Source of the DNA: Promethearchaeota archaeon
GTDB lineage: Archaea; Asgardarchaeota; Lokiarchaeia; Sigyniarchaeales; SOKP01
Assembly (NCBI GenBank): GCA_030603385.1
Contig: JAUVXW010000001.1
Span: 64,001 to 128,000, forward strand
DNA: 64,000 nt
Direction: 5' to 3'
Shown: one piece after another, positions 1-64,000 of the stretch
Layout of the letters: every line of letters starts with the position of its first letter
How positions within the stretch are numbered: position 1 is the first letter of the stretch
Position numbers and translations under genes: made by a program
The notes under the pieces: model-generated
What the model saw: the letters and a program-made list of their open reading frames with translations, nothing else
Databases searched by the model: none
What the model was told of the DNA's origin: nothing

Positions 1-2
1 AT

Positions 3-761
3 CGTTTAGAGAAAAAAAATGCTATAAATTGGGATGTATTAAACGGTTTAGAAAAAGCGATTGAAGAAGCAGAACAATCAAAAACTAGGGTTATTATTTT
101 AACCGGCGCGACTGATTTTTTTAGTTCTGGAATTGACTTAAATCTTCTAGCTGGTCAAGATCCTACTTCAACAGAAAGGGGACCAGACTTGTCCACCCCA
201 TCCCATTTTAGATACTACTTAAATACTAAATTTCACCCAATAGTGATAAAAATTGGAAAAGTTGAAAAGCCATTTATAGCTAGAATTGAAGGATTTTGCT
301 TTGGATTAGGTTTTGAACTAGCCCTGGCATGTGATTTCCGATTTTCTCTAGAAAATGCTAAATTTAGTATGCCTGAGGTAAAGGTAGGAATCATTCCTGA
401 CGTGTCTGGAACAACAAGACTCACACGATTGTGTGGAATATCGCACGCAAAGGATATTGCATTAACTGGAAGGATTTTTGATGGCATAGAAGCATATAGA
501 ATGGGTGCAGTAAACGGAATAGCAAAAAATAGAGAAGAATTAGACGTCTTGGTGAAAAAATACTCGGATGAACTAATAGATAGCGCCCCACTTGCAGTAG
601 GATTAGGTAAAAAATTAATCGATAATATTTATGGTCAGAATCTTGAATTTGGTTTAGAACTGGAAGGCCTTGTAAATTCTCAATTATTACAATCAAGCGA
701 TTTTAGAAAAGGAGCTATGGCTCGATTACAAAAACAAAAGCCAAAATGGAAAGGTAAATAA
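3..761 (+). CDS. Enoyl-CoA hydratase/isomerase family protein (5' end outside window)
   Basis: Frame is open from the window start (RLEKKNAINW...VIILTGATDFFSSGIDL) into ORF 189..761; crotonase motifs GLGFELALACDFR and MPEVKVGIIPD. Confidence 0.9.
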   Translation, partial: RLEKKNAINWDVLNGLEKAIEEAEQSKTRVIILTGATDFFSSGIDLNLLAGQDPTSTERGPDLSTPSHFRYYLNTKFHPIVIKIGKVEKPFIARIEGFCFGLGFELALACDFRFSLENAKFSMPEVKVGIIPDVSGTTRLTRLCGISHAKDIALTGRIFDGIEAYRMGAVNGIAKNREELDVLVKKYSDELIDSAPLAVGLGKKLIDNIYGQNLEFGLELEGLVNSQLLQSSDFRKGAMARLQKQKPKWKGK

Positions 762-797
762 ACATTATTTAAATATTATTTTTAACATCTAATTGGA

Positions 798-1703
798 GTG
801 CCTGATTTTTTGGTAGTCAAAGTAGATTATCATTGTAATAATGAAATTTTAGAATGGCAGTGGTCATCAGATAGTGAATTGATGACCGACCCTTTCTTTA
901 CGTCTTGTTATTTAGTTGATGGTCTTCTCATTGATTCTGGAGCTCCTGGAGGAGTTGATGACTTGCGGGAGTTTGTGAACTCATTAAATCCTGAAGACAT
1001 GATTGAGAAATGTTTTATTACACATGCTCATGAGGATCATGCTGGTGGAGCTCATTTATTAAACACAGAGTTTGGAATTCCTATATATTCTGGTGAAAAA
1101 GCCATTAATCTTTTAAAATCTGGTAATACTTATCCAGATTATCGTCAAATGGCTTGGGGACCGAAACTATTACCTGTGAATGCTATATTTATAGAAGAAT
1201 TCATAATCACGAAATCAAAAAAATATAAGTTTGAATTATTTCCTATGTCTGGACATGCTCCAGAATTAATCACTCTTATAGAAAGAAAGCAGCAATGGGC
1301 TTTTGTTGCAGATGCAGTACAACCAAAATACAAGATGATATTCGGTGGACATAGCGATATACAAGAAGATATTTCATTAATTTTTCAAGCTCTACAAGAA
1401 TTGTATGACTTTACTGAGGGTATGAATGACTTACTAATATTTTCTGCAGGTAATGGCGTATTTCATAGCAGAGAATTTTTGATTGAGAAATTAAGGGAAA
1501 TTAAAAAAATGCATCAACAAGTCCATGAAGTTTATAAAACCCTTCCCAAAAATAAATATTCTAAAAAGCAAATTATAAGAAAAATATTAAAACAAGTATA
1601 TGGTAAGGAAAGTTTTGTCGGACAAATGACTCGAGGTGCTCTTTCGAGAAAAAATTTGATATCATCTCTACTTGATTGGCCAATAGATGGAAAATTAGCT
1701 TAA
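798..1703 (+). CDS. MBL-fold metallo-hydrolase
   Basis: LIDSG, THAHEDHAGG (HxHxDH), GHA and VAD motifs. Confidence 0.88.
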   Translation: MPDFLVVKVDYHCNNEILEWQWSSDSELMTDPFFTSCYLVDGLLIDSGAPGGVDDLREFVNSLNPEDMIEKCFITHAHEDHAGGAHLLNTEFGIPIYSGEKAINLLKSGNTYPDYRQMAWGPKLLPVNAIFIEEFIITKSKKYKFELFPMSGHAPELITLIERKQQWAFVADAVQPKYKMIFGGHSDIQEDISLIFQALQELYDFTEGMNDLLIFSAGNGVFHSREFLIEKLREIKKMHQQVHEVYKTLPKNKYSKKQIIRKILKQVYGKESFVGQMTRGALSRKNLISSLLDWPIDGKLA

Positions 1704-2124
1704 CAAAACAAGTGTCTATTAAATATTGATATTAAAAAAAGCCTTAATTTCAATTAATCAGTTTTAGAAAGTTGTCGATTATAGTATTATGATATTGTTT
1801 AGGTTGAATCTGTAATTCTTCACTTAACCAAATTTTATTTAAAATTTCCTCCCGCGAAATCTCTAATCTTATATCATAAGCAATTTCTTTATCCGACACA
1901 ATTGATTAATGAAATTACTTGTATTTAAATTCATGCTTAATGAAAAATAGGTACATTAAATTCATTATTAACCCATTAACATAAAATAGAAACATACTTA
2001 ACTCTAAATTGTTTGAAGATTAATAATTAAATCATAAAATTAAAGTTCTTTTAGGAACTATATATTCATATAATTGTCTGCTTAAATGTTATGTAATCAT
2101 TATTTACATAGATAATAATTATTT

Positions 2125-2796
2125 TTGATTAATATGATAGAGATTGACGAGAAAGAGCTTAACAAACTAAGCATAGATAAACTAACTCATCTATTTATGG
2201 ATGTTATCAATGAACAAAATTTAAAGTTAATTGAAGGAATTGAATTTCTTGTAGAGGAAAATTTTGATAGCTTTGAAAAAAATTTGCGTTATGTAATAGA
2301 TACTAATACAGAAGTTAAAATTAAGAAGAGATTCGAATCCAAAATATTTAAATCAAAATTAATGTTTTCAAAAGGAGATAGATTAAAACTTTTTACTAAA
2401 ATAAATGATATAAAAAATATCGGGGAATTCATAGCCAATAAAATGCTTCTTTATAAAGCAGTGTTTCCCGATGATAAATTTAAATTACAAATTCAAAGCG
2501 TTCTCAAATCTTTAAAAATAATTTCAAATGAAGTAGCTGACGCTGTTAAATCAATAGGAATCGATTTAAGTAAAGCTCATGACATCTGTGAAGAAGTCAA
2601 AGAAGAAAGACGGAAAATGAGAATAGAAGAATTCCAACTATTAAATCAACTTTATAATTATGATATGGATTATTTATCAAGGACCTTCTTGTATCTAAAA
2701 GAATTGATAGAAAGTATCATGATGTTAGCCGATCACCTTAAAAACTTCGCTGAATACATCCAGTTTTTAGCAACAAAATATCTAGTTTTCGATTAA
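2125..2796 (+). CDS. DUF47/PhoU-like phosphate transport regulator
   Basis: All-helical protein with LKELIESIMMLADHLKNFAE-type C-terminal helix, directly upstream of a PiT transporter; real start may be ATG 2134. Confidence 0.7.
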   Translation: MINMIEIDEKELNKLSIDKLTHLFMDVINEQNLKLIEGIEFLVEENFDSFEKNLRYVIDTNTEVKIKKRFESKIFKSKLMFSKGDRLKLFTKINDIKNIGEFIANKMLLYKAVFPDDKFKLQIQSVLKSLKIISNEVADAVKSIGIDLSKAHDICEEVKEERRKMRIEEFQLLNQLYNYDMDYLSRTFLYLKELIESIMMLADHLKNFAEYIQFLATKYLVFD

Positions 2797-2818
2797 AAAT
2801 ATATATTTATGATTTGAT

Positions 2819-3856
2819 ATGGCTACTGACATTAATTTAACTCTGATCATAGTCTTAATAGTTATGGCGATTGCACTCGCCTTCTCGATCGGCTCCAATG
2901 ACGAGACACTTGCTGCAATGGTCGGCGCTGGCGTCCTCAAATTTAAAATTGCTCTAATTGTAGGAGGTGCCGCAATAGGTTCTGGTATGATTCTTTTTAG
3001 TGGGGGTTTTGTTCCTGAAACAGTAGGTAGAAGTCTTTTAGGTGAAGGTTTAGAATCAAAATATACTAATATTATGCTCTTAGCCGTACTGATAAGTAGC
3101 ATTACATGGTTAGTAATAGGTAGTTTTGCCGGCATTCCCTTAAGTAGTACTCACTCTTTAATTGGTAGCATTGTTGGAGTAGTGATAGTATATGCAATCT
3201 TTCAAGGTGGGGTTGATCTTAATAATGCATTTAACTATGATAAGTTAAGAGATGTAGTGTTAAGCTGGTTTATATCCCCATTATCTGGCTTATTAATAAC
3301 ATATGTTCTCTTTAAAATCAGTGCTAAGTTATTTTTATCTCGTCTCAGAGGTCTTAATCAGATAGAAAAATCTGAAAAATCTTTTAAATGGTTATTATTT
3401 ATTGCAGTTATATTTGCCGAAATCTGGGTTGGAGCTAATTCTGGGGAAGCTTTAGGTATTCTTTTAGGTCTTAGAGAAAATAATTCTATAACCAATGGTC
3501 AATACCTATTCTTTGCAATTTTCTGCGGGATTTTTGCTTTCCTTGGCATTTATTTTGCGGCACGATATGTAATCCGAAATTTGGCTTCCTATATGATAGA
3601 TACGCGTCCTAGCGAGGGATTTATTATTCAAATAAGTTCTGCTATAATTCTAATGATTGCCACACTTTTGGCTCTCCCAATTAGTCACTCACATGTAATA
3701 GTATTTTGTATTATTGGTTTAAGTCTCGCTCAAAAGAAAGAAATAGACTATAGAGGTTTGGGTAAAATGGGACTCTATTGGGTTCTTACATTTCCAATAG
3801 CTGCTTTTTTAGCAGGATTTTTATATTTTATTTTTAGTTCATTTGGATTATCATGA
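2819..3856 (+). CDS. pit: Inorganic phosphate transporter, PiT family
   Basis: Multi-TM; GSND and GANS signature variants, GIPLSSTHSLIG and LPISHSH motifs. Confidence 0.88.
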   Translation: MATDINLTLIIVLIVMAIALAFSIGSNDETLAAMVGAGVLKFKIALIVGGAAIGSGMILFSGGFVPETVGRSLLGEGLESKYTNIMLLAVLISSITWLVIGSFAGIPLSSTHSLIGSIVGVVIVYAIFQGGVDLNNAFNYDKLRDVVLSWFISPLSGLLITYVLFKISAKLFLSRLRGLNQIEKSEKSFKWLLFIAVIFAEIWVGANSGEALGILLGLRENNSITNGQYLFFAIFCGIFAFLGIYFAARYVIRNLASYMIDTRPSEGFIIQISSAIILMIATLLALPISHSHVIVFCIIGLSLAQKKEIDYRGLGKMGLYWVLTFPIAAFLAGFLYFIFSSFGLS

Positions 3857-3936
3857 TAAATGTTAAAAAGAAAAAAAAAATATATAATAATAACTGAAAC
3901 AATATGGTGGTATAAATAGGGTCTTTAATTGAATTT

Positions 3937-4599
3937 TTGAAAAGAGAAACTGCTGTCAATGCTTTAGAAAAATCCGTTAAACATGCTCAAATAGTTCAAG
4001 AAACTGTAAAGAATTTAGATGCAGGTTTACAGATTTTATTGAAAGAAAAAGATGTTGAAAAGTCACATAAACTATTTCATAAAGTTGATGTTTTAGAAAG
4101 AGATGCAGATAACTTAAGAAGAAAAATCCAAAAAGATATTTCAAGAGGAGAATTAAATCCAAGCGTAAGACAAAATTTATCACATTTAATTAAAAGGATG
4201 GATGATGTTGCAAATTGCAGTACAGGTGTTGCACGTAGAATTAATACAATTCCTTTGAAATTTTGGGAGGAAAGTAGTAAAGAAACAATTGATTTAATAT
4301 TAGAAATGATGAAAACTACCGTTGACTGTGTTCAATTTCTAGATAAAATCGTACTCGATTTGCTCGAGGAAAGAAAAAATATAATGAAATTCTCCACACA
4401 AATAAATCAGCTTGAGCATACAGTAGATCTGCTTAATATTGAATTGAGAAAAAATCTCCAAGAAACCGAATATACTGTAAATTTTTTTACGATTTTCACA
4501 GCTGGAAACGTATTTGACATTTTAGAAGCAATATCAGATTCAATCGAGGGTGTTGCAGATTATATTTTGGTACTATTAACAAGCGCAGAAAGATTGTAA
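3937..4599 (+). CDS. DUF47 (PhoU-like) phosphate transport regulator
   Basis: LERDADNLRRKI, MDDVAN, LEHTVD and ISDSIEGVAD repeats typical of DUF47; adjacent to pit. Confidence 0.85.
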   Translation: MKRETAVNALEKSVKHAQIVQETVKNLDAGLQILLKEKDVEKSHKLFHKVDVLERDADNLRRKIQKDISRGELNPSVRQNLSHLIKRMDDVANCSTGVARRINTIPLKFWEESSKETIDLILEMMKTTVDCVQFLDKIVLDLLEERKNIMKFSTQINQLEHTVDLLNIELRKNLQETEYTVNFFTIFTAGNVFDILEAISDSIEGVADYILVLLTSAERL

Positions 4600-4651
4600 C
4601 TTTGTATTAAAGGTTAGATTTATTAATGGATAAAAGAAGAATTAGTTTGAA

Positions 4652-6226
4652 TTATATTAAACTTTGACCAACAACACTCTTATGAGGCATCTTCCCTAAC
4701 ATTTTTAACAGAGTTGGAACAATGTCAGTTATTTTACAATAAGAAATATGTTTATGTGGAATTTCTGGAGATCCCCCGATAATCAACGGAACGTTCATAC
4801 ATTCTCTTATACCCCTATCATGATTATAGATATTTTTATTCCCTTTTTTACCATTTTTTAGATTATAAACTACTGATCCATCATTGCTTAAAATTATATC
4901 GGAGCTTCTAGGATTTTTAAAATGACGGGGTATTAAATCGGAGTACATTGGATAATCAAGGTGGTATGTAGCACCTAACCATTCTTGAATGGTGTGAAAT
5001 TTGTTATCCATTAATTTGCTAGCATTTTCGTCGTTTGAGTAATCGAAAATATCGGTATCATCATTTTCCATAATGTATCTTGTTTTATAATTATTACCCA
5101 TACCGGAATATTCAATAGCACCGGAAATTATTTTTTTTGATTTTTTATTCTTCTTCTTTAAATGAATAATTCCCTTGTTGACTGTATTTTTTTCATCTCT
5201 ATAGTACATTAAATGGCTGCCTTCAATTTTGAATAAGTCTTGCAGTAAATTTATTTTTTTAGGACCATATCTTTCTAATTCTTTAACAGTGGGATGAGAC
5301 CAACTATTTTTTACATCAGAATTAGTATTTCCTTTAAAATTAAAGAAGCCAATTCCGTCATATTTCGCTAAATTCATATTTCCCCGTAAATTCCTTCGAG
5401 GATGATAATGAGTTAGTTTATTTGCTTTAAAAAAATCAAATATCTTACCATATCTTTCTGCTTTATAATTTCCATGATCGGAAACAATTGCTATCGCAGT
5501 ATCATCTAAATATCCCATTTTATCCAAACTCTCAACTAATAGACCAATTACTTTATCAATATGCAAAATATTTAATTTATAGATTTGCGAATTGAACCCA
5601 AAAATATGTAATAAAATGTCAGGTGTCATAAACCATAATAATGATGCAACTGGAGGTTCAGAATCTTTAATAAATTTTTTTGGTTTTTTAAAAGTGTCAA
5701 TTAGCTTTTTTACTACACCAGTATCAGCTCTGGCCATCATTTTCTTTATATTTCGTGAATAGTATAAAGTTAGATAAAACATAGCAAGTTTAGTTTTTCT
5801 TTCTGGAAAAAAATACTTTGATCCCCGGCTGACAAACTGAGCAATACTAGCAGTCTTCCCATCTCCAACCATTTCAAGAATGGTTTTGCATCTGTTTCCA
5901 AGATCTTTATTTAACTTATATATTTGTAGATTTTTGGCAGTGTAATCTCTTAAAAATGGAGGGGCAATATCACGACCCATCCAATTCATTAACGGTACAC
6001 CATGACAGAATTCTTTACGGTAATCACCAGTGTATGTCCCTGTTACTAATGAGACATGAGTTGGAAAAGTAATAGGTGGAAAATCAGTTATGCAATTCTT
6101 GGAATAAATCCCATTTTCCATCAATTTCTTTATGTTAGGGAGCAATCCTTTTTCTATAAAATTAAATAGAAGGTCAGATCTTACATTATCAATTATGCAG
6201 TAGATAATCCTATTTATCTTATTCAT
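4652..6226 (-). CDS. Alkaline phosphatase superfamily (nucleotide pyrophosphatase/phosphodiesterase-like) protein
   Basis: IDNVR, PPITFPTH (Thr nucleophile), PDILLH, SDHG and ITDIVPTLL motifs. Confidence 0.85.
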   Translation of the reverse strand: MNKINRIIYCIIDNVRSDLLFNFIEKGLLPNIKKLMENGIYSKNCITDFPPITFPTHVSLVTGTYTGDYRKEFCHGVPLMNWMGRDIAPPFLRDYTAKNLQIYKLNKDLGNRCKTILEMVGDGKTASIAQFVSRGSKYFFPERKTKLAMFYLTLYYSRNIKKMMARADTGVVKKLIDTFKKPKKFIKDSEPPVASLLWFMTPDILLHIFGFNSQIYKLNILHIDKVIGLLVESLDKMGYLDDTAIAIVSDHGNYKAERYGKIFDFFKANKLTHYHPRRNLRGNMNLAKYDGIGFFNFKGNTNSDVKNSWSHPTVKELERYGPKKINLLQDLFKIEGSHLMYYRDEKNTVNKGIIHLKKKNKKSKKIISGAIEYSGMGNNYKTRYIMENDDTDIFDYSNDENASKLMDNKFHTIQEWLGATYHLDYPMYSDLIPRHFKNPRSSDIILSNDGSVVYNLKNGKKGNKNIYNHDRGIRECMNVPLIIGGSPEIPHKHISYCKITDIVPTLLKMLGKMPHKSVVGQSLI

Positions 6227-6529
6227 AATATTAGAAATCTTGAGCTAAGAATTATAATATTTCAAGAATTAAAAAATATAATATTATTGAATATTTGAAA
6301 ATAAGAAGATGTCAACAAAAATAAATACAAAAAGTTGATTTTCTGGATGGATGATCCCTCCTTTTTTTAAGAAGGGGAGGTATTCTTCCTCAAGTATCTT
6401 CTTATTCCCCTTTAATTGCTCTCGATATACATATAATGCATAATCTAAATGAGAAAACTTCTTACGAGTATTTAAAAAAGTAATTAAATGATGATTTGAT
6501 TAAGGAGAATAAGGTTTAATATGGGATAA

Positions 6530-6662
6530 TGGAGCCCCCGGTGGGAATTTCAGGATAAAACACAATGTTCAACCCAATTGAACCCACGGCCGGCAGATTA
6601 CAATTACAGCGTAGTATAATTTATTACTACTGTCTGCTGCTCTACCACTAAGCCACGGAGGC
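6530..6662 (-). tRNA. tRNA-Thr(UGU) with two introns (32/33: 6604-6631, 28 nt; 59/60: 6547-6576, 30 nt), CCA encoded
   Basis: Reverse strand reads GCCTCCG TG GCTT AGTGGTA GAGC A GCAGA C[intron]TTGTAA TCTGC CGGCC GTGGG TTCAAT[intron]T CCCAC CGGGGGC T CCA; all stems pair, U73 discriminator, both introns fold into BHB-type motifs. Confidence 0.9.
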
Positions 6663-6805
6663 GAAACTTTTTTCTATATTTTATATGAAAATGTTATAAA
6701 TTTTTAATTTTGTGGTTTTAGGACGTTTAAAAATCAACACAAATAATTAAATGTTAACTTGAACTATTGTTCATAAATTATTAAATAATATTTTTGAGAG
6801 GAAAA

Positions 6806-7153
6806 ATGCCGTTTACTAAAGAAGATGTTGCTAAATTGGCTTTTAGGATATATAAGAAAGGGGAAACACTAGAAAAATCGACTTGGCGCCTTGCGGAGCT
6901 CTGCTGCGTTATTAACAAAAATATCAAGAATGGATATGATATCAAGCCATTAGAGACAGACAATCTAGTTATATTGATAAGGGATGATGTAAACGGTGAA
7001 ATAATTCAACCTCCCGAAAATGAAATAAAAGACATTGCAAAAGTAATTTATAATGAAGGGCCGAGTAAGAGCGAGCTAGATTATTTTATCGCCGAGAAAC
7101 AACTTCTTTTAGAAGAGATAAAGAATATAATTGTCCAAAATAGAAATACTTAA
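6806..7153 (+). CDS. Small hypothetical protein with two DUF2934-like helical repeats
   Basis: EDVAKLAFRIYKKG...WRLAE and EIKDIAKVIYNEG...YFIAE repeats; ATG at 6806 after GAGAGG. Confidence 0.6.
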   Translation: MPFTKEDVAKLAFRIYKKGETLEKSTWRLAELCCVINKNIKNGYDIKPLETDNLVILIRDDVNGEIIQPPENEIKDIAKVIYNEGPSKSELDYFIAEKQLLLEEIKNIIVQNRNT

Positions 7154-7316
7154 TAAAATCTCAAAGTAAATTATTTGAATCTACTTTTTTTAATAGAATA
7201 TTGAATTTTGAAGAAGCCTAAGGACTATTAAATTAGGAATAGTTGGTATTATAATAGATATTATACTAATTATTAATAGTTGACAATTATATTATCATTT
7301 TTTATGGGATTGTAAA

Positions 7317-10307
7317 TTGCCGAGTCCAAGAAAAGGAAGAAATAAAAAAGCTGAAGATCAAATTCAAAAATCATTATTTTCCTTTGTTGATGAAAAAGAA
7401 AAGGAGAAGAAAGAACCAGCAGAAGAGTCTAAGAAAGAGCAAATTAAAGCCTTAGAAAAAGAAAAACCAATTGAAAAAGCTACGACTACTGAAGAAGAGA
7501 AAATTGTAGAAACTCAATCAAAAGAAAAACCTGAAATAAAAAAAATCTCTCAAATCTCCTTCTTTAAAGAAAAAGATGAGCCCTTTGGATTAATGGAAAG
7601 TAATATAAAGTTAGAAAAAGTCCTCAGAGAAGGAGTAACCTCAAAATATATCCGTTATTTGATTGCAAAGGGAGAAATAGTCGAGAATTTAGATAGAGGA
7701 TTATTACTGGATGTTGATTATGATGGTGGACAAAACAAAGCATTTTGTAAATTCTATGATTTAGACACTGAGGATATAAAGATTTGGATTGATACAACTG
7801 AGCATGAACCTTATTGTTTAAGTAAAGAGCCAATTTCCGAATTAGAAAAATTATATTATTCAGAAAAAATTGGACAAACGAAGCAGAAAAAGAAATTAAC
7901 CGATTATGTGGGATTCAAGCGATTCGAGGAAATAAAACGATTTGATTTATTAAAAGATAAAGAAATTAAAATGACAAAGCTATACGGTGATACTCCTATA
8001 GATATAGGGGGCTCCGGAACGAATCTTCGTAATATCTTAAATGAAAATAAAAAGAAGGCGTGGGAAGCAGATATACGGTATCATTTAAACTATATCTTTG
8101 ATAGACAACTAATCCCTGGGTTAATTTATAGCATAAAAAATGGGAAACTTGAAATATTAGATTTTGAGAAAATTGATGATAATTCTAAAAGAATGGCTGA
8201 CGAGCTTCGAATTCTATTTAAAGACGAAGCTCCAGAAATTCAAGAATTCTCTGAGAAATTTTTAAATATCTTTATTACGCCTATCCCTGATGTCAAGCGT
8301 GTGGCTATGGATATAGAGATTAAAATAGGTGAAAAAGATTATAGAATTCCTGATCCACGTTCAGCTAAACAAGAAGTTATCAGTGTATCGTTTGTAGCTA
8401 CTGATGGATTAAAAGTAGTGTATATGCTTGAACGAGAAGATTATAGTTTTGAAAAACTTCATGAAGAATTTCCCTCAGATGCAAGAATTGTTCTCTTTAA
8501 ATCTGAAAAGGAATTAATTACAGAAACGTTTCGGCTCCTATGGAAATATCCTGTTGTTATAACTTTTAATGGCGACAATTTTGATTTAAACTATCTATTC
8601 CATCGAGCGAATGAAAAATTGAAGATTAATAGAGATTTAAATCCTATTCATGTAAAGCGAGGTTTTGGAATCTTATCAAAAGCAGAGTGCGATTTAAGAA
8701 GCGGAATTCACATTGACGTATTTAATATATTCTTTAATAGAAGTATTTCAGGATATGCATTTGGAGGTGTTTATGAAAGTGCTTCTCTCAATGCCATTAG
8801 TGCTGCCTTATTGGGAGAAGAAAAGTATCAACATGAGGAACTAATTCATGAAATGGAATTTGATATTCTTTCATGGTATAATCTTAAAGATTCCATATTG
8901 ACACTAGATCTTACGAAGTTTAACAATTCTCTCGTTTGGAACCTGATAATTCTATTATGTCGAATAACAAAAATGCCAATCCATGATATGGTGCGAAGGC
9001 AGATTTCAACCTGGATACAAAATATTTTTTATTTTGAACACCGTAGAAAAGGTTATCTAATTCCTCAACGGTCAGAAATAAGAGAATTAAAAGAAGGGGG
9101 AAAATTATCATCTAAGACTAATGATGAAAAATTCATGGGAGCCTACGTTATTCCTCCTGTTCCTGGAATTCATTTTGATGTTGTTGTCATGGATTTCGCC
9201 TCACTTTATCCCTCTATAATTAAGGAATATAATCTTTCTTACGAAACAGTTTTATGTCGTCATAAAGATGATGAGGATAATCTAGTCAAGGGGACTCCTT
9301 ATCATATATGCACGCATAAAATGGGAATATTTGCTTATGTAGTCGGCTTTTTCCGTGATATTAGGGTAAAGTATTTTAAACCAAAATCAGGCGATAAAAG
9401 CTTATCAGAAAAACAACGTAGTTATTACCAAACAATCCAACAAGCGCTTAAGGTTTTTATTAATGCTTCCTACGGAGTCTTTGGCTCACAAAACTTCCCT
9501 TTGCTTTGTTTACCCGTAGCAGAAAGTATTACAGGAATCGGACAGTATTCTATTAAGCAAACAATCAAAAAAGCTAAAGAATTAGGTGTAGAGGTTTTAT
9601 ATGGGGACACAGATTCAATTTTTCTTAAAAACCCTACAAAAGATCAAATGAAAGAAATATCCGATTGGAGTAAGAAAGAATTAGATTTAGATTTAGAAGA
9701 AGAAAAAACATATCAATTCTTAGCCCTTTCTGAAAGAAAAAAGAACTATCTTGGTATATATAAAGACACTAAATATGTTGACAAAAAGGGTTTAGTTGCT
9801 AAGAAGAAAAACACTCCCGAATTTATCAGAACTGTATTTAACGAAGTAATTGAAATCTTAAAAAATATCAATAATAATGAGGATTTTTTGAAAGCACGAA
9901 AATCTATTATTGATATTATTAAAATAAACAGAAAAAAAATAGGTAAAGAGGGTGAATTCAACTTAGAAGACTATTCGATTAATATAAGTATGCAAAAATC
10001 ACTTAAATCTTATGAGAAAACGATCCCCCAACATGTGAGAGCTGCGTTAGAATTAAAAGCCAGAACAGGAAGAGAACTCCAAAAAGGAGACAATGTTAAA
10101 TTTATCAAAAGTAACGATAAAATTGGAGCTAAAGCGTTTGAATTGGCTAAATTTGGAGATCTAGATGTTAAAAAGTATAAAGAACTATTGAGATCAGCAT
10201 TAGAGCAGTTATTAGATGCATTAGGAATTGAATATGAAGAAATTATTTTAAAAGGATATAAAAAGAAGAAAGAAGCCGAACCAAAACATCAATCGACACT
10301 TTTTTAA
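7317..10307 (+). CDS. polB: Family B DNA polymerase (PolB1-like) with charged N-terminal extension
   Basis: ExoI DIE, ExoII FNGDNFD, ExoIII YNLKD; polymerase motifs DFASLYPS, KVFINASYG, YGDTDS, KKNY. Confidence 0.97.
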   Translation: MPSPRKGRNKKAEDQIQKSLFSFVDEKEKEKKEPAEESKKEQIKALEKEKPIEKATTTEEEKIVETQSKEKPEIKKISQISFFKEKDEPFGLMESNIKLEKVLREGVTSKYIRYLIAKGEIVENLDRGLLLDVDYDGGQNKAFCKFYDLDTEDIKIWIDTTEHEPYCLSKEPISELEKLYYSEKIGQTKQKKKLTDYVGFKRFEEIKRFDLLKDKEIKMTKLYGDTPIDIGGSGTNLRNILNENKKKAWEADIRYHLNYIFDRQLIPGLIYSIKNGKLEILDFEKIDDNSKRMADELRILFKDEAPEIQEFSEKFLNIFITPIPDVKRVAMDIEIKIGEKDYRIPDPRSAKQEVISVSFVATDGLKVVYMLEREDYSFEKLHEEFPSDARIVLFKSEKELITETFRLLWKYPVVITFNGDNFDLNYLFHRANEKLKINRDLNPIHVKRGFGILSKAECDLRSGIHIDVFNIFFNRSISGYAFGGVYESASLNAISAALLGEEKYQHEELIHEMEFDILSWYNLKDSILTLDLTKFNNSLVWNLIILLCRITKMPIHDMVRRQISTWIQNIFYFEHRRKGYLIPQRSEIRELKEGGKLSSKTNDEKFMGAYVIPPVPGIHFDVVVMDFASLYPSIIKEYNLSYETVLCRHKDDEDNLVKGTPYHICTHKMGIFAYVVGFFRDIRVKYFKPKSGDKSLSEKQRSYYQTIQQALKVFINASYGVFGSQNFPLLCLPVAESITGIGQYSIKQTIKKAKELGVEVLYGDTDSIFLKNPTKDQMKEISDWSKKELDLDLEEEKTYQFLALSERKKNYLGIYKDTKYVDKKGLVAKKKNTPEFIRTVFNEVIEILKNINNNEDFLKARKSIIDIIKINRKKIGKEGEFNLEDYSINISMQKSLKSYEKTIPQHVRAALELKARTGRELQKGDNVKFIKSNDKIGAKAFELAKFGDLDVKKYKELLRSALEQLLDALGIEYEEIILKGYKKKKEAEPKHQSTLF

Positions 10308-10339
10308 TTTTTCAATATTTTGAAAGGAGTGTATCGATT

Positions 10340-12397
10340 TCAAGATTCAATGTCATGAACTAAGATTCCGTTTGTTGAGATAAACCAGCCATTGTCAGTC
10401 TTTATATTAAAGATATCATGATTTTTCTTAATTTTTTTTATAGATTTGATTTTTACGGGAGTTGTACTATTGAATTTGAGAAGCCCCATGAATTTTCTTT
10501 TATAATGTTTTCCTTTGGTCTCTACTATGCGATGACAATTATCTGAAGGAGAAGAATTGTGAATAGAAACAAATTGCCCAATTGCTCCTAACATACTCAC
10601 TAAATCATTTTTTAATTGTTTACTTACTGTTGTAAATCTTCTTAATCCATTTGGTAATTGATCACCATCACCCTTATAGTATGCATCTAAAAAAGCGTTT
10701 ATCCTGTCATTTGTTAATAATTCAAATGGAATTCTCTTATTTTGAGCTAACTTTGAGCATAAATTTGTGGTTAATTCCATCAACATATTTGAATTTATTC
10801 TAATCATGTTATTTCCGTTATTTGTCACAGGAAAATTTAATTGTTCAAGAAGATTAATGATTTCTCTCCAGTTTTCGTAATTTTTACTTTTTGATTGGCT
10901 AATCTGAATCCTATTTTTATCTGTACTACCTTCTGAAGCATACCAACCCAAATATCTGAAGAAATCATTAGTTAATGGAACAATTGAGGAATACCAATAC
11001 CCAACTCTTTCATGAATTTTTATTAAAATTTCAATATTTTTTCTCCTCGCTTCATTTTCAAGTAATTGTCTTTCCGAATTTGATAAATTCGACCAGATTG
11101 TTCTATATATTTTAGCTACCTTAGAATATTGAAATTTAGAATTAATTAGTTGTATTAACGGATCATTGGTCTGTTGATTTGTCCTATATGAGAATTTTAG
11201 ATATTCATTCCTCTTTATTCCAACCCATCGATTCTCCCAATTTAGGAAGCTAGGAATAAAAATAAGATCTAGAACATTTGAAGAGAGTAGAATCTTATGG
11301 AGCACCAGCAAATTATCTTCTTTATTTAGATCTCGAGCCTTGGTATATTTAACATACCAATCATTTAATGTGGAATCATAGGATTTATTGCGAATTCGAA
11401 TCACCATTTTAGGAATTATTTGATCTGGAGTGCAAGTAATGTGTCTTCCATCAGATAAACGAATATTTAGTAAGTTTGAAGATTTACTTCTTGTAAAATC
11501 CCTAATATGTATAAATTTTGGAGCCCCAAATAACTTACCTTTTTTGTTGATTGATAATATTTTTAAATTTTGCCATGAATTCTCTAGAAATCCAATTTGA
11601 ACCTTGTTAACTATCCCCTTTGTATCCTTTACCACTATTTCCTCATCATAAGGAAGCCCACTTTTGATTTTCTTGTTTCTAGATTGATAACCTGAATCAA
11701 TTTCCTCAAATGGATAATTCTTTAAGTTTTTAATTATTGTAGCTTCAAATTTTGGAAGACCTTTCATTTCCCACATCTCCGAAACTAATTTAAACACGGT
11801 TTTTGTCAGCCATAATAAAAAAATTTTAACATGTGCATGATATTTTTGATCTAATTGAATTTTATTTTGCAATAATTTAAGCCAATCTTCAAATTCCTCA
11901 ATACTAAGTCTAAATAAATTTCCTAATAATTTATTGCTTATACGTTTATTAATTATTGGTTTAAGGTAATTTGCTAAATCATAGAGTAAGGATTTTGTTA
12001 GGTTCACTCGACATATGAAAGTATTTGCATTTTGTTCCCATGTTCTTATAAAAAGGTAGATTAAGCGAGAGATAACAATAATTAAATTTTCTTTAAAAAT
12101 TTGAGGGAAATCATTGTCTCCCAAAATCAAAGCTACAGAGATTTTTTGAGATTTCCTTATCTTAATGACTCTTCTAATTAAGGATTTCGTCTTTGGACCT
12201 AAATTTTCTTTTGTGTTTATAGTAATATCATTATTATGCCAATCTCTACAATTAATGCTTGAATAATTAATTTCTAATCCACAAAATTCACATAAAGCAA
12301 ATTCTTTATTTTCTGTGATTCTTTGAATGATTTCATATGGTATTTCCCAACCACAATATTTACAGAAATTTGTAGATTTTTTTCCTTTTTCGATCAT
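10340..12397 (-). CDS. Zn-ribbon + helical domain fused to degenerate intein (Hint) with LAGLIDADG homing endonuclease
   Basis: CKYC/CEFC N-terminal Zn ribbon; intein block A-like (S)GLPYDEEIVVK at aa ~246, block B GRHITCTPDQ, LAGLIDADG blocks YLGWYASEGS and AFLDAYYKGDG, blocks F/G IFNIKTDNGWFISTNGILVHD. Confidence 0.88.
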   Translation of the reverse strand: MIEKGKKSTNFCKYCGWEIPYEIIQRITENKEFALCEFCGLEINYSSINCRDWHNNDITINTKENLGPKTKSLIRRVIKIRKSQKISVALILGDNDFPQIFKENLIIVISRLIYLFIRTWEQNANTFICRVNLTKSLLYDLANYLKPIINKRISNKLLGNLFRLSIEEFEDWLKLLQNKIQLDQKYHAHVKIFLLWLTKTVFKLVSEMWEMKGLPKFEATIIKNLKNYPFEEIDSGYQSRNKKIKSGLPYDEEIVVKDTKGIVNKVQIGFLENSWQNLKILSINKKGKLFGAPKFIHIRDFTRSKSSNLLNIRLSDGRHITCTPDQIIPKMVIRIRNKSYDSTLNDWYVKYTKARDLNKEDNLLVLHKILLSSNVLDLIFIPSFLNWENRWVGIKRNEYLKFSYRTNQQTNDPLIQLINSKFQYSKVAKIYRTIWSNLSNSERQLLENEARRKNIEILIKIHERVGYWYSSIVPLTNDFFRYLGWYASEGSTDKNRIQISQSKSKNYENWREIINLLEQLNFPVTNNGNNMIRINSNMLMELTTNLCSKLAQNKRIPFELLTNDRINAFLDAYYKGDGDQLPNGLRRFTTVSKQLKNDLVSMLGAIGQFVSIHNSSPSDNCHRIVETKGKHYKRKFMGLLKFNSTTPVKIKSIKKIKKNHDIFNIKTDNGWFISTNGILVHDIES

Positions 12398-12437
12398 TTA
12401 ATTTCATTATTTACATTTATATTTAAAAAAAAATAAT

Positions 12438-12462
12438 TAGTCTTTATTATCTCTAAAGACTA
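12438..12462. promoter_or_regulatory. Inverted repeat upstream of the endonuclease gene (possible operator)
   Basis: TAGTCTTTA-N7-TAAAGACTA, about 40 bp before the start of 10340..12397. Confidence 0.3.
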
Positions 12463-12629
12463 TTAGAATTTTCTTACACCTTCGGTTATATTATGTATAT
12501 TCTCTATAGGTTTATTATTATTTTATATAAATCTAAGAAAATATTTTTTATAAAGAAGAAGAGAGAATAGAAAAACGATAAAACTGAATATATTTTTCTA
12601 CGGAATAATTATATTGAATTTAAAATAAG

Positions 12630-12914
12630 CAAAAAAACTTGGAAAATTATACCAAAGTTGTTCCTCAGCATGTTAGAGCAGCTAAAGAATTAATGAAGGT
12701 CACAGGAAAAACATATCAAAAAGGTGAAACAATTAGTTTCATCAAAAGTAAAGGGGCACTCGGAGCTAAAGCAATTGAACTTGCTAAACTCCAAGACATT
12801 GATACTAACAAATATAAAGAACTTTTAAAATCTGCTTTAGAACAGGTCTTAGATGCTCTTGGTATTACTTTTGAAGAAATTAGGGGAATTAAAAAGATGG
12901 ACGCCTTTTTCTAA
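12630..12914 (+). pseudogene. Displaced/duplicated 3' fragment of polB (thumb C-terminus with PIP-like tail)
   Basis: QKNLENYTKVVPQHVRAA...LEQVLDALGITFEEI aligns without gaps to the PolB C-terminus (53/84 identical by hand count); ends GIKKMDAFF; in-frame stop at 12621-12623 just upstream. Confidence 0.9.
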
Positions 12915-13071
12915 ATTATTTGGCAATACAAAAAAAAGAATATAATTATATGTAATTATATTATTTTGAAATGGCCATGATTCATGGACCTGATAACATA
13001 GGTTATTACACAATTTTTTTTTACCAACATTAGAAATTTAGTTGAGTTATAATATTTTTATACTAAAAATG

Positions 13072-13094
13072 TTTACTTTCTTTTTAAAAGTAAA
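13072..13094. promoter_or_regulatory. Inverted repeat upstream of the HTH/TA operon (possible autoregulatory operator)
   Basis: TTTACTTT-N7-AAAGTAAA, about 45 bp before ATG 13140; AT-rich context lowers significance. Confidence 0.3.
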
Positions 13095-13139
13095 TAGTTT
13101 AATTTAAATAATTTAAATTTTAATAGTTAATTGGATTAG

Positions 13140-13490
13140 ATGAATTTTAATCAGGATGAGATTATTAAAGAAGTTTTTGAAAAAAAGAATCAAATAAATT
13201 CTAATACATTTACCATAACACGTTTCATTTTACTCACTTTGCTTTCATATTTCATTGATGGTCTTCAATTTCGTGAGTTAAAAGCATCATTAAAAATCTC
13301 AGATGGGAATATAGCATCAAATCTTCTTTATTTAACAAAGATGGGATATATTAATAAAAATGCATTAGAATTTGATAATAAAAAATTACATTATTATACC
13401 ATTACGGAGAATGGAAAAGAAGAATTAAAAAAAATATTAAATTGGATGGAATTAATAAAAAAACTTTTGGGGGAGACTAATGATGAGTGA
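13140..13490 (+). CDS. Winged-helix transcriptional regulator (ArsR/MarR-like)
   Basis: FRELKASLKISDGNIASNLLYLTKMGYI helix-turn-helix and YTITENGKE wing. Confidence 0.85.
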   Translation: MNFNQDEIIKEVFEKKNQINSNTFTITRFILLTLLSYFIDGLQFRELKASLKISDGNIASNLLYLTKMGYINKNALEFDNKKLHYYTITENGKEELKKILNWMELIKKLLGETNDE

Positions 13491-14028
13491 AGATTTTAAA
13501 AAAGTTATTTCAGTTCTAAAATATTGGGATATGTATTTGGAACGGCCTAATAGAAATTATGGTTCTCGGTTTAAAATTCAAAAATTAACTTATTTATGTA
13601 AATCAATGGGATTTCCTCTCAAATATCAATTTACCTTATATATTAGTGGACCATATAGTACAGGATTAACCCGAGACTATTTTAATGCACCTCAATTAAT
13701 AGAAACGCTTGAAACAGATTATATTTTAAATGAAGTTGATTTAGAAATTTTAGATAAAATTAATGAATATGTGCTTATTCATCCGATCACTAATAATTAT
13801 GAATCAGAGTTTTTAGAAGCAGTATCAACAGTTGATTATTTAAAAAAAAGATATCCTGACATGTTAGATGATGAAATATTTGCAAAAACTAAAGAAGTTA
13901 AACAATATTTAAAAGATTCTATAGTTGTCATTGCTATTAATACTGTAAAAAAACTATTATTTAAACCAGAGTTCTTAACTGAAGAAGTTCAAGAGGAAAT
14001 TGACATCTGGGATAAAGCAGAAGATTAA
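13480..14028 (+). CDS. Putative antitoxin, Panacea/DUF4065(SocA)/YwgA-like
   Basis: RFKIQKLTYL...YQFTLYISGPYSTGL and LEAVSTV motifs; directly upstream of a PemK-family toxin. Confidence 0.65.
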   Translation: MMSEDFKKVISVLKYWDMYLERPNRNYGSRFKIQKLTYLCKSMGFPLKYQFTLYISGPYSTGLTRDYFNAPQLIETLETDYILNEVDLEILDKINEYVLIHPITNNYESEFLEAVSTVDYLKKRYPDMLDDEIFAKTKEVKQYLKDSIVVIAINTVKKLLFKPEFLTEEVQEEIDIWDKAED

Positions 14029-14042
14029 CATCTGGGGATATT

Positions 14043-14411
14043 ATGGAACGATGGAGAAGGTTTCAAATAAAAAGGCGAGAAATATGGGATGTTAAATTAA
14101 GTTATCCTGGTGAAGGAGTTGGCCATGAAGAAAGATTTCCACATCCTTGTATTGTTATTAAATATAACAAATTTGTGGATATGGCAACTATTATACCTTT
14201 AACGAGTAATGTACAAGCATTAAAGGATTTTCCATATACCCATATAATAAATCCTAATACTTCAAATGGTTTAACTAATCAATCAATTGTAATGATATAT
14301 CAAGTTCGATCTTTAAGTAAACAACGTTTTTTACGAAAAAAAGGGAGAGTAATAAGAGACAATTATGATAAGATTCAAACTATTTTTAAAGATTATTTTC
14401 AACTATATTAA
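14043..14411 (+). CDS. PemK/MazF-family endoribonuclease toxin
   Basis: RREIWDVKL...GHEE..PHPCIVI, IIPLTS, NGL...S.V...QVRSLSKQRF motifs. Confidence 0.85.
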   Translation: MERWRRFQIKRREIWDVKLSYPGEGVGHEERFPHPCIVIKYNKFVDMATIIPLTSNVQALKDFPYTHIINPNTSNGLTNQSIVMIYQVRSLSKQRFLRKKGRVIRDNYDKIQTIFKDYFQLY

Positions 14412-14488
14412 AAACAATTTTATTTTTTCTCCTGAATCAACAACAATTAGAAAAACAAAAAAAGAATAAAATTAGTTTTAATTTTTAT

Positions 14489-14902
14489 CTACTTCTTACT
14501 GAATTCGTTTGGATTTCCTCCAGTTTCAAGATATTCAGCATATTTTTTTAAACTTTTTAACAGCATCTCCCCTGCTATTCCTAATATCTGTTCTTGGCTT
14601 GCATCGTCAAATTCTGCCCAAATTGTTGCCTCAACAACATCTCCTTTTGGTTTTAAAGCATATCCCAAACTTGTCATTGGACTACCCTCTTGAGTTGCTG
14701 ATAAACTCTCAGGGGGGTTTGTTTCTATACGAGTCGATGTTACGTCTCCAACATTCGTTTTAAAAAAATAGTTACCTGGACCAAGTTCTTTGACTTCATT
14801 AACTACGATATTCCACCTAGGATAATCGTTGTCTTCATCTATGATCTTAAAAATTCTCTCTTGAGATGCGGAAATATCAACTTTTTTTTCTACACGTGGC
14901 AT
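14489..14902 (-). CDS. SRPBCC (START-like) family protein
   Basis: VDISASQERIFKII...YPRWN N-terminus and C-terminal helix LKSLKKYAE. Confidence 0.7.
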   Translation of the reverse strand: MPRVEKKVDISASQERIFKIIDEDNDYPRWNIVVNEVKELGPGNYFFKTNVGDVTSTRIETNPPESLSATQEGSPMTSLGYALKPKGDVVEATIWAEFDDASQEQILGIAGEMLLKSLKKYAEYLETGGNPNEFSKK

Positions 14903-15004
14903 AAAATTAACACCTTATGAAATTCAATTGAAATCTTTATAATTTCGATTAAATATCTTTAGAACGAGATAATTTATAAAACTTTATTTTTTTAAGATAC
15001 TCCA

Positions 15005-16087
15005 TTACAAGATATAATACAATAAGCCCATTATCAAGGCACTAAAAATGGGATTTAGAATATTATCATCTATCTTATGATTTGAAACATCAATTATAAG
15101 GAATGTTATTGCTCCACTAAATGAGATTACTAAAATCTCAAATAATATTAACGAACTTTCAAATATCCACAAAGAAATGAATGCAATACCGAATGAAGTC
15201 AGAAATCCTGCGATATAACCAATAATAGTCTTTTCTGATGATTTAGGATAATGAATCTTTCCAAATTGAAGACCAAAAACAGATGCGGCACCATCCCCTA
15301 ACGTTGCAATCAGAGAAGCTGCTGCAAAAATACCAAACGGAAAAATAAAAATAGGGGCAAATGATAAAGCTAGTATTAATGGTTTAATATAATTATAATT
15401 TTCATTTCGCTTCATAGTCTTTCCTAATAGATTCAATACATTCTCAGGGATCAAATGGAATAAGTTATGATTTTCGAAAATAAATGATAATCTGATATAA
15501 TCTAATCCCCCTAAGATTAATATACCTGAATAACCAGCAGTTAAAATTAAAAAAAGACCAAACTGCTGGCCAGTAATTCTCCATACCTCATCAGCATTCC
15601 ATAGACCAGCCCATATATAAACAGCAAAAATCCACAGAAAAATAATAATTCCTGCTGGGAATAAATGTAAAGCTTTTCGGTGGATATCCGTTTTAATTTT
15701 ATGAGATCTTAAACTGTTTAGGTCGTCTTCTTGTTTATCAAACTTATTTAAAAAGCTCTTAATATTTCTCCTTTCCTTAATATCTGGATCATTCCTTAGT
15801 ACTACTCGGTGTTGATAAAAAAATATCAAGAAAATCAAAAAGGGTGTAATTATACAAATAAAAAACATGGATAGGATTTGAAACAACCTAAAATGTGGAT
15901 TACTTAAAGATAAATACAATGGATATATTAGTCCCGCGATAATCCATAAGAAGAAAGTCAAAATACAGTTTACAAAATTATGTTCCTTAGGAAATTTCTG
16001 ATTCAGTTTAATAGCATAGTAAAACAAGCCAAATCCGCTAAATATAAAGAGAATTGTTACTGGCAATAATACTATGTCATATACCAT
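15005..16087 (-). CDS. CTP-dependent polyprenol/phytol/diacylglycerol kinase-like membrane protein
   Basis: RKALH, LGDGAASVFG, KTIIG and IDDNIL motifs of the dolichol/phytol kinase family; multi-TM. Confidence 0.8.
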   Translation of the reverse strand: MVYDIVLLPVTILFIFSGFGLFYYAIKLNQKFPKEHNFVNCILTFFLWIIAGLIYPLYLSLSNPHFRLFQILSMFFICIITPFLIFLIFFYQHRVVLRNDPDIKERRNIKSFLNKFDKQEDDLNSLRSHKIKTDIHRKALHLFPAGIIIFLWIFAVYIWAGLWNADEVWRITGQQFGLFLILTAGYSGILILGGLDYIRLSFIFENHNLFHLIPENVLNLLGKTMKRNENYNYIKPLILALSFAPIFIFPFGIFAAASLIATLGDGAASVFGLQFGKIHYPKSSEKTIIGYIAGFLTSFGIAFISLWIFESSLILFEILVISFSGAITFLIIDVSNHKIDDNILNPIFSALIMGLLYYIL

Positions 16088-16175
16088 GATATCTTTTAGT
16101 AAAATGCTATTTCAAAAATATCTTATGGAAAAATTATTTTCTAGAAGATATATAAAAAAAAATTAAATATTAATT

Positions 16176-17090
16176 CTAAATTATCTGAACTTCTTTTTTT
16201 AAGTGTTTTTGAATAAATACCCCAATTTTTTCAGTTGCTTTCTGACCTTCTGGCGCCCACGAAGCAAACATTTGAAACATATGAATCATATCTTCCCATA
16301 TATCTAAAATAACATCAACTCCAGCAGCTTTTGCTTTTTCTGCAATTCGAGTAGAGTCATTTAGCAAAATTTCTGCACTACCTACTTGTATTAACATAGG
16401 TGGTAATCCTTTGAGATCAGCATATAATGGTGATATAAAAGGATTCTTGGGATCATCCTCTCCGATATATAAAGAAGCCAAAAAGAAAAGATCACTTGCA
16501 CTCGCAAGTGGATCTACTTTTGCTTTTGTTATAATTGATTCTCCAGTCATAAGTAAATCTACCCATGGTGAAAGTATAATTGCTGCGGCAGGCAATGTGA
16601 TACCAGTGTCTCGTAATTTCAAAAGTGTTGCGAATGTTAAACCACCTCCAGCTGATTCACCTCCGATTATTACATTTTTAGGATTAATTCCCTCACTATC
16701 GATCAGCCACTTGTAAGCAGCAACAGCATCCTCTAAAGCTGCAGGATAAGGATTTTCAGGTGCTAGGCGGTAACCTAATAATAAAACTCGCGAATTTGAG
16801 ACCCGAGAAATCCTTGAACCAAACTCCTTATGTGTATTGATTGAACCCTGAACATAACCTCCCCCATGTAAATATAGGACAACAAATTCCTCTACAACTT
16901 CAGGGGTGCTTATCCATACGGCAGGGACACCGCTAACATCGACATTCTCAATTTTCACATCATTTGGAATTTGTAGCATAGCTTCTAATTGATCAAAACC
17001 AGCACGACCTTCTTCTACTCTTTTTTTCGTAGCAACTTCTCCTTGTTGCGATAACATTTTTATAAGTCTTTCCAGACCTTCACTAACCAT
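16176..17090 (-). CDS. Alpha/beta hydrolase (HSL-family esterase)
   Basis: HGGGY oxyanion motif, GESAGG nucleophile, C-terminal MIH. Confidence 0.92.
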   Translation of the reverse strand: MVSEGLERLIKMLSQQGEVATKKRVEEGRAGFDQLEAMLQIPNDVKIENVDVSGVPAVWISTPEVVEEFVVLYLHGGGYVQGSINTHKEFGSRISRVSNSRVLLLGYRLAPENPYPAALEDAVAAYKWLIDSEGINPKNVIIGGESAGGGLTFATLLKLRDTGITLPAAAIILSPWVDLLMTGESIITKAKVDPLASASDLFFLASLYIGEDDPKNPFISPLYADLKGLPPMLIQVGSAEILLNDSTRIAEKAKAAGVDVILDIWEDMIHMFQMFASWAPEGQKATEKIGVFIQKHLKKEVQII

Positions 17091-17199
17091 TTGAGATTTC
17101 CCTCTGTAAACTTTTTAATAATAGATTTTAGTAAAATAAGTAGTTTTTATGAGTAAAAAAATATATCTGAAAAAAATAATAAGAAAAAGGCTAGAAGAA

Positions 17200-17406
17200 T
17201 TAAATAATAAATTTGATAATTAGATAGAGTCCAATGGCTATTAATATTACAGAGACGATTATAATAATTGCCATTCCAGTTAGCTTTAGTTGATCAACCC
17301 ATACATCCCATTGGGTAATTACGAGGGATAGAAGAATGACACCAAAAGCTATCATGAATAGTCCAACCCCAATCAAAACTAAACTTGATTTCGTAGAATC
17401 TTTCAT
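17200..17406 (-). CDS. Small two-TM membrane protein
   Basis: 68 aa, two hydrophobic helices, preceded by GGATGTGAG. Confidence 0.6.
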   Translation of the reverse strand: MKDSTKSSLVLIGVGLFMIAFGVILLSLVITQWDVWVDQLKLTGMAIIIIVSVILIAIGLYLIIKFII

Positions 17407-17507
17407 AATTACTCACATCCTCTATTATTATTAGAAAAACAGAATAATAAAATTAATGAAAAAAATAACTAAAAATTAAAAAATATAATAATATAGATAA
17501 AAAAGAG

Positions 17508-17795
17508 TTATAATCCTAATAACAATATTTTATCGACTGCTTCATGCACTTTTTTTAAATTATCTTCTCCGAGAGCTTCATCAACCTTAACTTTAAGATT
17601 TAAAAGAGTTCCAACACCAGTTACTAACGTATTCTGTATAAAATTATTAAAAATACTCTTCTCTGCGTTCTTATTCTTGAATTCTTCGACTCTATCGAGC
17701 ATTATTTGTTCGTATTCTTTTGCAGTACTAGTTTTTAGCTCTACTAATTTGCGGATCTTCTTCCCATCTTTGTCTTCAATATATTCATCAGACAT
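17508..17795 (-). CDS. Hypothetical protein, abutting the radical SAM gene
   Basis: 95-aa ORF whose ATG immediately follows the stop of 17796..19535. Confidence 0.65.
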   Translation of the reverse strand: MSDEYIEDKDGKKIRKLVELKTSTAKEYEQIMLDRVEEFKNKNAEKSIFNNFIQNTLVTGVGTLLNLKVKVDEALGEDNLKKVHEAVDKILLLGL

Positions 17796-19535
17796 TTACG
17801 CATCACTCTCCTTTTTCATTCCACCGTTTCGGGCTACTTCTTGCTGTATTTCTTCAACTGTTTGGCCTGTAGTGGTATCAAATTCATTTCTAACTTTGGC
17901 AGTTATTTGTTTAGCAATTTGTTTTTCAATTTCAGGCCTGTGAATTGTATTCATAGTGCAGAAACTGACCTCTTTTACTGTGCCATCTGGCATTGCTACC
18001 CCGAAATGTACAATACATCTCTTCACTCTTTCAAGATCCATATTATATGCGTCTTGGAAATGCATTGAGCTGAGAAGAAGTGTACCGTAGCTAAATGAAC
18101 TTATGCTCTCCCAATCACCATTAATTAGCACTCTACTGAACATTTCCATTAATTTACCCGGCTTTTTTGCGTATTGCAGTATACCGAGTAGAAATCGTGC
18201 CCGAAGTTGTGTTTTATCAAGAAAATTTAAACCCTTGTCCAATGTTTCTCCAATTCCTTCCCCTAAGAGATCAGTAAATAATTTAATAGGTTTCTTCTCT
18301 TTATGCTTAATTTTTTCCCAAAATTTATTTGCGAAATCGATAATCTTCAGTGGGTCAAAATATTCCATTATTGGCATCATCTCGCCCGTATCGGGATCTA
18401 TTGCCATATATGAAGCGAAGCCACAGTCAGGATGGCACGTAAACTCGATTGGATCAACATCAGCAAGGTAAGCGATTATTCTACCCATTTCCACGATAGT
18501 GCTCAAAGGATACCATGCATTCTCCATGCTAATCCTTCCCCCTGTCTGTTCCTCTATTTTCTTAAGAATATCTGCGTTTGTAATTCTCAATTCCTCACGT
18601 TCTTCGAAGGCTATTCGGCCACAGAGCGAAACGGGCTGAAATGTTATGCCTCGTACTGTATCAATATTGTCAATAGCGTATTGGATGATGTTACCAACTT
18701 CAATATCTGTAACTCCACTTGCAATCGTTGCTACTAATACAATAGAATTGAGTCCTGCTTCACGGCAATTGTCAATAACTCTTTGCTTATACGGCATTAA
18801 ATTTTTAATCCCGCGAGTCTTCTCATATGTCGCATCGTTTATGCCATCGAATTGGAAGTATAATGTGTCTAAACCAGCTTCTTTCACCTTTTTAGTCCAC
18901 TCGAGGCCACCCTTTTTGGATTGAAAGCCATAACCATTTGTAGCTACAATAACTTCCATGAAACCATGATCCTTAGCCATTTTACAAATCTCAGGAAAAT
19001 CTTTTCTAACAGTTGGTTCTCCACCTGTGAACATGATAGCAATAGCCGGTATCGGTTTGCTCCTGAAATGTGTCATAATTCTATCAATTTCTTCTAAGGT
19101 TGGTTCCACAAGGTAACCACTCTGTAAAACATTAGCATAACAAAAGTTACAGTTAAAATTACAACGATTTGTAAGATCTATCAAGGCTAATGAACAAGTT
19201 GAAATGTGTTGTTCACACAATCCACAATTGTAAGGACAACCTCTTGGATCTTCACCAATACAATCAGGAGGATTAGATTCTCCATCCTTATCAAATTTCC
19301 AAATAATATTTCCATTTTCATCTTTGATAGCCCAATGAGTCCATTTATAATATTTTGCGGAACTGCTGATTTTATCCTTGAAATCCCCATGATCAGGACA
19401 GGTTTTTCTCATAAAAATTTGATCATCTTCTTCATAAACCTCAGCATCAATACGTTCTAAGCATTCTGGACAAACACTCTGAGTCTTTCTATAATATTTC
19501 TCGTTTATATAATCGGAATCGTTTAAATGGTACAT
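17796..19535 (-). CDS. tes: Tetraether lipid synthase (Tes/GDGT-MAS, MJ0619-like radical SAM)
   Basis: N-terminal CPEC...CPDHG, CPYNCGLC..H, radical SAM DLTNRCNFNCNFC, HPDCG and C-terminal RCIVH...FC motifs. Confidence 0.85.
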   Translation of the reverse strand: MYHLNDSDYINEKYYRKTQSVCPECLERIDAEVYEEDDQIFMRKTCPDHGDFKDKISSSAKYYKWTHWAIKDENGNIIWKFDKDGESNPPDCIGEDPRGCPYNCGLCEQHISTCSLALIDLTNRCNFNCNFCYANVLQSGYLVEPTLEEIDRIMTHFRSKPIPAIAIMFTGGEPTVRKDFPEICKMAKDHGFMEVIVATNGYGFQSKKGGLEWTKKVKEAGLDTLYFQFDGINDATYEKTRGIKNLMPYKQRVIDNCREAGLNSIVLVATIASGVTDIEVGNIIQYAIDNIDTVRGITFQPVSLCGRIAFEEREELRITNADILKKIEEQTGGRISMENAWYPLSTIVEMGRIIAYLADVDPIEFTCHPDCGFASYMAIDPDTGEMMPIMEYFDPLKIIDFANKFWEKIKHKEKKPIKLFTDLLGEGIGETLDKGLNFLDKTQLRARFLLGILQYAKKPGKLMEMFSRVLINGDWESISSFSYGTLLLSSMHFQDAYNMDLERVKRCIVHFGVAMPDGTVKEVSFCTMNTIHRPEIEKQIAKQITAKVRNEFDTTTGQTVEEIQQEVARNGGMKKESDA

Positions 19536-19892
19536 ATTATCACTTTTTCAAAAAAATTTTTATTTATTAAAATACTTATTTATACAAAAATAGTTGCGTT
19601 AATTTATAAACAATTTCAGATGATTCATATTATTACAAATAATATTAGTAAAGTTAGTAAAACCTATAGGAATCCCTTCTCCTTACTTCTACAATCATCC
19701 TATGCTATTTTAATATTTTGAAAAAGTTAAGACTCGTTTTTTCTCAATTTCTATATATGAAAGATAAGTATTTCTAAATTGTAATTTATGATTAGTTAAT
19801 TTTATAATATTACAAAATGAAATATTTGGAGATAATGTAGCGAAACTATTAGGATTATAAATTTATATGAAGATACTATCTTCATAAATGAA

Positions 19893-20696
19893 TCATTTAC
19901 CTTTAAAGTCAGGATTTCGCTTTTCAAAAAAAGCTTTCAAACCTTCTTGAAAATCTATAGTTCCCGCAGTTTTTACAATAAGTTCAGCCTCTCTGTCTAG
20001 ATGAGTTTCCAAATCATTAATATACGATTCTTTTAAAAGTTTTTTAGTGAAACCAAACGCGATTGGTGCTCCAAGGCTCAGTTCGATAGAAAGCTTTTTG
20101 ACTTCTTCCATAAATATTTCTGAGCTGACAACCTTATTCACCAAATTAAATTGTAAAGCTTCTTTGGCATTAAGTATTCTATGAAGAAAGAACATTTCAT
20201 TTGCTATACTTAATCCTACAAGTTTGGGAAGATGAAACGTAGAAGACGAATCTGGAGAGAGTCCTATCCGTGTGAAAGCGCAACCAAATCTTGCGTTTTC
20301 CGAGCTTATTCTAAAATCACAGGCAGTGGCGTATCCCAAACCTGCCCCAAAACAAGCACCATTTATCGCAGCAACAGTTAGTTGCTTCATGTTTTTGAGA
20401 ATTTTTATCCCCTTATGTAATCTACTTGCCATTTTAGCCATGAATTCATCAGGGACTTCTGCTTTTTGAAATTTGACCACATCTCCTCCAGCACAAAAAG
20501 TTTTTCCTCTTCCAGTAAGAATTAGGCATCTTACCTTTGGATTATCTGAAATTTCTATAAAAGCTGAAATTAGTTCATCAAGAAACTCAATATTGAATGC
20601 ATTTAATTGCTTAGGGCGATCGAAATATATAATTGCTGATTTATTTGATTCATCAATCTCTGCTTCTATTGATTTATAATTCGTCATAATGTTCAA
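19893..20696 (-). CDS. Enoyl-CoA hydratase/isomerase (PaaG-like)
   Basis: FCAGGD, AINGACFGAG, FTRIGLSPD, FFEKRNPDFKG. Confidence 0.9.
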   Translation of the reverse strand: MNIMTNYKSIEAEIDESNKSAIIYFDRPKQLNAFNIEFLDELISAFIEISDNPKVRCLILTGRGKTFCAGGDVVKFQKAEVPDEFMAKMASRLHKGIKILKNMKQLTVAAINGACFGAGLGYATACDFRISSENARFGCAFTRIGLSPDSSSTFHLPKLVGLSIANEMFFLHRILNAKEALQFNLVNKVVSSEIFMEEVKKLSIELSLGAPIAFGFTKKLLKESYINDLETHLDREAELIVKTAGTIDFQEGLKAFFEKRNPDFKGK

Positions 20697-20784
20697 AATT
20701 AATGAATAGATAATAAATTATTTATCAGGCTTTAAATGAAGTTTAAGAAATATGCTTGTTATTATTTCAAAAATTTTTAAAAAA

Positions 20785-22164
20785 TTACTTGAATTTTTCT
20801 TTCAATGATCTTGTTAATTTATCTAAATTTTTAGATAGTTTTAATTCAAAGGTTTGAACCTCGTTTAAATCCTTATACCTTTCTGGTAACTTCTTTATAT
20901 TTTCTCTATAGAACGCTTGGATATCATCAATTTCTGGTAATTTACGAATTAATTCTCCATTTTTCATGATTGGTTGTAATAATGGTGTTGAATCAGAGGG
21001 AGTAGACTCATCATCAAGAGCTAAGATATCCTCCTTAAACTTACCGTTTTTCTCAAATACCCTATAAACTTGCTTAATCCCAGGATAAGTTATTTTTTCT
21101 TCACTAATCTTTATTTTTGGAGTGTTGTTATATTCTATTAATTTGTAAACACCAGCAATGGTTGGGTCATCCCGTGAGGTTGCTAATTCTGTTCCTACTC
21201 CAAATGCATCGATTGGAGCATTTTGATCGATTATTTCTTTAATTTTATATTCATTGAGGTCAGAACTAGCGACAATTAGAACCTTTTCACACCCGATTTC
21301 ATCTAGAATTTTTCTAACTTTTATGGCATGATTAATTAGATCACCAGAATCTATTCTTACTCCTTTTATTTTATTTCCAAATTGAGCACATTTTTCAGCA
21401 CCCTTTTCAGTATCGTAGGTATCAATTAAAAGAATTGAATTCTCATCATAAATATCAAAGTATGTTTTAAAGCTATCTATCTCTTTATCAAATTTTTGAA
21501 CAAAACTATGAGCCATAGTACCGGTTGAGTTAATTCCTAATTCAATATCAGCAATTACATTACTTGTACCATTGAAACCTGCAATATAACTTGCTCTGGC
21601 GGCATAAACACCAGCAAGAGGACTATGAGATCTTCTTGTACCAAACTCGAGTAGGATCTTATCAAGTGCAATATTTCTAATTCTTGATGCTTTTGAAGCA
21701 ACTAGAGTTTGATAATTAATTACATTTAGTAAGTATGTTTCTGCTAACTGTGCATGAATGATTGGACCTTGAATTCTCATAATTGGCTCATTAGGGAAAA
21801 AATAGTTTCCTTCTTCCATTGACCATACGTTTAAATTAAATTTGAAATTAGGTAAATACTCGTCAAAAAAACTTGAATCAATTCTTTTGAAAACTGGTTT
21901 ATTTCTTAAAAAATCGATGGTTCGTTTTGTAAATCTAGCATTTAGTAAATAATAAATTGCTTGTTCTAAACCTGCAAAAATTAAATAATTACGGTTTTTA
22001 GGAAATTTTCTAATAAAGAGTTCAAAAGCAGCAATGTCATCTTCTTCCTTGATATTATTTTCGAGGTTATATTGAAAATATGCTGCTGTCATTGTGAGTT
22101 GATAGAAATCAGTACTCAAAATCATATTCTCATCATTTACATAACCAGAACTATAATTAGTCAT
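20785..22164 (-). CDS. pncB: Nicotinate phosphoribosyltransferase
   Basis: TDFYQLTM, EFGTRR, GTMAHSFV, LIDTYD, VRIDSGD, GVYKL. Confidence 0.95.
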   Translation of the reverse strand: MTNYSSGYVNDENMILSTDFYQLTMTAAYFQYNLENNIKEEDDIAAFELFIRKFPKNRNYLIFAGLEQAIYYLLNARFTKRTIDFLRNKPVFKRIDSSFFDEYLPNFKFNLNVWSMEEGNYFFPNEPIMRIQGPIIHAQLAETYLLNVINYQTLVASKASRIRNIALDKILLEFGTRRSHSPLAGVYAARASYIAGFNGTSNVIADIELGINSTGTMAHSFVQKFDKEIDSFKTYFDIYDENSILLIDTYDTEKGAEKCAQFGNKIKGVRIDSGDLINHAIKVRKILDEIGCEKVLIVASSDLNEYKIKEIIDQNAPIDAFGVGTELATSRDDPTIAGVYKLIEYNNTPKIKISEEKITYPGIKQVYRVFEKNGKFKEDILALDDESTPSDSTPLLQPIMKNGELIRKLPEIDDIQAFYRENIKKLPERYKDLNEVQTFELKLSKNLDKLTRSLKEKFK

Positions 22165-22304
22165 TTTCTTTAGAGATTTTAACTTAGGTTTTTTAATTAA
22201 TTATTTTAATTCTATCAATTATAAACCTTTTTTCTGAAAAGAATATGATTAAAACTTAGAACAAAGAAAAAATTAAAGGTCTCTCAGTTAAAAACAATCT
22301 AGAA

Positions 22305-23192
22305 TTAATTCAATTTTTCAGAATTCAAATTAGTTAATTCTACACTAATATCCCATAAATGTTTAGCTAATTCTTTATCATAGGATGCTTTAACAGACTT
22401 TGCTTCCTTTCTTTTTTTAAAATATTTTCCGCTTACACCTTCAATATCAGGAGAAGAGGCACAATATATTGATGTTTTAGCACCTCTTTTTGGGCTTCTC
22501 ATAAACAAGCCTATAAATGGAAAGAAATATTTAACAAATTTTCTAAAGTTACGAACCATATTTGTTTTTACATATCCGGGATGAAGACAGTTAATGGTAA
22601 CCCTATTTCCATCAAATCTCTTCGCAAATTCATAGGTAAAAATAATGACTGCTAATTTAGATATGGCATATGCTTTTAATTGGCGGTAGTGCTTTTCCCC
22701 ATTAAGGTTATCAAAATCAATAGATTTAGCATGTATATTTGAAGTGACATTCACTATTCTTGCGGGTTTACCAGCTTTAAGTGAATCAAATAATAAATTA
22801 CATAACAAAAAAGGAGCCAAGAAATTGACAGCTAATGTAGTTTCAATTCCATCTTCGGCCAATATAAGTTTGCTAAGATTTAGACCAGCGTTATTAATAA
22901 GTACATGCAAATGTTGATATTTTTCTTTAAAATCTTTAACTAACTGATGGATTGCTTTTTGTGAAGATAAATCTGCTAACAATAAGTAAACTGATTCATT
23001 ATTGGATTTTCTCTTAATATCCTTCAATGCCTGTTCACCTCTTTCTTTGTTGCGGCATACCATAACAATAGTTGCTCCCATTTTTGCCAATCCAATAGCT
23101 GTAGCCTTGCCAATCCCAGAATTAGCACCAGTAATCATACAAATTTTTCCTTTCATAATAATATCAAATATGTGATTATTAAATTTAGCCAA
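22305..23192 (-). CDS. Short-chain dehydrogenase/reductase (retinol-DH-like)
   Basis: TGANSGIG, NNAG, YAISK, HPGYVKT; likely start at MKGKICM. Confidence 0.92.
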   Translation of the reverse strand: MAKFNNHIFDIIMKGKICMITGANSGIGKATAIGLAKMGATIVMVCRNKERGEQALKDIKRKSNNESVYLLLADLSSQKAIHQLVKDFKEKYQHLHVLINNAGLNLSKLILAEDGIETTLAVNFLAPFLLCNLLFDSLKAGKPARIVNVTSNIHAKSIDFDNLNGEKHYRQLKAYAISKLAVIIFTYEFAKRFDGNRVTINCLHPGYVKTNMVRNFRKFVKYFFPFIGLFMRSPKRGAKTSIYCASSPDIEGVSGKYFKKRKEAKSVKASYDKELAKHLWDISVELTNLNSEKLN

Positions 23193-23326
23193 AACAAATC
23201 CCTAAAGATGAGAACAATTAATATCCTAATTAAAAGTAAATTAGAGAAGGAGATAAAATTAATAAAATCTTTGAAGTACTTCAAAAATGCTGATAAAATG
23301 AGAAAACATTCTGTTAAACTCTTTTT

Positions 23327-24505
23327 TTAGAGCTTTTGAACTTTCCTAATATTTTTTACCAGTATTCCCCAGAAATTATCTTTATCAAGTTTACCATTTA
23401 TACTAAGCTTGTCGTTTACTTTTAATTTCTGATCATTCTGCAATTTTTCGCTAATTCTAATTTTTAATTTTTCAATGCCTACAATATCTTCCTCTCGAAA
23501 ATCACTTTTTCGATATACTCTTGGTCCTAACCTAACATCTTTTAATGTGATATGATAATAAATGGTAACATTTCCTTGAAAGTCTGATTGTCTTTCAACA
23601 ATATCTAATATTTCACCTTCATAAATAGTAATACTATTATTCAGGAATTTCATTAATACCGCACTATCAGAACTCTCATCTACTAATCTTCTTTTATCAC
23701 CACTTCTAGGTCGTTCCTCCCCTGTTCTAGCAGCTGAGAGTTTGATCGAATCGATAAGTTCTTCAAAGTTATCTGGTAATTTTGTTAAAGTCCAATCTGA
23801 AAGATTAAAATATTCTTCTTTCAATGAGAGAATAAATCCCACCCAAAAATGGCTACAAAAACCCATATTAGCGCCAGTTCTGCAATCACAATCTCTTTCC
23901 GGATCATTTATATTGGATGGTGTAATAGATAAATACGATTTAGTATCCCAGTTCCAACCTTTAAAGGAAATTTCAACTTCATGATTTTCAGGGTTAACTA
24001 TATTGATTTCAAAGATATTTTCTCTATCTTCCCCGTTTATTTTCTTTAAAGCTAGATTTATCTCTTTTGAAATAATTTCTAACTCATTGTTGTATAATAC
24101 TCGTTGATGTTCCTCTTCAGATAATGAATCTAAAATATATTCTAATAAATCACTTTTTTTCGAGTATCTTGAGCAATCTTCAAGATAGTATTCTTTACAA
24201 AGTGCTCTTAATTCTTTTACGTTCAATGATTGCAATAAATAAGTCAAATAAGCTTTATTATCAATTTTCCTTAGTTTATTTAATGAGGCTATAATCTCCT
24301 CGTCAGTCACCTCATCCTCAGAAATTAATCCTTTTTCCATTAAGATTTCCTTAACATTATCTTCCGAGAGATTTTGTAAAATAAAATCTATTAAATTTGG
24401 TTTAGATAAACTTGAATAACCCTTTAAATTGTTATCTTTACAGATTTCTTTTAATTCTTTTGAAGTAAACGAGTGTAATACTCTAGCTTTATCTAAATAA
24501 CTCAT
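23327..24505 (-). CDS. Putative nucleic-acid-binding protein: two SAP/HeH-like repeats, SWIM zinc finger, C-terminal OB-like domain
   Basis: SKELKEICKDNNLKGYSSLSKPNLI and VKELRALCKEY..SKKSDLL repeats; CDC-x8-CSH SWIM pattern; beta-rich C-terminus. Confidence 0.65.
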   Translation of the reverse strand: MSYLDKARVLHSFTSKELKEICKDNNLKGYSSLSKPNLIDFILQNLSEDNVKEILMEKGLISEDEVTDEEIIASLNKLRKIDNKAYLTYLLQSLNVKELRALCKEYYLEDCSRYSKKSDLLEYILDSLSEEEHQRVLYNNELEIISKEINLALKKINGEDRENIFEINIVNPENHEVEISFKGWNWDTKSYLSITPSNINDPERDCDCRTGANMGFCSHFWVGFILSLKEEYFNLSDWTLTKLPDNFEELIDSIKLSAARTGEERPRSGDKRRLVDESSDSAVLMKFLNNSITIYEGEILDIVERQSDFQGNVTIYYHITLKDVRLGPRVYRKSDFREEDIVGIEKLKIRISEKLQNDQKLKVNDKLSINGKLDKDNFWGILVKNIRKVQKL

Positions 24506-24871
24506 TATATCATCTCTAAGATTTCATTAATATATTATTTAAAATTACTATTTAACACTTTTTATTTAATCTCTATATAAAAGTTAAGAATTTTAAGATT
24601 CACTTTAAATTCGCTTTAAAGATAAGAACTAACATTAAAGTAAAATTAAGAAATAAAAATATATTTATCAAATATGTAAAAAAATCCTCTTTTTTTTATC
24701 ATTTTTCGACATTTTCTTTGAAAAAAATGTCAAAAACCAAAAATCATTGCTATGCTGAATCGTATGAAAATGTTTAAATACAAGATTATCCTTTTTAATT
24801 AAATATATAAATATTTAAATAAATAAATCTTTAAGTGAACAAAATAAATTTCGACTTGGTGGTAATGAAAG

Positions 24872-25081
24872 ATGAGCATTGAAAGTCCTGATTTTCTGAA
24901 ACATTTTGGAGAGATAAAATTTGCTGAAGAGAATAGTATGTGTATAAATGATTTTGAACTCGCTTTAAAGAAACATGTATTCGGAAAGAAAAAAATTCCA
25001 AGTGGAAGTTATAAATTTGGTGAAATTGATAATAGTTCTATAAAAGATTTTGAACGTTCTCTTAAAAATTATTTTTGGTAA
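24872..25081 (+). CDS. Small hypothetical protein with internal duplication
   Basis: GGTGGT SD before ATG; FGEI...I.DFE..LK..F motif occurs twice. Confidence 0.6.
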   Translation: MSIESPDFLKHFGEIKFAEENSMCINDFELALKKHVFGKKKIPSGSYKFGEIDNSSIKDFERSLKNYFW

Positions 25082-25403
25082 AATATTAGATTTTAAATTT
25101 ACTTATACTCCTTCTCTTTATTGTTTCTATATTTTTTAACAGTATACTAACAATTATTACAAATTCTATACTAAGGATTTATATTATTTTACCAATACCA
25201 TAGTCTTTATTGATATTGGAAATTCTTCATTGCATATTTTTCAAAATGGCGTAAAATGTAAGATTTTCACTCTTTTCTGGAAATTATTGATTAAAATAAA
25301 TAAATTTATAAGTTTCATTTATCGGTAACAACGTAAGAGTATTTACGTAAAATTTATTTTTGTACAATAACTATATTAAATATAATAAAAAAAATCTGAA
25401 AAT

Positions 25404-25862
25404 ATGGCAGAAAACGAGAAAGAATTTCTTTGGACAGTAAAACTGGATTGGTTAAACATCATAAGTATACTTAACCTAAACAACATTAACCAGATTTCAG
25501 AATTCAAAAAAACGAAAGCTATAAAAAGACTTACTAAAATTTACGGCTTGGAAAGTCTAATGTCTTTCGAACCAGAATACTTAGAAAACCTAGTAGTAAA
25601 TGAGTTAAAGGAATTAATGAAAAAAGAATTGACTATGAATGCTAAGAAGCAGGAAAGAATTGAGAGAGAGATGCGTAATAAAATAATACCATTTCAAAGA
25701 GGTGGTATTATTAAAATTGATCCTCGGGATTTAAAAGATTTTAAGGGAGATGAAAATGATTTGCTTAAGTACCTTTATAAAAAATTTCTTGGGGATAAGG
25801 ATGATGATAAAGACGACGAAAAAGATAAATACAAAGAGGATAACACAGGTTATTATATTTAA
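25404..25862 (+). CDS. Hypothetical protein with acidic C-terminus
   Basis: 152-aa ORF with host-like composition; no recognised motif. Confidence 0.6.
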   Translation: MAENEKEFLWTVKLDWLNIISILNLNNINQISEFKKTKAIKRLTKIYGLESLMSFEPEYLENLVVNELKELMKKELTMNAKKQERIEREMRNKIIPFQRGGIIKIDPRDLKDFKGDENDLLKYLYKKFLGDKDDDKDDEKDKYKEDNTGYYI

Positions 25863-25917
25863 TCGAATATCTTAAATCTATTCTAATTTCTAACTTTTCA
25901 GTACATATATAAAAAAG

Positions 25918-27516
25918 CTAATAGATTTTGTGTTCTAGGTGCTTTGCATCTACTTTTTTTATCTTTCTATAACTAAAACAGAAGATTAAATAAATTAATC
26001 CAGACCAAATTATCCATGATAAAGCCTGAAATACATCTATATTTAAGATGTAATTAATATAATCTTCTAATACATAAAATCCAAAATCATTCAAATCACC
26101 GGGAAAATCTACTATTTCGGGATTAAGATTAATCGCAATAACTTCATGTGTATTGTTTTTCAAAGTTTCAAAAACGTTAGTAATAGAAAAATTTGTTGGA
26201 TCAACTAACTTTAATTTAATAAAAGTGTTTAAATCCTCATTAGTATGAATATCTGAGCCACCCATACAAGTAAGATTATTAGATAAGCAATAATCTCTTA
26301 TTTGCTGATAATCCCATCCATAACTTCCACCATTAACAATTTTAAAACCATCGACACCCCAATCTCTTAACTGATCCAAAGAATATGGAACCCCGTAACC
26401 CCCATTAGGATTTGGGACATAATTGTAGTGATTAACAGTAATATAACCCCCATTTGCTTTTACATAACTTATTGTATCTGAAGCGTTCATAGCTATAGGA
26501 CCTCCAGAAGTATATGATTGAAGGGGTACAATCTCTTCAATAATACCAAAAATATTCATATGTATCTCATTTGCATTGTCCGTCCATTCTTCTGCCATAA
26601 AAACCACAAAATCTAAGCTATGGTCTTCCACGTACTTTTGGGCCGATTTCGCACCTCTTAAGTTGTCATGGTCAGAAAAGGCTGCTCCTGAAATTCCTTG
26701 TTTTATATACCATTTAATTCTTTCCTCTACAGTAATCCATCCATCGGAATAAGTAGTGTGTACATGAAAATCAAACAAAAATTCATCATCATCAAGAGGT
26801 ACTATTGGAGTAATTTTATGGGGCGGAACGGGTGTAGAGATTAAGATAATATTAGTACTAAGTAGTAAAACTCCAATCCCCACGAATAACACAATTTCTC
26901 GTTTTATCCCCTGTAATTTCGAGTTTTTTCGGTAAAAAGATTTCTTAGATAAATTGAGTGATAACCTATGATGAAATAATTTAATACACATGTAAACAAT
27001 TTTTATGAAGATTAGAACAATGCTAATACGGACAGCTAATTGTAAAGGCACCATAAAATATCTATTTACAAAAAAATAGCCTTGAACCATATATCCAATA
27101 AGAATATATATCCCAACTATCAGAATAGCGACACTTAATATTTTAAAAGAAAATCTAATGATCTCAGCTAATGGATAAGAGATTATTTTAAACTTTTCTG
27201 ACCGAAATAAACCAATTCTCTTTAAACATAAATAAATTCCTCTGAAAATTGGATAAAACATCAAAAATAGAAACATCCATGTGAATTTAAACTCTAAAAC
27301 ATAACCAATTGCATAAAAAGGCTCTATAATATATCTCAACAGTGGAAACTTACTTGTATAGTTTGAAGAAACATCAACTTGTCCAAGTGCATCATAGAAA
27401 ATTACAGTTCTTTCTCCAATAATAGATAACCCTACGAGAAAAATAAACCATATAAAGAAAGCGATAGAAATGATTGTAAAAAACTTATTATTTCTGATGA
27501 ATAATCGAAGTTTCAT
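25918..27516 (-). CDS. Membrane-anchored PHP-domain phosphoesterase
   Basis: Several N-terminal TMs, then DFHVHTTYSDG, SDHD, EEWT, VNH, GGSDIH and a C-terminal TM; start placed at MKLRL after GTAG (ORF track extends to 27594). Confidence 0.82.
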   Translation of the reverse strand: MKLRLFIRNNKFFTIISIAFFIWFIFLVGLSIIGERTVIFYDALGQVDVSSNYTSKFPLLRYIIEPFYAIGYVLEFKFTWMFLFLMFYPIFRGIYLCLKRIGLFRSEKFKIISYPLAEIIRFSFKILSVAILIVGIYILIGYMVQGYFFVNRYFMVPLQLAVRISIVLIFIKIVYMCIKLFHHRLSLNLSKKSFYRKNSKLQGIKREIVLFVGIGVLLLSTNIILISTPVPPHKITPIVPLDDDEFLFDFHVHTTYSDGWITVEERIKWYIKQGISGAAFSDHDNLRGAKSAQKYVEDHSLDFVVFMAEEWTDNANEIHMNIFGIIEEIVPLQSYTSGGPIAMNASDTISYVKANGGYITVNHYNYVPNPNGGYGVPYSLDQLRDWGVDGFKIVNGGSYGWDYQQIRDYCLSNNLTCMGGSDIHTNEDLNTFIKLKLVDPTNFSITNVFETLKNNTHEVIAINLNPEIVDFPGDLNDFGFYVLEDYINYILNIDVFQALSWIIWSGLIYLIFCFSYRKIKKVDAKHLEHKIY

Positions 27517-27779
27517 AATAACTACTTGTATTGAACTACCATATAAATTTAACATTATTTTGGGACGCTTCTTTTGAAACGAGTTTAGTGCCAAATTTAA
27601 TTATAAAAAAGTTCTCAATAGTCATCAATAATCCTATAAATAATCTACAGGTAAATTATTACATATATAATTACCAGCTTTTTAAGTAATAAAAGTCTAA
27701 AAAAGTAGTGAATAAAAAAAATTATTAATTTTTCGTGAATTATTCGACTTACTATATGTATAAATAATTTGAGGGGAAA

Positions 27780-28355
27780 ATGGAGTCTAGAGAACCAAAC
27801 TATGAGATAGGTGTGATTCATGGACGATTCCAAGTGTTGCATAATGATCACATAAAGTATTTAATGGCAGGTAAAAAATTATGCAAATTTCTGGTAGTGG
27901 GTATTACTAATCCTGATCCATCGTTGACAAGAAACTCAGATGCCAATCCACATCGCAGTACTCCTCTTGCAAATCCATTAACTTATTATGAACGTTACTT
28001 GATGATACAGGCTGCACTCCTGGAACAAGGCTTACTACTAACAGAATTCTCTATTGTGCCATTTCCTATAAACGTGCCAGAGCTCATAAAATATTATGTT
28101 CCTTTAGATGCAATATTCTTTCTAACAATCTATGATGACTGGGGACGACAAAAAAAAGATTATTTTCAATCTCTTGGATTAAAGATTCACGTACTCTGGG
28201 AAGTCCCCTTAGAACAAAAGGGGCTCAGCTCAAGTGATATACGTGATTTGATGAGAAAAGGTGAAAAATGGGAGCATCTTGTACCTACAAGCGTTGCAAA
28301 CCTTATGAAGCAATGGAATGTTACCAAAAGATTAAAAGAAATCGGTTTAAAATAA
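27780..28355 (+). CDS. Nicotinamide/nicotinate-nucleotide adenylyltransferase (cytidylyltransferase family)
   Basis: HGRFQVLHNDH (HxGH variant), NPLTYYER, LSSSDIR, WEHLVP. Confidence 0.82.
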   Translation: MESREPNYEIGVIHGRFQVLHNDHIKYLMAGKKLCKFLVVGITNPDPSLTRNSDANPHRSTPLANPLTYYERYLMIQAALLEQGLLLTEFSIVPFPINVPELIKYYVPLDAIFFLTIYDDWGRQKKDYFQSLGLKIHVLWEVPLEQKGLSSSDIRDLMRKGEKWEHLVPTSVANLMKQWNVTKRLKEIGLK

Positions 28356-28529
28356 GAATTTGTCTAATATTTAGTATATAAAAACAATTTATGAGTTAAT
28401 CAATTTTTACTTAAAGCTTTAAAAGAGATTATCTTTATTAATGTTAATGGTAATCTATATATATAAAACTTAAATAAAGAGATACTGGTGATATAAGTCA
28501 CTTTATTCCAAGCATATACGAGAATCATA

Positions 28530-29243
28530 TTGGTCTATATAATTCAAGGAATTCTTGGTATCTATTTTGGAATATTAGCTTTTCAAATTATAAGAAAAAA
28601 AAGACAACGGCTAAATCTTATTTTTAGCGGATTTTTTATATCTCAGATTATAGGTTTTATCTTTAATATGATTTACGTTGTTATCCCTGATGTAGAAGTT
28701 GTGAAAATTTTTCATTTTTTAGCTAATTTCTTTGTCTATTTTGCATTAGTATTTATTTTAATCGTAAATATGATAATATTAGAATCAACCATAATATATT
28801 CTGTAAAAAGGCAAAATAGGTATATCCTTTTATTTGGTATTTTACTCTTCGTAATACAACTTATATTGGTTCTACTTCCTTTTGATTTGGTTTCATTTGA
28901 TGACACCCTTCCAATATGGGAGCGATATCCAAAGTGGCATCCAATCTTTTTTGGTTATATGTTTTCTATTATAACAATCTTTGCGATTTTACCGATATTT
29001 TCGACATCTTTTAAAATATATTTTAGGTTTGAAACGAAAGAGCTGAAAAAAAGATGGCGCTTTTATTTAATTGGGTCTTTAGGATTAGTTATTTTTAATT
29101 TATATCCAATATTTTTATCAAATTTATTGAATTTTTTACTTGGGGAACAGAATACGACTTTTAGGTTAATTATCAGCATTCTAGGACTTTCGGTAATAAT
29201 TTGGGTTACTTTCATGTATTATGGTTTCCAATTAAAACAATAG
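28530..29243 (+). CDS. Multi-pass (about 7 TM) membrane protein, sensor-domain-like
   Basis: Seven hydrophobic segments, no soluble output domain. Confidence 0.7.
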   Translation: MVYIIQGILGIYFGILAFQIIRKKRQRLNLIFSGFFISQIIGFIFNMIYVVIPDVEVVKIFHFLANFFVYFALVFILIVNMIILESTIIYSVKRQNRYILLFGILLFVIQLILVLLPFDLVSFDDTLPIWERYPKWHPIFFGYMFSIITIFAILPIFSTSFKIYFRFETKELKKRWRFYLIGSLGLVIFNLYPIFLSNLLNFLLGEQNTTFRLIISILGLSVIIWVTFMYYGFQLKQ

Positions 29244-29434
29244 ATTCTTCTCTAAAACACTTTTTTCATTAGAATAAGCGAAATTTCTATGATATCTTCT
29301 TTTAAAAGTGTTCATTTTTTTTATATTTTTTTTTATATTTTCCCTTTTTTCACGTGAAAAAGAGAAAATTTTATAAATGGTTTCGAAAACTATTACTTAG
29401 CCTTTTTTATATTGATCAAGGTAAGGAGATTAGG

Positions 29435-30538
29435 TTGGCAGTCATAAGTAAAAAAGATTTATTTCTCCAAGAAGAAAATATATATTTTCAAGAATTCGTT
29501 GATAAAAATGGCAACGAATATGGTTTAAGATTCGGAGAACCTAAAGACGCCATATCTATTTCTAAGATTTTTAAAGAAATTTACGATTATCAGTATGTAG
29601 ACCCCTTGGTATATGATATTAATTATTTAAAGAAAGAATTATCAAAGAAAAACAATCTCTGGTTTGTGGGTGAATTAATAGAAAACAAAGAATTTGCTGG
29701 TACTGGAGAATTGAAAATCAATAGATATATTGCCTCTGCTAGCAAGGGTATGACAAGAAAAAAATTTCAGGGTCAGGGAATAACAACTAAAATCGGTGCT
29801 GCGGGTATTATAACTGTAACTAAAATGCCTCAATTTAAAAATGTTTTAAGACTAGATTGTGATTGTAGAGCTCCTCAAGTTAGATCCCAAAAACTTCTTA
29901 ATAACTCTGGAGCGATTGTATATGGTTTAATTCCTGCATTTAATAATTTTGGGGATAAACGACGCTATAAAATTGAGAATAATACACCTTTTCCTCCGAA
30001 AAGAGAAGAAGCGGCATTTCTTTATTCCATTCCTTTTAAAGGTTTATGGAGAAAAAGAGAGAAAAAAATCTATTTATTAGATAATGAAGATTTCGTTTTT
30101 TTCCACGATTTTATAAAAAGCCAAACAAAAAAAATGAATAATGACATAGTAATTTTAGAGAACGGCAAAAAAAACAAAGGCTTTGAAATATATGGTGTTT
30201 CTAAAGATTATTTTAACGGACATGTACAATTGTATGGTTCGATTAAAGAAAAGTCATTAAATCATCTTATAAAAACGTATACTAAATGGAGAATTATCTT
30301 ATGGCGAATTCCAACAACTCAAAATGGAATTCATTCAATGGCCCTCGCCCTTGAAAAAGGATTTAATATAGTTGGATATGATGTAGGCTTCAATAGTATG
30401 AAATCGAAATTATTTGATTCAGTAATATTAGCTTACTATCCGAAAGGGGGTTCTAATGCTTTTGAAGTAAACTATCTTGAGGAAAATAAACCACTTTTTA
30501 ATAAGATTAGAGAAATATTTTACTCTCGTGTTAACTAA
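29435..30538 (+). CDS. GNAT-like acetyltransferase domain protein
   Basis: LRFGEPKDA, RKKFQGQGI (acetyl-CoA binding), SQKL; TTG start after AAGGAG (ORF track begins 29354). Confidence 0.65.
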   Translation: MAVISKKDLFLQEENIYFQEFVDKNGNEYGLRFGEPKDAISISKIFKEIYDYQYVDPLVYDINYLKKELSKKNNLWFVGELIENKEFAGTGELKINRYIASASKGMTRKKFQGQGITTKIGAAGIITVTKMPQFKNVLRLDCDCRAPQVRSQKLLNNSGAIVYGLIPAFNNFGDKRRYKIENNTPFPPKREEAAFLYSIPFKGLWRKREKKIYLLDNEDFVFFHDFIKSQTKKMNNDIVILENGKKNKGFEIYGVSKDYFNGHVQLYGSIKEKSLNHLIKTYTKWRIILWRIPTTQNGIHSMALALEKGFNIVGYDVGFNSMKSKLFDSVILAYYPKGGSNAFEVNYLEENKPLFNKIREIFYSRVN

Positions 30539-30575
30539 TTATTCTTCTATTTACTTCAAACTTTATACGTTCTAG

Positions 30576-31031
30576 CTATAATAACAGAGATACAACTTTT
30601 TCTTCTAAAGTTTGAGTACCAGTTCCAAAAAGTTTGTCAATAGTCTTTTTAAATGGTTCAAATTTAGCAACTTCAGTCACTTTACACCCATTAAATTCTG
30701 AAATGAATTTTTTAAGCAATCTATCCAAAAGTGGCTTTATAGTTCTATCTAAATATTTTTCAAGTCGATCATCTTTATCTATTACCAAAAAAGAGAGAAT
30801 ATCTTGCTCTTTCCCATAAAAATCTTGCATTATTCCTTTCTTAAAAACTATGGTATATTTGCTACTTTCAAAATACTCTATTGGTGCCATTAAGCATTCG
30901 GCAAATGTTAAAAGTCCACTCATTAAACCGCTTGAACATATTAAATCTGCTTTTTCCTTACGCGCTCTATGATAACTAGCAAATATAACAGGAATTCCAT
31001 TGAAGATGATACCAGCTTCTCGAATTAACAT
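30576..31031 (-). CDS. Longin-like domain protein (eukaryotic signature protein type)
   Basis: IREAGIIFNGIPV beta-hairpin, SGLMSGLLTFA helix, three strands, then LLKKFISEF...FEPFKKTID, matching the longin topology seen in Asgard proteins. Confidence 0.65.
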   Translation of the reverse strand: MLIREAGIIFNGIPVIFASYHRARKEKADLICSSGLMSGLLTFAECLMAPIEYFESSKYTIVFKKGIMQDFYGKEQDILSFLVIDKDDRLEKYLDRTIKPLLDRLLKKFISEFNGCKVTEVAKFEPFKKTIDKLFGTGTQTLEEKVVSLLL

Positions 31032-31348
31032 ATTAATTCTAATAAGGGTTTAAATCAAATCGCGTTAAAAATATATTCTTTATGGGTGTTCCTCATATAC
31101 AACGAAATTCACGCTTTTAAATATTAGCCTATTAATAATATTTCGTAACGATAGAACAACACTTTTCTAAATATAATTCATCAATATTTAATGTCGATTT
31201 TTTGTCGTTATCACACAGAACTTATATTCCTCTAATCCATGATTAATATCTCTATTATTAATTAAAATAAGCTCTCAGAGATAGAAATTGCACAAATACG
31301 TTGAGTTATAATGATTTTAAAAAAGTAAAAATAAAAAAAGTTAAAAGT

Positions 31349-32785
31349 TTATTTCTTCTTACGTCTTGGTTCAATTTTTTTAATAATTATGCTCTCGGCG
31401 TGGATCTTACAGTTTTTAAGAATTACTCTGAATCCCCCAGCACCACCTACTCCTGGAATTGTCATACCAACAGTCCCCATTGGAAGCATAGCACCTTCTT
31501 CTTCCCATTCTTCTTCCTCTTCCATTTCACTTGCGACTGCTTTGTATTCTTCTGTTTCTATAATCGGATGCTGAACTTTTTCTAACCATGCGGGTAATTC
31601 ACTTAAATCAGAAACTTCTTCTTCGGTTGCAATTTTATCCCTTAAATCTTCTGGAAGAAAATCATATACGCGATCTTTAACTGTTTTTCCCATCCATACG
31701 ATTGTATGAATTCCACTCTCCAATCCTGAATTTATTCCATCGAATTTTTGGTATTTGGGCGATATAATGTATTGTATGCTTATACCATTAAAACCCGGCA
31801 TTTGTTTTCCTCCACCCGTCTGATTGGCCATTGCACTAAAAGGTAGCCCATTAATAGCAACTCCATCGTGATTTCGATCAATAATTCCATGACCTGCACC
31901 GGTCTCAGGTAAAAAAAAATCAATTGCTTCAAAACAGCCGCAGCTAGTATGAGGGAACTCCATTCCGCTATAAAGATAAATTCTTTCGATTTCTCCAAGT
32001 GAACGCTTTTTTATCATTTCGTTGACTCCTACAAACTCGCCTGCTAATTCGTTTAAACATTCACCCATGGGAACTTCGAATAAAGGTCCCTTTGGATCAA
32101 CTCTAGCTGCTGCTCTTGCATCAAACCAAGAAATTGAACCACATAAACTCATACGGTTGGGAGTAATACAACATGCATGTGTTGGTGCGAAAGATTGACA
32201 TAAAACACAGCCATAAAACATATCTACATCTTCGTCGTTTATACTTCGGGCTCTTTCGTCTCTTTTTTCGTATATTTTTAAAGCAAAATCGTATGGGTCT
32301 TCTATTTCTTTTGGATCTGTGATCAAAGTTACTTGTGCTTTTTTAATTATTGGCAATTCAGCTTTGTAAAGACGAATTAGAACAGTACCTAACATAGTTA
32401 AATCGTTAAAACCTTTTTCAACTAGTTTCTTAGAGAGCCTCATCCAGTTGGTATAGCGTTGGTTTAAATGCATTATTCCATTTACAAAATTACAAAACTC
32501 ATGGATTCTTCTCTCGAACACGGCTTCTAGGTCTTCTTCCAATTCAGGGCCAGAAACTTCTACTAGAATCCCGATTGGGTAACGTTCACCTTCTTTCATG
32601 TCTTTAAGGTTGGGACCTATAATTGTAATTTTGCCATCTTCAATCTCCTTCTCTGGTTTAACCCTTACGAGCTCAAAATGTTTCTCGATTTTAGGTCCAC
32701 CGAGTTCAACATACATTTGATTTCCTCTTATACGCTCCCCCTCATAAACTGGTCCAACATCAAAAGGAAGGTCTGCAAAACTCAT
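31349..32785 (-). CDS. cdhC: Acetyl-CoA decarbonylase/synthase beta subunit (acetyl-CoA synthase)
   Basis: DVGPVYEGERIR, FYGCVLCQSFAPTH, SLCG, HTSCGCFEAI; start MSFADLPF after GAGGAG. Confidence 0.95.
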   Translation of the reverse strand: MSFADLPFDVGPVYEGERIRGNQMYVELGGPKIEKHFELVRVKPEKEIEDGKITIIGPNLKDMKEGERYPIGILVEVSGPELEEDLEAVFERRIHEFCNFVNGIMHLNQRYTNWMRLSKKLVEKGFNDLTMLGTVLIRLYKAELPIIKKAQVTLITDPKEIEDPYDFALKIYEKRDERARSINDEDVDMFYGCVLCQSFAPTHACCITPNRMSLCGSISWFDARAAARVDPKGPLFEVPMGECLNELAGEFVGVNEMIKKRSLGEIERIYLYSGMEFPHTSCGCFEAIDFFLPETGAGHGIIDRNHDGVAINGLPFSAMANQTGGGKQMPGFNGISIQYIISPKYQKFDGINSGLESGIHTIVWMGKTVKDRVYDFLPEDLRDKIATEEEVSDLSELPAWLEKVQHPIIETEEYKAVASEMEEEEEWEEEGAMLPMGTVGMTIPGVGGAGGFRVILKNCKIHAESIIIKKIEPRRKKK

Positions 32786-32837
32786 TTCATAAATCTCCTC
32801 ATTTGTTTTTGTTTTTGTTATTTTTATATTTTTTATT

Positions 32838-33377
32838 TTATAGCTTTTCAATTAAACTATTCAAAAATTCTTTCCAATCATCATCGCTTAGATTTGGTAA
32901 GCTAAATCTAGCGTTTGGGTGTGCAAATTTATCTAATTCAATTGTTTTTACCCAGTTCGTAAAGTTTTTGATCCGAGATAATGCTTGAGAGACATAAAAT
33001 ACTATATGACCACCGAATATTGCCATTGAATATTGTCCCTCTCCATCCAGTCCAGTCCAATCTTTATCACTTAAGCGGTTTGTGATATTAATTAGTGACA
33101 TATCATACAATTTTCCATCACTAATTTTATCCTTCACATATTTATATGCATGACCAGTACTGACTACATGGCATTCAATTTTATTAGCGATTTCAATTAA
33201 ATAATCAGCGAGTTTTTTGCCATCAAGCTCCCAATTTAAAGATTCTGCACCAATGATAAAAATTTTTTTCATTGGAATTTTCAGTAAATTCGTCATTACA
33301 ACAGGATCTGAAACAGTAACGCCCATTTCAGGGCCTGGGATGTTTGCTTTTTGATACGGACGTGCCATTTTACTCAA
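32838..33377 (-). CDS. cdhB: Acetyl-CoA decarbonylase/synthase epsilon subunit
   Basis: PYQKANIPGP, WTGLDGEGQY, HPNARFSLPNL; upstream of cdhC. Confidence 0.92.
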   Translation of the reverse strand: MSKMARPYQKANIPGPEMGVTVSDPVVMTNLLKIPMKKIFIIGAESLNWELDGKKLADYLIEIANKIECHVVSTGHAYKYVKDKISDGKLYDMSLINITNRLSDKDWTGLDGEGQYSMAIFGGHIVFYVSQALSRIKNFTNWVKTIELDKFAHPNARFSLPNLSDDDWKEFLNSLIEKL

Positions 33378-33535
33378 TTTCCTCTATTTTTATTTTTAGC
33401 TATAAGTTGTAAAATAATTGTATTTGAATTATTATACTTAGAATTATTAAAGACAACTTAAAAAAATTGTTTTTATTAAGTTTAACTAAAAATAGATAAT
33501 AGGTATAAAGTTAAAAAAAAAAAAATCATTAAAAA

Positions 33536-34963
33536 TTAATCAAAGTTAGGTCTTTTATCTTGCCAAGGAGCTAGTTCTTCAAATGCTTTTGAAACTTGTA
33601 AAATTAACAATTCCTGAAATCTTTTACCAACGATTTGCAATCCTATCGGTAGGTTGGCATTTGTCCATCCACAGGGAATAGTAGCAGCAGGATGTCCTGT
33701 AAAGTTAAATGGAAATGTAAATGCTTGCCACGCTGTGGGAGATACATTAATTCCATTTATTTGTGAAGGATAAGCATCTCCTGATTCAAAAGCTGGAACT
33801 GCTGTTGATGGAGTAAGAAGTATATCATAGTTTTTAAAAGTTTCGAATATCACTTGATAAAACTGACTACGAGTTCTCATAGCGTCTGGTAAACTAGAAG
33901 CAGGAAATCGTAATCCCGCTTTGACCCATGTTACTAAATTTGGATCTAGTTTATCTTTCCATTCTTCCAAATAAGGTTTTAATTCATGTCCAAACATTAT
34001 TAACCACATTGTACTAAAAGCCATTGAAGGATCCAACTCTTTAAATTTTGCTTCTTCTACTTCCCATCCAAATGATTCAAATTTATGGACTGAATTAATT
34101 ACTGCTTTTTCAACCTCTTTATCAACAATCTTTGCAAAGCCTAAATTTAAACTATAACCAATCTTTAATTTATCTGGTTTTTCATTTATATGGTCAGTGT
34201 ATTTTATATGATCTTCCGGTAATGAATGTCTATCCCCCTCAAATGGCCCCTTCATAGCATCTAGCATTAGTGCTGCATCGGAAACATATCTTACAATAGG
34301 GCCAACAACAGATAAGGTTTGACCACTATGGAAAGTTATTGGATAAATTGGAACCCTTCCAAAGCTGGGTTTAAGACCATAAACTCCGCAAAAACATGCA
34401 GGATGTCGAATAGAACCTCCTCCATCTGAGCCTTGAGCTAAAGGCCCCATTCCACAAACAACTGAAGCCGCAGCACCTCCACTAGATCCTCCAGACGTTT
34501 TCTCAAGATCCCATGGATTTGGTGTAACTCCAAAAATGAGATTATCAGTAACTCCTTTAAAACCGAATTCAGGCGTATTTGTTTTCCCTAAAATTACACA
34601 ACCCGCATCTTTTAAACGTGTTACAGCAATCGCATCTTCTTCAGGAATGTGATGTTCATAAATTTTTGAACCATAAGTGGTCCTCACCCCTTTGACTGAC
34701 AATAAATCTTTAATAGAAGTTGGGATCCCATTTAGAAGAGGTATTTTTTCCTTTCTCTTTACTCTTTCATCTGCTTTTTTTGCCATTTCCCGTGCTAAAT
34801 CGAAAGTTGGGGTACAATATGCGTTAATTATTGGATTAATCTTTTCAATCCTTTCAATAATTATTTCAGTTATTTCCTGCGAGGTTAATTCTTGATTATC
34901 TATTTTTTCTTTCATTTCCCAAGCGGGCATAAAGCATATGTCGTCTTTATTCATTTTTTTCAC
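33536..34963 (-). CDS. Amidase signature family protein
   Basis: SIKD, GKTNTPEFG, GGSSGGAAA, GSDGGGSIR. Confidence 0.93.
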   Translation of the reverse strand: MKKMNKDDICFMPAWEMKEKIDNQELTSQEITEIIIERIEKINPIINAYCTPTFDLAREMAKKADERVKRKEKIPLLNGIPTSIKDLLSVKGVRTTYGSKIYEHHIPEEDAIAVTRLKDAGCVILGKTNTPEFGFKGVTDNLIFGVTPNPWDLEKTSGGSSGGAAASVVCGMGPLAQGSDGGGSIRHPACFCGVYGLKPSFGRVPIYPITFHSGQTLSVVGPIVRYVSDAALMLDAMKGPFEGDRHSLPEDHIKYTDHINEKPDKLKIGYSLNLGFAKIVDKEVEKAVINSVHKFESFGWEVEEAKFKELDPSMAFSTMWLIMFGHELKPYLEEWKDKLDPNLVTWVKAGLRFPASSLPDAMRTRSQFYQVIFETFKNYDILLTPSTAVPAFESGDAYPSQINGINVSPTAWQAFTFPFNFTGHPAATIPCGWTNANLPIGLQIVGKRFQELLILQVSKAFEELAPWQDKRPNFD

Positions 34964-34999
34964 TTTTATGTTTTTAGTATAAATTGAACTATATTAAAA

Positions 35000-36469
35000 T
35001 TAAATTAATTTTGGTTTTTTATCTTGCCATGGAGCAATCTCTTCAAATGCCTGTGAAACTTGTAGAACAGTAACCTCATCGAATCTCTTTCCAATAATTT
35101 GCATCCCAATAGGTAATCCATCACTAGACCAACCACAGGGAATTGAAGCTGCGGGGTGACCAGTCATATTGAAGGGATGAGTATAGGGTGACCAAGCTCC
35201 CGCGGAAACCTTTTTGCCATCAATTTTACTAGGAGAGGATACACCTAATTCAAAAGCAGGGCATGCCATTGTTGGGGTAATTAAAATGTCATAATCTTTA
35301 AAATGTTTACACACATTATCATAAATAACTTCTCTTTGTATTTCAGCGGTATAGATATTTTCTGGGGTAAGTTGAAACCCAAATTGAGCCAGTTGAACTA
35401 ATCCTTGGTCTAAAATATCCCCATATTGCTCAACTATCGGTTTTAGAAAATATCCAATTCCATATGCCCAAATAATATTCCAAGTCAAACCATAATTTTC
35501 CACACTCACTTTACCTCTGAGTGTTTTTCCGGGTGATAATAAATTAATATTGCTTTTTTCAACTGACCAATTTAATTCTTCAAATTTTTTAACAGCATTT
35601 AGTACTGATTTCTCGACTTCAGAATGAATAATTTCTAGATTTCCTAAATCTATTGCATATCCTATCTTCAGTTTTTTAGGAGTTTCTTCTAATGCATCAT
35701 AGAAGCTATAGTTTGGTTTTGGTAAGGAATATCTGTCTATATCATCAGCTCCAACTAAAGCATCTAACATTAATGCAGCATCTTTTACATATCTAACTAG
35801 TGGTCCCTTTTGAACGTATGTACCCATAATACCCTCTAATTTCACAGATGTTTGTGGAATCCGTCCGAATGTTGGTTTAATACCATATAATCCACAAAAA
35901 CTACTTGGAATACGGATAGAGCCTCCCCCATCTGAACCTTGAGTTAAAGGACTTAATCCAGAAGCAGTTGCTGCTGCTCCTCCGCCAGTAGACCCTCCAG
36001 CAGTCCTTTCTAAATGCCATGGATTTTTGGTTTCACCAAAAATTAAATTATCCGTGTTTCCTTTATACCCAAAGGCAGGCATGTTTGTTTTACCTAATAT
36101 AACTACACCGGCTTCTTTTAATCTTTTGACCGCTATATCATCGTTCGGTGAAATATAATTTTCAAACGCTTTACAGCCACACGTGGTTCTAATTCCTTTA
36201 ACATCAACATTATCTTTGATAGATGTTGGTATACCATGTAATAGTCCTAATTTTTCACCCTTTTTAACAGCAGCATCAGCTTTTTTTGCCAAACCTCTAG
36301 CTAATTCAAAAGTAGGTGTACAATATGCATTAATTATTGGATTTATTTTTTCTATTCTTTCAATTATTATTTCAGTTATTTCTTCTGATGTTAATTCTTG
36401 AGTGACAATTTTTTGTTTCATTTCCCATGCGGGCATGAAATAAATTTCTTCTTTATTCATTTTTATCAA
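35000..36469 (-). CDS. Amidase signature family protein (tandem paralog)
   Basis: SIKD, GKTNMP, GGSTGG, GSDGGGSIR; N-terminus nearly identical to the neighbouring amidase. Confidence 0.93.
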   Translation of the reverse strand: MIKMNKEEIYFMPAWEMKQKIVTQELTSEEITEIIIERIEKINPIINAYCTPTFELARGLAKKADAAVKKGEKLGLLHGIPTSIKDNVDVKGIRTTCGCKAFENYISPNDDIAVKRLKEAGVVILGKTNMPAFGYKGNTDNLIFGETKNPWHLERTAGGSTGGGAAATASGLSPLTQGSDGGGSIRIPSSFCGLYGIKPTFGRIPQTSVKLEGIMGTYVQKGPLVRYVKDAALMLDALVGADDIDRYSLPKPNYSFYDALEETPKKLKIGYAIDLGNLEIIHSEVEKSVLNAVKKFEELNWSVEKSNINLLSPGKTLRGKVSVENYGLTWNIIWAYGIGYFLKPIVEQYGDILDQGLVQLAQFGFQLTPENIYTAEIQREVIYDNVCKHFKDYDILITPTMACPAFELGVSSPSKIDGKKVSAGAWSPYTHPFNMTGHPAASIPCGWSSDGLPIGMQIIGKRFDEVTVLQVSQAFEEIAPWQDKKPKLI

Positions 36470-36594
36470 AATCCTTTATAGATTCAATTGTTTTAATTAA
36501 TCTCTCTTTAATTCAGTAAATTTAAAATGATGAAATTATAATACAAATATTACTTTTCATTATTTATATAAATTCATAATGAATCTCGATTAAG

Positions 36595-36900
36595 ATGTGC
36601 GAATTTAAAATTATTAGAAAAAAGGATGGTTCTCAGATATTAGAAGATATTGTTATGTTATCCTATAACGAAAAAAATGAATTAATTTTAAAGGATGTTA
36701 TTGGAATGGGAGAAATACTAGAGTCAGCTCTTATTCTTAATGTAAATACTATGAATCAAAAATGTATAATTCTTGAGAATCCTTTAATTAAAGATTTTAT
36801 AAGTTTGATTAATAACTTAAGTGAAAGTAAATCAAGCAAATCTGAAATTGATGAAATTATCAATAAACTGGAAACTATAAAATCAGAGCTCAAATCGTAG
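36595..36900 (+). CDS. CooT-like nickel-binding protein
   Basis: N-terminal MC motif, ILEDIV, LKDVIG pattern; C-terminal helical extension. Confidence 0.65.
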   Translation: MCEFKIIRKKDGSQILEDIVMLSYNEKNELILKDVIGMGEILESALILNVNTMNQKCIILENPLIKDFISLINNLSESKSSKSEIDEIINKLETIKSELKS

Positions 36901-36915
36901 ATAAATTATTTGGAC

Positions 36916-37197
36916 TTATTTTTTTGGCGGAAAAATTTCAATTTCTATTGAAGAAACATTGTTACTCGTGCCGTCAGTATTTGTAATTGATTCCGTATCA
37001 ATCAAAATTTCACCATATGTGGCTCCTTTAACAAATTTGTTTATTAGGATCTCTGCAACATCCACTGCTCGTGAGATAGATCGCCCTCGAGCGAGTAGTC
37101 TTACGGGTTGTTCATTTAAAACAATCATATCAGCCATAACATAGTTTAATGATTTCTTTCTCCCAATAAAAACTTTTGCATCATCATTTTTAGCCAA
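36916..37197 (-). CDS. albA: DNA/RNA-binding protein Alba
   Basis: VFIGRK..NYV, ARGRSISRAVDVAEI, VSSIEIEI. Confidence 0.95.
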   Translation of the reverse strand: MAKNDDAKVFIGRKKSLNYVMADMIVLNEQPVRLLARGRSISRAVDVAEILINKFVKGATYGEILIDTESITNTDGTSNNVSSIEIEIFPPKK

Positions 37198-37552
37198 TTA
37201 ATACCACCTTTACAATGTTTACGTTAGGAACTACTTTATTATACTTGTGTTACTTAAGTGCTCCTTAATTATGTTTAGCTTTTGGCAAATTATCAATATG
37301 TAGTTATGTTTATTAGCTTTAGTTAGATTTTAAAAATTATCAATTTCTGAATTTTCATAGAATTTTTTTTATACTTCTTTGATATATTGATCTTTATCTT
37401 CATAGTTATACCATATTAAAATCTAAATAATATAATGGTAAAACTCCAATTAATTTTCAATTAATAAAAAATAATAATAGATTGTTTCAATTTTATTGAA
37501 TTATAAAATAATAATAATGATAAAAACCAATAAATTCTCTAACTAGAATTAA

Positions 37553-39637
37553 ATGCCCGTAAATATTACTGATTTTTTGAACAAGAAATCCGATGGATTA
37601 AAGAAAAGAGATTTAGTAAAATCTCCGAATTTAAAAACAATCTTCAACGTTATAAATCAACATTTATATGGAAAACTAAAGTATACTGATACAGACACTA
37701 GAGCACGTTCGAAACAAATCATAAATCTTTTACTATGTAAGTTAGTCGATGAGGTTTCTAAAAAACCTGAAGAAGAGATGGAATTTTGCATTAAAAACAG
37801 TGAATCTCCAGAAAATCTATATTACAGAATCCAAAAATTTTTCGATGAGAATGTTCGGGCAAAATACAAAGAAGTTCTTGACCAAAATGAACAAATTAAG
37901 CTGACTGAAGAACTAGTTTATTTAATTGTAAGTGAAATTCAACATATCTCTCTACTTCGATCTTCTAAAGATATATTCAGTGATGCTTTTGAAATTTTTG
38001 TTAGTAAAATTCTAAAGGATGAGGCAGGACAGTTTTTTACACCTCCAAATATAGTAAAATTTATGGTACATTACTTAGATCCAGAGCTTGAAACTAAAAT
38101 TTTGGATCCTGCTTGTGGACATGGAGGGTTCCTTCTTGAAAGTAAAGATCTTCTATGGAGTAAATGCGAATTGGAAAGTGATAAAATTGATGCTATTTCT
38201 AAGTTATATGGTATTGATAAAGACTTATTCTTAGCAAAAATAAGTAGATTATATTTGGATATCCTAAGTAATGGAATATCTAATATATTTTGTGAAGATT
38301 CGTTAGATCCTAAAAATTATAGAGCTCCAGCGAAGGAATTTATAAAGAATGATAATTTTGATTTTATTTTTACTAATCCCCCTTTTGGTGTTAAAATTCC
38401 TATTAACGATAGTAAAATCTTAATAAATTATCAATTAGGTCATACATGGAAAAATGTTAGTGGCAAATTGGAAATGCAAAATAAAGTAGTAAAGCAACAA
38501 CCTCCACAAGTTCTTTTTATTGAAAGATGTGTTCAGTTACTTAAAGACGGAGGAAAATTAGGAATTGTCTTACCAGAAGGAATATTTGGGAATCCTTCAG
38601 ATCGTTATATTTGGGAGTATCTAATTTCTAATGGCAAGATCTTAGGTATTATTTCATTGGATCAGAATACTTTTCAACCCTATACTTGTAATAAAACCAG
38701 TATCCTCTTTTTCCAGAAATTGAAAATGATTCCAAAAGATTATCTAATAGATTTCGCTATTGTAGAGAATGTAGGTCATGATAAGGATGGAAAGATTTTA
38801 TACAAACTTAATAGAGATGGGAGTAAGAAATTAGATTCTAATGGAGTAGCAATAGTAAATGATGACTTACGTGATCTACACTTAAGATTAAATGAGGCTG
38901 AACAATTTAATTATTTGAAAGAACAAAAAATCTTTAAAATCAGCTTCAGTCAAATAAAAAACCAAGTTTTTATTCCTCTTTATTATACTGGAGTGGAAAA
39001 AACCTTAAAGAAACTTGCTAATGATGAAAAGTTTGAACTTCTGTCAATTAGGGAATTAGCTGAAAAAAAGTTTATTTATACTAATAAAGGAGGCTACTTA
39101 CCGCGGGGAGATGAAATAGGTTCTCATCTTTATGGATTAGGTACTATCCCATTTATAAGGACTAGTGAAATTTCCAATTGGGAAATAAATTTGGATTCAT
39201 ATAAGAAAACTAGTGAAGAAGTATATGAACAGTATAAAGAAAAACAAAACATTGAACCAGGAAATATTCTATTAGTTAAAGATGGTGGTCCAAATCTAAT
39301 TGGTAAAACAGCTTATATATCTGAAATGGATGTGAAGATAATTATACAAAGTCATCTCTTTCAAATAAAATCCTTAGAGAATGATGAATGTATTGACTCT
39401 TATCTTCTCTTATATCTATTAAATCTTGATATAGTGCAAAAACAGATTCAAGCAATAACTTTTGTTCAAGGAACTATAGCCACTATAGGAAATCGAATTA
39501 TGGAAGTAATCTTACCCATCCCAAAGGAGATTTCTAAAAGGAAAGACATTTCAAAATCAATAAAACAAATTATTGATAAAAAGACAGAAATAAGAACAAA
39601 AATACAAAACCTATCTTTGGAATCGTTTAATATCTAA
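37553..39637 (+). CDS. N6-adenine DNA methyltransferase fused to a specificity (TRD) domain
   Basis: GQFFTP, DPACGHGGFL, TNPPF, IVLPEG; C-terminal HsdS-like IPFIRTSEI...LPIP region. Confidence 0.9.
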   Translation: MPVNITDFLNKKSDGLKKRDLVKSPNLKTIFNVINQHLYGKLKYTDTDTRARSKQIINLLLCKLVDEVSKKPEEEMEFCIKNSESPENLYYRIQKFFDENVRAKYKEVLDQNEQIKLTEELVYLIVSEIQHISLLRSSKDIFSDAFEIFVSKILKDEAGQFFTPPNIVKFMVHYLDPELETKILDPACGHGGFLLESKDLLWSKCELESDKIDAISKLYGIDKDLFLAKISRLYLDILSNGISNIFCEDSLDPKNYRAPAKEFIKNDNFDFIFTNPPFGVKIPINDSKILINYQLGHTWKNVSGKLEMQNKVVKQQPPQVLFIERCVQLLKDGGKLGIVLPEGIFGNPSDRYIWEYLISNGKILGIISLDQNTFQPYTCNKTSILFFQKLKMIPKDYLIDFAIVENVGHDKDGKILYKLNRDGSKKLDSNGVAIVNDDLRDLHLRLNEAEQFNYLKEQKIFKISFSQIKNQVFIPLYYTGVEKTLKKLANDEKFELLSIRELAEKKFIYTNKGGYLPRGDEIGSHLYGLGTIPFIRTSEISNWEINLDSYKKTSEEVYEQYKEKQNIEPGNILLVKDGGPNLIGKTAYISEMDVKIIIQSHLFQIKSLENDECIDSYLLLYLLNLDIVQKQIQAITFVQGTIATIGNRIMEVILPIPKEISKRKDISKSIKQIIDKKTEIRTKIQNLSLESFNI

Positions 39638-39701
39638 TATTAGAAAAATATATACGATTTTATACAAATCACTTATCAAGAAGAAGATTGAAAAATTTTC
39701 T

Positions 39702-40118
39702 ATGAAATTATATGATGAAGTGGTACAGCTATGGAAGAAAGCAGGGATTAGCGTGGGATCTTCAGATTTAAAAGAAGAAATTGAGAAAATGCTGAAACGA
39801 AATCCTAATCTATTCTTAATTGGAAAAATAAAAGAAAAAATCATTGCTGTAGTGATGGGTGGATTTGATGGCAGAAGAGGGTATGTCCATCATCTTGCTG
39901 TAGATCCAATACATCAAAAAAAGGGATATGGAAAAATGATGATGCATGATCTAATTAACGATTTCCGCAGAATTGGAGTACATAAGATTCACTTATTTAT
40001 AGAAAAACAGAATCAAGCTGTTGTAGACTTTTATAATAATTTGGGATGGCAAATGAGAGATGATCTGATTATGATGAGTATTATACCTGATAAATCTATG
40101 TATAAAATGCGGATCTAA
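39702..40118 (+). CDS. GNAT acetyltransferase (YpeA-like)
   Basis: GGFDGRRGYVHHLAVDPIHQKKGYG, FYNNLG. Confidence 0.88.
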   Translation: MKLYDEVVQLWKKAGISVGSSDLKEEIEKMLKRNPNLFLIGKIKEKIIAVVMGGFDGRRGYVHHLAVDPIHQKKGYGKMMMHDLINDFRRIGVHKIHLFIEKQNQAVVDFYNNLGWQMRDDLIMMSIIPDKSMYKMRI

Positions 40119-40231
40119 GATAAATTCATATCTTTAAAACTCTGATTTAAAGTACAGCTAATTTTAAAGTTTTAAATATTATTGAAATGAATACTATTTA
40201 CATAAATAATAAATTTTGAAATTGAAAGAAA

Positions 40232-42016
40232 ATGCAAGAGGAAGATATACGGTATTGGGATAAAAAATGGCCTGAAGTAGTACCAAAACATATCGATTAT
40301 GATGAAATACCTTTAGGAGAGTTTCTGAAAAGAGCAGCTAACAAATACCCTAATTCTGATGTGATATTCTTTGAGGGTTTTAGAATGACATACAAGGAGT
40401 TAGATGCTCTCGTTGATCAATTTGCTACTGGACTTGCAAAATTGGGAATTAAAAAGGGTAACACTGTGGCAATTGATTTACCTAATGTCCCTCAATATGT
40501 AATTGCTCATTGGGCAATTCTTAGAATTGGAGCTGTTTCTAATCCAATCCTTCCTGTTAATCGTTATGTGGAAATTGTCCACCAGGTAAATGATTCAAAG
40601 GCTAATACTTTGATTATTCTAGATTATTTGTTTGAAGAATATCTTCTTGGGAGGGATCTTACAAAAATGCCTTCACTAAAAAGCATAATCTTAACTGCTA
40701 CTGCAGAGTATTTACCTAAAATTAAAGCTAAGTTGGGGGTAGCTCTCGGGAAAGTTCCAAGAATGAAAAATTGGCCTGATAAAATAGGAGAGATTACTTT
40801 CCATGGGTTTCAAGATATATTACAAAAAGGGTTACCGATTAATGTCCCTAAAGTAGATATTGATGTTAAAAAAGAACCTGCTATTTTGATATATACTGGG
40901 GGAACAACAGGAGTTCCCAAAGGTGTTATGACATCTCATTATAATATGATTGTAAACACAGAACAAATCGTCACATGGGCGACTACACAATTACCAGAAA
41001 TGGCAGAAGTGAAAGGAAAAGGAGGAATGTTATTAGTCGTACCACTTGCTCATTCATTTGGTAATATAGGTATGACAGTTTCCATATTTGAAGGGTGGAA
41101 ACTAATTTTACTGCCACGACCTCCAGAAAAAATATCAAAGATATTAAATGTTATTATGAAAGAAAAAGCTACATACATGCCCGCAGTTCCTACACTTTTT
41201 ATAAAAATTAATCAAGATCCTGATTCATCCAAATATAAAGGTAAACTTACTTCACTCTATGCTTGTGTTAGCGGTGCTTCAGCATTACCGTTAGAAGTAA
41301 AAAATACTTTTGAAGAACTCACCAGTGCAGTTATTGTTGAAGGCTATGGAATGTCAGAATGTTCACCTATCTTAACCATAAATCCATTTATAAAATCCCT
41401 TCAAAAAATAGATACTGTTGGATTCCCGTTATCAGATACCTTAATAAAAATCGTGGATGCTGAAGAAGGAACAAGTTTAAAACCACAATGTCCTAATGAT
41501 AACTGTGAGAATTGTGGTGCAGATGAGCAACAATATATCGGAGAAATATGTGGAACAGGACCACAAGTCATGTTGGGGTATCTAGGAAGGAAAGAGGTTA
41601 GTGAACATGCTCTAAGAAAAGACTCTCAAGGTAAGATTTGGTATTACACTGCGGATATTGGCTGTATCGATAATGAAGGATACCTTCATATAAAGGATCG
41701 TAAGAGAGATATGATAAAAAGAAAGGGTCATGCTGTTTTCCCAAGAGAAGTAGAAGATTTAATTTACATGCATGAAGCTGTAAATGAAGTTGGAGTAATT
41801 GGTGTTCCCGATCCAGAATCGGGTCAAGAAATAAAGGCATATATTTCTTTAAAACCTGATTATCAAGGAAAAGTTTCTAAAGAAGAACTCATGGAGTGGT
41901 GTCAAACAAATATAAGCCCATTTAAATATCCAAGAATAATCGAAGTTGTTCCTGAGTTACCTAAATCCGTGATTGGTAAGATTCTTAGGCGAGAATTACG
42001 AAAAGAAGGTGAATAA
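40232..42016 (+). CDS. Long-chain fatty acid-CoA ligase (ANL family)
   Basis: YTGGTTGVPKG, EGYGMSE, GPQVMLGY, DRKRDMI, PKSVIGKILR. Confidence 0.93.
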   Translation: MQEEDIRYWDKKWPEVVPKHIDYDEIPLGEFLKRAANKYPNSDVIFFEGFRMTYKELDALVDQFATGLAKLGIKKGNTVAIDLPNVPQYVIAHWAILRIGAVSNPILPVNRYVEIVHQVNDSKANTLIILDYLFEEYLLGRDLTKMPSLKSIILTATAEYLPKIKAKLGVALGKVPRMKNWPDKIGEITFHGFQDILQKGLPINVPKVDIDVKKEPAILIYTGGTTGVPKGVMTSHYNMIVNTEQIVTWATTQLPEMAEVKGKGGMLLVVPLAHSFGNIGMTVSIFEGWKLILLPRPPEKISKILNVIMKEKATYMPAVPTLFIKINQDPDSSKYKGKLTSLYACVSGASALPLEVKNTFEELTSAVIVEGYGMSECSPILTINPFIKSLQKIDTVGFPLSDTLIKIVDAEEGTSLKPQCPNDNCENCGADEQQYIGEICGTGPQVMLGYLGRKEVSEHALRKDSQGKIWYYTADIGCIDNEGYLHIKDRKRDMIKRKGHAVFPREVEDLIYMHEAVNEVGVIGVPDPESGQEIKAYISLKPDYQGKVSKEELMEWCQTNISPFKYPRIIEVVPELPKSVIGKILRRELRKEGE

Positions 42017-42089
42017 CGCTTTTTTTATATCTATTTTTTTTTAATTTTAAATCAGAATTAAATAAGGAACCAATAAGAAACAAGAAATT

Positions 42090-43118
42090 TTAAGAGATAG
42101 TAGAACTTTTGTTTTTAAGAATTTTTTCTGCCTTTTTAGCAAACCCAATTACAATTTCATCAACATCTAAAACTGAATCTATTAGACCACATGATTGTCC
42201 TACTGGTACTGCCCCATTATCCACATCGCCCTTAGTATAGACAATCTCATATTTATGGAAATCATCCATAAGATTCTCAATGTTGTTGAATAAACTCTTT
42301 TCATATGTAATTTTTTCTTCTTTCGTCATAACTCTACCATGTTCTAAGCAAAATCTATTTTTGATTAATCTTATTGGACCAAAGCCTCCTGTAGTTAGCA
42401 TAGTATCATTATCTGTAGCTGGAGGAATTAATGCCTTATAATTGGGATGGAATTCACTCTCCTTTGATGCTATGAATCTGGTTCCCATGACAACAGCATC
42501 AGCGCCCATGACTAGTGCTGCTGCTATTCCTTCTGGTGTTGCTATTCCACCACAAGCGACGGTTAGCATGTCAGGATATTTTTGGGTTATTTCTTGTACT
42601 AAAACTAAAGTAGTGATACCCTCATAACTCTGGTGCCCTCCGCCTTCAGTGCCAGTAGCGACAATACCATTACATCCAGATTCAACCACTTTATCTGCAA
42701 GCCATAAAGCTGGCGCTACATGAAAATGGTACATTTCGGGACATGTTTTTTGCCACAATTTAGCTGCTACTCTCGGACCTCCAGCACTCGTCAAACCATA
42801 AATCATCTGTTCTCTAATTTTTGGATTTTCCTTACGCCATTGCCCTACTTTTCTTAATAAAATCCTATGATCTGTTTGCATTCGTGCAACTCGAATATTA
42901 AATCCAAATGGTTTATCAGTAGCTTCTATAACTGTATCAATCTGATCTTTAAAATCTAAAATTGAGTTTTTTCCTTGTAAAGTAGCATGACTTATTACCC
43001 CTAATCCACCTGCTTCTGATACAGCAATGGCTAACTGAGTTGTATAAAAGGGTCCCATTGGTGCACTAATTATAGGATATTTTATCCCAAATTTTTCAGT
43101 AATTCTTGTTTTTATCAT
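42090..43118 (-). CDS. Nitronate monooxygenase / FabK-like flavin oxidoreductase
   Basis: PIISAPMG, AVSEAGGLG, GTEGGGH, GGIA, MGTRF. Confidence 0.88.
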   Translation of the reverse strand: MIKTRITEKFGIKYPIISAPMGPFYTTQLAIAVSEAGGLGVISHATLQGKNSILDFKDQIDTVIEATDKPFGFNIRVARMQTDHRILLRKVGQWRKENPKIREQMIYGLTSAGGPRVAAKLWQKTCPEMYHFHVAPALWLADKVVESGCNGIVATGTEGGGHQSYEGITTLVLVQEITQKYPDMLTVACGGIATPEGIAAALVMGADAVVMGTRFIASKESEFHPNYKALIPPATDNDTMLTTGGFGPIRLIKNRFCLEHGRVMTKEEKITYEKSLFNNIENLMDDFHKYEIVYTKGDVDNGAVPVGQSCGLIDSVLDVDEIVIGFAKKAEKILKNKSSTIS

Positions 43119-43317
43119 TATTTATCCCTTTTTATTCAGTTTTCCCCTTATTCACCTTATTTATATTTTAATCATCAATTTTAAAAAGGTTTACTTTTGT
43201 ATTTATAAATCTTAAACTAATCAATTCTTAAAAATGAATTTCTATTGATGTAATCAAATAATATTTTGCTTTAGGGTTGATAGAAAATTAAGAAAAAATA
43301 GAAAGGAAATAAAATGA

Positions 43318-43920
43318 TTAAAATTTTTGTCCACATTTTTTGCAGACATTAATCTTTGAATACATAGGAGAATGACCAATATAACCTAAAACCTTAGATT
43401 TGTCTTCTTCAGTTTTTATGTCTTTCCCTACCGCACCACAGCTTGGGCAAATTAATCGATCATCACTCTTAAATTCTGTTGGTGCAGCTGGTTTTAATTC
43501 AGTCAATTCTGCTTCAACTTTATTTAAGCTAGCTTTTTGTTCTTCAATTACTTTTTCTTTTTCAGAAAGTGATTTTGTAATTTCATCTATTTTAGAGTCT
43601 TTTTCAGAGATAGAATTATTTAATTCTTCTGTTTTTTTAGACAAACCTTCAACCTGCGATTTTAGATCTCCCACTTCCGTACTGAAGTTGTCGTTTGAAG
43701 CTGTTAATTCTTTAACTTGACTATCTAACTCTGATATTTTACTCTTCCCTTGTTCCAGCTCAGAATTTAAATCAGTAATTTTTTCTTCTAAATTTTTAAT
43801 TCTTTCATCTTCTTTTGTTATAGTTGCTTTAAGGTCAAAAATTTCAGATTCATATTCATTGATTTTATTTTGTAATCCTTTTACAATTTTATCATCTAAA
43901 CTTTCTGTGAGATCTTTCAT
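43318..43920 (-). CDS. Coiled-coil protein with C-terminal zinc ribbon
   Basis: About 140 aa of heptad repeats, then CPSC...CKKC. Confidence 0.75.
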   Translation of the reverse strand: MKDLTESLDDKIVKGLQNKINEYESEIFDLKATITKEDERIKNLEEKITDLNSELEQGKSKISELDSQVKELTASNDNFSTEVGDLKSQVEGLSKKTEELNNSISEKDSKIDEITKSLSEKEKVIEEQKASLNKVEAELTELKPAAPTEFKSDDRLICPSCGAVGKDIKTEEDKSKVLGYIGHSPMYSKINVCKKCGQKF

Positions 43921-44193
43921 TTCATCTTGAGAAATAAAAATAACACCTCTTTTTTTGTGTCTTTTTTATGAACCGTTAATTATACTATAGTAAATAAGCG
44001 ATATGTGCCAAAACGAATTTTAGCAATAATAAATAAATTCTTACAAAATCTTTATAATAAAATTAGTATTTAAGCTTTATTTTTACGATATTTTGTGTTT
44101 AGAAAAAGAAATTTTGCTTTGAAATTTCTGTAGTAATACCTACCACGGATTAATCTTAGATAATTTCCATTAAATTTTAAGAAAAATGATTCA

Positions 44194-45693
44194 TTATTCT
44201 ATAGAGATAATAGTATTTCTTTCAATATTAGAATCATATTGAACCATACATGTTTTTCCAACTATTTCTTGAGTCTCTAAAGCAAGAAGCAACTCTGGTT
44301 TAGTAACGAATGCAATACTACGACTCCCATTTTCAAGAGTACCTATTATAACTCCTCTGTTAGGTTGCCCTGATCGCTTATAAATAATAGAATATCCATC
44401 AACAATGAGTTTACCATTCGCTTTTTCAATTGGTTCCGGTAGTATTTTTTTTAAAATTGAATCTTGTATTTTAGAGTCATCCCGAACACCCCATTGTATC
44501 ATAGGTGGTTTTGTTCCATAGATCCCAATTGATTGTTTAGTGTTATATCCACCATTTGCTATAACCATCACTTTTAATGAAGGGTTGGCACGAATTGATT
44601 CAACAGTGTTGATAATTGCATGTAAAGAATAATTGCTTAAAGGAGTCCCAAAAAATGGAAGACCTCCTGTGAGTGTCAGATCACGCGGATCATCGTCTTT
44701 AATTCCAAGCTCATTCATAAAGATCTCTACAATTGAAGGAAAACAGCTATATAAGTCAAATTTATCAATATCACTTAACTTTAAACCCGCTTGTTCCAAA
44801 GCAAGGCGAGTTCCTTCTCTTGTTGCTGGAGAATCATCAAGTCGCGGACGTCGATAAATCTCATCAATATTTTTGAATGTTGCTCCTCCCATTATATATA
44901 TCCATTGTTTTCTATCAATATTAAGAAATTCAGCAATTTCTTCACTTGTAATTAAAACTGTTCCAGCTTGATCTACGAAATTGTTCGCGCACATACGCTT
45001 AGTGTAAGGGTGTACAATAAGACGATTCTCAGGTGAGGGTGTAATAATTTCTTCAGCGGTAAATTGCTTTTGAGTCCAGCTATAAGGATTTTTTGATGCA
45101 ATCTTAGAAAAATGTTCAAAGAGTTTTCCTATATATTTTTGGTGTTCCTCAATAGTTCGTCCAGATGATGCTCTTAATGCTGTTTCGAAAATTGCATAGG
45201 CAGTAGTTGCAAAATATAATTGGTAATTTATAACATCTTGAGCGATTGCCCATCTCTCCCCATTTATGTATTTTGGATCTTCTTTTTTCGGCCAATACTC
45301 AGGACGTTTCCCCTTAAATGTCTTTCGTATAGAATAGGCAGCCTCTCCGCCTGTAACGAGAATGCAACGGTGCTCTCCAGTGGCAATTGCTTTAGCGGCA
45401 CGATTAATTAACATTTGAGGACTTTGTCCTCCATCGGGCAAATAAATTTTCTCTTTAGGTGTGATATTGAGCCTTTTCCCAAGTTCCCCAGGTGCATCTT
45501 CATATAACCATGAACTGATATTCACCATATAAATTGCATCTATATAATCAACGATATTGTTAGCTTGTGTATCTTCTATTGCCTTTTGCCCCGTCTTTAC
45601 CATTAAACTAAGTGAGTCAAGAGGCTGGGGTGTGTCTCTACGTTGTGTAAACTGTGCGGCACCAATTATAACTGGATTGTTTTTTTTACTCAT
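44194..45693 (-). CDS. Thiolase-like protein (acetyl-CoA acetyltransferase family)
   Basis: PVIIGAAQ, GGQSPQ, VDQAG, DLYSCFP, LTLTGGLPFFG. Confidence 0.85.
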   Translation of the reverse strand: MSKKNNPVIIGAAQFTQRRDTPQPLDSLSLMVKTGQKAIEDTQANNIVDYIDAIYMVNISSWLYEDAPGELGKRLNITPKEKIYLPDGGQSPQMLINRAAKAIATGEHRCILVTGGEAAYSIRKTFKGKRPEYWPKKEDPKYINGERWAIAQDVINYQLYFATTAYAIFETALRASSGRTIEEHQKYIGKLFEHFSKIASKNPYSWTQKQFTAEEIITPSPENRLIVHPYTKRMCANNFVDQAGTVLITSEEIAEFLNIDRKQWIYIMGGATFKNIDEIYRRPRLDDSPATREGTRLALEQAGLKLSDIDKFDLYSCFPSIVEIFMNELGIKDDDPRDLTLTGGLPFFGTPLSNYSLHAIINTVESIRANPSLKVMVIANGGYNTKQSIGIYGTKPPMIQWGVRDDSKIQDSILKKILPEPIEKANGKLIVDGYSIIYKRSGQPNRGVIIGTLENGSRSIAFVTKPELLLALETQEIVGKTCMVQYDSNIERNTIISIE

Positions 45694-45906
45694 AATTTAA
45701 ACTATTATATCTAATGTTTTGTTAAATTTCCAATTCATTTAAAAATTAATTAATTTTAATTATGCTTCAATATGAAATTAAAATCATACTTTATTTTAAA
45801 CTGCATTAAACAAATAAATTTAAGTTATTTCACGAGAACAATTACCATCGTTTTAAAAGCAAATTAAAATTCTTTTGCTGCTTCTTATAGATGAAAAAAA
45901 GAAGAA

Positions 45907-46191
45907 TTAACTAGGGTAATCATTTTTGGAACCCATTAGAGTGGTTGTTTCTTCGATCCATTGAGATAAATCCTTATCAACTCTACAGAAGGTAACAATT
46001 TTATCTAAATCCTTTAGTTTGCTAAATGAGCATTCTACAATTACATCCCATCCTCCATAAATGGGAGTAGCATACGTTACTTTCCAATCTCCTTCTGATT
46101 CTGTTGATTTTAAACCATTTAGTTTATCAACAACTTTCCATTCAGAACCAATTACCTTTAATCGAATTAATATATACCTCGATAATATCAT
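45907..46191 (-). CDS. Lrp/AsnC ligand-binding (RAM) domain protein
   Basis: YILI...IYGGWDVIV...IEETTTL pattern, no HTH. Confidence 0.7.
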   Translation of the reverse strand: MILSRYILIRLKVIGSEWKVVDKLNGLKSTESEGDWKVTYATPIYGGWDVIVECSFSKLKDLDKIVTFCRVDKDLSQWIEETTTLMGSKNDYPS

Positions 46192-46521
46192 TTTAAATAC
46201 CTCATTCTAATTTTTAACAAATTTATTGTTATCTTTTTAATAATTCCTTTTCTTATTTGGAATAAATACAGTTAAATTACTATTTCTTGTAGCATCTTTT
46301 TCTGTTCTAATAATTTCATTACACCTTCTCAAGAGTTTTGTTCTAAGTTTTGTCAGTAAGTTAAAAGAATTTTAAGATTAAAGATAATCCACAATTTACA
46401 CATTTAGAACGAAACTTTTATATATGAACTATGAAATATATCATAAGTATAATTTATCCAAAAATTACAAATTAGAAAATTTATAAAATAAATTAAAACA
46501 AGAAAATGAGGTAAATTTATT

Positions 46522-47328
46522 ATGAAAAGAGAAATGGCAGTAGTTGGGATGATAGCTTGCTTAGCGGGAGGATTCTTGGCTGGATGGTTTATCCCTCCAC
46601 TTTTTGCCCCCCCAAGCGGTGAATTAATTAGTAAGATCAAATCCCGAGGGGAATTGCGTGTTGGAACTAGTACTGATTATCCACCCTTCGAATTTGATAA
46701 CATAACTTCGGGTGAGATTGAAGGCTTTGACGTCGATGTAAGCCGTTTGATTGCTGATGAAATTGGTGTTGATCTTGAAATGGTCAACATGGATTTTGAC
46801 GCTCTGATTGGTGCTTGTGCTGCAGGCACAATTGACATGATTGCGGCAGCAATGACGTACGATCCTACATCGGACATTGGACAAGAACGCGCACAGCAAC
46901 TTGCACCCTCTATACCCTATGTCACTGTTGCCCAAGTTGTCATCGTAACGGGAGATTCAGCACTCACAATTAATAATTTAACAGATCTTCTTGGATATGA
47001 TGTTGGCTGTCAATCGGGCACCGTAATGGAGGCTGAGTTGGATGATATACCCGGTATGACTTATACATCATTTGCTAGTGCTCTCGTGCTTATTCAAGAT
47101 TTAGTCAGTGGTATAGGTATCGACGCAGCATACATAGACGAGCCGGTTTTTACCACCTGGAATCAAACATACGACCTTAAAGTCATCTTAACTACGGGAA
47201 CTGATCCTCTATCGCTGTGGTGCAGACACGAGGACCCAGATCTGCTATATGTGATCAACACAGTCATCCTTACTGGGTATGAACCAAGTGGAACGATGTA
47301 TGATCTATTAGATAAGTGGTTTGGGTGA
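46522..47328 (+). CDS. Polar amino acid ABC transporter substrate-binding protein
   Basis: N-terminal TM, LRVGTSTDYPPFEF, GFDVD, FDALI. Confidence 0.92.
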   Translation: MKREMAVVGMIACLAGGFLAGWFIPPLFAPPSGELISKIKSRGELRVGTSTDYPPFEFDNITSGEIEGFDVDVSRLIADEIGVDLEMVNMDFDALIGACAAGTIDMIAAAMTYDPTSDIGQERAQQLAPSIPYVTVAQVVIVTGDSALTINNLTDLLGYDVGCQSGTVMEAELDDIPGMTYTSFASALVLIQDLVSGIGIDAAYIDEPVFTTWNQTYDLKVILTTGTDPLSLWCRHEDPDLLYVINTVILTGYEPSGTMYDLLDKWFG

Positions 47329-48011
47329 CTGATCTTCCAACCCTCCCAGAAATTATTTTTTATATTCTGAGGAGAGGTCTGTACCATACATTGCTTTTAA
47401 CTGTTCTAGGTTTATTGATTGGGTTTATATTGGGTATATCGCTAGCGCTTATGCGTGTATATGGGGCTAAAGAACTCGCTTGGTTTTCAAGTGGTTATGA
47501 GAAGTTGTTTCGCGGCATCCCACTTATAGTTCTGATCTACGTCTTCGCTTTCGGATTGCCAGACATTTTTTGGTACATTGACCCACTTGAATTAAGGCTT
47601 GGCAGCGTAGTTTTAGCGCTTTCTCTTCGTAGTGCTGCCTACCAGTCTCAGATTTTTCGTGGAGCTATTTTATCAGTGACTCCAGGGCAAACGGAAGCTG
47701 CTCGTGCGCTAGGTATGGGGGGGTCCCAAGCTTTCCGACACATTGTAATGCCACAAGCCTTACGGCTAGCAGTACCTAGCTGGTCCAATGAATATGCGGT
47801 GGTCATTAAAGATTCATCTTTCGCTTCCGCGATTGGAATTATCGAGATGACTCAGTCGGCTTATTTTGTGTCTATAAATTTTCAAGAAATCTGGGCTTTA
47901 TCGTATTTAATTCTTGCAATTCTATATTTTTTATTTACATATCCCATAACAAGGATATTCGGTGAACGACAATCCAAGAAACTGAAGAAGTTTGGGATGG
48001 GAGGTGGCTAG
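47322..48011 (+). CDS. Polar amino acid ABC transporter permease
   Basis: [19 protein letters not shown]...[15 protein letters not shown]; exact start uncertain (47316 or 47322). Confidence 0.92.
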
Positions 48012-48013
48012 AG

Positions 48014-48781
48014 ATGGATAAACCTATTTTACGCGTAGTTGATATTTGGAAGTCATACGAAGATTTGCAAGTCCTCAAAGGAGTTTCATTCGAGCTGGGG
48101 GAAGGAGAGGTCAAGGTTGTCTTTGGACCAAGTGGTTCTGGTAAAAGCACGTTGCTTCGTTGCATCAATATGTTGAGCCCACCAGACAAGGGGGAGGTAT
48201 ACATCCGCGGACAGAATATTAATGCCCCTGAAGTCAATATTAATGCGATGCGGGCTAGAATCGGCATGGTATTCCAACATTTTAACCTATTTACCCATCT
48301 TAAAGCGATAGATAATGTTAGTATTGGCCTTCGCCGGGTGAAAGGTTTTTCAAAGGAAGAAGCTCGAGCGAAGGCACTTGAGGTGTTACAATCGGTTAGA
48401 ATGGAGAAATGGACTGATCATTATCCTGCTGAACTATCTGGTGGTCAACAACAACGTGTGGGCATAGCTCGCGCTTTAGCTATGGACCCGGATGTAATTT
48501 TGTTTGACGAACCTACCTCTGCTCTAGATCCTGAATTGATCGGTGAAGTACTCCAAGTGATGTTGGATATTGCTAAAGCAGGCACTACAATGATAGTTGT
48601 AACCCACGAAATGGGATTCGCTAGAGCTGTCGCATCAGAAATGATTTTTCTTGGTGATGGAGTCATCATGGAAAGCGGAACACCCGAACACTTCTTCGTC
48701 TCGCCTAAATCCGAACGAGTGAAGAATTTCCTCCGCCAGCTTGATATTTTATACGGAGGCCACGAAAAACTTTTAAAATAA
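48014..48781 (+). CDS. Polar amino acid ABC transporter ATP-binding protein (GlnQ-like)
   Basis: [33 protein letters not shown]. Confidence 0.95.
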
Positions 48782-48801
48782 TCAAACGAGGAGGAACACA
48801 A

Positions 48802-49551
48802 GTGATATTACAAGATAGACCTAATCCGATAGGGGAACTCCTTATTGTACTGGAATACTGGGATCATATCTTCTCAGGTTTTTTGCTGACAATGTGGTTG
48901 TATGGATGGGCGCTTTTGATGGGTTTTTTCCTTGGTTTAATCTTGGCTAATCTCCGCCAGTATGGAGGGTGGTTTCTTTCACGTATTGCCTCAGGGTATG
49001 TCGAGTTTATACGTGGTACACCTTTGCTTGCGCAATTATTTTTTATTTATTTTCTCCCCTCTAGTCTAAATATCCCCGTTGGGGATTGGAAGATAGAGAC
49101 TAGTTTCACAATCCTAAATAAGGACATTACGATCATCCTCCTGAATTACCGAACTCTAGCCGGTCTCATTGCGTTAGGGATTAACAGTGCGGCTTATCAA
49201 GCTGAATACTTCCGTGGAGCTATTATGTCTGTAGGGACAGAACAGTTAATGGCTGCCCAATCGCTGGGCATGTCCCGTATAGCTGGCATTCGGCATATCG
49301 TGTTACCTCAAGCTTTACGTCGTGTTATCCCTGCATGGTCCAACGAAGCAGCTTATCTTCCGAAGTATACCGTTGTTGTTTATTTCATTGGAGTTAAGGA
49401 TCTTTTTTCCCAAGCACATCATGTCGTTGCATTTACGTTTATATCGCTCACTACCTATATCCTTATCGCTATCATCTTTATAGTTACAATCACACTTATT
49501 TCAAAGGGGCTGGATATCCTTCACAAAAAAACAATGATTCCGGGTCTGTAG
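48802..49551 (+). CDS. Polar amino acid ABC transporter permease
   Basis: IRGTPLLAQ, SAAYQAEYFRG, IVLPQALR. Confidence 0.92.
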   Translation: MILQDRPNPIGELLIVLEYWDHIFSGFLLTMWLYGWALLMGFFLGLILANLRQYGGWFLSRIASGYVEFIRGTPLLAQLFFIYFLPSSLNIPVGDWKIETSFTILNKDITIILLNYRTLAGLIALGINSAAYQAEYFRGAIMSVGTEQLMAAQSLGMSRIAGIRHIVLPQALRRVIPAWSNEAAYLPKYTVVVYFIGVKDLFSQAHHVVAFTFISLTTYILIAIIFIVTITLISKGLDILHKKTMIPGL

Positions 49552-49654
49552 ATTGTTCAAGTATAAATAAAACTTTTAAATTTTTTTTTATTTTTTTATT
49601 TACTTCTGATAATTCACAATTTTAATCCTTTTATCTAACATAATTCTTTAAAAT

Positions 49655-50495
49655 ATGAAAACAAAAGTTTACGTTATAAAAAGAAAACCTAATGAAACAA
49701 CTCAAGACGTAGTTTTAAGAACTCTTAAATTGATCACCTTAAAGGATATTTTCTCTAACTCAGAAAAAAAAAATCTTGATAAATCCAAACTGGGTAACCT
49801 CCGACCATTTTAGTACTGGAAATGTGACTTTAACAGATACTTTAGAAGGAATTATTATTTATCTCATTCAAGAATCCAAAATAAACCCAGAAAAAATAAT
49901 AGTTGCTGATGGTGGGTCTTTTGGAACATCAGAAAGATTTTTTAAGTTAAATGAAGTTTTTCGGTTAGAAGAATATGGAATCAAAATTATGAATTTGAAT
50001 AATGATGAGATTGTAAATGAAATTGAAGTACCTAATCCATTGTCTCTAAAAAGTGTAAATATTGCAAAAACAGCCCTAGATGCGAGCTGTATTATATCTG
50101 TTCCCTCATTAAAGGCACATAATATGGCGAGAACAACTTTAAGTATGAAGAACATGATGGGAACAATTTATCCGAAAAGCATTATGCACTCTAATTTACA
50201 TAAAAAAATAGCAGATTTAGTGTCTGTGTTGCGTTCTAAAATGAAATTTCAAATAATCGATGGAATAATTGGTTCAAATGGATGGGAACTAGGAGGGCAA
50301 CCTATTCAAATGGATTTAATTGTTGCTGGAGAAGATCCTGTAGCTGTTGAACGAGTTGGTAGTGAAATTATTGGTTTTGGGTTAAATAAAGTAAAATACT
50401 TAAAATTTGGAATGGAAAAACAACTCGGTACGGCAAATTTAGAACACATTGAAATAATTGGAAAATCAATAAGCGAAGTATATCACAAATTTTAA
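49655..50495 (+). CDS. DUF362-domain protein, frameshifted at an A10 tract (49764-49773)
   Basis: ATG 49655 frame (MKTKVYVIK...) joins ILINPN of ORF 49776..50495 if one A is removed; SLKAH..TTLSMKNMMG, IIDG, DPVAVE motifs. Confidence 0.75.
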
Positions 50496-50619
50496 ATTAA
50501 AAATTCTATTTTGGTCTTCTTTGAATTTTAAGTAAAAGTGTTAAATCTTTTTTCTTAAGATTATTTTATTAAACAAAACCTGATAAAATTTTTATATAGA
50601 TTTTTTAGGTGCAATAAAT

Positions 50620-51666
50620 TTGAGAATAGTTGATTTTCGTTCTGATACCGTTACTAAACCATCACCAGAAATGTGGGAGGCAGTTAAATCAATGGACAAT
50701 TCTAAACTCGGAGATGATGTTCTCGGAGAAGATCCTACTGTTAATGAACTAGAAAATAAAGCAGCAAAAATTACTGGAAAAGAAGCAGCTTTATTAGTAA
50801 CGTCGGGTACTCAAGGAAATCTTGTTTCACTTCTTTCGCAAACTAATCCTGGAAATGAAATCCTTTTAGAAGAACAAAGCCATATTTTTGGGCACGAAGT
50901 TGGAAGTGCTGCTCGTATTGGAGGCTTGATGATAAGTACATACCCTACAGAACGAGGAGTTCCATCGATTGAGCAACTTCAAGATTTAATTCGAGATAAA
51001 GAAGATATACATGAACCAGCAACAACTCTAATATCTGCAGAAGATACACATAATTTTCATGGTGGTGCGATAGTGAAGCCAGAAATCCTAAGAAGTTTGA
51101 AAGATTTTGCCCAAAGAAACGAATTAAAATTTCATTTAGATGGTGCAAGAATATTTAACGCCGCTGTAGGACTAAACATACCTGTAACAGAATTTACTAA
51201 ACAGGTAGATAGTGTAATGTTTTGTTTATCAAAGGGTTTGTCATGTCCTGTTGGATCTATAGTCGCGGGCACTAAAGAGTTTATTTCAAAAGCTCGGAAA
51301 TTTCGCAAAATGGTTGGAGGTGGTATGCGACAAGCAGGGATAATCGCCACTTTTGGGTTAGTAGCACTTGAACCTAAATGGATTAAAAGATTAGAAGAGG
51401 ATCATAAAACCGCTAAAATATTTGCTGAAGGATTGAAGGGATTTGATTTACCTATTAAAATCCATGACCCCGATACCAATATTGTTATTGTTGAATTTCT
51501 GAATAAAGTTAGAATTTTTAAAATAATTTCAGAGTTAGGAAAGGAAGGGGTCTTAGCGTTTAATATAAGTAAAGAAAAAATACGTTTTGTTACCCATTAT
51601 GGGATTCAAGAGGATGATATTCAATCTAGCATAGAAATAATAGGAAAAGTTTTACAAAATCTGTAG
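50620..51666 (+). CDS. ltaE: Low-specificity L-threonine aldolase
   Basis: DFRSDTVT, GDDVLGEDPTV, HLDGARIFNA, CLSKGL, GGGMRQAG. Confidence 0.93.
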   Translation: MRIVDFRSDTVTKPSPEMWEAVKSMDNSKLGDDVLGEDPTVNELENKAAKITGKEAALLVTSGTQGNLVSLLSQTNPGNEILLEEQSHIFGHEVGSAARIGGLMISTYPTERGVPSIEQLQDLIRDKEDIHEPATTLISAEDTHNFHGGAIVKPEILRSLKDFAQRNELKFHLDGARIFNAAVGLNIPVTEFTKQVDSVMFCLSKGLSCPVGSIVAGTKEFISKARKFRKMVGGGMRQAGIIATFGLVALEPKWIKRLEEDHKTAKIFAEGLKGFDLPIKIHDPDTNIVIVEFLNKVRIFKIISELGKEGVLAFNISKEKIRFVTHYGIQEDDIQSSIEIIGKVLQNL

Positions 51667-51713
51667 AAAACTTAAATAGATTAAAAAAAAATAAGATTTA
51701 GTTTATGGTGAAG

Positions 51714-52244
51714 TTACTCTTTATGTAGATCTAAATCTCTTGCATTATCTTCTACTAAATCATAGTATTCAATATCAGCTAAACTTCCCTTAAGATCTTC
51801 ACTCCAGTGTACCTTTACAGGCATTCCAATATAAGTATCCTTATAATCAACTTCGGGATTCAATTCAACCATATATACTGTGTCTGCTCCATCCTGACGA
51901 ATCAACACCATTGGCTTCTCTTGAACTTTACCTGTACCTGGGTCTTTTAAATAAGCGATAGTAAAACTAGAGACCTCACCGGTTTCTCTTAAATCAACCC
52001 ATTGATTAGGTTTTATTAGACATTGTCCACATACTAGTCTTGGTGGAAAAAATACTCTATTACATCCTGGGCATTTTAACCCCACTAATTTTTTTTCTTT
52101 CAGCTTCTTTAAAAAGGGTTGCATGTGTGTAAGGTTAAATTTATATGTATAACTAGATAAATACCAGTTACCAGGCATTGTTCTTGTTTTCACATAATCC
52201 TTCTTAACATAATCTAAAGATTTCCTTTGCGTTCGTTTTGACAT
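51714..52244 (-). CDS. DUF35 Zn-ribbon/OB-fold protein
   Basis: KCPGC..FFPPR..CGQC, IGMPVKVHW. Confidence 0.9.
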   Translation of the reverse strand: MSKRTQRKSLDYVKKDYVKTRTMPGNWYLSSYTYKFNLTHMQPFLKKLKEKKLVGLKCPGCNRVFFPPRLVCGQCLIKPNQWVDLRETGEVSSFTIAYLKDPGTGKVQEKPMVLIRQDGADTVYMVELNPEVDYKDTYIGMPVKVHWSEDLKGSLADIEYYDLVEDNARDLDLHKE

Positions 52245-52250
52245 TTTAAA

Positions 52251-53498
52251 TCACCTCCATTTTCTTTGTGGTTCATCTGACATTACCATCATTGTACATA
52301 AATTAAGGGATCCCCCCCATCCATGACCAATAGCAGTATGTACCGTTTTAGGAACCTGATTACTAGCTTTCCCCATTATTTGGAGTGCTGCTTCAGCAGG
52401 TCTTTCTAAGGCAGAAGCTCCAATTGCGTTTGTTGAATTGACACCTCCAGAACAACATATTGGCAATTCACCTTTTAATGAAGTAATCCCATTTTCATAC
52501 ATCTGTGGAGCCGTAGTCTCTTCGAATAATCCAAGCTTTTCAACCCACATTAATTCTTGATTAGGGAACGGAGAATAAACTTCAGCGTAGTCAATTTCTT
52601 TTCTAGGAAATGAGATTCCTGCCTGACCGTAAGCTAATTCAGCAGACTTCATTGCTCCCAGTTGTTCTGAGGGATCTATTTGTCCTGAACCACTACAATT
52701 ATAACCAAGAACAGCAGTCTCATGGGCAATACTGGATACACCATTTACATAAACAGGAATATCGCACATATTTTTAGCTTTTTCTTCTGTAGTAAATAAA
52801 ACCGCACATGCACCATCGCTAGCCGGACAAACCATCCCATATCTTAATGGATACGAAATATAAGGTGTGTCTAAAACTTGCTCAATTGTAAGATCTGGCA
52901 TTTTCAAATGAGCCCACCATGTTTTTGCTGCATTGCGTCTATTTTGGACGACAACCCTTGCTAAATCCTCTTCCGTTATTTTTGATTTATGCATATAGTT
53001 AGTAGCTTGATAGGAAGCTACACCAATTGCAGCACCGGCAGATAGAATACGGGTTAAACGTTCATATGTAATTCCCAGTGTATTATATACAGTAATTTCA
53101 CCGTATGCTACACTAGCTAGACCAGTAGCGGTGTTGCCCTGACTTTGTTGTTCAAAACCAATAGCAAGAACCGTATCTATTCCAGGTAATCCTGCCGCAA
53201 CCGAATAATACCCCGCAATCGCGACAGTACCTCCCGTAGTACCTCCTGTTGTAACTCGCATTAAAGGTTTATTTCGTGCCCCCATCCAGTCTGTCATCCA
53301 TAATTCAGGAATATTTGCCCCTTCAAATGCAGGCATGTTACCATTTACATAAGCATCAATATCTTCAAAACTTATGCTTGGAACTTTCTTTAAGCAATCT
53401 TCTATTGCTTCGCTTATTAATTCTGGCATATTTACATCGGATCTTTTTGAAGCATGTTCAGTAAAACCAGCTGAAACTATAGCAACTTGTCTTCCCAT
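52251..53498 (-). CDS. Thiolase-superfamily protein, Ltp3-like (no catalytic Cys)
   Basis: GARNKPLMRVTTGGTTGG, CPASDGACA, AEVYSPF, STNAIGAS; start MGRQVAIV after GGAGGGG (ORF track extends to 53543). Confidence 0.85.
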   Translation of the reverse strand: MGRQVAIVSAGFTEHASKRSDVNMPELISEAIEDCLKKVPSISFEDIDAYVNGNMPAFEGANIPELWMTDWMGARNKPLMRVTTGGTTGGTVAIAGYYSVAAGLPGIDTVLAIGFEQQSQGNTATGLASVAYGEITVYNTLGITYERLTRILSAGAAIGVASYQATNYMHKSKITEEDLARVVVQNRRNAAKTWWAHLKMPDLTIEQVLDTPYISYPLRYGMVCPASDGACAVLFTTEEKAKNMCDIPVYVNGVSSIAHETAVLGYNCSGSGQIDPSEQLGAMKSAELAYGQAGISFPRKEIDYAEVYSPFPNQELMWVEKLGLFEETTAPQMYENGITSLKGELPICCSGGVNSTNAIGASALERPAEAALQIMGKASNQVPKTVHTAIGHGWGGSLNLCTMMVMSDEPQRKWR

Positions 53499-53499
53499 T

Positions 53500-54654
53500 T
53501 TAATTACTCCCCTCCAATACATATAATATATTATTTTGTGCACACATCCCTATTTGACCGGATGCAATAGCTTTTTTAACACCTTTAACTTGATATCCAT
53601 TAGCTTCTCCTGTGAGTTGTTTAACGGCTTCAATTATTCTTATTATTCCCGTTGCACATGGAGGATTACCTCCTATTGCACCTCCAGAAGGATTTATTGG
53701 CAAATTTCCATTTATTTCGGATTCGATACTAGCACCTTTCCCTTTATCAGCAAATCCTAGTGCTTCAGCAAATATCAATTCTTCATGAGCATAAGCTTCA
53801 AAAAATTCAGCAACATCAATCTCTTCCTTTGGATTTTTTATTCCAGCAGTTTCAAATGCCATTTTACCCGCCTTTTCCATAGATTTGCAAGTTGATAAAT
53901 CTCTATCACCAAGATAATAGGTATCTTGACTATACCCTACACCTGTAATCCAAACGGGGCTATCTGTTATTTTTAAAGCTTGTTTCTCAGGAGCTAATAG
54001 TAAAGCTGCAATACCATCGCAAGGTTGTGCTACCATTAATTCTGTTACTGGATCAGCATAAATTTCTGATTCTAATATATCTTTTACTGTAATATTAGCA
54101 TTTTGAGCTTCTTCTAAGGCTAATGGATTTTTTGCTGCATTTTTCCTATTTTTCACAGACACTTTAGCAATGTCATCAACACTAACCCCATACTTCTCCA
54201 TATATGCTCTCATCTGAAACCCTGCAGAAGTGATATCGTTCACATAAGCTAATGGGCGTTCCCATGTCGGATCTGTTTCATACAATCGAGCAGAATGGTA
54301 TGGAAAACATGAGGCCATGCTTCCCCCCCAAACGACAGCTAATTTATGATTACCTGATAATACTCTCATTAATCCATATAGGACAGCATGAGCACCATCC
54401 ATTTCTACTTTACTTTCATCTGTTAAGTATGATCCTCCAACATCCACTGTAAAACAATTTGAAATAGTTCGACCATCATAATAATCATTTGTGCAAGAAA
54501 CAACGGTAGTTATATCTTTTTTCTTTAGACCAGCTTTATCAATTGCACCTCGCACAGCTTCAAAAATCATTTCATAACGCCCATAATTAGCATCTGAATA
54601 TGATTTGACTTGATTATATCCTACAATACCTACTTTTTCCATTTTTTTTATCAC
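53500..54654 (-). CDS. Thiolase-superfamily protein, Ltp4-like
   Basis: DYYDGR, ESKVEMDGAHAV, NPSGGAIGGNP. Confidence 0.85.
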   Translation of the reverse strand: MIKKMEKVGIVGYNQVKSYSDANYGRYEMIFEAVRGAIDKAGLKKKDITTVVSCTNDYYDGRTISNCFTVDVGGSYLTDESKVEMDGAHAVLYGLMRVLSGNHKLAVVWGGSMASCFPYHSARLYETDPTWERPLAYVNDITSAGFQMRAYMEKYGVSVDDIAKVSVKNRKNAAKNPLALEEAQNANITVKDILESEIYADPVTELMVAQPCDGIAALLLAPEKQALKITDSPVWITGVGYSQDTYYLGDRDLSTCKSMEKAGKMAFETAGIKNPKEEIDVAEFFEAYAHEELIFAEALGFADKGKGASIESEINGNLPINPSGGAIGGNPPCATGIIRIIEAVKQLTGEANGYQVKGVKKAIASGQIGMCAQNNILYVLEGSN

Positions 54655-54657
54655 CTT

Positions 54658-55119
54658 TCATATTTTCACAAAACCCTTGATATCTGAAGGGTCTCCTTTA
54701 GTTTTTTCTCCCCATTCAATTTTAAATTTCATTCCAATCCGCAGTTCTTCCGGTACTATATTTAGTAATCGATAGATTATCGCTGTATTACTTCCTTCAA
54801 TTTGTACCATGCCCAAAATCTGAGGTTTTTTCACTTTTCTGCTAGATCTATCATTAACTTTATAATGAGTTATTGTGTAATTTTGTAGAGTTCCAGTATT
54901 TGGCAGGGCTACCCAATTTTTATCAAAATCTATCTTTTCATTACATTTCCCACAATATTTCCTAGGTGGTACAAAAACATCTCCACATTTTGGGCATTTA
55001 TTTCCTATTAACTCCTTGTTCTCAAGTGCATCATAAAATTTATCCATGTATTGACCAACCCAAAATGCAAATTCCGCTCTTACAGGTCCTTTATTAGCGA
55101 CTATTATTTTTTCAGACAT
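54658..55119 (-). CDS. DUF35 Zn-ribbon/OB-fold protein
   Basis: KCPKC..FVPPR.YCGKC, LRIGMKF. Confidence 0.9.
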   Translation of the reverse strand: MSEKIIVANKGPVRAEFAFWVGQYMDKFYDALENKELIGNKCPKCGDVFVPPRKYCGKCNEKIDFDKNWVALPNTGTLQNYTITHYKVNDRSSRKVKKPQILGMVQIEGSNTAIIYRLLNIVPEELRIGMKFKIEWGEKTKGDPSDIKGFVKI

Positions 55120-55250
55120 AATTTAACAATTTAATTTTTTGAGATTCAATTGTGATAATTATATGATGTACATATATAAAACATTAATTTGAAAATGAAA
55201 GATATTGAATAAAACAATAGAAAAAAAAATAATAAAGGAGTTTATTTAAA

Positions 55251-56138
55251 TTATCTTTTATAGTTAAGCATAAAGTCAATTAACTCTGAATTTTTTTTAA
55301 AAACTTGTAACTGATTTTTTTTTAGTTTTTCAGTAGCTAATATCTTTAGTTCTTTTAGTTCAATCTCTTTTTCTCCGATCGCTTCACGAAGTATTGGTAA
55401 AAAATCACATATTATATGTAATTCTAAGACTTTGCCTTTGTACTTTTTCACCGCCAAATCACTAGCGAGAAACAAGTAAGCTGGTGATATGAAATCTGGT
55501 GGAACTGTTATAGGCATTTGTTGCCCCCATTTTCTTAAGTCTTCTGCCATTTTAGTTTCTACACCTGCTGGTGTAACAACATTGACATTAATATTATAAG
55601 GTTTTAACTCTAAACTCAAGCATCTTCCCATAGCGGATACTGCTGCTTTAGAAATAGAATATGCTACCTTATTTGGAGGAAAATAAACATTTCCATTAAC
55701 AGAAGACGTCATAACTATGCTCCCACTTTTTTGTTCAATCATTTTTGGTAGAACTTCCTTTATCATAGCATAATAGCTCAATATATTGAGGTTCAATAAC
55801 TTTTGGGCTTCTTCAATAGGAAAATCAACCACAGAAGAAACATGTGTCATCCCTGCGTTATTTATCAATATATCAATCTTATTAAAGTTTTCAAAATAGG
55901 TTTTAGCACATTCCCTAACACCTTCTAAAGTAGATAAATCAGCAGGTATCCCGAGTCCTTTGGTACCATATTTTTCAATTTCTTCAACCACTTGATTCAA
56001 TTCTACACTGGTTCGAGATGCTACAGCAACATTTGCCCCATTATTGGCTAGATCAAGAGCAACTTCTTTTCCAATACCTCGTCCCCCTCCTGTTACTAAA
56101 GAATTCTTTCCTTCAAGTAATTTCATAAATATAACCAC
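55251..56138 (-). CDS. Short-chain dehydrogenase/reductase
   Basis: TGGGRGIG, NNAG, YSISK. Confidence 0.92.
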   Translation of the reverse strand: MVIFMKLLEGKNSLVTGGGRGIGKEVALDLANNGANVAVASRTSVELNQVVEEIEKYGTKGLGIPADLSTLEGVRECAKTYFENFNKIDILINNAGMTHVSSVVDFPIEEAQKLLNLNILSYYAMIKEVLPKMIEQKSGSIVMTSSVNGNVYFPPNKVAYSISKAAVSAMGRCLSLELKPYNINVNVVTPAGVETKMAEDLRKWGQQMPITVPPDFISPAYLFLASDLAVKKYKGKVLELHIICDFLPILREAIGEKEIELKELKILATEKLKKNQLQVFKKNSELIDFMLNYKR

Positions 56139-56331
56139 TTTAACTTAAATTTATGTAAATATATTTTAATCTAATTTTGTTGTAGTAATTTAAAAAAGTT
56201 AACTAGATTGCCATCCAATATTCAATAATTCAGTTTTAAAATCTTCATTAAAAACTTTAAATATAATAATGAAAAAAACTAAATTTAAAGCAAAATAAAT
56301 TAACAAAACTATAATAGTCTGTGCTTAAAAT

Positions 56332-57207
56332 ATGTCAGAAGATTACTCATCAAAATTGGTAATAAGTGCTGCTCTTGCGGGATCTATGACCACAAAACAA
56401 CAAAATCCCGCAGTCCCTTATACTCATGAAGAGTTTGGAGATGAAGCAAAAAAGTGTTTGGATGCAGGTGCATCAACAGTTCATATCCACGCAAGAGATC
56501 CTAAAGCAGGATATCCTACGCCTGATTTAGAAAGAATAAAAGCAGTCATAGATAATATTCATGAAAAAGCTCCGGAGATCATCATAAATATAACTAGCTC
56601 AGTAGGTCTTACGCTTGAGCAAAGAGTTGCTCCTACTCAGACATTTAAGCCATTAATCGCTTCATTAAATACGAATTCGATGAATTTTAGTATCGGAAAT
56701 TTTAAAACTGGTGAAATAGTTGGAAATGCTGATGGAGTATTTAGAAACACTTTTCACATAATTCAAACTCTTGCTAAAGCAATGAAAGAAGCTAAAACAA
56801 AACCGGAACTAGAAGTATATGATTTTGGAGGGTTGTATAATATATTATTTCTTAACAAACAAGAAGAGTTATTTGAGCAACCTCTTCATTTCCAATTTGT
56901 ATTTGGAACCTTGGGAGGTGTTCCTTTTTCTTATCAAAATTTAGCAGGTTTTCTCAATTTGATGCCTTCTGGATGTTCATGGAGCGTATGTGGAGTAGCA
57001 AAAGATCAATTTAGGGCAGGTTTATGTGCAGCAGCAATGGGAGGACACATTCGAGTAGGATTAGAAGATAATATTCGCGTCCCAGATGGTCGGTTAGCTA
57101 AAGGTTCATGGGAACAAGTAGAATGGGCTGCAAAAGTGGCAAAACTAGCAGGAAGAGAAGTAGCAACTCCAGATGAAACACGCAAAATTTTCAATTTGTT
57201 ACAATAA
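56332..57207 (+). CDS. Beta-keto acid cleavage enzyme (DUF849, 3-keto-5-aminohexanoate cleavage family)
   Basis: NPAVPYT, VHIHARD, PELEVYD, GGHIRVGLED, ATPDETR. Confidence 0.92.
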   Translation: MSEDYSSKLVISAALAGSMTTKQQNPAVPYTHEEFGDEAKKCLDAGASTVHIHARDPKAGYPTPDLERIKAVIDNIHEKAPEIIINITSSVGLTLEQRVAPTQTFKPLIASLNTNSMNFSIGNFKTGEIVGNADGVFRNTFHIIQTLAKAMKEAKTKPELEVYDFGGLYNILFLNKQEELFEQPLHFQFVFGTLGGVPFSYQNLAGFLNLMPSGCSWSVCGVAKDQFRAGLCAAAMGGHIRVGLEDNIRVPDGRLAKGSWEQVEWAAKVAKLAGREVATPDETRKIFNLLQ

Positions 57208-57369
57208 GCTGAAATAATTTAAAGTTTAACCAATTATTACTTTTTATATTTACTCTTTTATCCAATTAACGTTGGTGTCTTTTGCAAGAGTAAAATCATG
57301 TTATATGTAAGAATTTATTTAAAGGAAATCAATAACATTAAAGAAAAAGAAAAAAAATTATTAAAATAA

Positions 57370-57972
57370 CTAAAAAGTAAATCCTTCAGGTAACTCAGAT
57401 TCAGATGTTCCTTCTAGGACGAACATTAAATCCATAATTGTATAAGTTGGAGTTTTTGTTCGAAAGATTGGAACAATTTTTTTCCCAATTTCAGGCTCTC
57501 CAACTGCTAGAACGCTCATAAGAATTGTAACAACCTCTTCATCAAATTCAACATTAATGAATTTTATAGGTATGGGTAGTGTGTTGAAAGCTCCAGACCG
57601 ATGAGTTACGATAAAAGAATGGATTGTTGCGGTTTTTCGAGCTTTATCGGATATATCAATAGGTGTTGCTCTTCTCAAACAATCAGGGCAAAAAATTCTG
57701 AAAGGTTCATAAATAGAGCCTTTTGTATCGCATTTATCATTATCGCATCTTGAAGCCATGAGTTTACCTTTCCCAAGAGATTCAAAAAATATAGCTTCAC
57801 CACCATAAGAGTGTATAAAGGTCATATCACGTGGGTTTGTTACACCTGCTAATTTTCCAGTATCTTTATTAAAAATTGGTTGATTTGCTTCCGGAATGTG
57901 AAACACTCCTCTCGGTTTATATCTACCATTGACTATATCAACAAAACCTTTTTCATTATCTTTTTTCACCAT
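57370..57972 (-). CDS. DUF35-like Zn-ribbon/OB-fold protein
   Basis: RCDNDKC...FCPDC, EIGKKIVPIF; start MVKK after GGAGG (ORF track extends to 58020). Confidence 0.82.
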   Translation of the reverse strand: MVKKDNEKGFVDIVNGRYKPRGVFHIPEANQPIFNKDTGKLAGVTNPRDMTFIHSYGGEAIFFESLGKGKLMASRCDNDKCDTKGSIYEPFRIFCPDCLRRATPIDISDKARKTATIHSFIVTHRSGAFNTLPIPIKFINVEFDEEVVTILMSVLAVGEPEIGKKIVPIFRTKTPTYTIMDLMFVLEGTSESELPEGFTF

Positions 57973-57974
57973 TA

Positions 57975-59396
57975 TTAATCCTCCTTTATTAAATAATTTG
58001 GATCCATTAAAATAGTACAAGTTACATGAGACCCTACTCCGGCATGGCTTATAGCTAATCCTCTTTTTGCTCCTTTAACTTGTAGACTTTCCCAATCTTT
58101 TGGTTTTTCCCTTCTAAAAGCTTTCCATTTCTCCTCAGGTTCATGAATTTCATCCCATCGGTTCCAGATATGGTAACCTATCTCTGCTATTTGCATAAGA
58201 CCTGTCGCTCCTACAGCATGCATACATCCTATTAACCCTCCACATGGATTGCTAGGTAGTTTTCCTGGTTTCTTAGTATTTGGGTTAATAACATACGCAT
58301 CTCCACTTTCAATATATTTTCTTCCTTCTCCATAAGGTCTTATCCCAATATCTTCATACGTCTGAATATCACTTATAGTAAATGCATCATGAAGCTCAAC
58401 CACATCAAGATCTTCACTAGGATCAATGACACCAGACATATTGTAAGCATAATAAGCAGAAATTCTAGCTGCCAAGAAACTCGTGAATCCAGGATAACGA
58501 TCTGCACCTGGAAATCTTTTCCCTAAATTGTCGTATTGTCCTTTTGTTTCATTAGGTAATAGTGGTATTTTCATATCACGACGATCTGCCACTCTTAGAG
58601 TATGGCTCCCCGCAGCAATGTAAATCCTTAGTGGTTTGTCTGTAATTTCATAAGCCGTCTTTTCATCACAAACTATTCCGCACGCAGAACCAACGCTCAT
58701 TAAGCAACAGTCTAAAACACGAAGAGGATATGCAACTATAGGAGAGTTAACCACATCCTCTACAGTAATATCCATCGGTCCTTGAGCATGTGGGTTCATT
58801 CTAGCATATCCTCGATTTTTAACTGCTATTTCTGCCATAGTGTTACGAAACGACTCTTCTTCCTTACCAAAGATTTTCCAATATCTCTGAGCCATGACCG
58901 CATAATAACCTGTATAAATATGTCCAAGAGGCGTTTCCCAATCCTTATCTGCTGCTGCTGAAATAAGATGATTACCCTCATCTGTTGGTACCTCATCCAT
59001 CCTCTCCCATCCTAATGCCAGAGTACAATCACTATATCCAGAAGCAACAGCTTTCACAGCTTCCCACATAGCAGAACCACCTGTGGCTCCCCCCGTCTTC
59101 ACACCTATATTACCTAGTGGATCCAACCCAAGTCTATCATGAATTACTGCTTCTCCAAGTAGTTGATCTCCAAAATGGTCAGCAAAATGACCATAATAAC
59201 AAGTGTGAATATATTGTTTCAGTTCGGTAGGAGTCATTTTAACGAAATCTGCTGCTGCTGTCAATGCTTCAACACATAATTCCTCAGTTCGAGTTTCAGG
59301 AAATGCCCGATCAAATTTTGACATTCCAGCTGTAGCTAAATACACAGGTCGCATTAATTTGGGTATTCTTAATTGCTTATCGCTAAATTTAATCAT
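57975..59396 (-). CDS. SCP2-type thiolase-domain protein
   Basis: VKTGGATGG, ELHDAF, GGLIGCMHAVGATG. Confidence 0.87.
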   Translation of the reverse strand: MIKFSDKQLRIPKLMRPVYLATAGMSKFDRAFPETRTEELCVEALTAAADFVKMTPTELKQYIHTCYYGHFADHFGDQLLGEAVIHDRLGLDPLGNIGVKTGGATGGSAMWEAVKAVASGYSDCTLALGWERMDEVPTDEGNHLISAAADKDWETPLGHIYTGYYAVMAQRYWKIFGKEEESFRNTMAEIAVKNRGYARMNPHAQGPMDITVEDVVNSPIVAYPLRVLDCCLMSVGSACGIVCDEKTAYEITDKPLRIYIAAGSHTLRVADRRDMKIPLLPNETKGQYDNLGKRFPGADRYPGFTSFLAARISAYYAYNMSGVIDPSEDLDVVELHDAFTISDIQTYEDIGIRPYGEGRKYIESGDAYVINPNTKKPGKLPSNPCGGLIGCMHAVGATGLMQIAEIGYHIWNRWDEIHEPEEKWKAFRREKPKDWESLQVKGAKRGLAISHAGVGSHVTCTILMDPNYLIKED

Positions 59397-59709
59397 ATTG
59401 TTTTCACTTCTTAGAATTTCTATATTCGTATAATTTTAGAATTTTGTTTTCCTATAAATTTGATATTTTATTGTTATGTTTTATTTTGATTAAAAGATTT
59501 CTAATTAAAACAATTGAATTATAGTGGGAAAAAAATCCTATTTTTAAAAAAAGGAGAATCTTATAATTTACTTCTTGAATGAACTTAGACTGTTAATCAT
59601 ATCTGTTATTTAAAGAATATATTATTCAAGGTAAATGTTTATTTTAAATTCAAATTTAAATAATATTGTAAAAATTTCATTAATTTTACAAATAGTTAGA
59701 TGATAAATT

Positions 59710-61044
59710 ATGGATACGAGAATTTCTGAGTTTGAACCCATCCGAATCCAACGATATGTTCCTGAATTGGATTTATTGAGTAATCCTGTTTTGAATGCAA
59801 AAGAAAAGGAATTTTTGGCCGATTTATATGATTTTATGGAAAAAGAACTCGATCCTGAGTTAAGAAAATTAGAGAATCTTAATTATTATGTAGAGGAACC
59901 AACCCAAGACAAGAAGAGGGAAATAGTAATTGGGATCATGAGAAAATTAGCAGAGAAAGGATATTACTCTACAGTACTTAATACTGAGAATTATGAAGTT
60001 GGCAGAATTACCAGAAATGCTCTTATAGCCTTTGCAATATGTGGGGGGCGATGGAGCGAATATAGTGAAAAGTATATAGCTGGGAATTACAGTATCGAAA
60101 TGGGAAGATTATCGGGAGGTACACTTTATTGTAACCCCATAAGTTATGCTTCTGATGAGGCACAGAAAGAACGATTTTTAGTGCCAGTTGCTAATGATGG
60201 TCAAATTGGAGCTTCAGCAATGACAGAATTTAATGCAGGTTCAGATATTTTTAGTATGGAATTGAGATTACATGAAAAGGATAATAAATTAATTGCAAAA
60301 GGCAAGAAATTATTTATTACTAATGGTATGATCGCTGATTTTATAGTTCTCTATGGACGATTGGATAATGGACAATTAGCTGCTGTAGTAGTTGATACTG
60401 AACATCAGAAATTAAGGAATTTCAGAAGTACTAGAGTAAGAACATATGGAATGACAGATGCTTTTGTAAGTCGTTTGATCTTTGATAGAGTAGAGCTCCC
60501 AAAAGAAAATATGCTTCACGGTCATGGACTTGATATTGCATTTCACCAATTAACTGAGGAGAGATTAGTCATTAGCGCTGAAGCACTTGGAGATGCAATG
60601 AAAAAACTCCTTTATTCTCATGCTTATGCTCTTCAGCGTATGCAATTTGAAAAAAGACTACACCAATATCAAGTTATTCGATTTCCTATTTCTAAAAAAA
60701 TCCGAGAACTAAATCTAATGTTTTCAGCATTAATCCAATATACAAGACAAATGGATGAGCATCCAGAATTAGGAAGTTCTAAATTAATGGCTGCTAATGC
60801 TATGGGGTTAAAAATTAGCTCTACTGAATTAGGATTTGAGAGTGCCATCCATTGCTTCAGAACCCTAGGAGGACGCGGATTCACCCGTCAATATGCTAAC
60901 GAAATAGGCTTGTTAGATCCCTATTGTATGCTTCACGGAGGAGGCTCTAATTATGTTTTAGAGGATAGTGAATCGCGAAGATTCTTTAAACATAAACCTA
61001 CCAGAAGAGAAGTCGAGGATATTATTCCGAAAATAGACTATTAA
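59710..61044 (+). CDS. Acyl-CoA dehydrogenase family protein
   Basis: AMTEFNAGSD, GKKLFITNG, RMQFEK, LGGRGF. Confidence 0.9.
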   Translation: MDTRISEFEPIRIQRYVPELDLLSNPVLNAKEKEFLADLYDFMEKELDPELRKLENLNYYVEEPTQDKKREIVIGIMRKLAEKGYYSTVLNTENYEVGRITRNALIAFAICGGRWSEYSEKYIAGNYSIEMGRLSGGTLYCNPISYASDEAQKERFLVPVANDGQIGASAMTEFNAGSDIFSMELRLHEKDNKLIAKGKKLFITNGMIADFIVLYGRLDNGQLAAVVVDTEHQKLRNFRSTRVRTYGMTDAFVSRLIFDRVELPKENMLHGHGLDIAFHQLTEERLVISAEALGDAMKKLLYSHAYALQRMQFEKRLHQYQVIRFPISKKIRELNLMFSALIQYTRQMDEHPELGSSKLMAANAMGLKISSTELGFESAIHCFRTLGGRGFTRQYANEIGLLDPYCMLHGGGSNYVLEDSESRRFFKHKPTRREVEDIIPKIDY

Positions 61045-61173
61045 TTATAGTCTCCTGAGAATTGCATAAAATTTCTATAAATATTAAACTTCTATATTCT
61101 AACTTTATTTTAGTTTTATTATAAATCTTAAGAGAATAAATTATTAAATATATTGACCTAATTATTATAGATA

Positions 61174-62148
61174 ATGGTTTCTTACGACACTCAAAGCTTT
61201 GATATCACCCATTTAGTCGATCAATATCGAGGGAAGAAATTAGAAGAACTATATCAAGAAAATCATCATATTATTACCAATGAAATGGGAGAATTCATGG
61301 AATTAATTTGGCAAGAAGATAACTTTCCTTGCGATTTAAAGCTTTATCTAACTAGAAAAAAGTTGTTATATAACCTAAAAACAGTCCATTACATTGGGGA
61401 ATTTATAGAAAATAGGTTAAAAGGTAGAGGAATAAAAACACTAAAAGACTTGAGATTTTTAAATTTGAGATACTGGGAGTCTGCTAATTACATTTTGGAA
61501 TTAATAAAGAAAAAAGATTATGAAAGTCTTAAGAAAAATAGGTACATTGATGACTTAGATGTTGGTTTTTGTTTTAACATTGGAGATTTACTTTTTCTTG
61601 ATATTGAAACGTTAGGGTTGTATAATAATGCCATAATTATTGTAGGAATTGGTTTTTTCAAAAATCAAAAATACGAAATCCACCTTTTTTTTGCACGTAG
61701 TTTAGAAGAGGAAATAGCTATTTGTGAGCATCTAAAAACGGAAATTCTTCCTAGTTTTAAATGTTTTGTCTCATATAATGGAAAGCGATTTGATATTCCT
61801 TACATAGCTAATCGTTTTCTATATTATTTTGATGAAAATCCCATGATCTCTGAAGAAGATACTCCTTATGAAATTAGCAATACAAAATTTCATCATATTG
61901 ATCTTTATCACATTTGCCGCCGAAGATTTAGAGGAATGTTTGAAAGATATACACTTACAAACATTGAAGAGCAATTGTTAAAATTGCGAAGGCAAAATGA
62001 GCTTCCAAGTAGTATGGTGCCTGTGTGTTATAAAAAATATCAAAAAAATCCTAATAGATATATTGGATTAATTAAAGAGTGCATAGAGCACAATTATTAT
62101 GATGTCTATTCGATGCCACTAATCTTAAATAAATTATTGGAAGTATAA
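61174..62148 (+). CDS. YprB-like RNase H-fold (DEDD) exonuclease
   Basis: LFLDIETLG, SYNGKRFD, HIDL, HNYYDV; HhH-like IGEFIENRLKGRGI upstream. Confidence 0.85.
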   Translation: MVSYDTQSFDITHLVDQYRGKKLEELYQENHHIITNEMGEFMELIWQEDNFPCDLKLYLTRKKLLYNLKTVHYIGEFIENRLKGRGIKTLKDLRFLNLRYWESANYILELIKKKDYESLKKNRYIDDLDVGFCFNIGDLLFLDIETLGLYNNAIIIVGIGFFKNQKYEIHLFFARSLEEEIAICEHLKTEILPSFKCFVSYNGKRFDIPYIANRFLYYFDENPMISEEDTPYEISNTKFHHIDLYHICRRRFRGMFERYTLTNIEEQLLKLRRQNELPSSMVPVCYKKYQKNPNRYIGLIKECIEHNYYDVYSMPLILNKLLEV

Positions 62149-62256
62149 TACAAAAATATCAAGAAGATATACAATACCAATAAAAGATATGCTAAGTAAT
62201 TATAAAAATCAGAAGAAATGATTTCCTAATTTATAATTTTTAAGAAAAGAAGAAGA

Positions 62257-62637
62257 TTATTCCTTTTTATTTTTTAATACTCGTTCAATTATGGTGTAAA
62301 CATCATCATCTTTGAACGGCTTTTTAATATAGTCTTTTGCTCCTTTTTCAGTAGCTTCTACAATAGATAATTCTTGTCCCATCGCACTAACAACAATTAT
62401 ATTTGCGGATTTATCAAATTTCATTATATCTTCAATCGCTTGAAGACCGTCATAATTAGGCATAACTAAATCCATGGTTACTAAGTCTGGCTTTAAATCT
62501 TTATATAATGATACAGCATCTTCTCCATTAGAAGCTTCCCCGATAACTTCAGCAAAATCCATTTTCCCTATAATTTTTTTAATTTTATTTCTTACAAATG
62601 TTGCATCATCAACTATCAATATTTTTGACTTCTTAAT
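62257..62637 (-). CDS. CheY-like single-domain response regulator
   Basis: ILIVDD, PDLVTMDLVMP, VSAMGQ, KPF; start ATT 62637 or TTG 62619. Confidence 0.9.
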   Translation of the reverse strand: MKKSKILIVDDATFVRNKIKKIIGKMDFAEVIGEASNGEDAVSLYKDLKPDLVTMDLVMPNYDGLQAIEDIMKFDKSANIIVVSAMGQELSIVEATEKGAKDYIKKPFKDDDVYTIIERVLKNKKE

Positions 62638-62887
62638 TTTGTCTCACTTTTTAAATATTTTTAAAGTTTTATTATCGGTGTTTTATGACTCTAAATTAGT
62701 AAAAGAACTTTATTATAAAGTTACCCAATAATGCCTAATTTCGTTGTCATTAATAGTACATCAAGTGATAATTTTGAGTCTAGGCCCTTAAAACACACGA
62801 AAAAACAATTTTTAAAAAAGGTATAGATACATTAAAGTAATCAAAGAAACTTAATTACCAAATAATCACTTTAAAACTTTGATGTAA

Positions 62888-64000
62888 ATGACTGAATTAG
62901 TTGATAAATTATTTGATCAAGATTGGAATTATGTAAATCGCCAAAAGATAATTAAAAGATTGCAAGAAACTCATTACGATATTATCGTAATTGGTGCAGG
63001 TATTACAGGAGCGGGTGTTGCAAGAGAAGCTTCTATGAGAGAGTTAAAAGTTGCAGTTGTAGATAAACAAGATTTTGCTTCTGGAACCTCATCAAGAAGT
63101 TCAAAACTAGCACATGGAGGTATAAGATATTTAGGACTTGGAGAAATGGATATTGTTCGAGAGTCAACAACAGAAAGAAATTGGATGAGAATACATATCC
63201 CACATTTAGTAAGACCAATACCATTTCTATTTGTTGCATTAGAAGGGGGAAAATATAAGAAGCGAGATATACTTGGTGCTTGTAGAATTTATGATTATTT
63301 AGGTGACGATAAATCTGATTTTAAAAATTATAAAAAACATAAATGGTATTCACCAGAAGAAATTTTTGGCATGGAACCAGAGTTTATTAAAGAAGGAAAC
63401 ATAGGTGGTGCTGTCTATTATGATAATAATGTTGATGATGCTAGGTTAACTATTGAAACACTAAAAGAAGCTATTATTAGAGGTGCAGATGTAGTCAATT
63501 ATTGTAAAATTACCGGATATATCAAAGATAAAGAAAAAATTGTAGGGGTAAAATGTACTGATTTAGAAAATAGATCTGATTTTGAAATAAAGGGGACTTT
63601 GGTGGTAAATGCTACGGGTGTTTGGACGGATGATTTATTGGAAAATTACCCAGAAGATATTCCAAAGCCACTAATTCGCCCTACAAAAGGAGTTCATATA
63701 CAATTTAGAAGAGAGCATATTAAAAATAATATGGCTACAATTATTCGTTCTATTTCTGATGATAGAGCCTTTTTTGTATTACCCCGAAATAAAAAATTTA
63801 CTATAATAGGGACTACTGATACAGATTATAAAGATGATTTGGCAAATCCAATTTGTAATAAAGAAGATGCTGATTACTTAATAAATTCAGTAAAACATTA
63901 TTTTCCCAATGCTGAATTAGATTATGATAACATTTTATCAACTTATGCTGGCATCAGACCTTTAGTTATGCAAAAAGGTAAATCTGAGAGCGAAATCTCC
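62888..64000 (+). CDS. glpA: FAD-dependent glycerol-3-phosphate dehydrogenase (GlpA/GlpD), truncated by window end
   Basis: Not in the ORF track because it has no stop in the window; translates MTELVDKL...DIIVIGAGITGAGVA...DFASGTSSRSSKLAHGGIRYL...DDARL...GTTD...YAGIRPL. Confidence 0.92.
   Translation, partial: MTELVDKLFDQDWNYVNRQKIIKRLQETHYDIIVIGAGITGAGVAREASMRELKVAVVDKQDFASGTSSRSSKLAHGGIRYLGLGEMDIVRESTTERNWMRIHIPHLVRPIPFLFVALEGGKYKKRDILGACRIYDYLGDDKSDFKNYKKHKWYSPEEIFGMEPEFIKEGNIGGAVYYDNNVDDARLTIETLKEAIIRGADVVNYCKITGYIKDKEKIVGVKCTDLENRSDFEIKGTLVVNATGVWTDDLLENYPEDIPKPLIRPTKGVHIQFRREHIKNNMATIIRSISDDRAFFVLPRNKKFTIIGTTDTDYKDDLANPICNKEDADYLINSVKHYFPNAELDYDNILSTYAGIRPLVMQKGKSESEIS

Follow-up and report, generated by a model that had tools for sequence, protein, structure and literature searches.

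A putative WHO-like homing element associated with replacement of the 3' end of the DNA polymerase gene in Promethearchaeota

Results

Organization of the polB locus

The window analysed in this study, a stretch of 64,000 nucleotides from a Promethearchaeota archaeon, carries at 7317..10307 (+) the host gene polB, an open reading frame coding for a full-length family-B DNA polymerase of 996 aa with Pfam matches to DNA_pol_B (7.5e-47) and DNA_pol_B_exo1 (3.5e-22). Its motif B, KVFINA↓SYGVFG (9450..9485, +), is the insertion site of the inteins ancestral to the endonuclease described below, and codon 717 (9465-9467, +) encodes Ala. The 3' end of the gene (9705..10307, +; about aa 797/845-996), hereafter tail A, ends in KKKKEAEPKHQSTLF and is interpreted here as an element-borne replacement. 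A convergent open reading frame of 685 aa (10340-12397, -), beginning 32 nt beyond the polB stop, codes for a free-standing endonuclease formed by an N-terminal C4 zinc-ribbon and helical module (aa 1-243; 11669..12397, -) and a Hint and LAGLIDADG module (aa 244-685; 10340..11668, -). Between the endonuclease start codon and a second polB 3' end lies a spacer (12398..12626) recognized by its AT-rich composition (about 20% G+C), which presumably contains the endonuclease promoter, an inference of ours. The second polB end (12627..12914, +), which we interpret as a displaced one, comprises about the last 95 codons of the gene with the canonical tail EEIRGIKKMDAFF; in-frame stops precede it, leaving it without access to the remaining polB frame. 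Two convergent genes of 137 and 360 aa (14489..16087, -) constitute the resident right flank and mark the empty site.

This three-part layout of polB, convergent endonuclease gene and 3' copy had been noted in a previous sequence-only reading of the window, and all three parts were confirmed at the coordinates given there. A hand count of 53 identical residues out of 84 without gaps, given there for the two C-termini, comes close to the BLASTP alignment of the fragment with PolB aa 893-983 (56/91 identical, 62%, E 5e-33), in which one 2-residue gap occurs near the end. At the nucleotide level, the longest identical run common to both polB 3' copies spans about 11 nt and, therefore, the two copies represent neither a fresh duplication, a possibility already discarded on account of their divergence, nor an att-type core. 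Likewise in agreement with the initial description, searches of the neighbouring open reading frames of the window revealed neither an integrase nor a transposase domain.

The endonuclease and its intein ancestry

The 685-aa protein matched LAGLIDADG_3 in Pfam (E 2e-5, above its cut-off), and Intein_splicing remained below its own cut-off. Identity of its Hint and LAGLIDADG module amounts to 35-46% with in-frame PolB motif-B inteins and to 60-75% with ten free-standing homologues; the nearest solved structure by sequence is that of PI-PkoII (2cw7). The free-standing endonucleases form a single clade (support of 100), characterized by a specific 13-residue insertion in the Hint part and nested with the motif-B inteins of the same order (97). 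Judged from these alignments and trees, the endonuclease descends from an intein that occupied motif B of PolB in the same archaeal order. Common descent with the yeast VDE, HO and WHO proteins is not supported: in the tree, which was built without direct comparison with the yeast sequences, the protein falls within the archaeal motif-B inteins of its order, and its zinc module is N-terminal and of the C4-ribbon type.

In agreement with the initial reading of the element as neither intron nor intein, its Hint/LAGLIDADG protein is intein-derived but non-splicing. Intein criteria are not fulfilled by a separate open reading frame located on the strand opposite to polB in which all three splicing residues have been replaced (Cys1 by Gly247, the terminal Asn by Asp682, and the +1 Ser by Ile). 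The catalytic motifs LGWYASEGS (aa 483-491) and LDAYYKGDGD (aa 570-579), including their Glu and Asp residues, are retained, and dN/dS values of 0.21-0.38 indicate that the endonuclease is under purifying selection.

The N-terminal zinc ribbon, whose Cys12, 15, 36 and 39 are invariant across 13 homologues, is limited to the subclade of the window protein and P0006; the initial assignment of a Zn-ribbon/Hint/LAGLIDADG architecture consequently holds for the window but not as a general feature of these proteins. An AlphaFold2 model of this domain of moderate quality (mean pLDDT 74) consists of a small ribbon and a helical bundle, for which a Foldseek search retrieved no PDB match below E 1. The same genus has a paralogous family of LAGLIDADG proteins, with whose N-termini this domain shares 30-54% identity. 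At 16 loci of that family (L099-L114) no flanking duplicated gene ends were seen, so that this survey gives no support to the idea that such elements form a family acting at further genes. Several of these paralogues share a conserved three-gene context beside prenyltransferase-like and trypsin/CARDB genes.

Occupied and empty alleles across related genomes

Occupied alleles with an endonuclease gene and a canonical-type 3' fragment, whose existence had been anticipated, were also found in G227, G171, G175 and the metagenome contigs L117-L120. In G183 the polB and endonuclease layout occurs with the fragment absent. Seven further contigs besides these four genomes show the layout, and the presence of a fragment could not be scored in L115, L116 and L121, whose contigs end before it. 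The recurrence of the same arrangement in independent assemblies with differing junction positions makes an assembly chimera, an explanation that the sequence-only reading had left to be checked, unlikely. Furthermore, some fragments hold stops or a frameshift that would be impossible in a live allele, so that an assembly artefact was rejected.

Screening of 5.8 billion proteins recovered free-standing endonuclease homologues that, without exception (10/10), are located tail-to-tail with polB and adjoin polB alleles with non-canonical tails; no free-standing homologue away from polB appeared in this set. The proposed association of the endonuclease with the polB 3' end thus extends to all of its homologues. 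The empty alleles ending in GIKKMDAFF, whose existence had likewise been predicted, constitute the majority, as 47 of the 59 complete polB tails are of this canonical type. None of the 47 is followed by an intact endonuclease gene, and one decayed remnant of such a gene lies behind the canonical tail of L079. In the closest empty relatives (L038, L040, L042, L058, L061 and L074) the 137-aa gene ends 44-55 nt past the polB stop.

For G150, G152 and G193, additional tail copies located at contig ends, possibly strain variants, were left out of the counts. The dataset consists solely of metagenome assemblies from different species, in which within-species polymorphism of the locus was not seen. 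Tandem arrays of endonuclease genes comparable to WHO clusters were not seen either, every locus having a single endonuclease gene; both points count against the homing interpretation.

Incongruent histories of the polB body and tail

The body of the window PolB (aa 300-830) is 90-92% identical to those of the empty alleles L038, L040 and L041, whereas in the tail (aa 845-983) identity to the same three drops to 66-67%, against 85% to the occupied allele L031. Nucleotide identity to the closest empty allele, L038, falls from 93-98% at aa 765-795 to about 60-78% from aa 800 onwards. The gene is thus a chimera, a resident body being joined to a 3' end interpreted as element-borne. The replaced polB end postulated from the window alone is therefore real, but its start had been placed at position 9993, too far downstream: the replacement begins at about aa 797-855, with a recombination zone at 9705-9850 as its left edge instead of a single point. 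Across alleles, conversion tracts begin at aa 775-855 and left junctions spread over about 60 codons.

Separate phylogenies of the two parts, the comparison suggested at the outset, contradicted each other. In the tail tree, tail-A alleles are monophyletic (100/97); in the body tree they fall into four separate clades, each adjoining empty alleles, and monophyly of their bodies was rejected (delta lnL 553, AU p 2e-6). Similarly, the grouping of the window tail with the clade of the window body was rejected (AU p 4e-8), and on this phylogenetic evidence body and attached tail of polB have different origins, the tail being foreign. Sister endonucleases from L033 and L034 accompany tails B and C; inheritance of a given tail type is therefore not strictly tied to the endonuclease lineage, a point that weighs against the homing interpretation.

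Origin of the displaced 3' fragments

The window fragment is 78-86% identical to canonical tails and to the fragments of other genomes, and it nests among empty-allele tails in a position that remains unresolved; its placement with the clade of its own polB body was not rejected (AU p 0.33). Three other fragments group with the tail of the empty sister of their own body (L036 with L057, 99/94; L032 with L065, 100/96; L034 with L078, 100/83). The fragments may accordingly be regarded as resident polB ends, three of them traceable in the tree to the resident lineage and that of the window unresolved among canonical tails. The idea that 12630-12914 is the displaced resident end holds as regards its canonical type; pairing with the own lineage was obtained for the three other fragments and is unsettled for this one. 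Low dN/dS values against canonical tails (0.06-0.12 across fragments, 0.06-0.08 for that of the window) imply that the fragments were working tails until recently and that displacement in the window is recent.

Two copies in the same orientation, 2.3 kb apart, might also be produced if the polB 3' end had been duplicated locally in tandem and the copies had then diverged, with later insertion of the endonuclease gene between them, as one ancient event transmitted vertically. We give this scenario almost no credence, because the attached copy is the odd one, having its kin among the tails of occupied alleles with bodies from other clades, because the fragments show nearly none of the divergence expected under relaxed constraint, and because the tree tests contradict it.

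The 5' edge of the fragment varies among loci from aa 841 to 939, right junctions thus extending over about 100 codons. These variable ends mark no one cut site, which counts against a homing element. They also weigh against integrase-type integration at the polB 3' end, with the old end as far att repeat and the recombinase encoded elsewhere or lost. Such integration would account for the geometry, the incoming element restoring the gene end and leaving the previous one behind as a direct repeat. However, junctions scattered on both sides are those of homologous repair rather than of a fixed att site, the copies have in common no identical core exceeding about 11 nt, no integrase, transposase or recombinase domain was found in or beside any element, and the minimal element contains just the tail and the endonuclease gene. 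We consequently regard site-specific integration as very improbable.

Codon 717 and the putative cleavage site

Genuine inteins are located at KVFIN(G/A)↓C...HN↓SYG. Codon 717 within this motif encodes Ala or Ser in all ten alleles with the endonuclease and Gly in 42 of the 48 without it, and is the only column showing such an association within aa 100-822. This makes motif B, with codon 717, a candidate target and immunity site, in the absence of cleavage data. A scan for 24-nt windows conserved in empty and altered in all occupied alleles yielded several weak candidates, around aa 856-866, 895-900 and 940-946, and no decisive target sequence among them. The clues on the target conflict, since codon 717 points to motif B, whereas the start of conversion tracts at aa 775-855 and the Gly717 kept by G177 are contrary to it. 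We give even odds to a cut at the motif-B site of the ancestral intein, immunity then being conferred by the change of Gly717 to Ala/Ser; a cut within aa 840-900 of the canonical tail, on the pattern of WHO, is a serious possibility that we rate slightly below even, and a cut elsewhere has only a small chance. As a correction to the initial reading, cleavage may thus take place at the ancestral intein site instead of in the tail. For allele-specific cleavage, with a sensitive empty allele and a resistant own allele, the clues are merely indirect, namely tail divergence and the Gly717 to Ala/Ser change.

Related elements and cargo

A related element in G225 and G177 has a swapped tail and a fragment, with two open reading frames (P0004 and P0005) in place of the LAGLIDADG gene. 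Nucleotide identity between the two genomes is 70-82% for the body, 86-90% for the tail, 94-99% for the cargo and 78% for the fragment, a pattern that delimits the unit and shows signs of recent transfer. Tail swapping may thus occur without the endonuclease type of the window, or with another nuclease. P0005 has a PD...EAK motif. In its Atlas model it is similar to MJECL32 proteins and shows a weak likeness to PD-(D/E)xK nucleases (TM 0.3-0.4); a nuclease identity is no more than a lead. Homologues of P0005 in G165 and G151 lie off the polB contig. Other cargo riding at this polB site includes a CxxCxxCC open reading frame, four unrelated open reading frames between endonuclease gene and fragment in G227, and toxin-antitoxin-like genes in the window. 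Cargo open reading frames at other loci could not be assigned to any firm family by Pfam, NCBIfam or PADLOC, with faint matches to BrxF, DarG and AbiEi.

Given this shared site, the recent movement of the G225/G177 unit without a LAGLIDADG gene, and a spacer between polB and the 360-aa gene that is filled by unrelated genes and measures anything from 16 nt to 6.6 kb depending on the genome, a passive island could be envisaged. Its variable spacer would be exchanged after DNA uptake through homologous recombination of the ordinary kind; the endonuclease gene would be an inactive or domesticated passenger, and the tail would be dragged along by crossovers inside polB. Exchange through conserved flanks, however, makes no displaced fragment, and fragments of resident ancestry recur. 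Neither the purifying selection on an endonuclease that keeps its catalytic residues nor the codon-717 association is explained in this way, and the confinement of all its homologues to polB bears the mark of a nuclease copying itself only into its own target locus. We thus consider the passive island unlikely without dismissing it.

Discussion

A proposed homing cycle

We consider it probable that the locus harbours a homing element using the WHO strategy, neither intron nor intein, of independent origin in Promethearchaeota (Asgard). The mechanism serving as a model was described in Torulaspora and Lachancea yeasts, with FBA1 as host gene (PMC7282813), and each comparative test came out as predicted by it, cleavage being inferred without data. 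The mobile unit would comprise a diverged replacement polB 3' end and a convergent free-standing LAGLIDADG gene of PolB motif-B intein descent. On encounter of DNA from an occupied cell with an empty allele, the endonuclease would cut the canonical polB. The left break end would then invade the donor polB, with synthesis through the donor tail and the endonuclease gene, and the right break end would be captured where the canonical tail of the recipient matches the donor fragment. The recipient would thereby retain its own polB body joined to a foreign tail and the endonuclease gene, with its old tail as fragment, and subsequent decay or loss of the element would leave endonuclease remnants or a fixed foreign tail. 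Observation covers the anatomy and recurrence of the element, the foreign tail, the resident origin of fragments, and the intein ancestry, splicing loss, catalytic residues, purifying selection and exclusive polB linkage of the endonuclease; cleavage by the protein, its target and the passage of DNA between cells are inferred.

Comparison with known systems

WHO elements, known from two yeast genera, have been presented as a third homing category beside introns and inteins (PMC7282813). As in WHO (Coughlan et al. 2020, PMC7282813; Osborne et al. 2026, bioRxiv 10.64898/2026.08.13.744650), an alternative 3' end of an essential gene is followed by an intein-derived, extein-less, non-splicing LAGLIDADG gene, the former 3' end is displaced to a downstream fragment, which may remain open or decay, and trees of the 5' and 3' portions of the host gene contradict each other, with diverse tail types. 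In contrast, the archaeal host gene is polB instead of FBA1, with an independent origin from a PolB motif-B intein, and the endonuclease gene is convergent with it. The archaeal protein lacks the C-terminal GATA-like zinc finger and has, in one subclade, an unrelated N-terminal C4 ribbon; no multi-gene clusters were observed, and the edges of the fragments vary from locus to locus. The archaeal polB may hold a second immunity site 100 codons further upstream, and cleavage by the archaeal protein is only inferred. A literature search found no archaeal or bacterial WHO-like element, tail-swapping homing having been known until now only from the yeast elements.

HO is similarly a LAGLIDADG protein of intein-like type that lacks exteins and has acquired a metal-binding module for DNA binding. 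Unlike HO, which is domesticated, unlinked to its target and serves its host, the archaeal gene stays at its presumed target and behaves as selfish. Archaeal PolB motif-B inteins such as PI-PkoII (2cw7) share homologous Hint and LAGLIDADG domains, catalytic motifs and host gene, whereas the archaeal endonuclease gene lies outside polB, on the opposite strand and not in frame. Integrative elements at the 3' ends of tRNA or protein genes also restore the gene end with incoming DNA and leave the old end as a direct repeat; the archaeal element differs in its lack of recombinase and identical core and in its variable junctions.

Free-standing homing endonucleases of phages carry out intronless homing (T4 Seg and Mob) or collaborative homing beside an endonuclease-less intron. 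Enzymes encoded beside their target gene spread by co-conversion of flanking markers, as the window element would. To our knowledge, the phage cases involve no displaced copy of a gene end and no diverged replacement end, and their enzymes are GIY-YIG or HNH and not former inteins. By analogy, G131, which carries a mini-intein at motif B and a free-standing endonuclease downstream, looks like the phage collaborative arrangement.

Implications

A more ambitious synthesis, for which we see a modest balance of support when all its parts are taken jointly, is that replacement of 3' ends, the third homing class, evolved a second time in Asgard archaea, when a PolB intein escaped from its host gene to a position behind it and lost the ability to splice. 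The element would now move between species and reshuffle the C-terminal, clamp-binding end of the polymerase, G131 would be a living intermediate, and the change of Gly717 would reflect an arms race at the old intein site.

If true, a convergent archaeal version would mean that the strategy is general and can arise directly from an intein. It would also document a stepwise intein escape, from in-frame intein through mini-intein with free-standing enzyme to tail-swapping element, and would explain the modular PolB C-terminal tail of these archaea. The locus would offer new LAGLIDADG enzymes with natural pairs of target and immunity. Furthermore, if homing is active between species, regular exchange of DNA among Asgard archaea, a topic on which little is known, would be implied.

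Structure of the polB locus in the window

The sequence-only reading had proposed a polB gene followed by a convergent Hint-LAGLIDADG gene and a second polB 3' end; all three are present and the observation is real. The polB gene (7317-10307, + strand) codes for 996 aa with DNA_pol_B and exonuclease domains. A convergent endonuclease ORF of 685 aa (10340-12397, - strand) begins 32 nt past its stop, shows a LAGLIDADG_3 match and a weak Intein_splicing match, and is single copy in the 3.9-Mb assembly, on contig 4 of which the window lies. An AT-rich spacer of 229 nt separates it from a copy of the last ~95 codons of polB, the fragment (12627-12914, + strand), which has in-frame stop codons just 5' of 12627. 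The fragment shares 56/91 identities with PolB aa 893-983 (E 5e-33), and the longest identical DNA run between the two 3' copies is ~11 nt, which bears out the claim that the C-termini are too diverged for a fresh duplication.

Three small genes (13140-14411, + strand) separate the fragment from a resident 137-aa gene, which in the window's nearest relatives ends 44-55 nt past the polB stop. They encode a winged-helix regulator, a 182-aa protein of unknown function and a PemK/MazF-like toxin, are absent from the other 63 polB loci and therefore represent a distinct insertion at this same position.

Tail types and recurrence of the layout

We fetched 64 polB 3' loci of the family, 59 of them with complete tails (C-terminal ends of PolB). 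The canonical tail, ...EEIKGIKKMDAFF, accounts for 47 of the 59 and is also the type of the window's fragment; empty alleles with the anticipated ...GIKKMDAFF-type ending thus exist. Swapped tails of three types were found in seven alleles, all with inserted genes behind: tail A (ending ...KKKKEAEPK.Q.TLF), tail B (...SLETLEFQKLDGFI) and tail C (...KKKEKK...FDDFF). In an eighth swapped allele, of type A (G194, locus L037), the contig ends just before the polB stop, so that the region behind is not visible. In another genus, five genomes have A-like tails behind which nothing is inserted, and a sixth member of this group, G265, carries an intein at motif B, the KVFINA/SYGVFG site. Tail A may plausibly have come from this lineage; if it did not, everything else has been lost there. 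All tail types, canonical and swapped, end in a short hydrophobic/aromatic motif (…MDAFF, …STLF, …LDGFI, …FDDFF) which looks like a clamp-binding box, and swapped tails are therefore predicted to probably keep clamp-binding function.

Occupied alleles with a convergent endonuclease gene and a polB tail fragment recur in relatives, as had been expected (genomes G227, G171 and G175; loci L117-119 and L120). G183 has polB and the convergent gene without a fragment, which has been lost. A search of 5.8 billion proteins identified ten free-standing endonuclease homologues, and the five not already seen in those genomes were looked up on seven contigs. On all seven the endonuclease gene and polB converge, with a canonical fragment past it wherever the contig extends that far (L117-119, L120); all homologues examined thus adjoin polB tail-to-tail. 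Additional genes occur between endonuclease gene and fragment in some alleles, namely a 266-268-aa ORF with a CxxCxxCC (PF03692) domain (L033 5261-6067, L034 4249-5049) and, in G227, four unrelated ORFs (147, 445, 404 and 286 aa).

In G170 (L079, contig C6), a decayed 29-residue endonuclease remnant (E 7e-10) lies 4-90 nt past the stop of a polB with canonical tail and Gly717, a trace of a lost or reverted element.

Discordant histories of body, tail and fragment

In the body tree (PolB aa 100-800), the tail-A alleles, five in number, are spread over four starred clades, with empty alleles next to them in every case, and a tree constrained to unite them is worse by 553 log-likelihood units (AU p 2e-6). 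In the tail tree (aa 850-983) these five alleles are monophyletic (100/97), and grouping the attached tail of the window's polB with the clade to which its body belongs is rejected (AU p 4e-8). One reservation about these tests is that the groups were named from tail types, after the tails but before the body tree had been seen. The separate trees are incongruent, as the swap hypothesis predicts. Fragments nest among canonical tails, and three of them group with the tail of the empty allele that is sister to their own body (L036-L057, 99/94; L032-L065, 100/96; L034-L078, 100/83), supporting their interpretation as displaced resident ends; the window's own fragment is unresolved, its placement with the clade of its polB body being merely not rejected (AU p 0.33). 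Fragments have dN/dS of 0.06-0.12 against canonical tails, compared with 0.03-0.05 among working tails, and therefore each was a working tail until recently; some contain a stop or frameshift.

At the DNA level, identity between the window's polB and its closest empty allele is 93-98% at aa 765-795 and 60-78% from aa 800; in other allele pairs the break falls at aa 835-855. A comparison of G225 with G177 gives 70-82% identity for the body, 86-90% for the tail, 94-99% for the inserted genes and 78% for the fragment. This unit is sharply bounded and is inferred to have moved recently. It lacks a LAGLIDADG gene, which is the main weakness of a purely endonuclease-driven model. The place of the endonuclease gene, between swapped tail and decayed fragment, is occupied by two co-oriented ORFs of 373 and 336 aa (P0004 and P0005; L036, G177:C24, 5723-7856; L035, G225:C208, 3234-5367). 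Identity between the two species is 94-99% for these ORFs and ~78% for their polB bodies. P0005 contains a PD...EAK motif, with weak structural resemblance to PD-(D/E)xK nucleases.

Intein ancestry of the endonuclease

Matches of the endonuclease in 400 genomes of the phylum divide the protein in two. Residues 244-682 show 62-67% identity to stand-alone ORFs of ~480-500 aa, and 35-46% to inserts within open frames of 1300-1700 aa, which are polB genes with a genuine motif-B intein (junctions KVFIN(G/A)|C...HN|SYG). In alignments of the stand-alone forms, Gly replaces the first Cys of the intein, the terminal Asn is replaced by Asp or other residues and the +1 nucleophile is missing, while both LAGLIDADG motifs and the acidic residues are retained; their Hint part also has a 13-residue insertion that only these forms share. 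The ten stand-alone forms constitute one clade (SH-aLRT 100) that groups with motif-B inteins of the same order (support 97), and the closest solved relative is PI-PkoII. By these comparisons the window's endonuclease descends from an intein. Its pairwise dN/dS of 0.21-0.38 indicates that the gene is under purifying selection.

The N-terminal module (residues 1-243), an invariant C4 ribbon and helical bundle of unknown fold, is confined to the window's endonuclease subclade, and is most closely related to the N-terminal regions of paralogous LAGLIDADG proteins, a family present in the same genus. Zinc-ribbon paralogues head LAGLIDADG-bearing proteins of 545-690 aa in G177, G224, G181, G211 and G185 (L099-L104). 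At 5/6 of these loci (L100-L104) the gene order is conserved, with a prenyltransferase-like gene (~1010 aa) and a trypsin/CARDB gene (~590 aa) preceding the paralogue. These proteins are possibly domesticated endonucleases.

Candidate targets within polB

PolB columns 100-822 were scanned for residues shared by at least 85% of endonuclease-less alleles and differing in at least 4/5 endonuclease-bearing alleles. Only residue 717, just before the ancestral intein insertion point, met both conditions: it is Gly in 42/48 alleles without the endonuclease and Ala or Ser, through several different codons, in 10/10 with it (Fisher's exact test, p 1.5e-7), 718 or 719 sometimes changing along with it. 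Independent pairs on the body tree agree in direction (5/5; sign test p 0.06, the best attainable with five pairs). The pattern fits an enzyme still cutting its ancestors' motif-B site, with 717 as an immunity change, cleavage being inferred.

A genome of another family, G131 (L095, contig C119, 2820-9610), has a polB with a motif-B mini-intein that has lost its endonuclease domain, and directly downstream a convergent 1020-aa ORF (P0003), made up of two ~250-aa repeats of unknown family in its first 585 residues and the free-standing endonuclease module in its last 435; at this locus the tail is unswapped and there is no fragment. The arrangement fits cutting at motif B, again inferred, and could represent a collaborative-homing intermediate. 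Against a motif-B target, however, conversion tracts stop short of codon 717 and G177 retains Gly717; tail and motif B therefore both remain candidate targets.

Comparison with WHO elements

WHO elements of yeasts encode a LAGLIDADG protein that is intein-like, lacks exteins and carries a zinc finger; they replace the 3' end of FBA1, leaving intact or broken fragments, with discordant 5' and 3' trees and an arms race at the cut site (PMC7282813; bioRxiv 10.64898/2026.08.13.744650). The structural and evolutionary features are all matched by the archaeal element, an arms race only as inferred from residue 717. Its protein lineage, zinc module, host gene and orientation differ, and no clusters were seen at its loci. 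In August 2026 the WHO authors still placed these elements in yeasts only (bioRxiv 10.64898/2026.08.13.744650), and our literature searches found no report of an archaeal or bacterial WHO-like element. The proposal of a shared strategy is well supported by comparative data (layout, empty alleles, incongruent trees). Demonstration of cleavage, of the cut site and of how DNA is transferred is still awaited. Beyond motif B, further polB inteins of this family lie at ~aa 630, near motif A (L050, L058), ~aa 738 (G274) and ~aa 765, in motif C (L076, L077); with inteins at three additional sites in different genomes, homing elements thus crowd into polB.

Follow-up and report, generated by a model that had tools for sequence, protein, structure and literature searches.

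What does an intein-like endonuclease do as a gene of its own, with neither exteins nor the residues that carry out splicing? The question is raised by a single open reading frame (ORF) of 685 aa at positions 10340-12397 (minus strand) of a 64,000-nucleotide stretch of a Promethearchaeota archaeon contig, hereafter called the window. An initial annotation had read the ORF protein as a domesticated intein with a new Zn-ribbon N-terminus. From comparisons with related genomes, we consider it probable that the ORF instead encodes the endonuclease of a homing element of the WHO type in Asgard archaea (Lokiarchaeia).

We compared the splicing and catalytic positions of the ORF protein with those of true inteins. 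The intein-like unit, composed of a Hint part and a double-LAGLIDADG part, spans aa 247-685 (10343..11659, minus strand; stop codon, 10340-10342). The TIGR01445 intein_Nterm model matched aa 248-325 with its positions 2-78; because the match begins at model position 2, model position 1 (Cys) corresponds to G247, and alignment with 11 true inteins also placed G247 at Cys1. All family members carrying this position have Gly there. Block B (11420..11431, minus strand) reads C322-T-P-D-Q326, with T323-P-D-Q326 in place of the T-x-x-H of true PolB inteins; His was found only in P0007, and the other nine of ten family members have Gln or Leu. Block F reads IFNIKT as against VFDIET in true inteins, the Asp being lost. 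Block G (10343..10357, minus strand) is degenerate, with H681-D682 followed by I-E-S and a stop codon where true inteins have HN and then Ser or Cys, and across the family it reads HN, HD, HG, NN, QD, SE, HQ, or IG before tails of 1-4 residues. The pattern of the clade as a whole is G1, [ST]P[DN]Q, block-F Asp replaced by Asn or Lys, and a degenerate HN. Three properties of inteins are accordingly missing from the ORF protein: a Cys, Ser, or Thr nucleophile at position 1 (G247), block B T-x-x-H with a terminal H-N before Cys, Ser, or Thr (TPDQ and HD-I), and in-frame insertion between two exteins, as three residues follow block G, with no C-extein, and the N-terminal part is a shuffled module.

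The endonuclease motifs are retained. LAGLIDADG motifs 1 (10925..10963) and 2 (10661..10702, both minus strand) form two helices, each ending in an acidic residue, with E489 (WYASEGS) and D577 (YKGDGD) as the predicted catalytic acids; E489-G490 and D577-G578 were invariant in 10/10 family members. Pfam LAGLIDADG_3 matched aa 566-628 at 25.1 bits (cut-off, 22.5), and Intein_splicing matched aa 287-681 (E 2e-5) under the family cut-off. Homology to the Hint fold was supported by the TIGR01445 match and by full-length alignment with true inteins (42-53% identity), and the full-length AlphaFold model (pLDDT 39) was unusable and added nothing on this fold. The dN/dS of the family was 0.25-0.38 overall, 0.16-0.28 in the endonuclease domain, and 0.33-0.52 in the faster-evolving N-terminal part of Hint, values that indicate purifying selection on both the endonuclease motifs and the Hint scaffold; neither the decayed LAGLIDADG motifs nor the neutral dN/dS that would speak against retained cleavage were found. 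Judged from these alignments, every splicing residue is lost and the endonuclease motifs are kept throughout the clade, as the initial annotation had proposed for the single protein, and the Hint scaffold has probably been kept for folding and DNA contact.

Since the scaffold is conserved and Ser246 precedes Gly247, Hint might still cleave at its N- or C-terminal junction and free the N-terminal module from the endonuclease. We regard such self-processing as barely credible: the position-1 nucleophile is missing, the block B His and block F Asp are lost, the terminal Asn is replaced, and most members carry no N-terminal module to release.

The origin of the unit was sought among its homologues. 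Full-length homologues of the intein-like part showed 60-75% identity. Compared over its full length, aa 247-685 shared 42-45% identity with the true inteins of L053-L057 and 53% with the true intein P0037, a resemblance well beyond what chance would give. In related Asgard genomes, the true inteins of this family interrupt PolB at motif B (the pol-b site), in the context KVFIN[GA]/C...HN/SYG (slashes mark the intein ends), which reads KVFING/C...HN/SYGVFGS in L053-L057. These archaeal pol-b inteins and the ORF unit are homologous over the whole Hint and LAGLIDADG length, with identical block order and a shared block A, LPY[DN]EE. Unlike them, the ORF unit lies outside polB as an independent gene on the opposite strand, has Cys1, the block B His, the block F Asp, and the terminal Asn all replaced, and has 12 extra residues inserted behind block B. 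Among solved structures, PI-PkoII (2cw7; E 2e-13) was the nearest by sequence, for the endonuclease domain only. In a tree restricted to archaeal PolB inteins and free forms, with yeast sequences left out, the free-standing clade was monophyletic (100/100), sister of P0037 (99/98), and nested among PolB inteins. On this phylogenetic evidence, the Hint and LAGLIDADG part is the descendant of an intein of the PolB motif B (pol-b) site. With the clade placed among the pol-b inteins of archaeal PolB, its origin would be independent of that in yeast; the convergence suggested earlier was thus borne out within the scope of this tree. Neither common descent with WHO, HO, and VDE nor their C-terminal zinc finger was found, the ribbon here being N-terminal. 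A second, independent free form was found in genome G009, likewise tail-to-tail behind polB, and the pol-b site of that polB is occupied by a mini-intein. A single origin for all free-standing forms was rejected (AU test, p 0.0098, for a group named after the tree had been seen).

We then considered the N-terminal module (aa 1-235; 11693..12397, minus strand), which consists of a C4 Zn ribbon (aa 12-40; 12278-12364), a basic linker, and a helical domain (aa 83-230). The CKYC-x20-CEFC motif and the helical region belong to no Pfam or NCBIfam family. At 46-60% identity, the module recurs in proteins that have unrelated C-termini: it precedes at least 12 other nuclease-type C-termini, among them LAGLIDADG, HNH, GIY-YIG, and uncharacterised ones. 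The suspicion that aa 1-245 match no known intein host was thus upheld, and the segment is not a truncated extein of such a host; fusions to other nuclease types, for which the initial annotation had suggested a search, do occur. A TFB-like host with aa 1-245 as its N-extein was a candidate, and two relatives, P0019 and P0024, terminate in a TFIIB repeat. In hhalign comparisons of aa 1-245 with ten TFBs of these genomes, however, only the ribbon aligned (38 columns, probability 52%), and the two cyclin repeats that accompany the Zn ribbon in TFIIB/TFB were not matched; given this and the at least 12 unrelated C-termini, the candidate was rejected. The Pfam Zn_Ribbon_TF match to the module had an E-value of 0.27. 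AlphaFold predicted aa 90-230 with pLDDT >85; Foldseek against the PDB (best E 0.41) and a wide VIA-align search (best Z 5.8) gave no fold assignment, a profile search against PDB sequences gave no matches, and ESM Atlas scores were at most 0.83.

The Zn-ribbon N-terminus noted in the initial annotation is not a feature of the family: the module was missing from 8/10 close relatives of the endonuclease and present only in the ORF of the window and in P0002, which comes from an independent sample and retains the fusion at 64% identity. From this distribution, the module joined the endonuclease late and in a single subclade. It would most likely act as an added nucleic-acid-binding or targeting domain, by analogy with the zinc finger of HO and WHO, and this is the least supported step of our reading. 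The usual home locus of genes with this module, after a trypsin/CARDB gene, was not found in the window's own genome; a WHO-like layout at that locus was considered and rejected, as no 3' fragments of the trypsin/CARDB gene were present.

The same data bear on whether the gene is a relic in decay: an intein copy that a rearrangement carried elsewhere, that became joined by accident to an adjacent ORF, and that has lost its activity. The loss of all splicing residues, the faster evolution of the N-terminal part of Hint, and one broken relative would fit such decay. At least ten intact members at 60-75% identity nevertheless share >100 invariant positions, including both predicted catalytic acids, dN/dS lies well below 1, and the fusion has been kept in the independent sample, which together make a relic very improbable.

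If the gene is an active homing endonuclease, its surroundings may point to its target. Immediately facing it lies polB (7317..10307, plus strand), which encodes a family-B DNA polymerase of 996 aa without an intein (Pfam DNA_pol_B, E 7.5e-47; DNA_pol_B_exo1, E 3.5e-22). The two genes stand tail-to-tail, with a gap of 32 bp between the endonuclease gene and the polB stop codon. PolB orthologues within the genus are 74-86% identical, and the identity of the window's allele is unevenly spread. Against the native allele of G082, DNA identity was 97% at codons 780-799 and 58-67% past codon 860; against the allele of G061, which is also linked to an endonuclease gene, it reached 87-88% past codon 860. 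The junction lies at codons ~845-862 (9849..9902), with native-type sequence upstream and imported sequence downstream. The 3' end beyond it (9903..10307) carries a tail, here called type A, with a Lys-rich extension, and would be part of the mobile unit; codons 845-983 were 85% identical to G061, 66% to native alleles, and 60-61% to a second copy of the polB 3' end in the window itself. This second copy, hereafter the orphan, lies beyond the endonuclease gene (about 12629..12914, plus strand) and comprises codons 893-983 with a native tail ending in KKMDAFF. Over all 91 aa, it was 80-87% identical to the real polB C-termini of 25 endonuclease-free genomes of the genus. The genes p137 and p360 follow the polB C-terminus in G082, G088, G098, and others just as they follow the orphan in the window; in other endonuclease-free genomes, p360 comes directly after polB. 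According to this identity pattern, polB of the window is a mosaic whose native part gives way to foreign sequence at about codon 845; according to the homology and gene order of the orphan, a fragment of the native 3' end is still present beyond the endonuclease gene.

Two further observations concern the flanks. The AT-rich spacer upstream of the endonuclease gene (12398..12638), read as its presumed promoter region, contains a TTTAAATA-like box ~25-32 nt before the ATG and a 9-bp inverted repeat at 12438-12462. Beyond the orphan, the window carries a wHTH/DarG-like/MazF cassette, which is missing from G082.

The arrangement recurs. In all eight loci of the clade with enough flanking sequence (that of the window and those in G061, G105, G049, G053, L112, L113, and L115), the endonuclease gene is tail-to-tail behind polB. 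An orphan is kept in 6/8, namely in the window, G105, G049, G053, L112, and L113; G061 has the endonuclease gene without an orphan, and the copy in L115 is a pseudogene. In the five loci other than the window's, the orphans begin at codons 844-944, the longest at codon 844. Across alleles, codons 845-983 of polB separate into discrete types that are 55-76% identical, as against 78-98% for codons 660-839. Three hallmarks of WHO elements are therefore found here: a free-standing, intein-related endonuclease gene without exteins beside a host gene (32 bp away in the window; 8/8 loci), a chimeric host gene with an element-borne 3' part (breakpoint at codons ~845-862; discrete tail types), and a piece of the host gene's old 3' end, displaced to the far side of the endonuclease gene (6/8 loci). 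The likeness to HO and WHO noted earlier is hence closer than had been claimed, extending to replacement of the host 3' end and a fragment left behind.

Within the genus the gene occurred in no more than 3/54 genomes, and within the class in 5/161. This patchy distribution, the pseudogene, and the swapped, hypervariable polB tails are marks of a selfish mobile element and not of a host function. The reading of the ORF as domesticated, with the host keeping the protein for programmed cleavage, polB regulation, or defence as yeast keeps HO, consequently appears quite improbable. It could draw on the intact ORF, the predicted catalytic residues, the gain of a Zn-ribbon domain as in HO, and the toxin-antitoxin genes among the neighbours; the purifying selection it could also invoke would be expected just as much if the endonuclease were active and selfish. 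Yet the gene is always tied to swapped polB tails and has no conserved partner or target locus except polB.

We therefore return to the homing element and to how it might spread, a mechanism drawn throughout from comparative anatomy. The enzyme would cut element-free polB alleles either at the pol-b site (codon 717/718) or near the junction (codons ~840-862), and the break would then be repaired from an occupied chromosome. Repair would copy the resistant polB tail together with the endonuclease gene and push the recipient's own tail downstream as an orphan, which could serve as the right-hand homology arm in the next round. The N-terminal module would have been captured later from a separate polymorphic family. 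As polB would stay functional throughout, splicing would not be needed.

The first candidate target is the ancestral intein insertion point in motif B (K-x3-N-x-S-Y-G; 9465..9470, plus strand), between codons 717 (GCT, Ala) and 718 (TCC, Ser), exactly where L053-L057 carry true inteins; the second is the mosaic junction or a point just upstream. All 8 linked alleles had GCN or TCN at codon 717, as against GGN in 21 of 25 native ones, counts that come from related genomes and not from independent samples. The non-Gly codon in linked alleles and the mini-intein of G009 could possibly represent self-immunity. Ala at codon 717 also occurs in four native alleles without the endonuclease gene, and distant intein-bearing PolBs have Ala before the insertion point as well; Ala or Ser at this site is thus weak evidence of immunity. 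Resistance substitutions in the conserved EFIKKVF (codons 835-841) were considered and rejected, as the same variants occur in native endonuclease-free alleles. The orphan starts differ by locus (codons 844, 871, 888, 893, 926, 928, and 944) and so do not mark one site.

The orphan that begins at codon 871 belongs to two genomes, G103 and G055, which bring another explanation into view. Both have a type-A tail and this orphan, with two unrelated genes (373 and 336 aa) replacing the endonuclease gene, and no endonuclease remnants were detected behind their polB even at E 50; tail replacement therefore does not strictly need the endonuclease. The polB 3' end might be a general hot spot of recombination or integration, with the endonuclease as one passenger among varied cargo (toxin-antitoxin modules and uncharacterised genes) that lands with a replacement tail, acting elsewhere or, in the manner of phage free-standing endonucleases next to their targets, at the old pol-b site in trans, without driving the tail swaps. 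This would suit the additional cargo between the endonuclease gene and the orphan, which amounts to four genes in G105 and one each in G049 and G053 (with weak Pfam or PADLOC matches only), and the cassette past the orphan in the window. It would suit the discordance between endonuclease and tail phylogenies as well, the respective identities being 67% and 85% for the window and G061 and 80% and 59% for G049 and G053, and the altered pol-b site in all linked alleles, which would indicate the old site as the target and not the tail junction. Against it, these small inserts showed neither an integrase nor any other recombinase, and the duplicated polB segments (120-420 bp, about 60% protein identity) are unlike att sites. 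Moreover, 8/8 endonuclease loci and an independent second lineage lie at exactly this place, and loss of the endonuclease after fixation, expected in a homing cycle, could account for G103 and G055. We judge a hot spot with a passive passenger to be unlikely. No relatives on viral contigs were found for either half of the ORF protein.

The preferred reading, a homing element, was finally set against known systems. WHO elements of Torulaspora and Lachancea yeasts, described as a third category of homing element from a few yeast genera only, likewise consist of a free-standing intein-related LAGLIDADG endonuclease gene that has no exteins and does not splice (Coughlan et al., 2020, PMC7282813; Osborne et al., 2026, bioRxiv 10.64898/2026.08.13.744650). 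In both systems, the gene lies just downstream of an essential host gene, possibly in opposite orientation; the element supplies a new 3' part for the host gene, whose former 3' fragment remains downstream; diversity is much higher in the 3' than in the 5' part of the host gene; and presence is polymorphic, some copies being pseudogenes. The present element differs in host (archaeal polB instead of FBA1), in ancestor (an intein of the same host gene at pol-b, instead of one from another gene, VMA1), and in the stretch replaced (the last ~140 codons instead of half the gene). Clusters of several endonuclease genes were not seen here, the zinc domain is an N-terminal ribbon of one subclade and not the C-terminal finger of all WHO proteins, and the origin would be independent.

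HO of Saccharomyces shares with the ORF protein an intein-derived Hint and LAGLIDADG unit without splicing or exteins and a fused zinc-binding domain. Within its clade, HO is fixed and performs a host task, mating-type switching; the present gene, by contrast, is patchy, tied to polB tail swaps, and without sign of a host function. Polymorphic toxin loci (CDI/Rhs) undergo C-terminal displacement with orphan modules. They resemble the polB locus in their conserved 5' part, exchangeable 3' part, and old 3' end left downstream, and the N-module family with its many C-termini is similar in spirit; CDI/Rhs proteins, however, are secreted toxins with immunity genes, whereas an essential polymerase gene is exchanged here with a homing-type nuclease as the presumed driver. 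Intronless or collaborative homing is known, for example, from F-CphI and psbA. Phage free-standing homing endonucleases beside target genes, such as T4 mobE (PMC2790892), adjoin their presumed target and spread by co-conversion of flanking DNA, as the present gene may do, but are HNH or GIY-YIG enzymes that are not intein-derived and do not leave displaced pieces of the target's 3' end behind. The mini-intein and neighbouring free endonuclease of G009 resemble the trans-homing of a defunct element.

What these comparisons newly bring out are the PolB intein ancestry, the tail-to-tail linkage to polB, the mosaic polB, the orphan, and the gene-behind-polB layout at all eight loci. Taken further, they would mean that the class of homing elements using neither RNA nor protein splicing, so far known only from yeast, exists in Asgard archaea; that it arose at least twice there from the intein of a parasitised replicative-type polB; that it drives turnover of the C-terminal, clamp-binding tail of the polymerase; and that the N-terminal module is a portable targeting domain of a polymorphic LAGLIDADG/HNH/GIY-YIG nuclease family. 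To this larger proposition we would give roughly even odds. The analysis also draws attention to an uncharacterised 230-residue domain, with no fold match, ahead of many nuclease types in Lokiarchaeia, and the enzymes may be potential reagents, as new long-target LAGLIDADG endonucleases whose target probably lies in a known gene. If the reading is correct, the passage by which an intein becomes a free-standing endonuclease and then replaces the 3' end of its host gene would be a repeatable evolutionary path and not a yeast oddity, along which natural intermediates line up: a true pol-b intein, a mini-intein beside a free endonuclease (G009), such an endonuclease next to a swapped polB tail, and the Zn-module fusion. 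It would also account for the hypervariable C-terminal tail of Asgard PolB.

The endonuclease gene is an ORF of 685 aa on the minus strand (10340-12397). Its product matched the Pfam family LAGLIDADG_3 above the cut-off and Intein_splicing slightly under the cut-off, and position 2 of the NCBIfam model intein_Nterm fell on residue 248, in line with the initial annotation of an intein-derived nuclease that had lost splicing and retained its endonuclease residues. All residues named there were verified, including the altered splicing positions (G247, T323-P-D-Q326, and H681-D682-I-E-S-stop) and the retained acidic residues E489 and D577. Residues 1-245 contain a C4 zinc ribbon (C12, C15, C36, and C39) and a helical region, and matched no family in Pfam or NCBIfam.

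A homologue search of 5.8 billion proteins identified P0002 as the sole full-length relative (64% identity), together with eight proteins of 404-488 aa that matched residues ~245-685 only (60-75% identity). The family alignment showed more than 100 invariant positions, including both catalytic acids, Gly at position 1 in all members carrying that position, and [ST]P[DN]Q as block B in most members. The terminal residue pair varied (HN, HD, HG, NN, QD, SE, HQ, and IG) and was followed by tails of 1-4 residues. Among five coding sequences, dN/dS was 0.25-0.38 overall, 0.16-0.28 in the endonuclease domain, and 0.33-0.52 in the N-terminal Hint part.

Genome-wide searches covering 161 members of the class revealed a related unit (41-47% identity) within ORFs of 1390-1423 aa, which were PolB genes. 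There, the unit was flanked by KVFING and SYGVFGS, placing it in motif B (pol-b site) behind codon 717 of the window's polB. These true pol-b inteins have Cys1 (CLPY[DN]EE vs GLPYDEE in the window), C-T-x-x-H, VFDIET, and HN followed by S/C. Only 15 proteins were found at E<=1e-30 among 1.84 billion representatives (HMMER), and in nearly all of them the unit was embedded where a PolB would be expected to carry it (best, 53% identity). In a maximum-likelihood tree, the comparison with archaeal inteins that the initial annotation had proposed, the free-standing clade was monophyletic (support 100/100) and nested among PolB inteins, with the true intein P0037 as its sister (99/98). The fusions of the N-terminal module (N-module, aa 1-235) in the window and P0002 formed a derived subclade (99/96), and the eight relatives match only beyond this module; the zinc ribbon is therefore not the family feature it had been taken for. 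A second free-standing form (G009/P0040) clustered with other inteins (93/89), and a single clade of all free-standing forms was rejected (AU test, p 0.0098). Descent of the endonuclease unit from a pol-b intein is, on these sequence comparisons, close to certain. Genus-wide, polB inteins at other sites were listed for G089 and G060, for G058 and G064, and for locus L057 (G155); the intein interrupts ORFs of 1318-1321 aa near codon 629, in the motif A region, and those of 1333-1378 aa between YGD and TDS (pol-c), and G155 carries inteins at both pol-b and pol-c.

The resident polB (7317-10307) lies tail-to-tail with the endonuclease gene, with stop codons 32 bp apart, and an orphan 91-aa copy of the PolB C-terminus (12639-12914) lies on the far side of that gene. 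The orphan shares 60% identity with the resident tail and 80-87%, over all 91 residues, with the genuine PolB C-termini of 25 same-genus genomes without the endonuclease gene. Moreover, the neighbor genes p137 and p360, which come after polB in several endonuclease-free genomes (G082 and others), come after the orphan in the window. Thus, the native tail survives as the orphan, and the resident polB carries an imported one. Segment-wise identities supported this: window polB tracks native alleles to approximately codon 840 (97% at the DNA level to G082 over codons 780-799), and from approximately codon 860 the endonuclease-bearing G061 allele (87-88% vs 58-67%). A 9-bp inverted repeat (TAGTCTTTA .. 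TAAAGACTA; 12438-12462) occupies the AT-rich spacer between the endonuclease start and the orphan. A three-gene cassette (13140-14411) lies between the orphan and p137. One product is a wHTH protein (HTH_34), one of 182 aa weakly resembles the DarG antitoxin region, and one is a PemK/MazF toxin; since G082, the nearest native relative, has only ~45 bp there, the cassette was inserted separately into the same hot spot.

The tail-to-tail layout was found at all eight loci with sufficient flank (the window, G061, G105, G049, G053, and metagenome contigs L112, L113, and L115). Six of these have orphans, starting at polB codon 844 (G105), 888 (L113), 893 (window), 926 (L112), 928 (G049), and 944 (G053), and true-intein alleles have no orphan, with p360 directly after polB. 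Over codons 845-983, the alleles form discrete types with 55-76% mutual identity (type A, window and G061; type B, G105, L112, L115, and G049; type C, G053; and native), against 78-98% over codons 660-839.

In yeasts, WHO elements pair an endonuclease gene with an alternative version of the 3' half of FBA1, an essential gene, and their homing swaps the FBA1 3' half, leaving the old half as a downstream fragment (PMC7282813; bioRxiv 10.64898/2026.08.13.744650). The FBA1 3' half is more diverse and differs in phylogeny, and WHO genes occur in either orientation, decay to pseudogenes, and do not splice (PMC7282813; bioRxiv 10.64898/2026.08.13.744650). The polB element shares all of this anatomy, and would also be expected to show the functional hallmark, allele-specific cleavage. 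The literature searched contained no description of a WHO-type element outside yeasts. We somewhat favor the reading that the ORF is an archaeal WHO-type homing element, independently evolved and targeting polB. The convergence with WHO and the yeast mating-type endonuclease HO that had been proposed was correct, given this anatomy and the nesting of the free-standing clade among archaeal PolB inteins. The term "domesticated" was wrong: five of the 161 class genomes and three of the 54 genus genomes carry the gene, the copy behind polB in L115 (SDBV01093147.1, 986-1912) is decayed, having lost residues 29-158 and acquired a frameshift, and the linked polB tails are swapped.

Alternatively, the polB 3' end may be a general hot spot with the endonuclease as a passenger. 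G103 and G055 combine a type-A tail with a native orphan from codon 871, and two other genes (373 and 336 aa) stand in the place of the endonuclease (L108, 3234-5367; L109, 11823-13956). Compared between G103 and G055, these genes share 93-96% identity; they gave no family match beyond a weak one to BrxF, and no endonuclease remnant was found behind polB in either genome; the pair may itself be another kind of tail-swapping element. G061 has the endonuclease gene without an orphan, and endonuclease and tail similarities are discordant between loci. Together, these observations keep the passenger explanation alive.

For a WHO-type element, two candidate cleavage sites were considered. The ancestral pol-b site has about an even chance. 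Directly ahead of the insertion point, 8/8 linked alleles have a GCN/TCN codon, and local intein-bearing alleles and 21/25 native alleles have GGN (Fisher p 3.6e-5, with related genomes as non-independent samples), and in G009 a 166-aa mini-intein occupies this site while a free endonuclease lies behind polB. Counting against it, Ala precedes the insertion point in distant hosts of the intein family, and window polB codons 718-840 are not donor-like. The mosaic junction is a less likely candidate, suggested by WHO logic, in which a fragment's first codon marks the cut: the longest orphan runs from codon 844, and the window crossover lies at ~845-862. However, orphans start at scattered codons, and native alleles share the variants seen in the conserved motif next to the junction.

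Residues 1-230 recur (46-60% identity) at the N-terminus of 457-892-aa proteins with unrelated remainders of at least 12 C-terminal types, including two LAGLIDADG types, HNH, GIY-YIG, one with a terminal TFIIB repeat, and several without assignment; fusions to other nuclease types, which the initial annotation had proposed to look for, were thus found. Within the class, 56 of the 161 genomes encode the N-module, in 1-6 copies, and the window's genome has a single one. In P0016 and L119 (G065:C146, 3291-7061), the same or a distant N-module is joined to other Intein_splicing and LAGLIDADG_3 units ending at most ~20 residues from the C-terminus, indicating that its fusion to non-splicing intein relatives arose more than once. 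In seven genomes (L062, L064-L067, L072, and L074), an N-module gene follows a conserved set including genes for 1010-1030-aa prenyltransferase-toroid and 590-aa trypsin+CARDB proteins, and its C-terminus is LAGLIDADG, HNH, or unassigned in different genomes, which suggests that these genes exchange C-terminal cassettes at a fixed locus. The AlphaFold model of the N-module was confident for the helical domain (pLDDT >85, residues 90-230) and less so for the ribbon; structural and profile searches gave no fold match, and alignment with TFB was confined to the ribbon. TFB (TFIIB-repeat) paralogues number 6-9 per genome in the window's genome and relatives of the genus, with 12-18 repeat matches each.

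In G009 (L056, G009:C119, 4820-11610), the mini-intein retains intact splicing motifs, and the opposite-strand ORF immediately behind polB encodes 1020 aa, of which the last 435 form an independent non-splicing Hint+LAGLIDADG unit and the first 585 two helical repeats. Mini-intein and free endonuclease possibly constitute a trans-homing pair. Since this lineage gained a different N-terminal extension (two helical repeats of ~300 aa), an extra N-terminal domain was gained in both archaeal escapes, much as HO/WHO gained a zinc finger. For the N-module, we suggest DNA binding or targeting, a role about as likely as not.

PolB C-terminal tails take distinct forms, with a short native tail (..KGIKKMDAFF), a Lys-rich type A (..KGYKKKKEAEPKHQSTLF; 10230-10307 in the window), and a type B reading ..SSLETLEFQKLDGFI. 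Should the sliding clamp bind the terminal PolB residues, that motif would change when tails are swapped.
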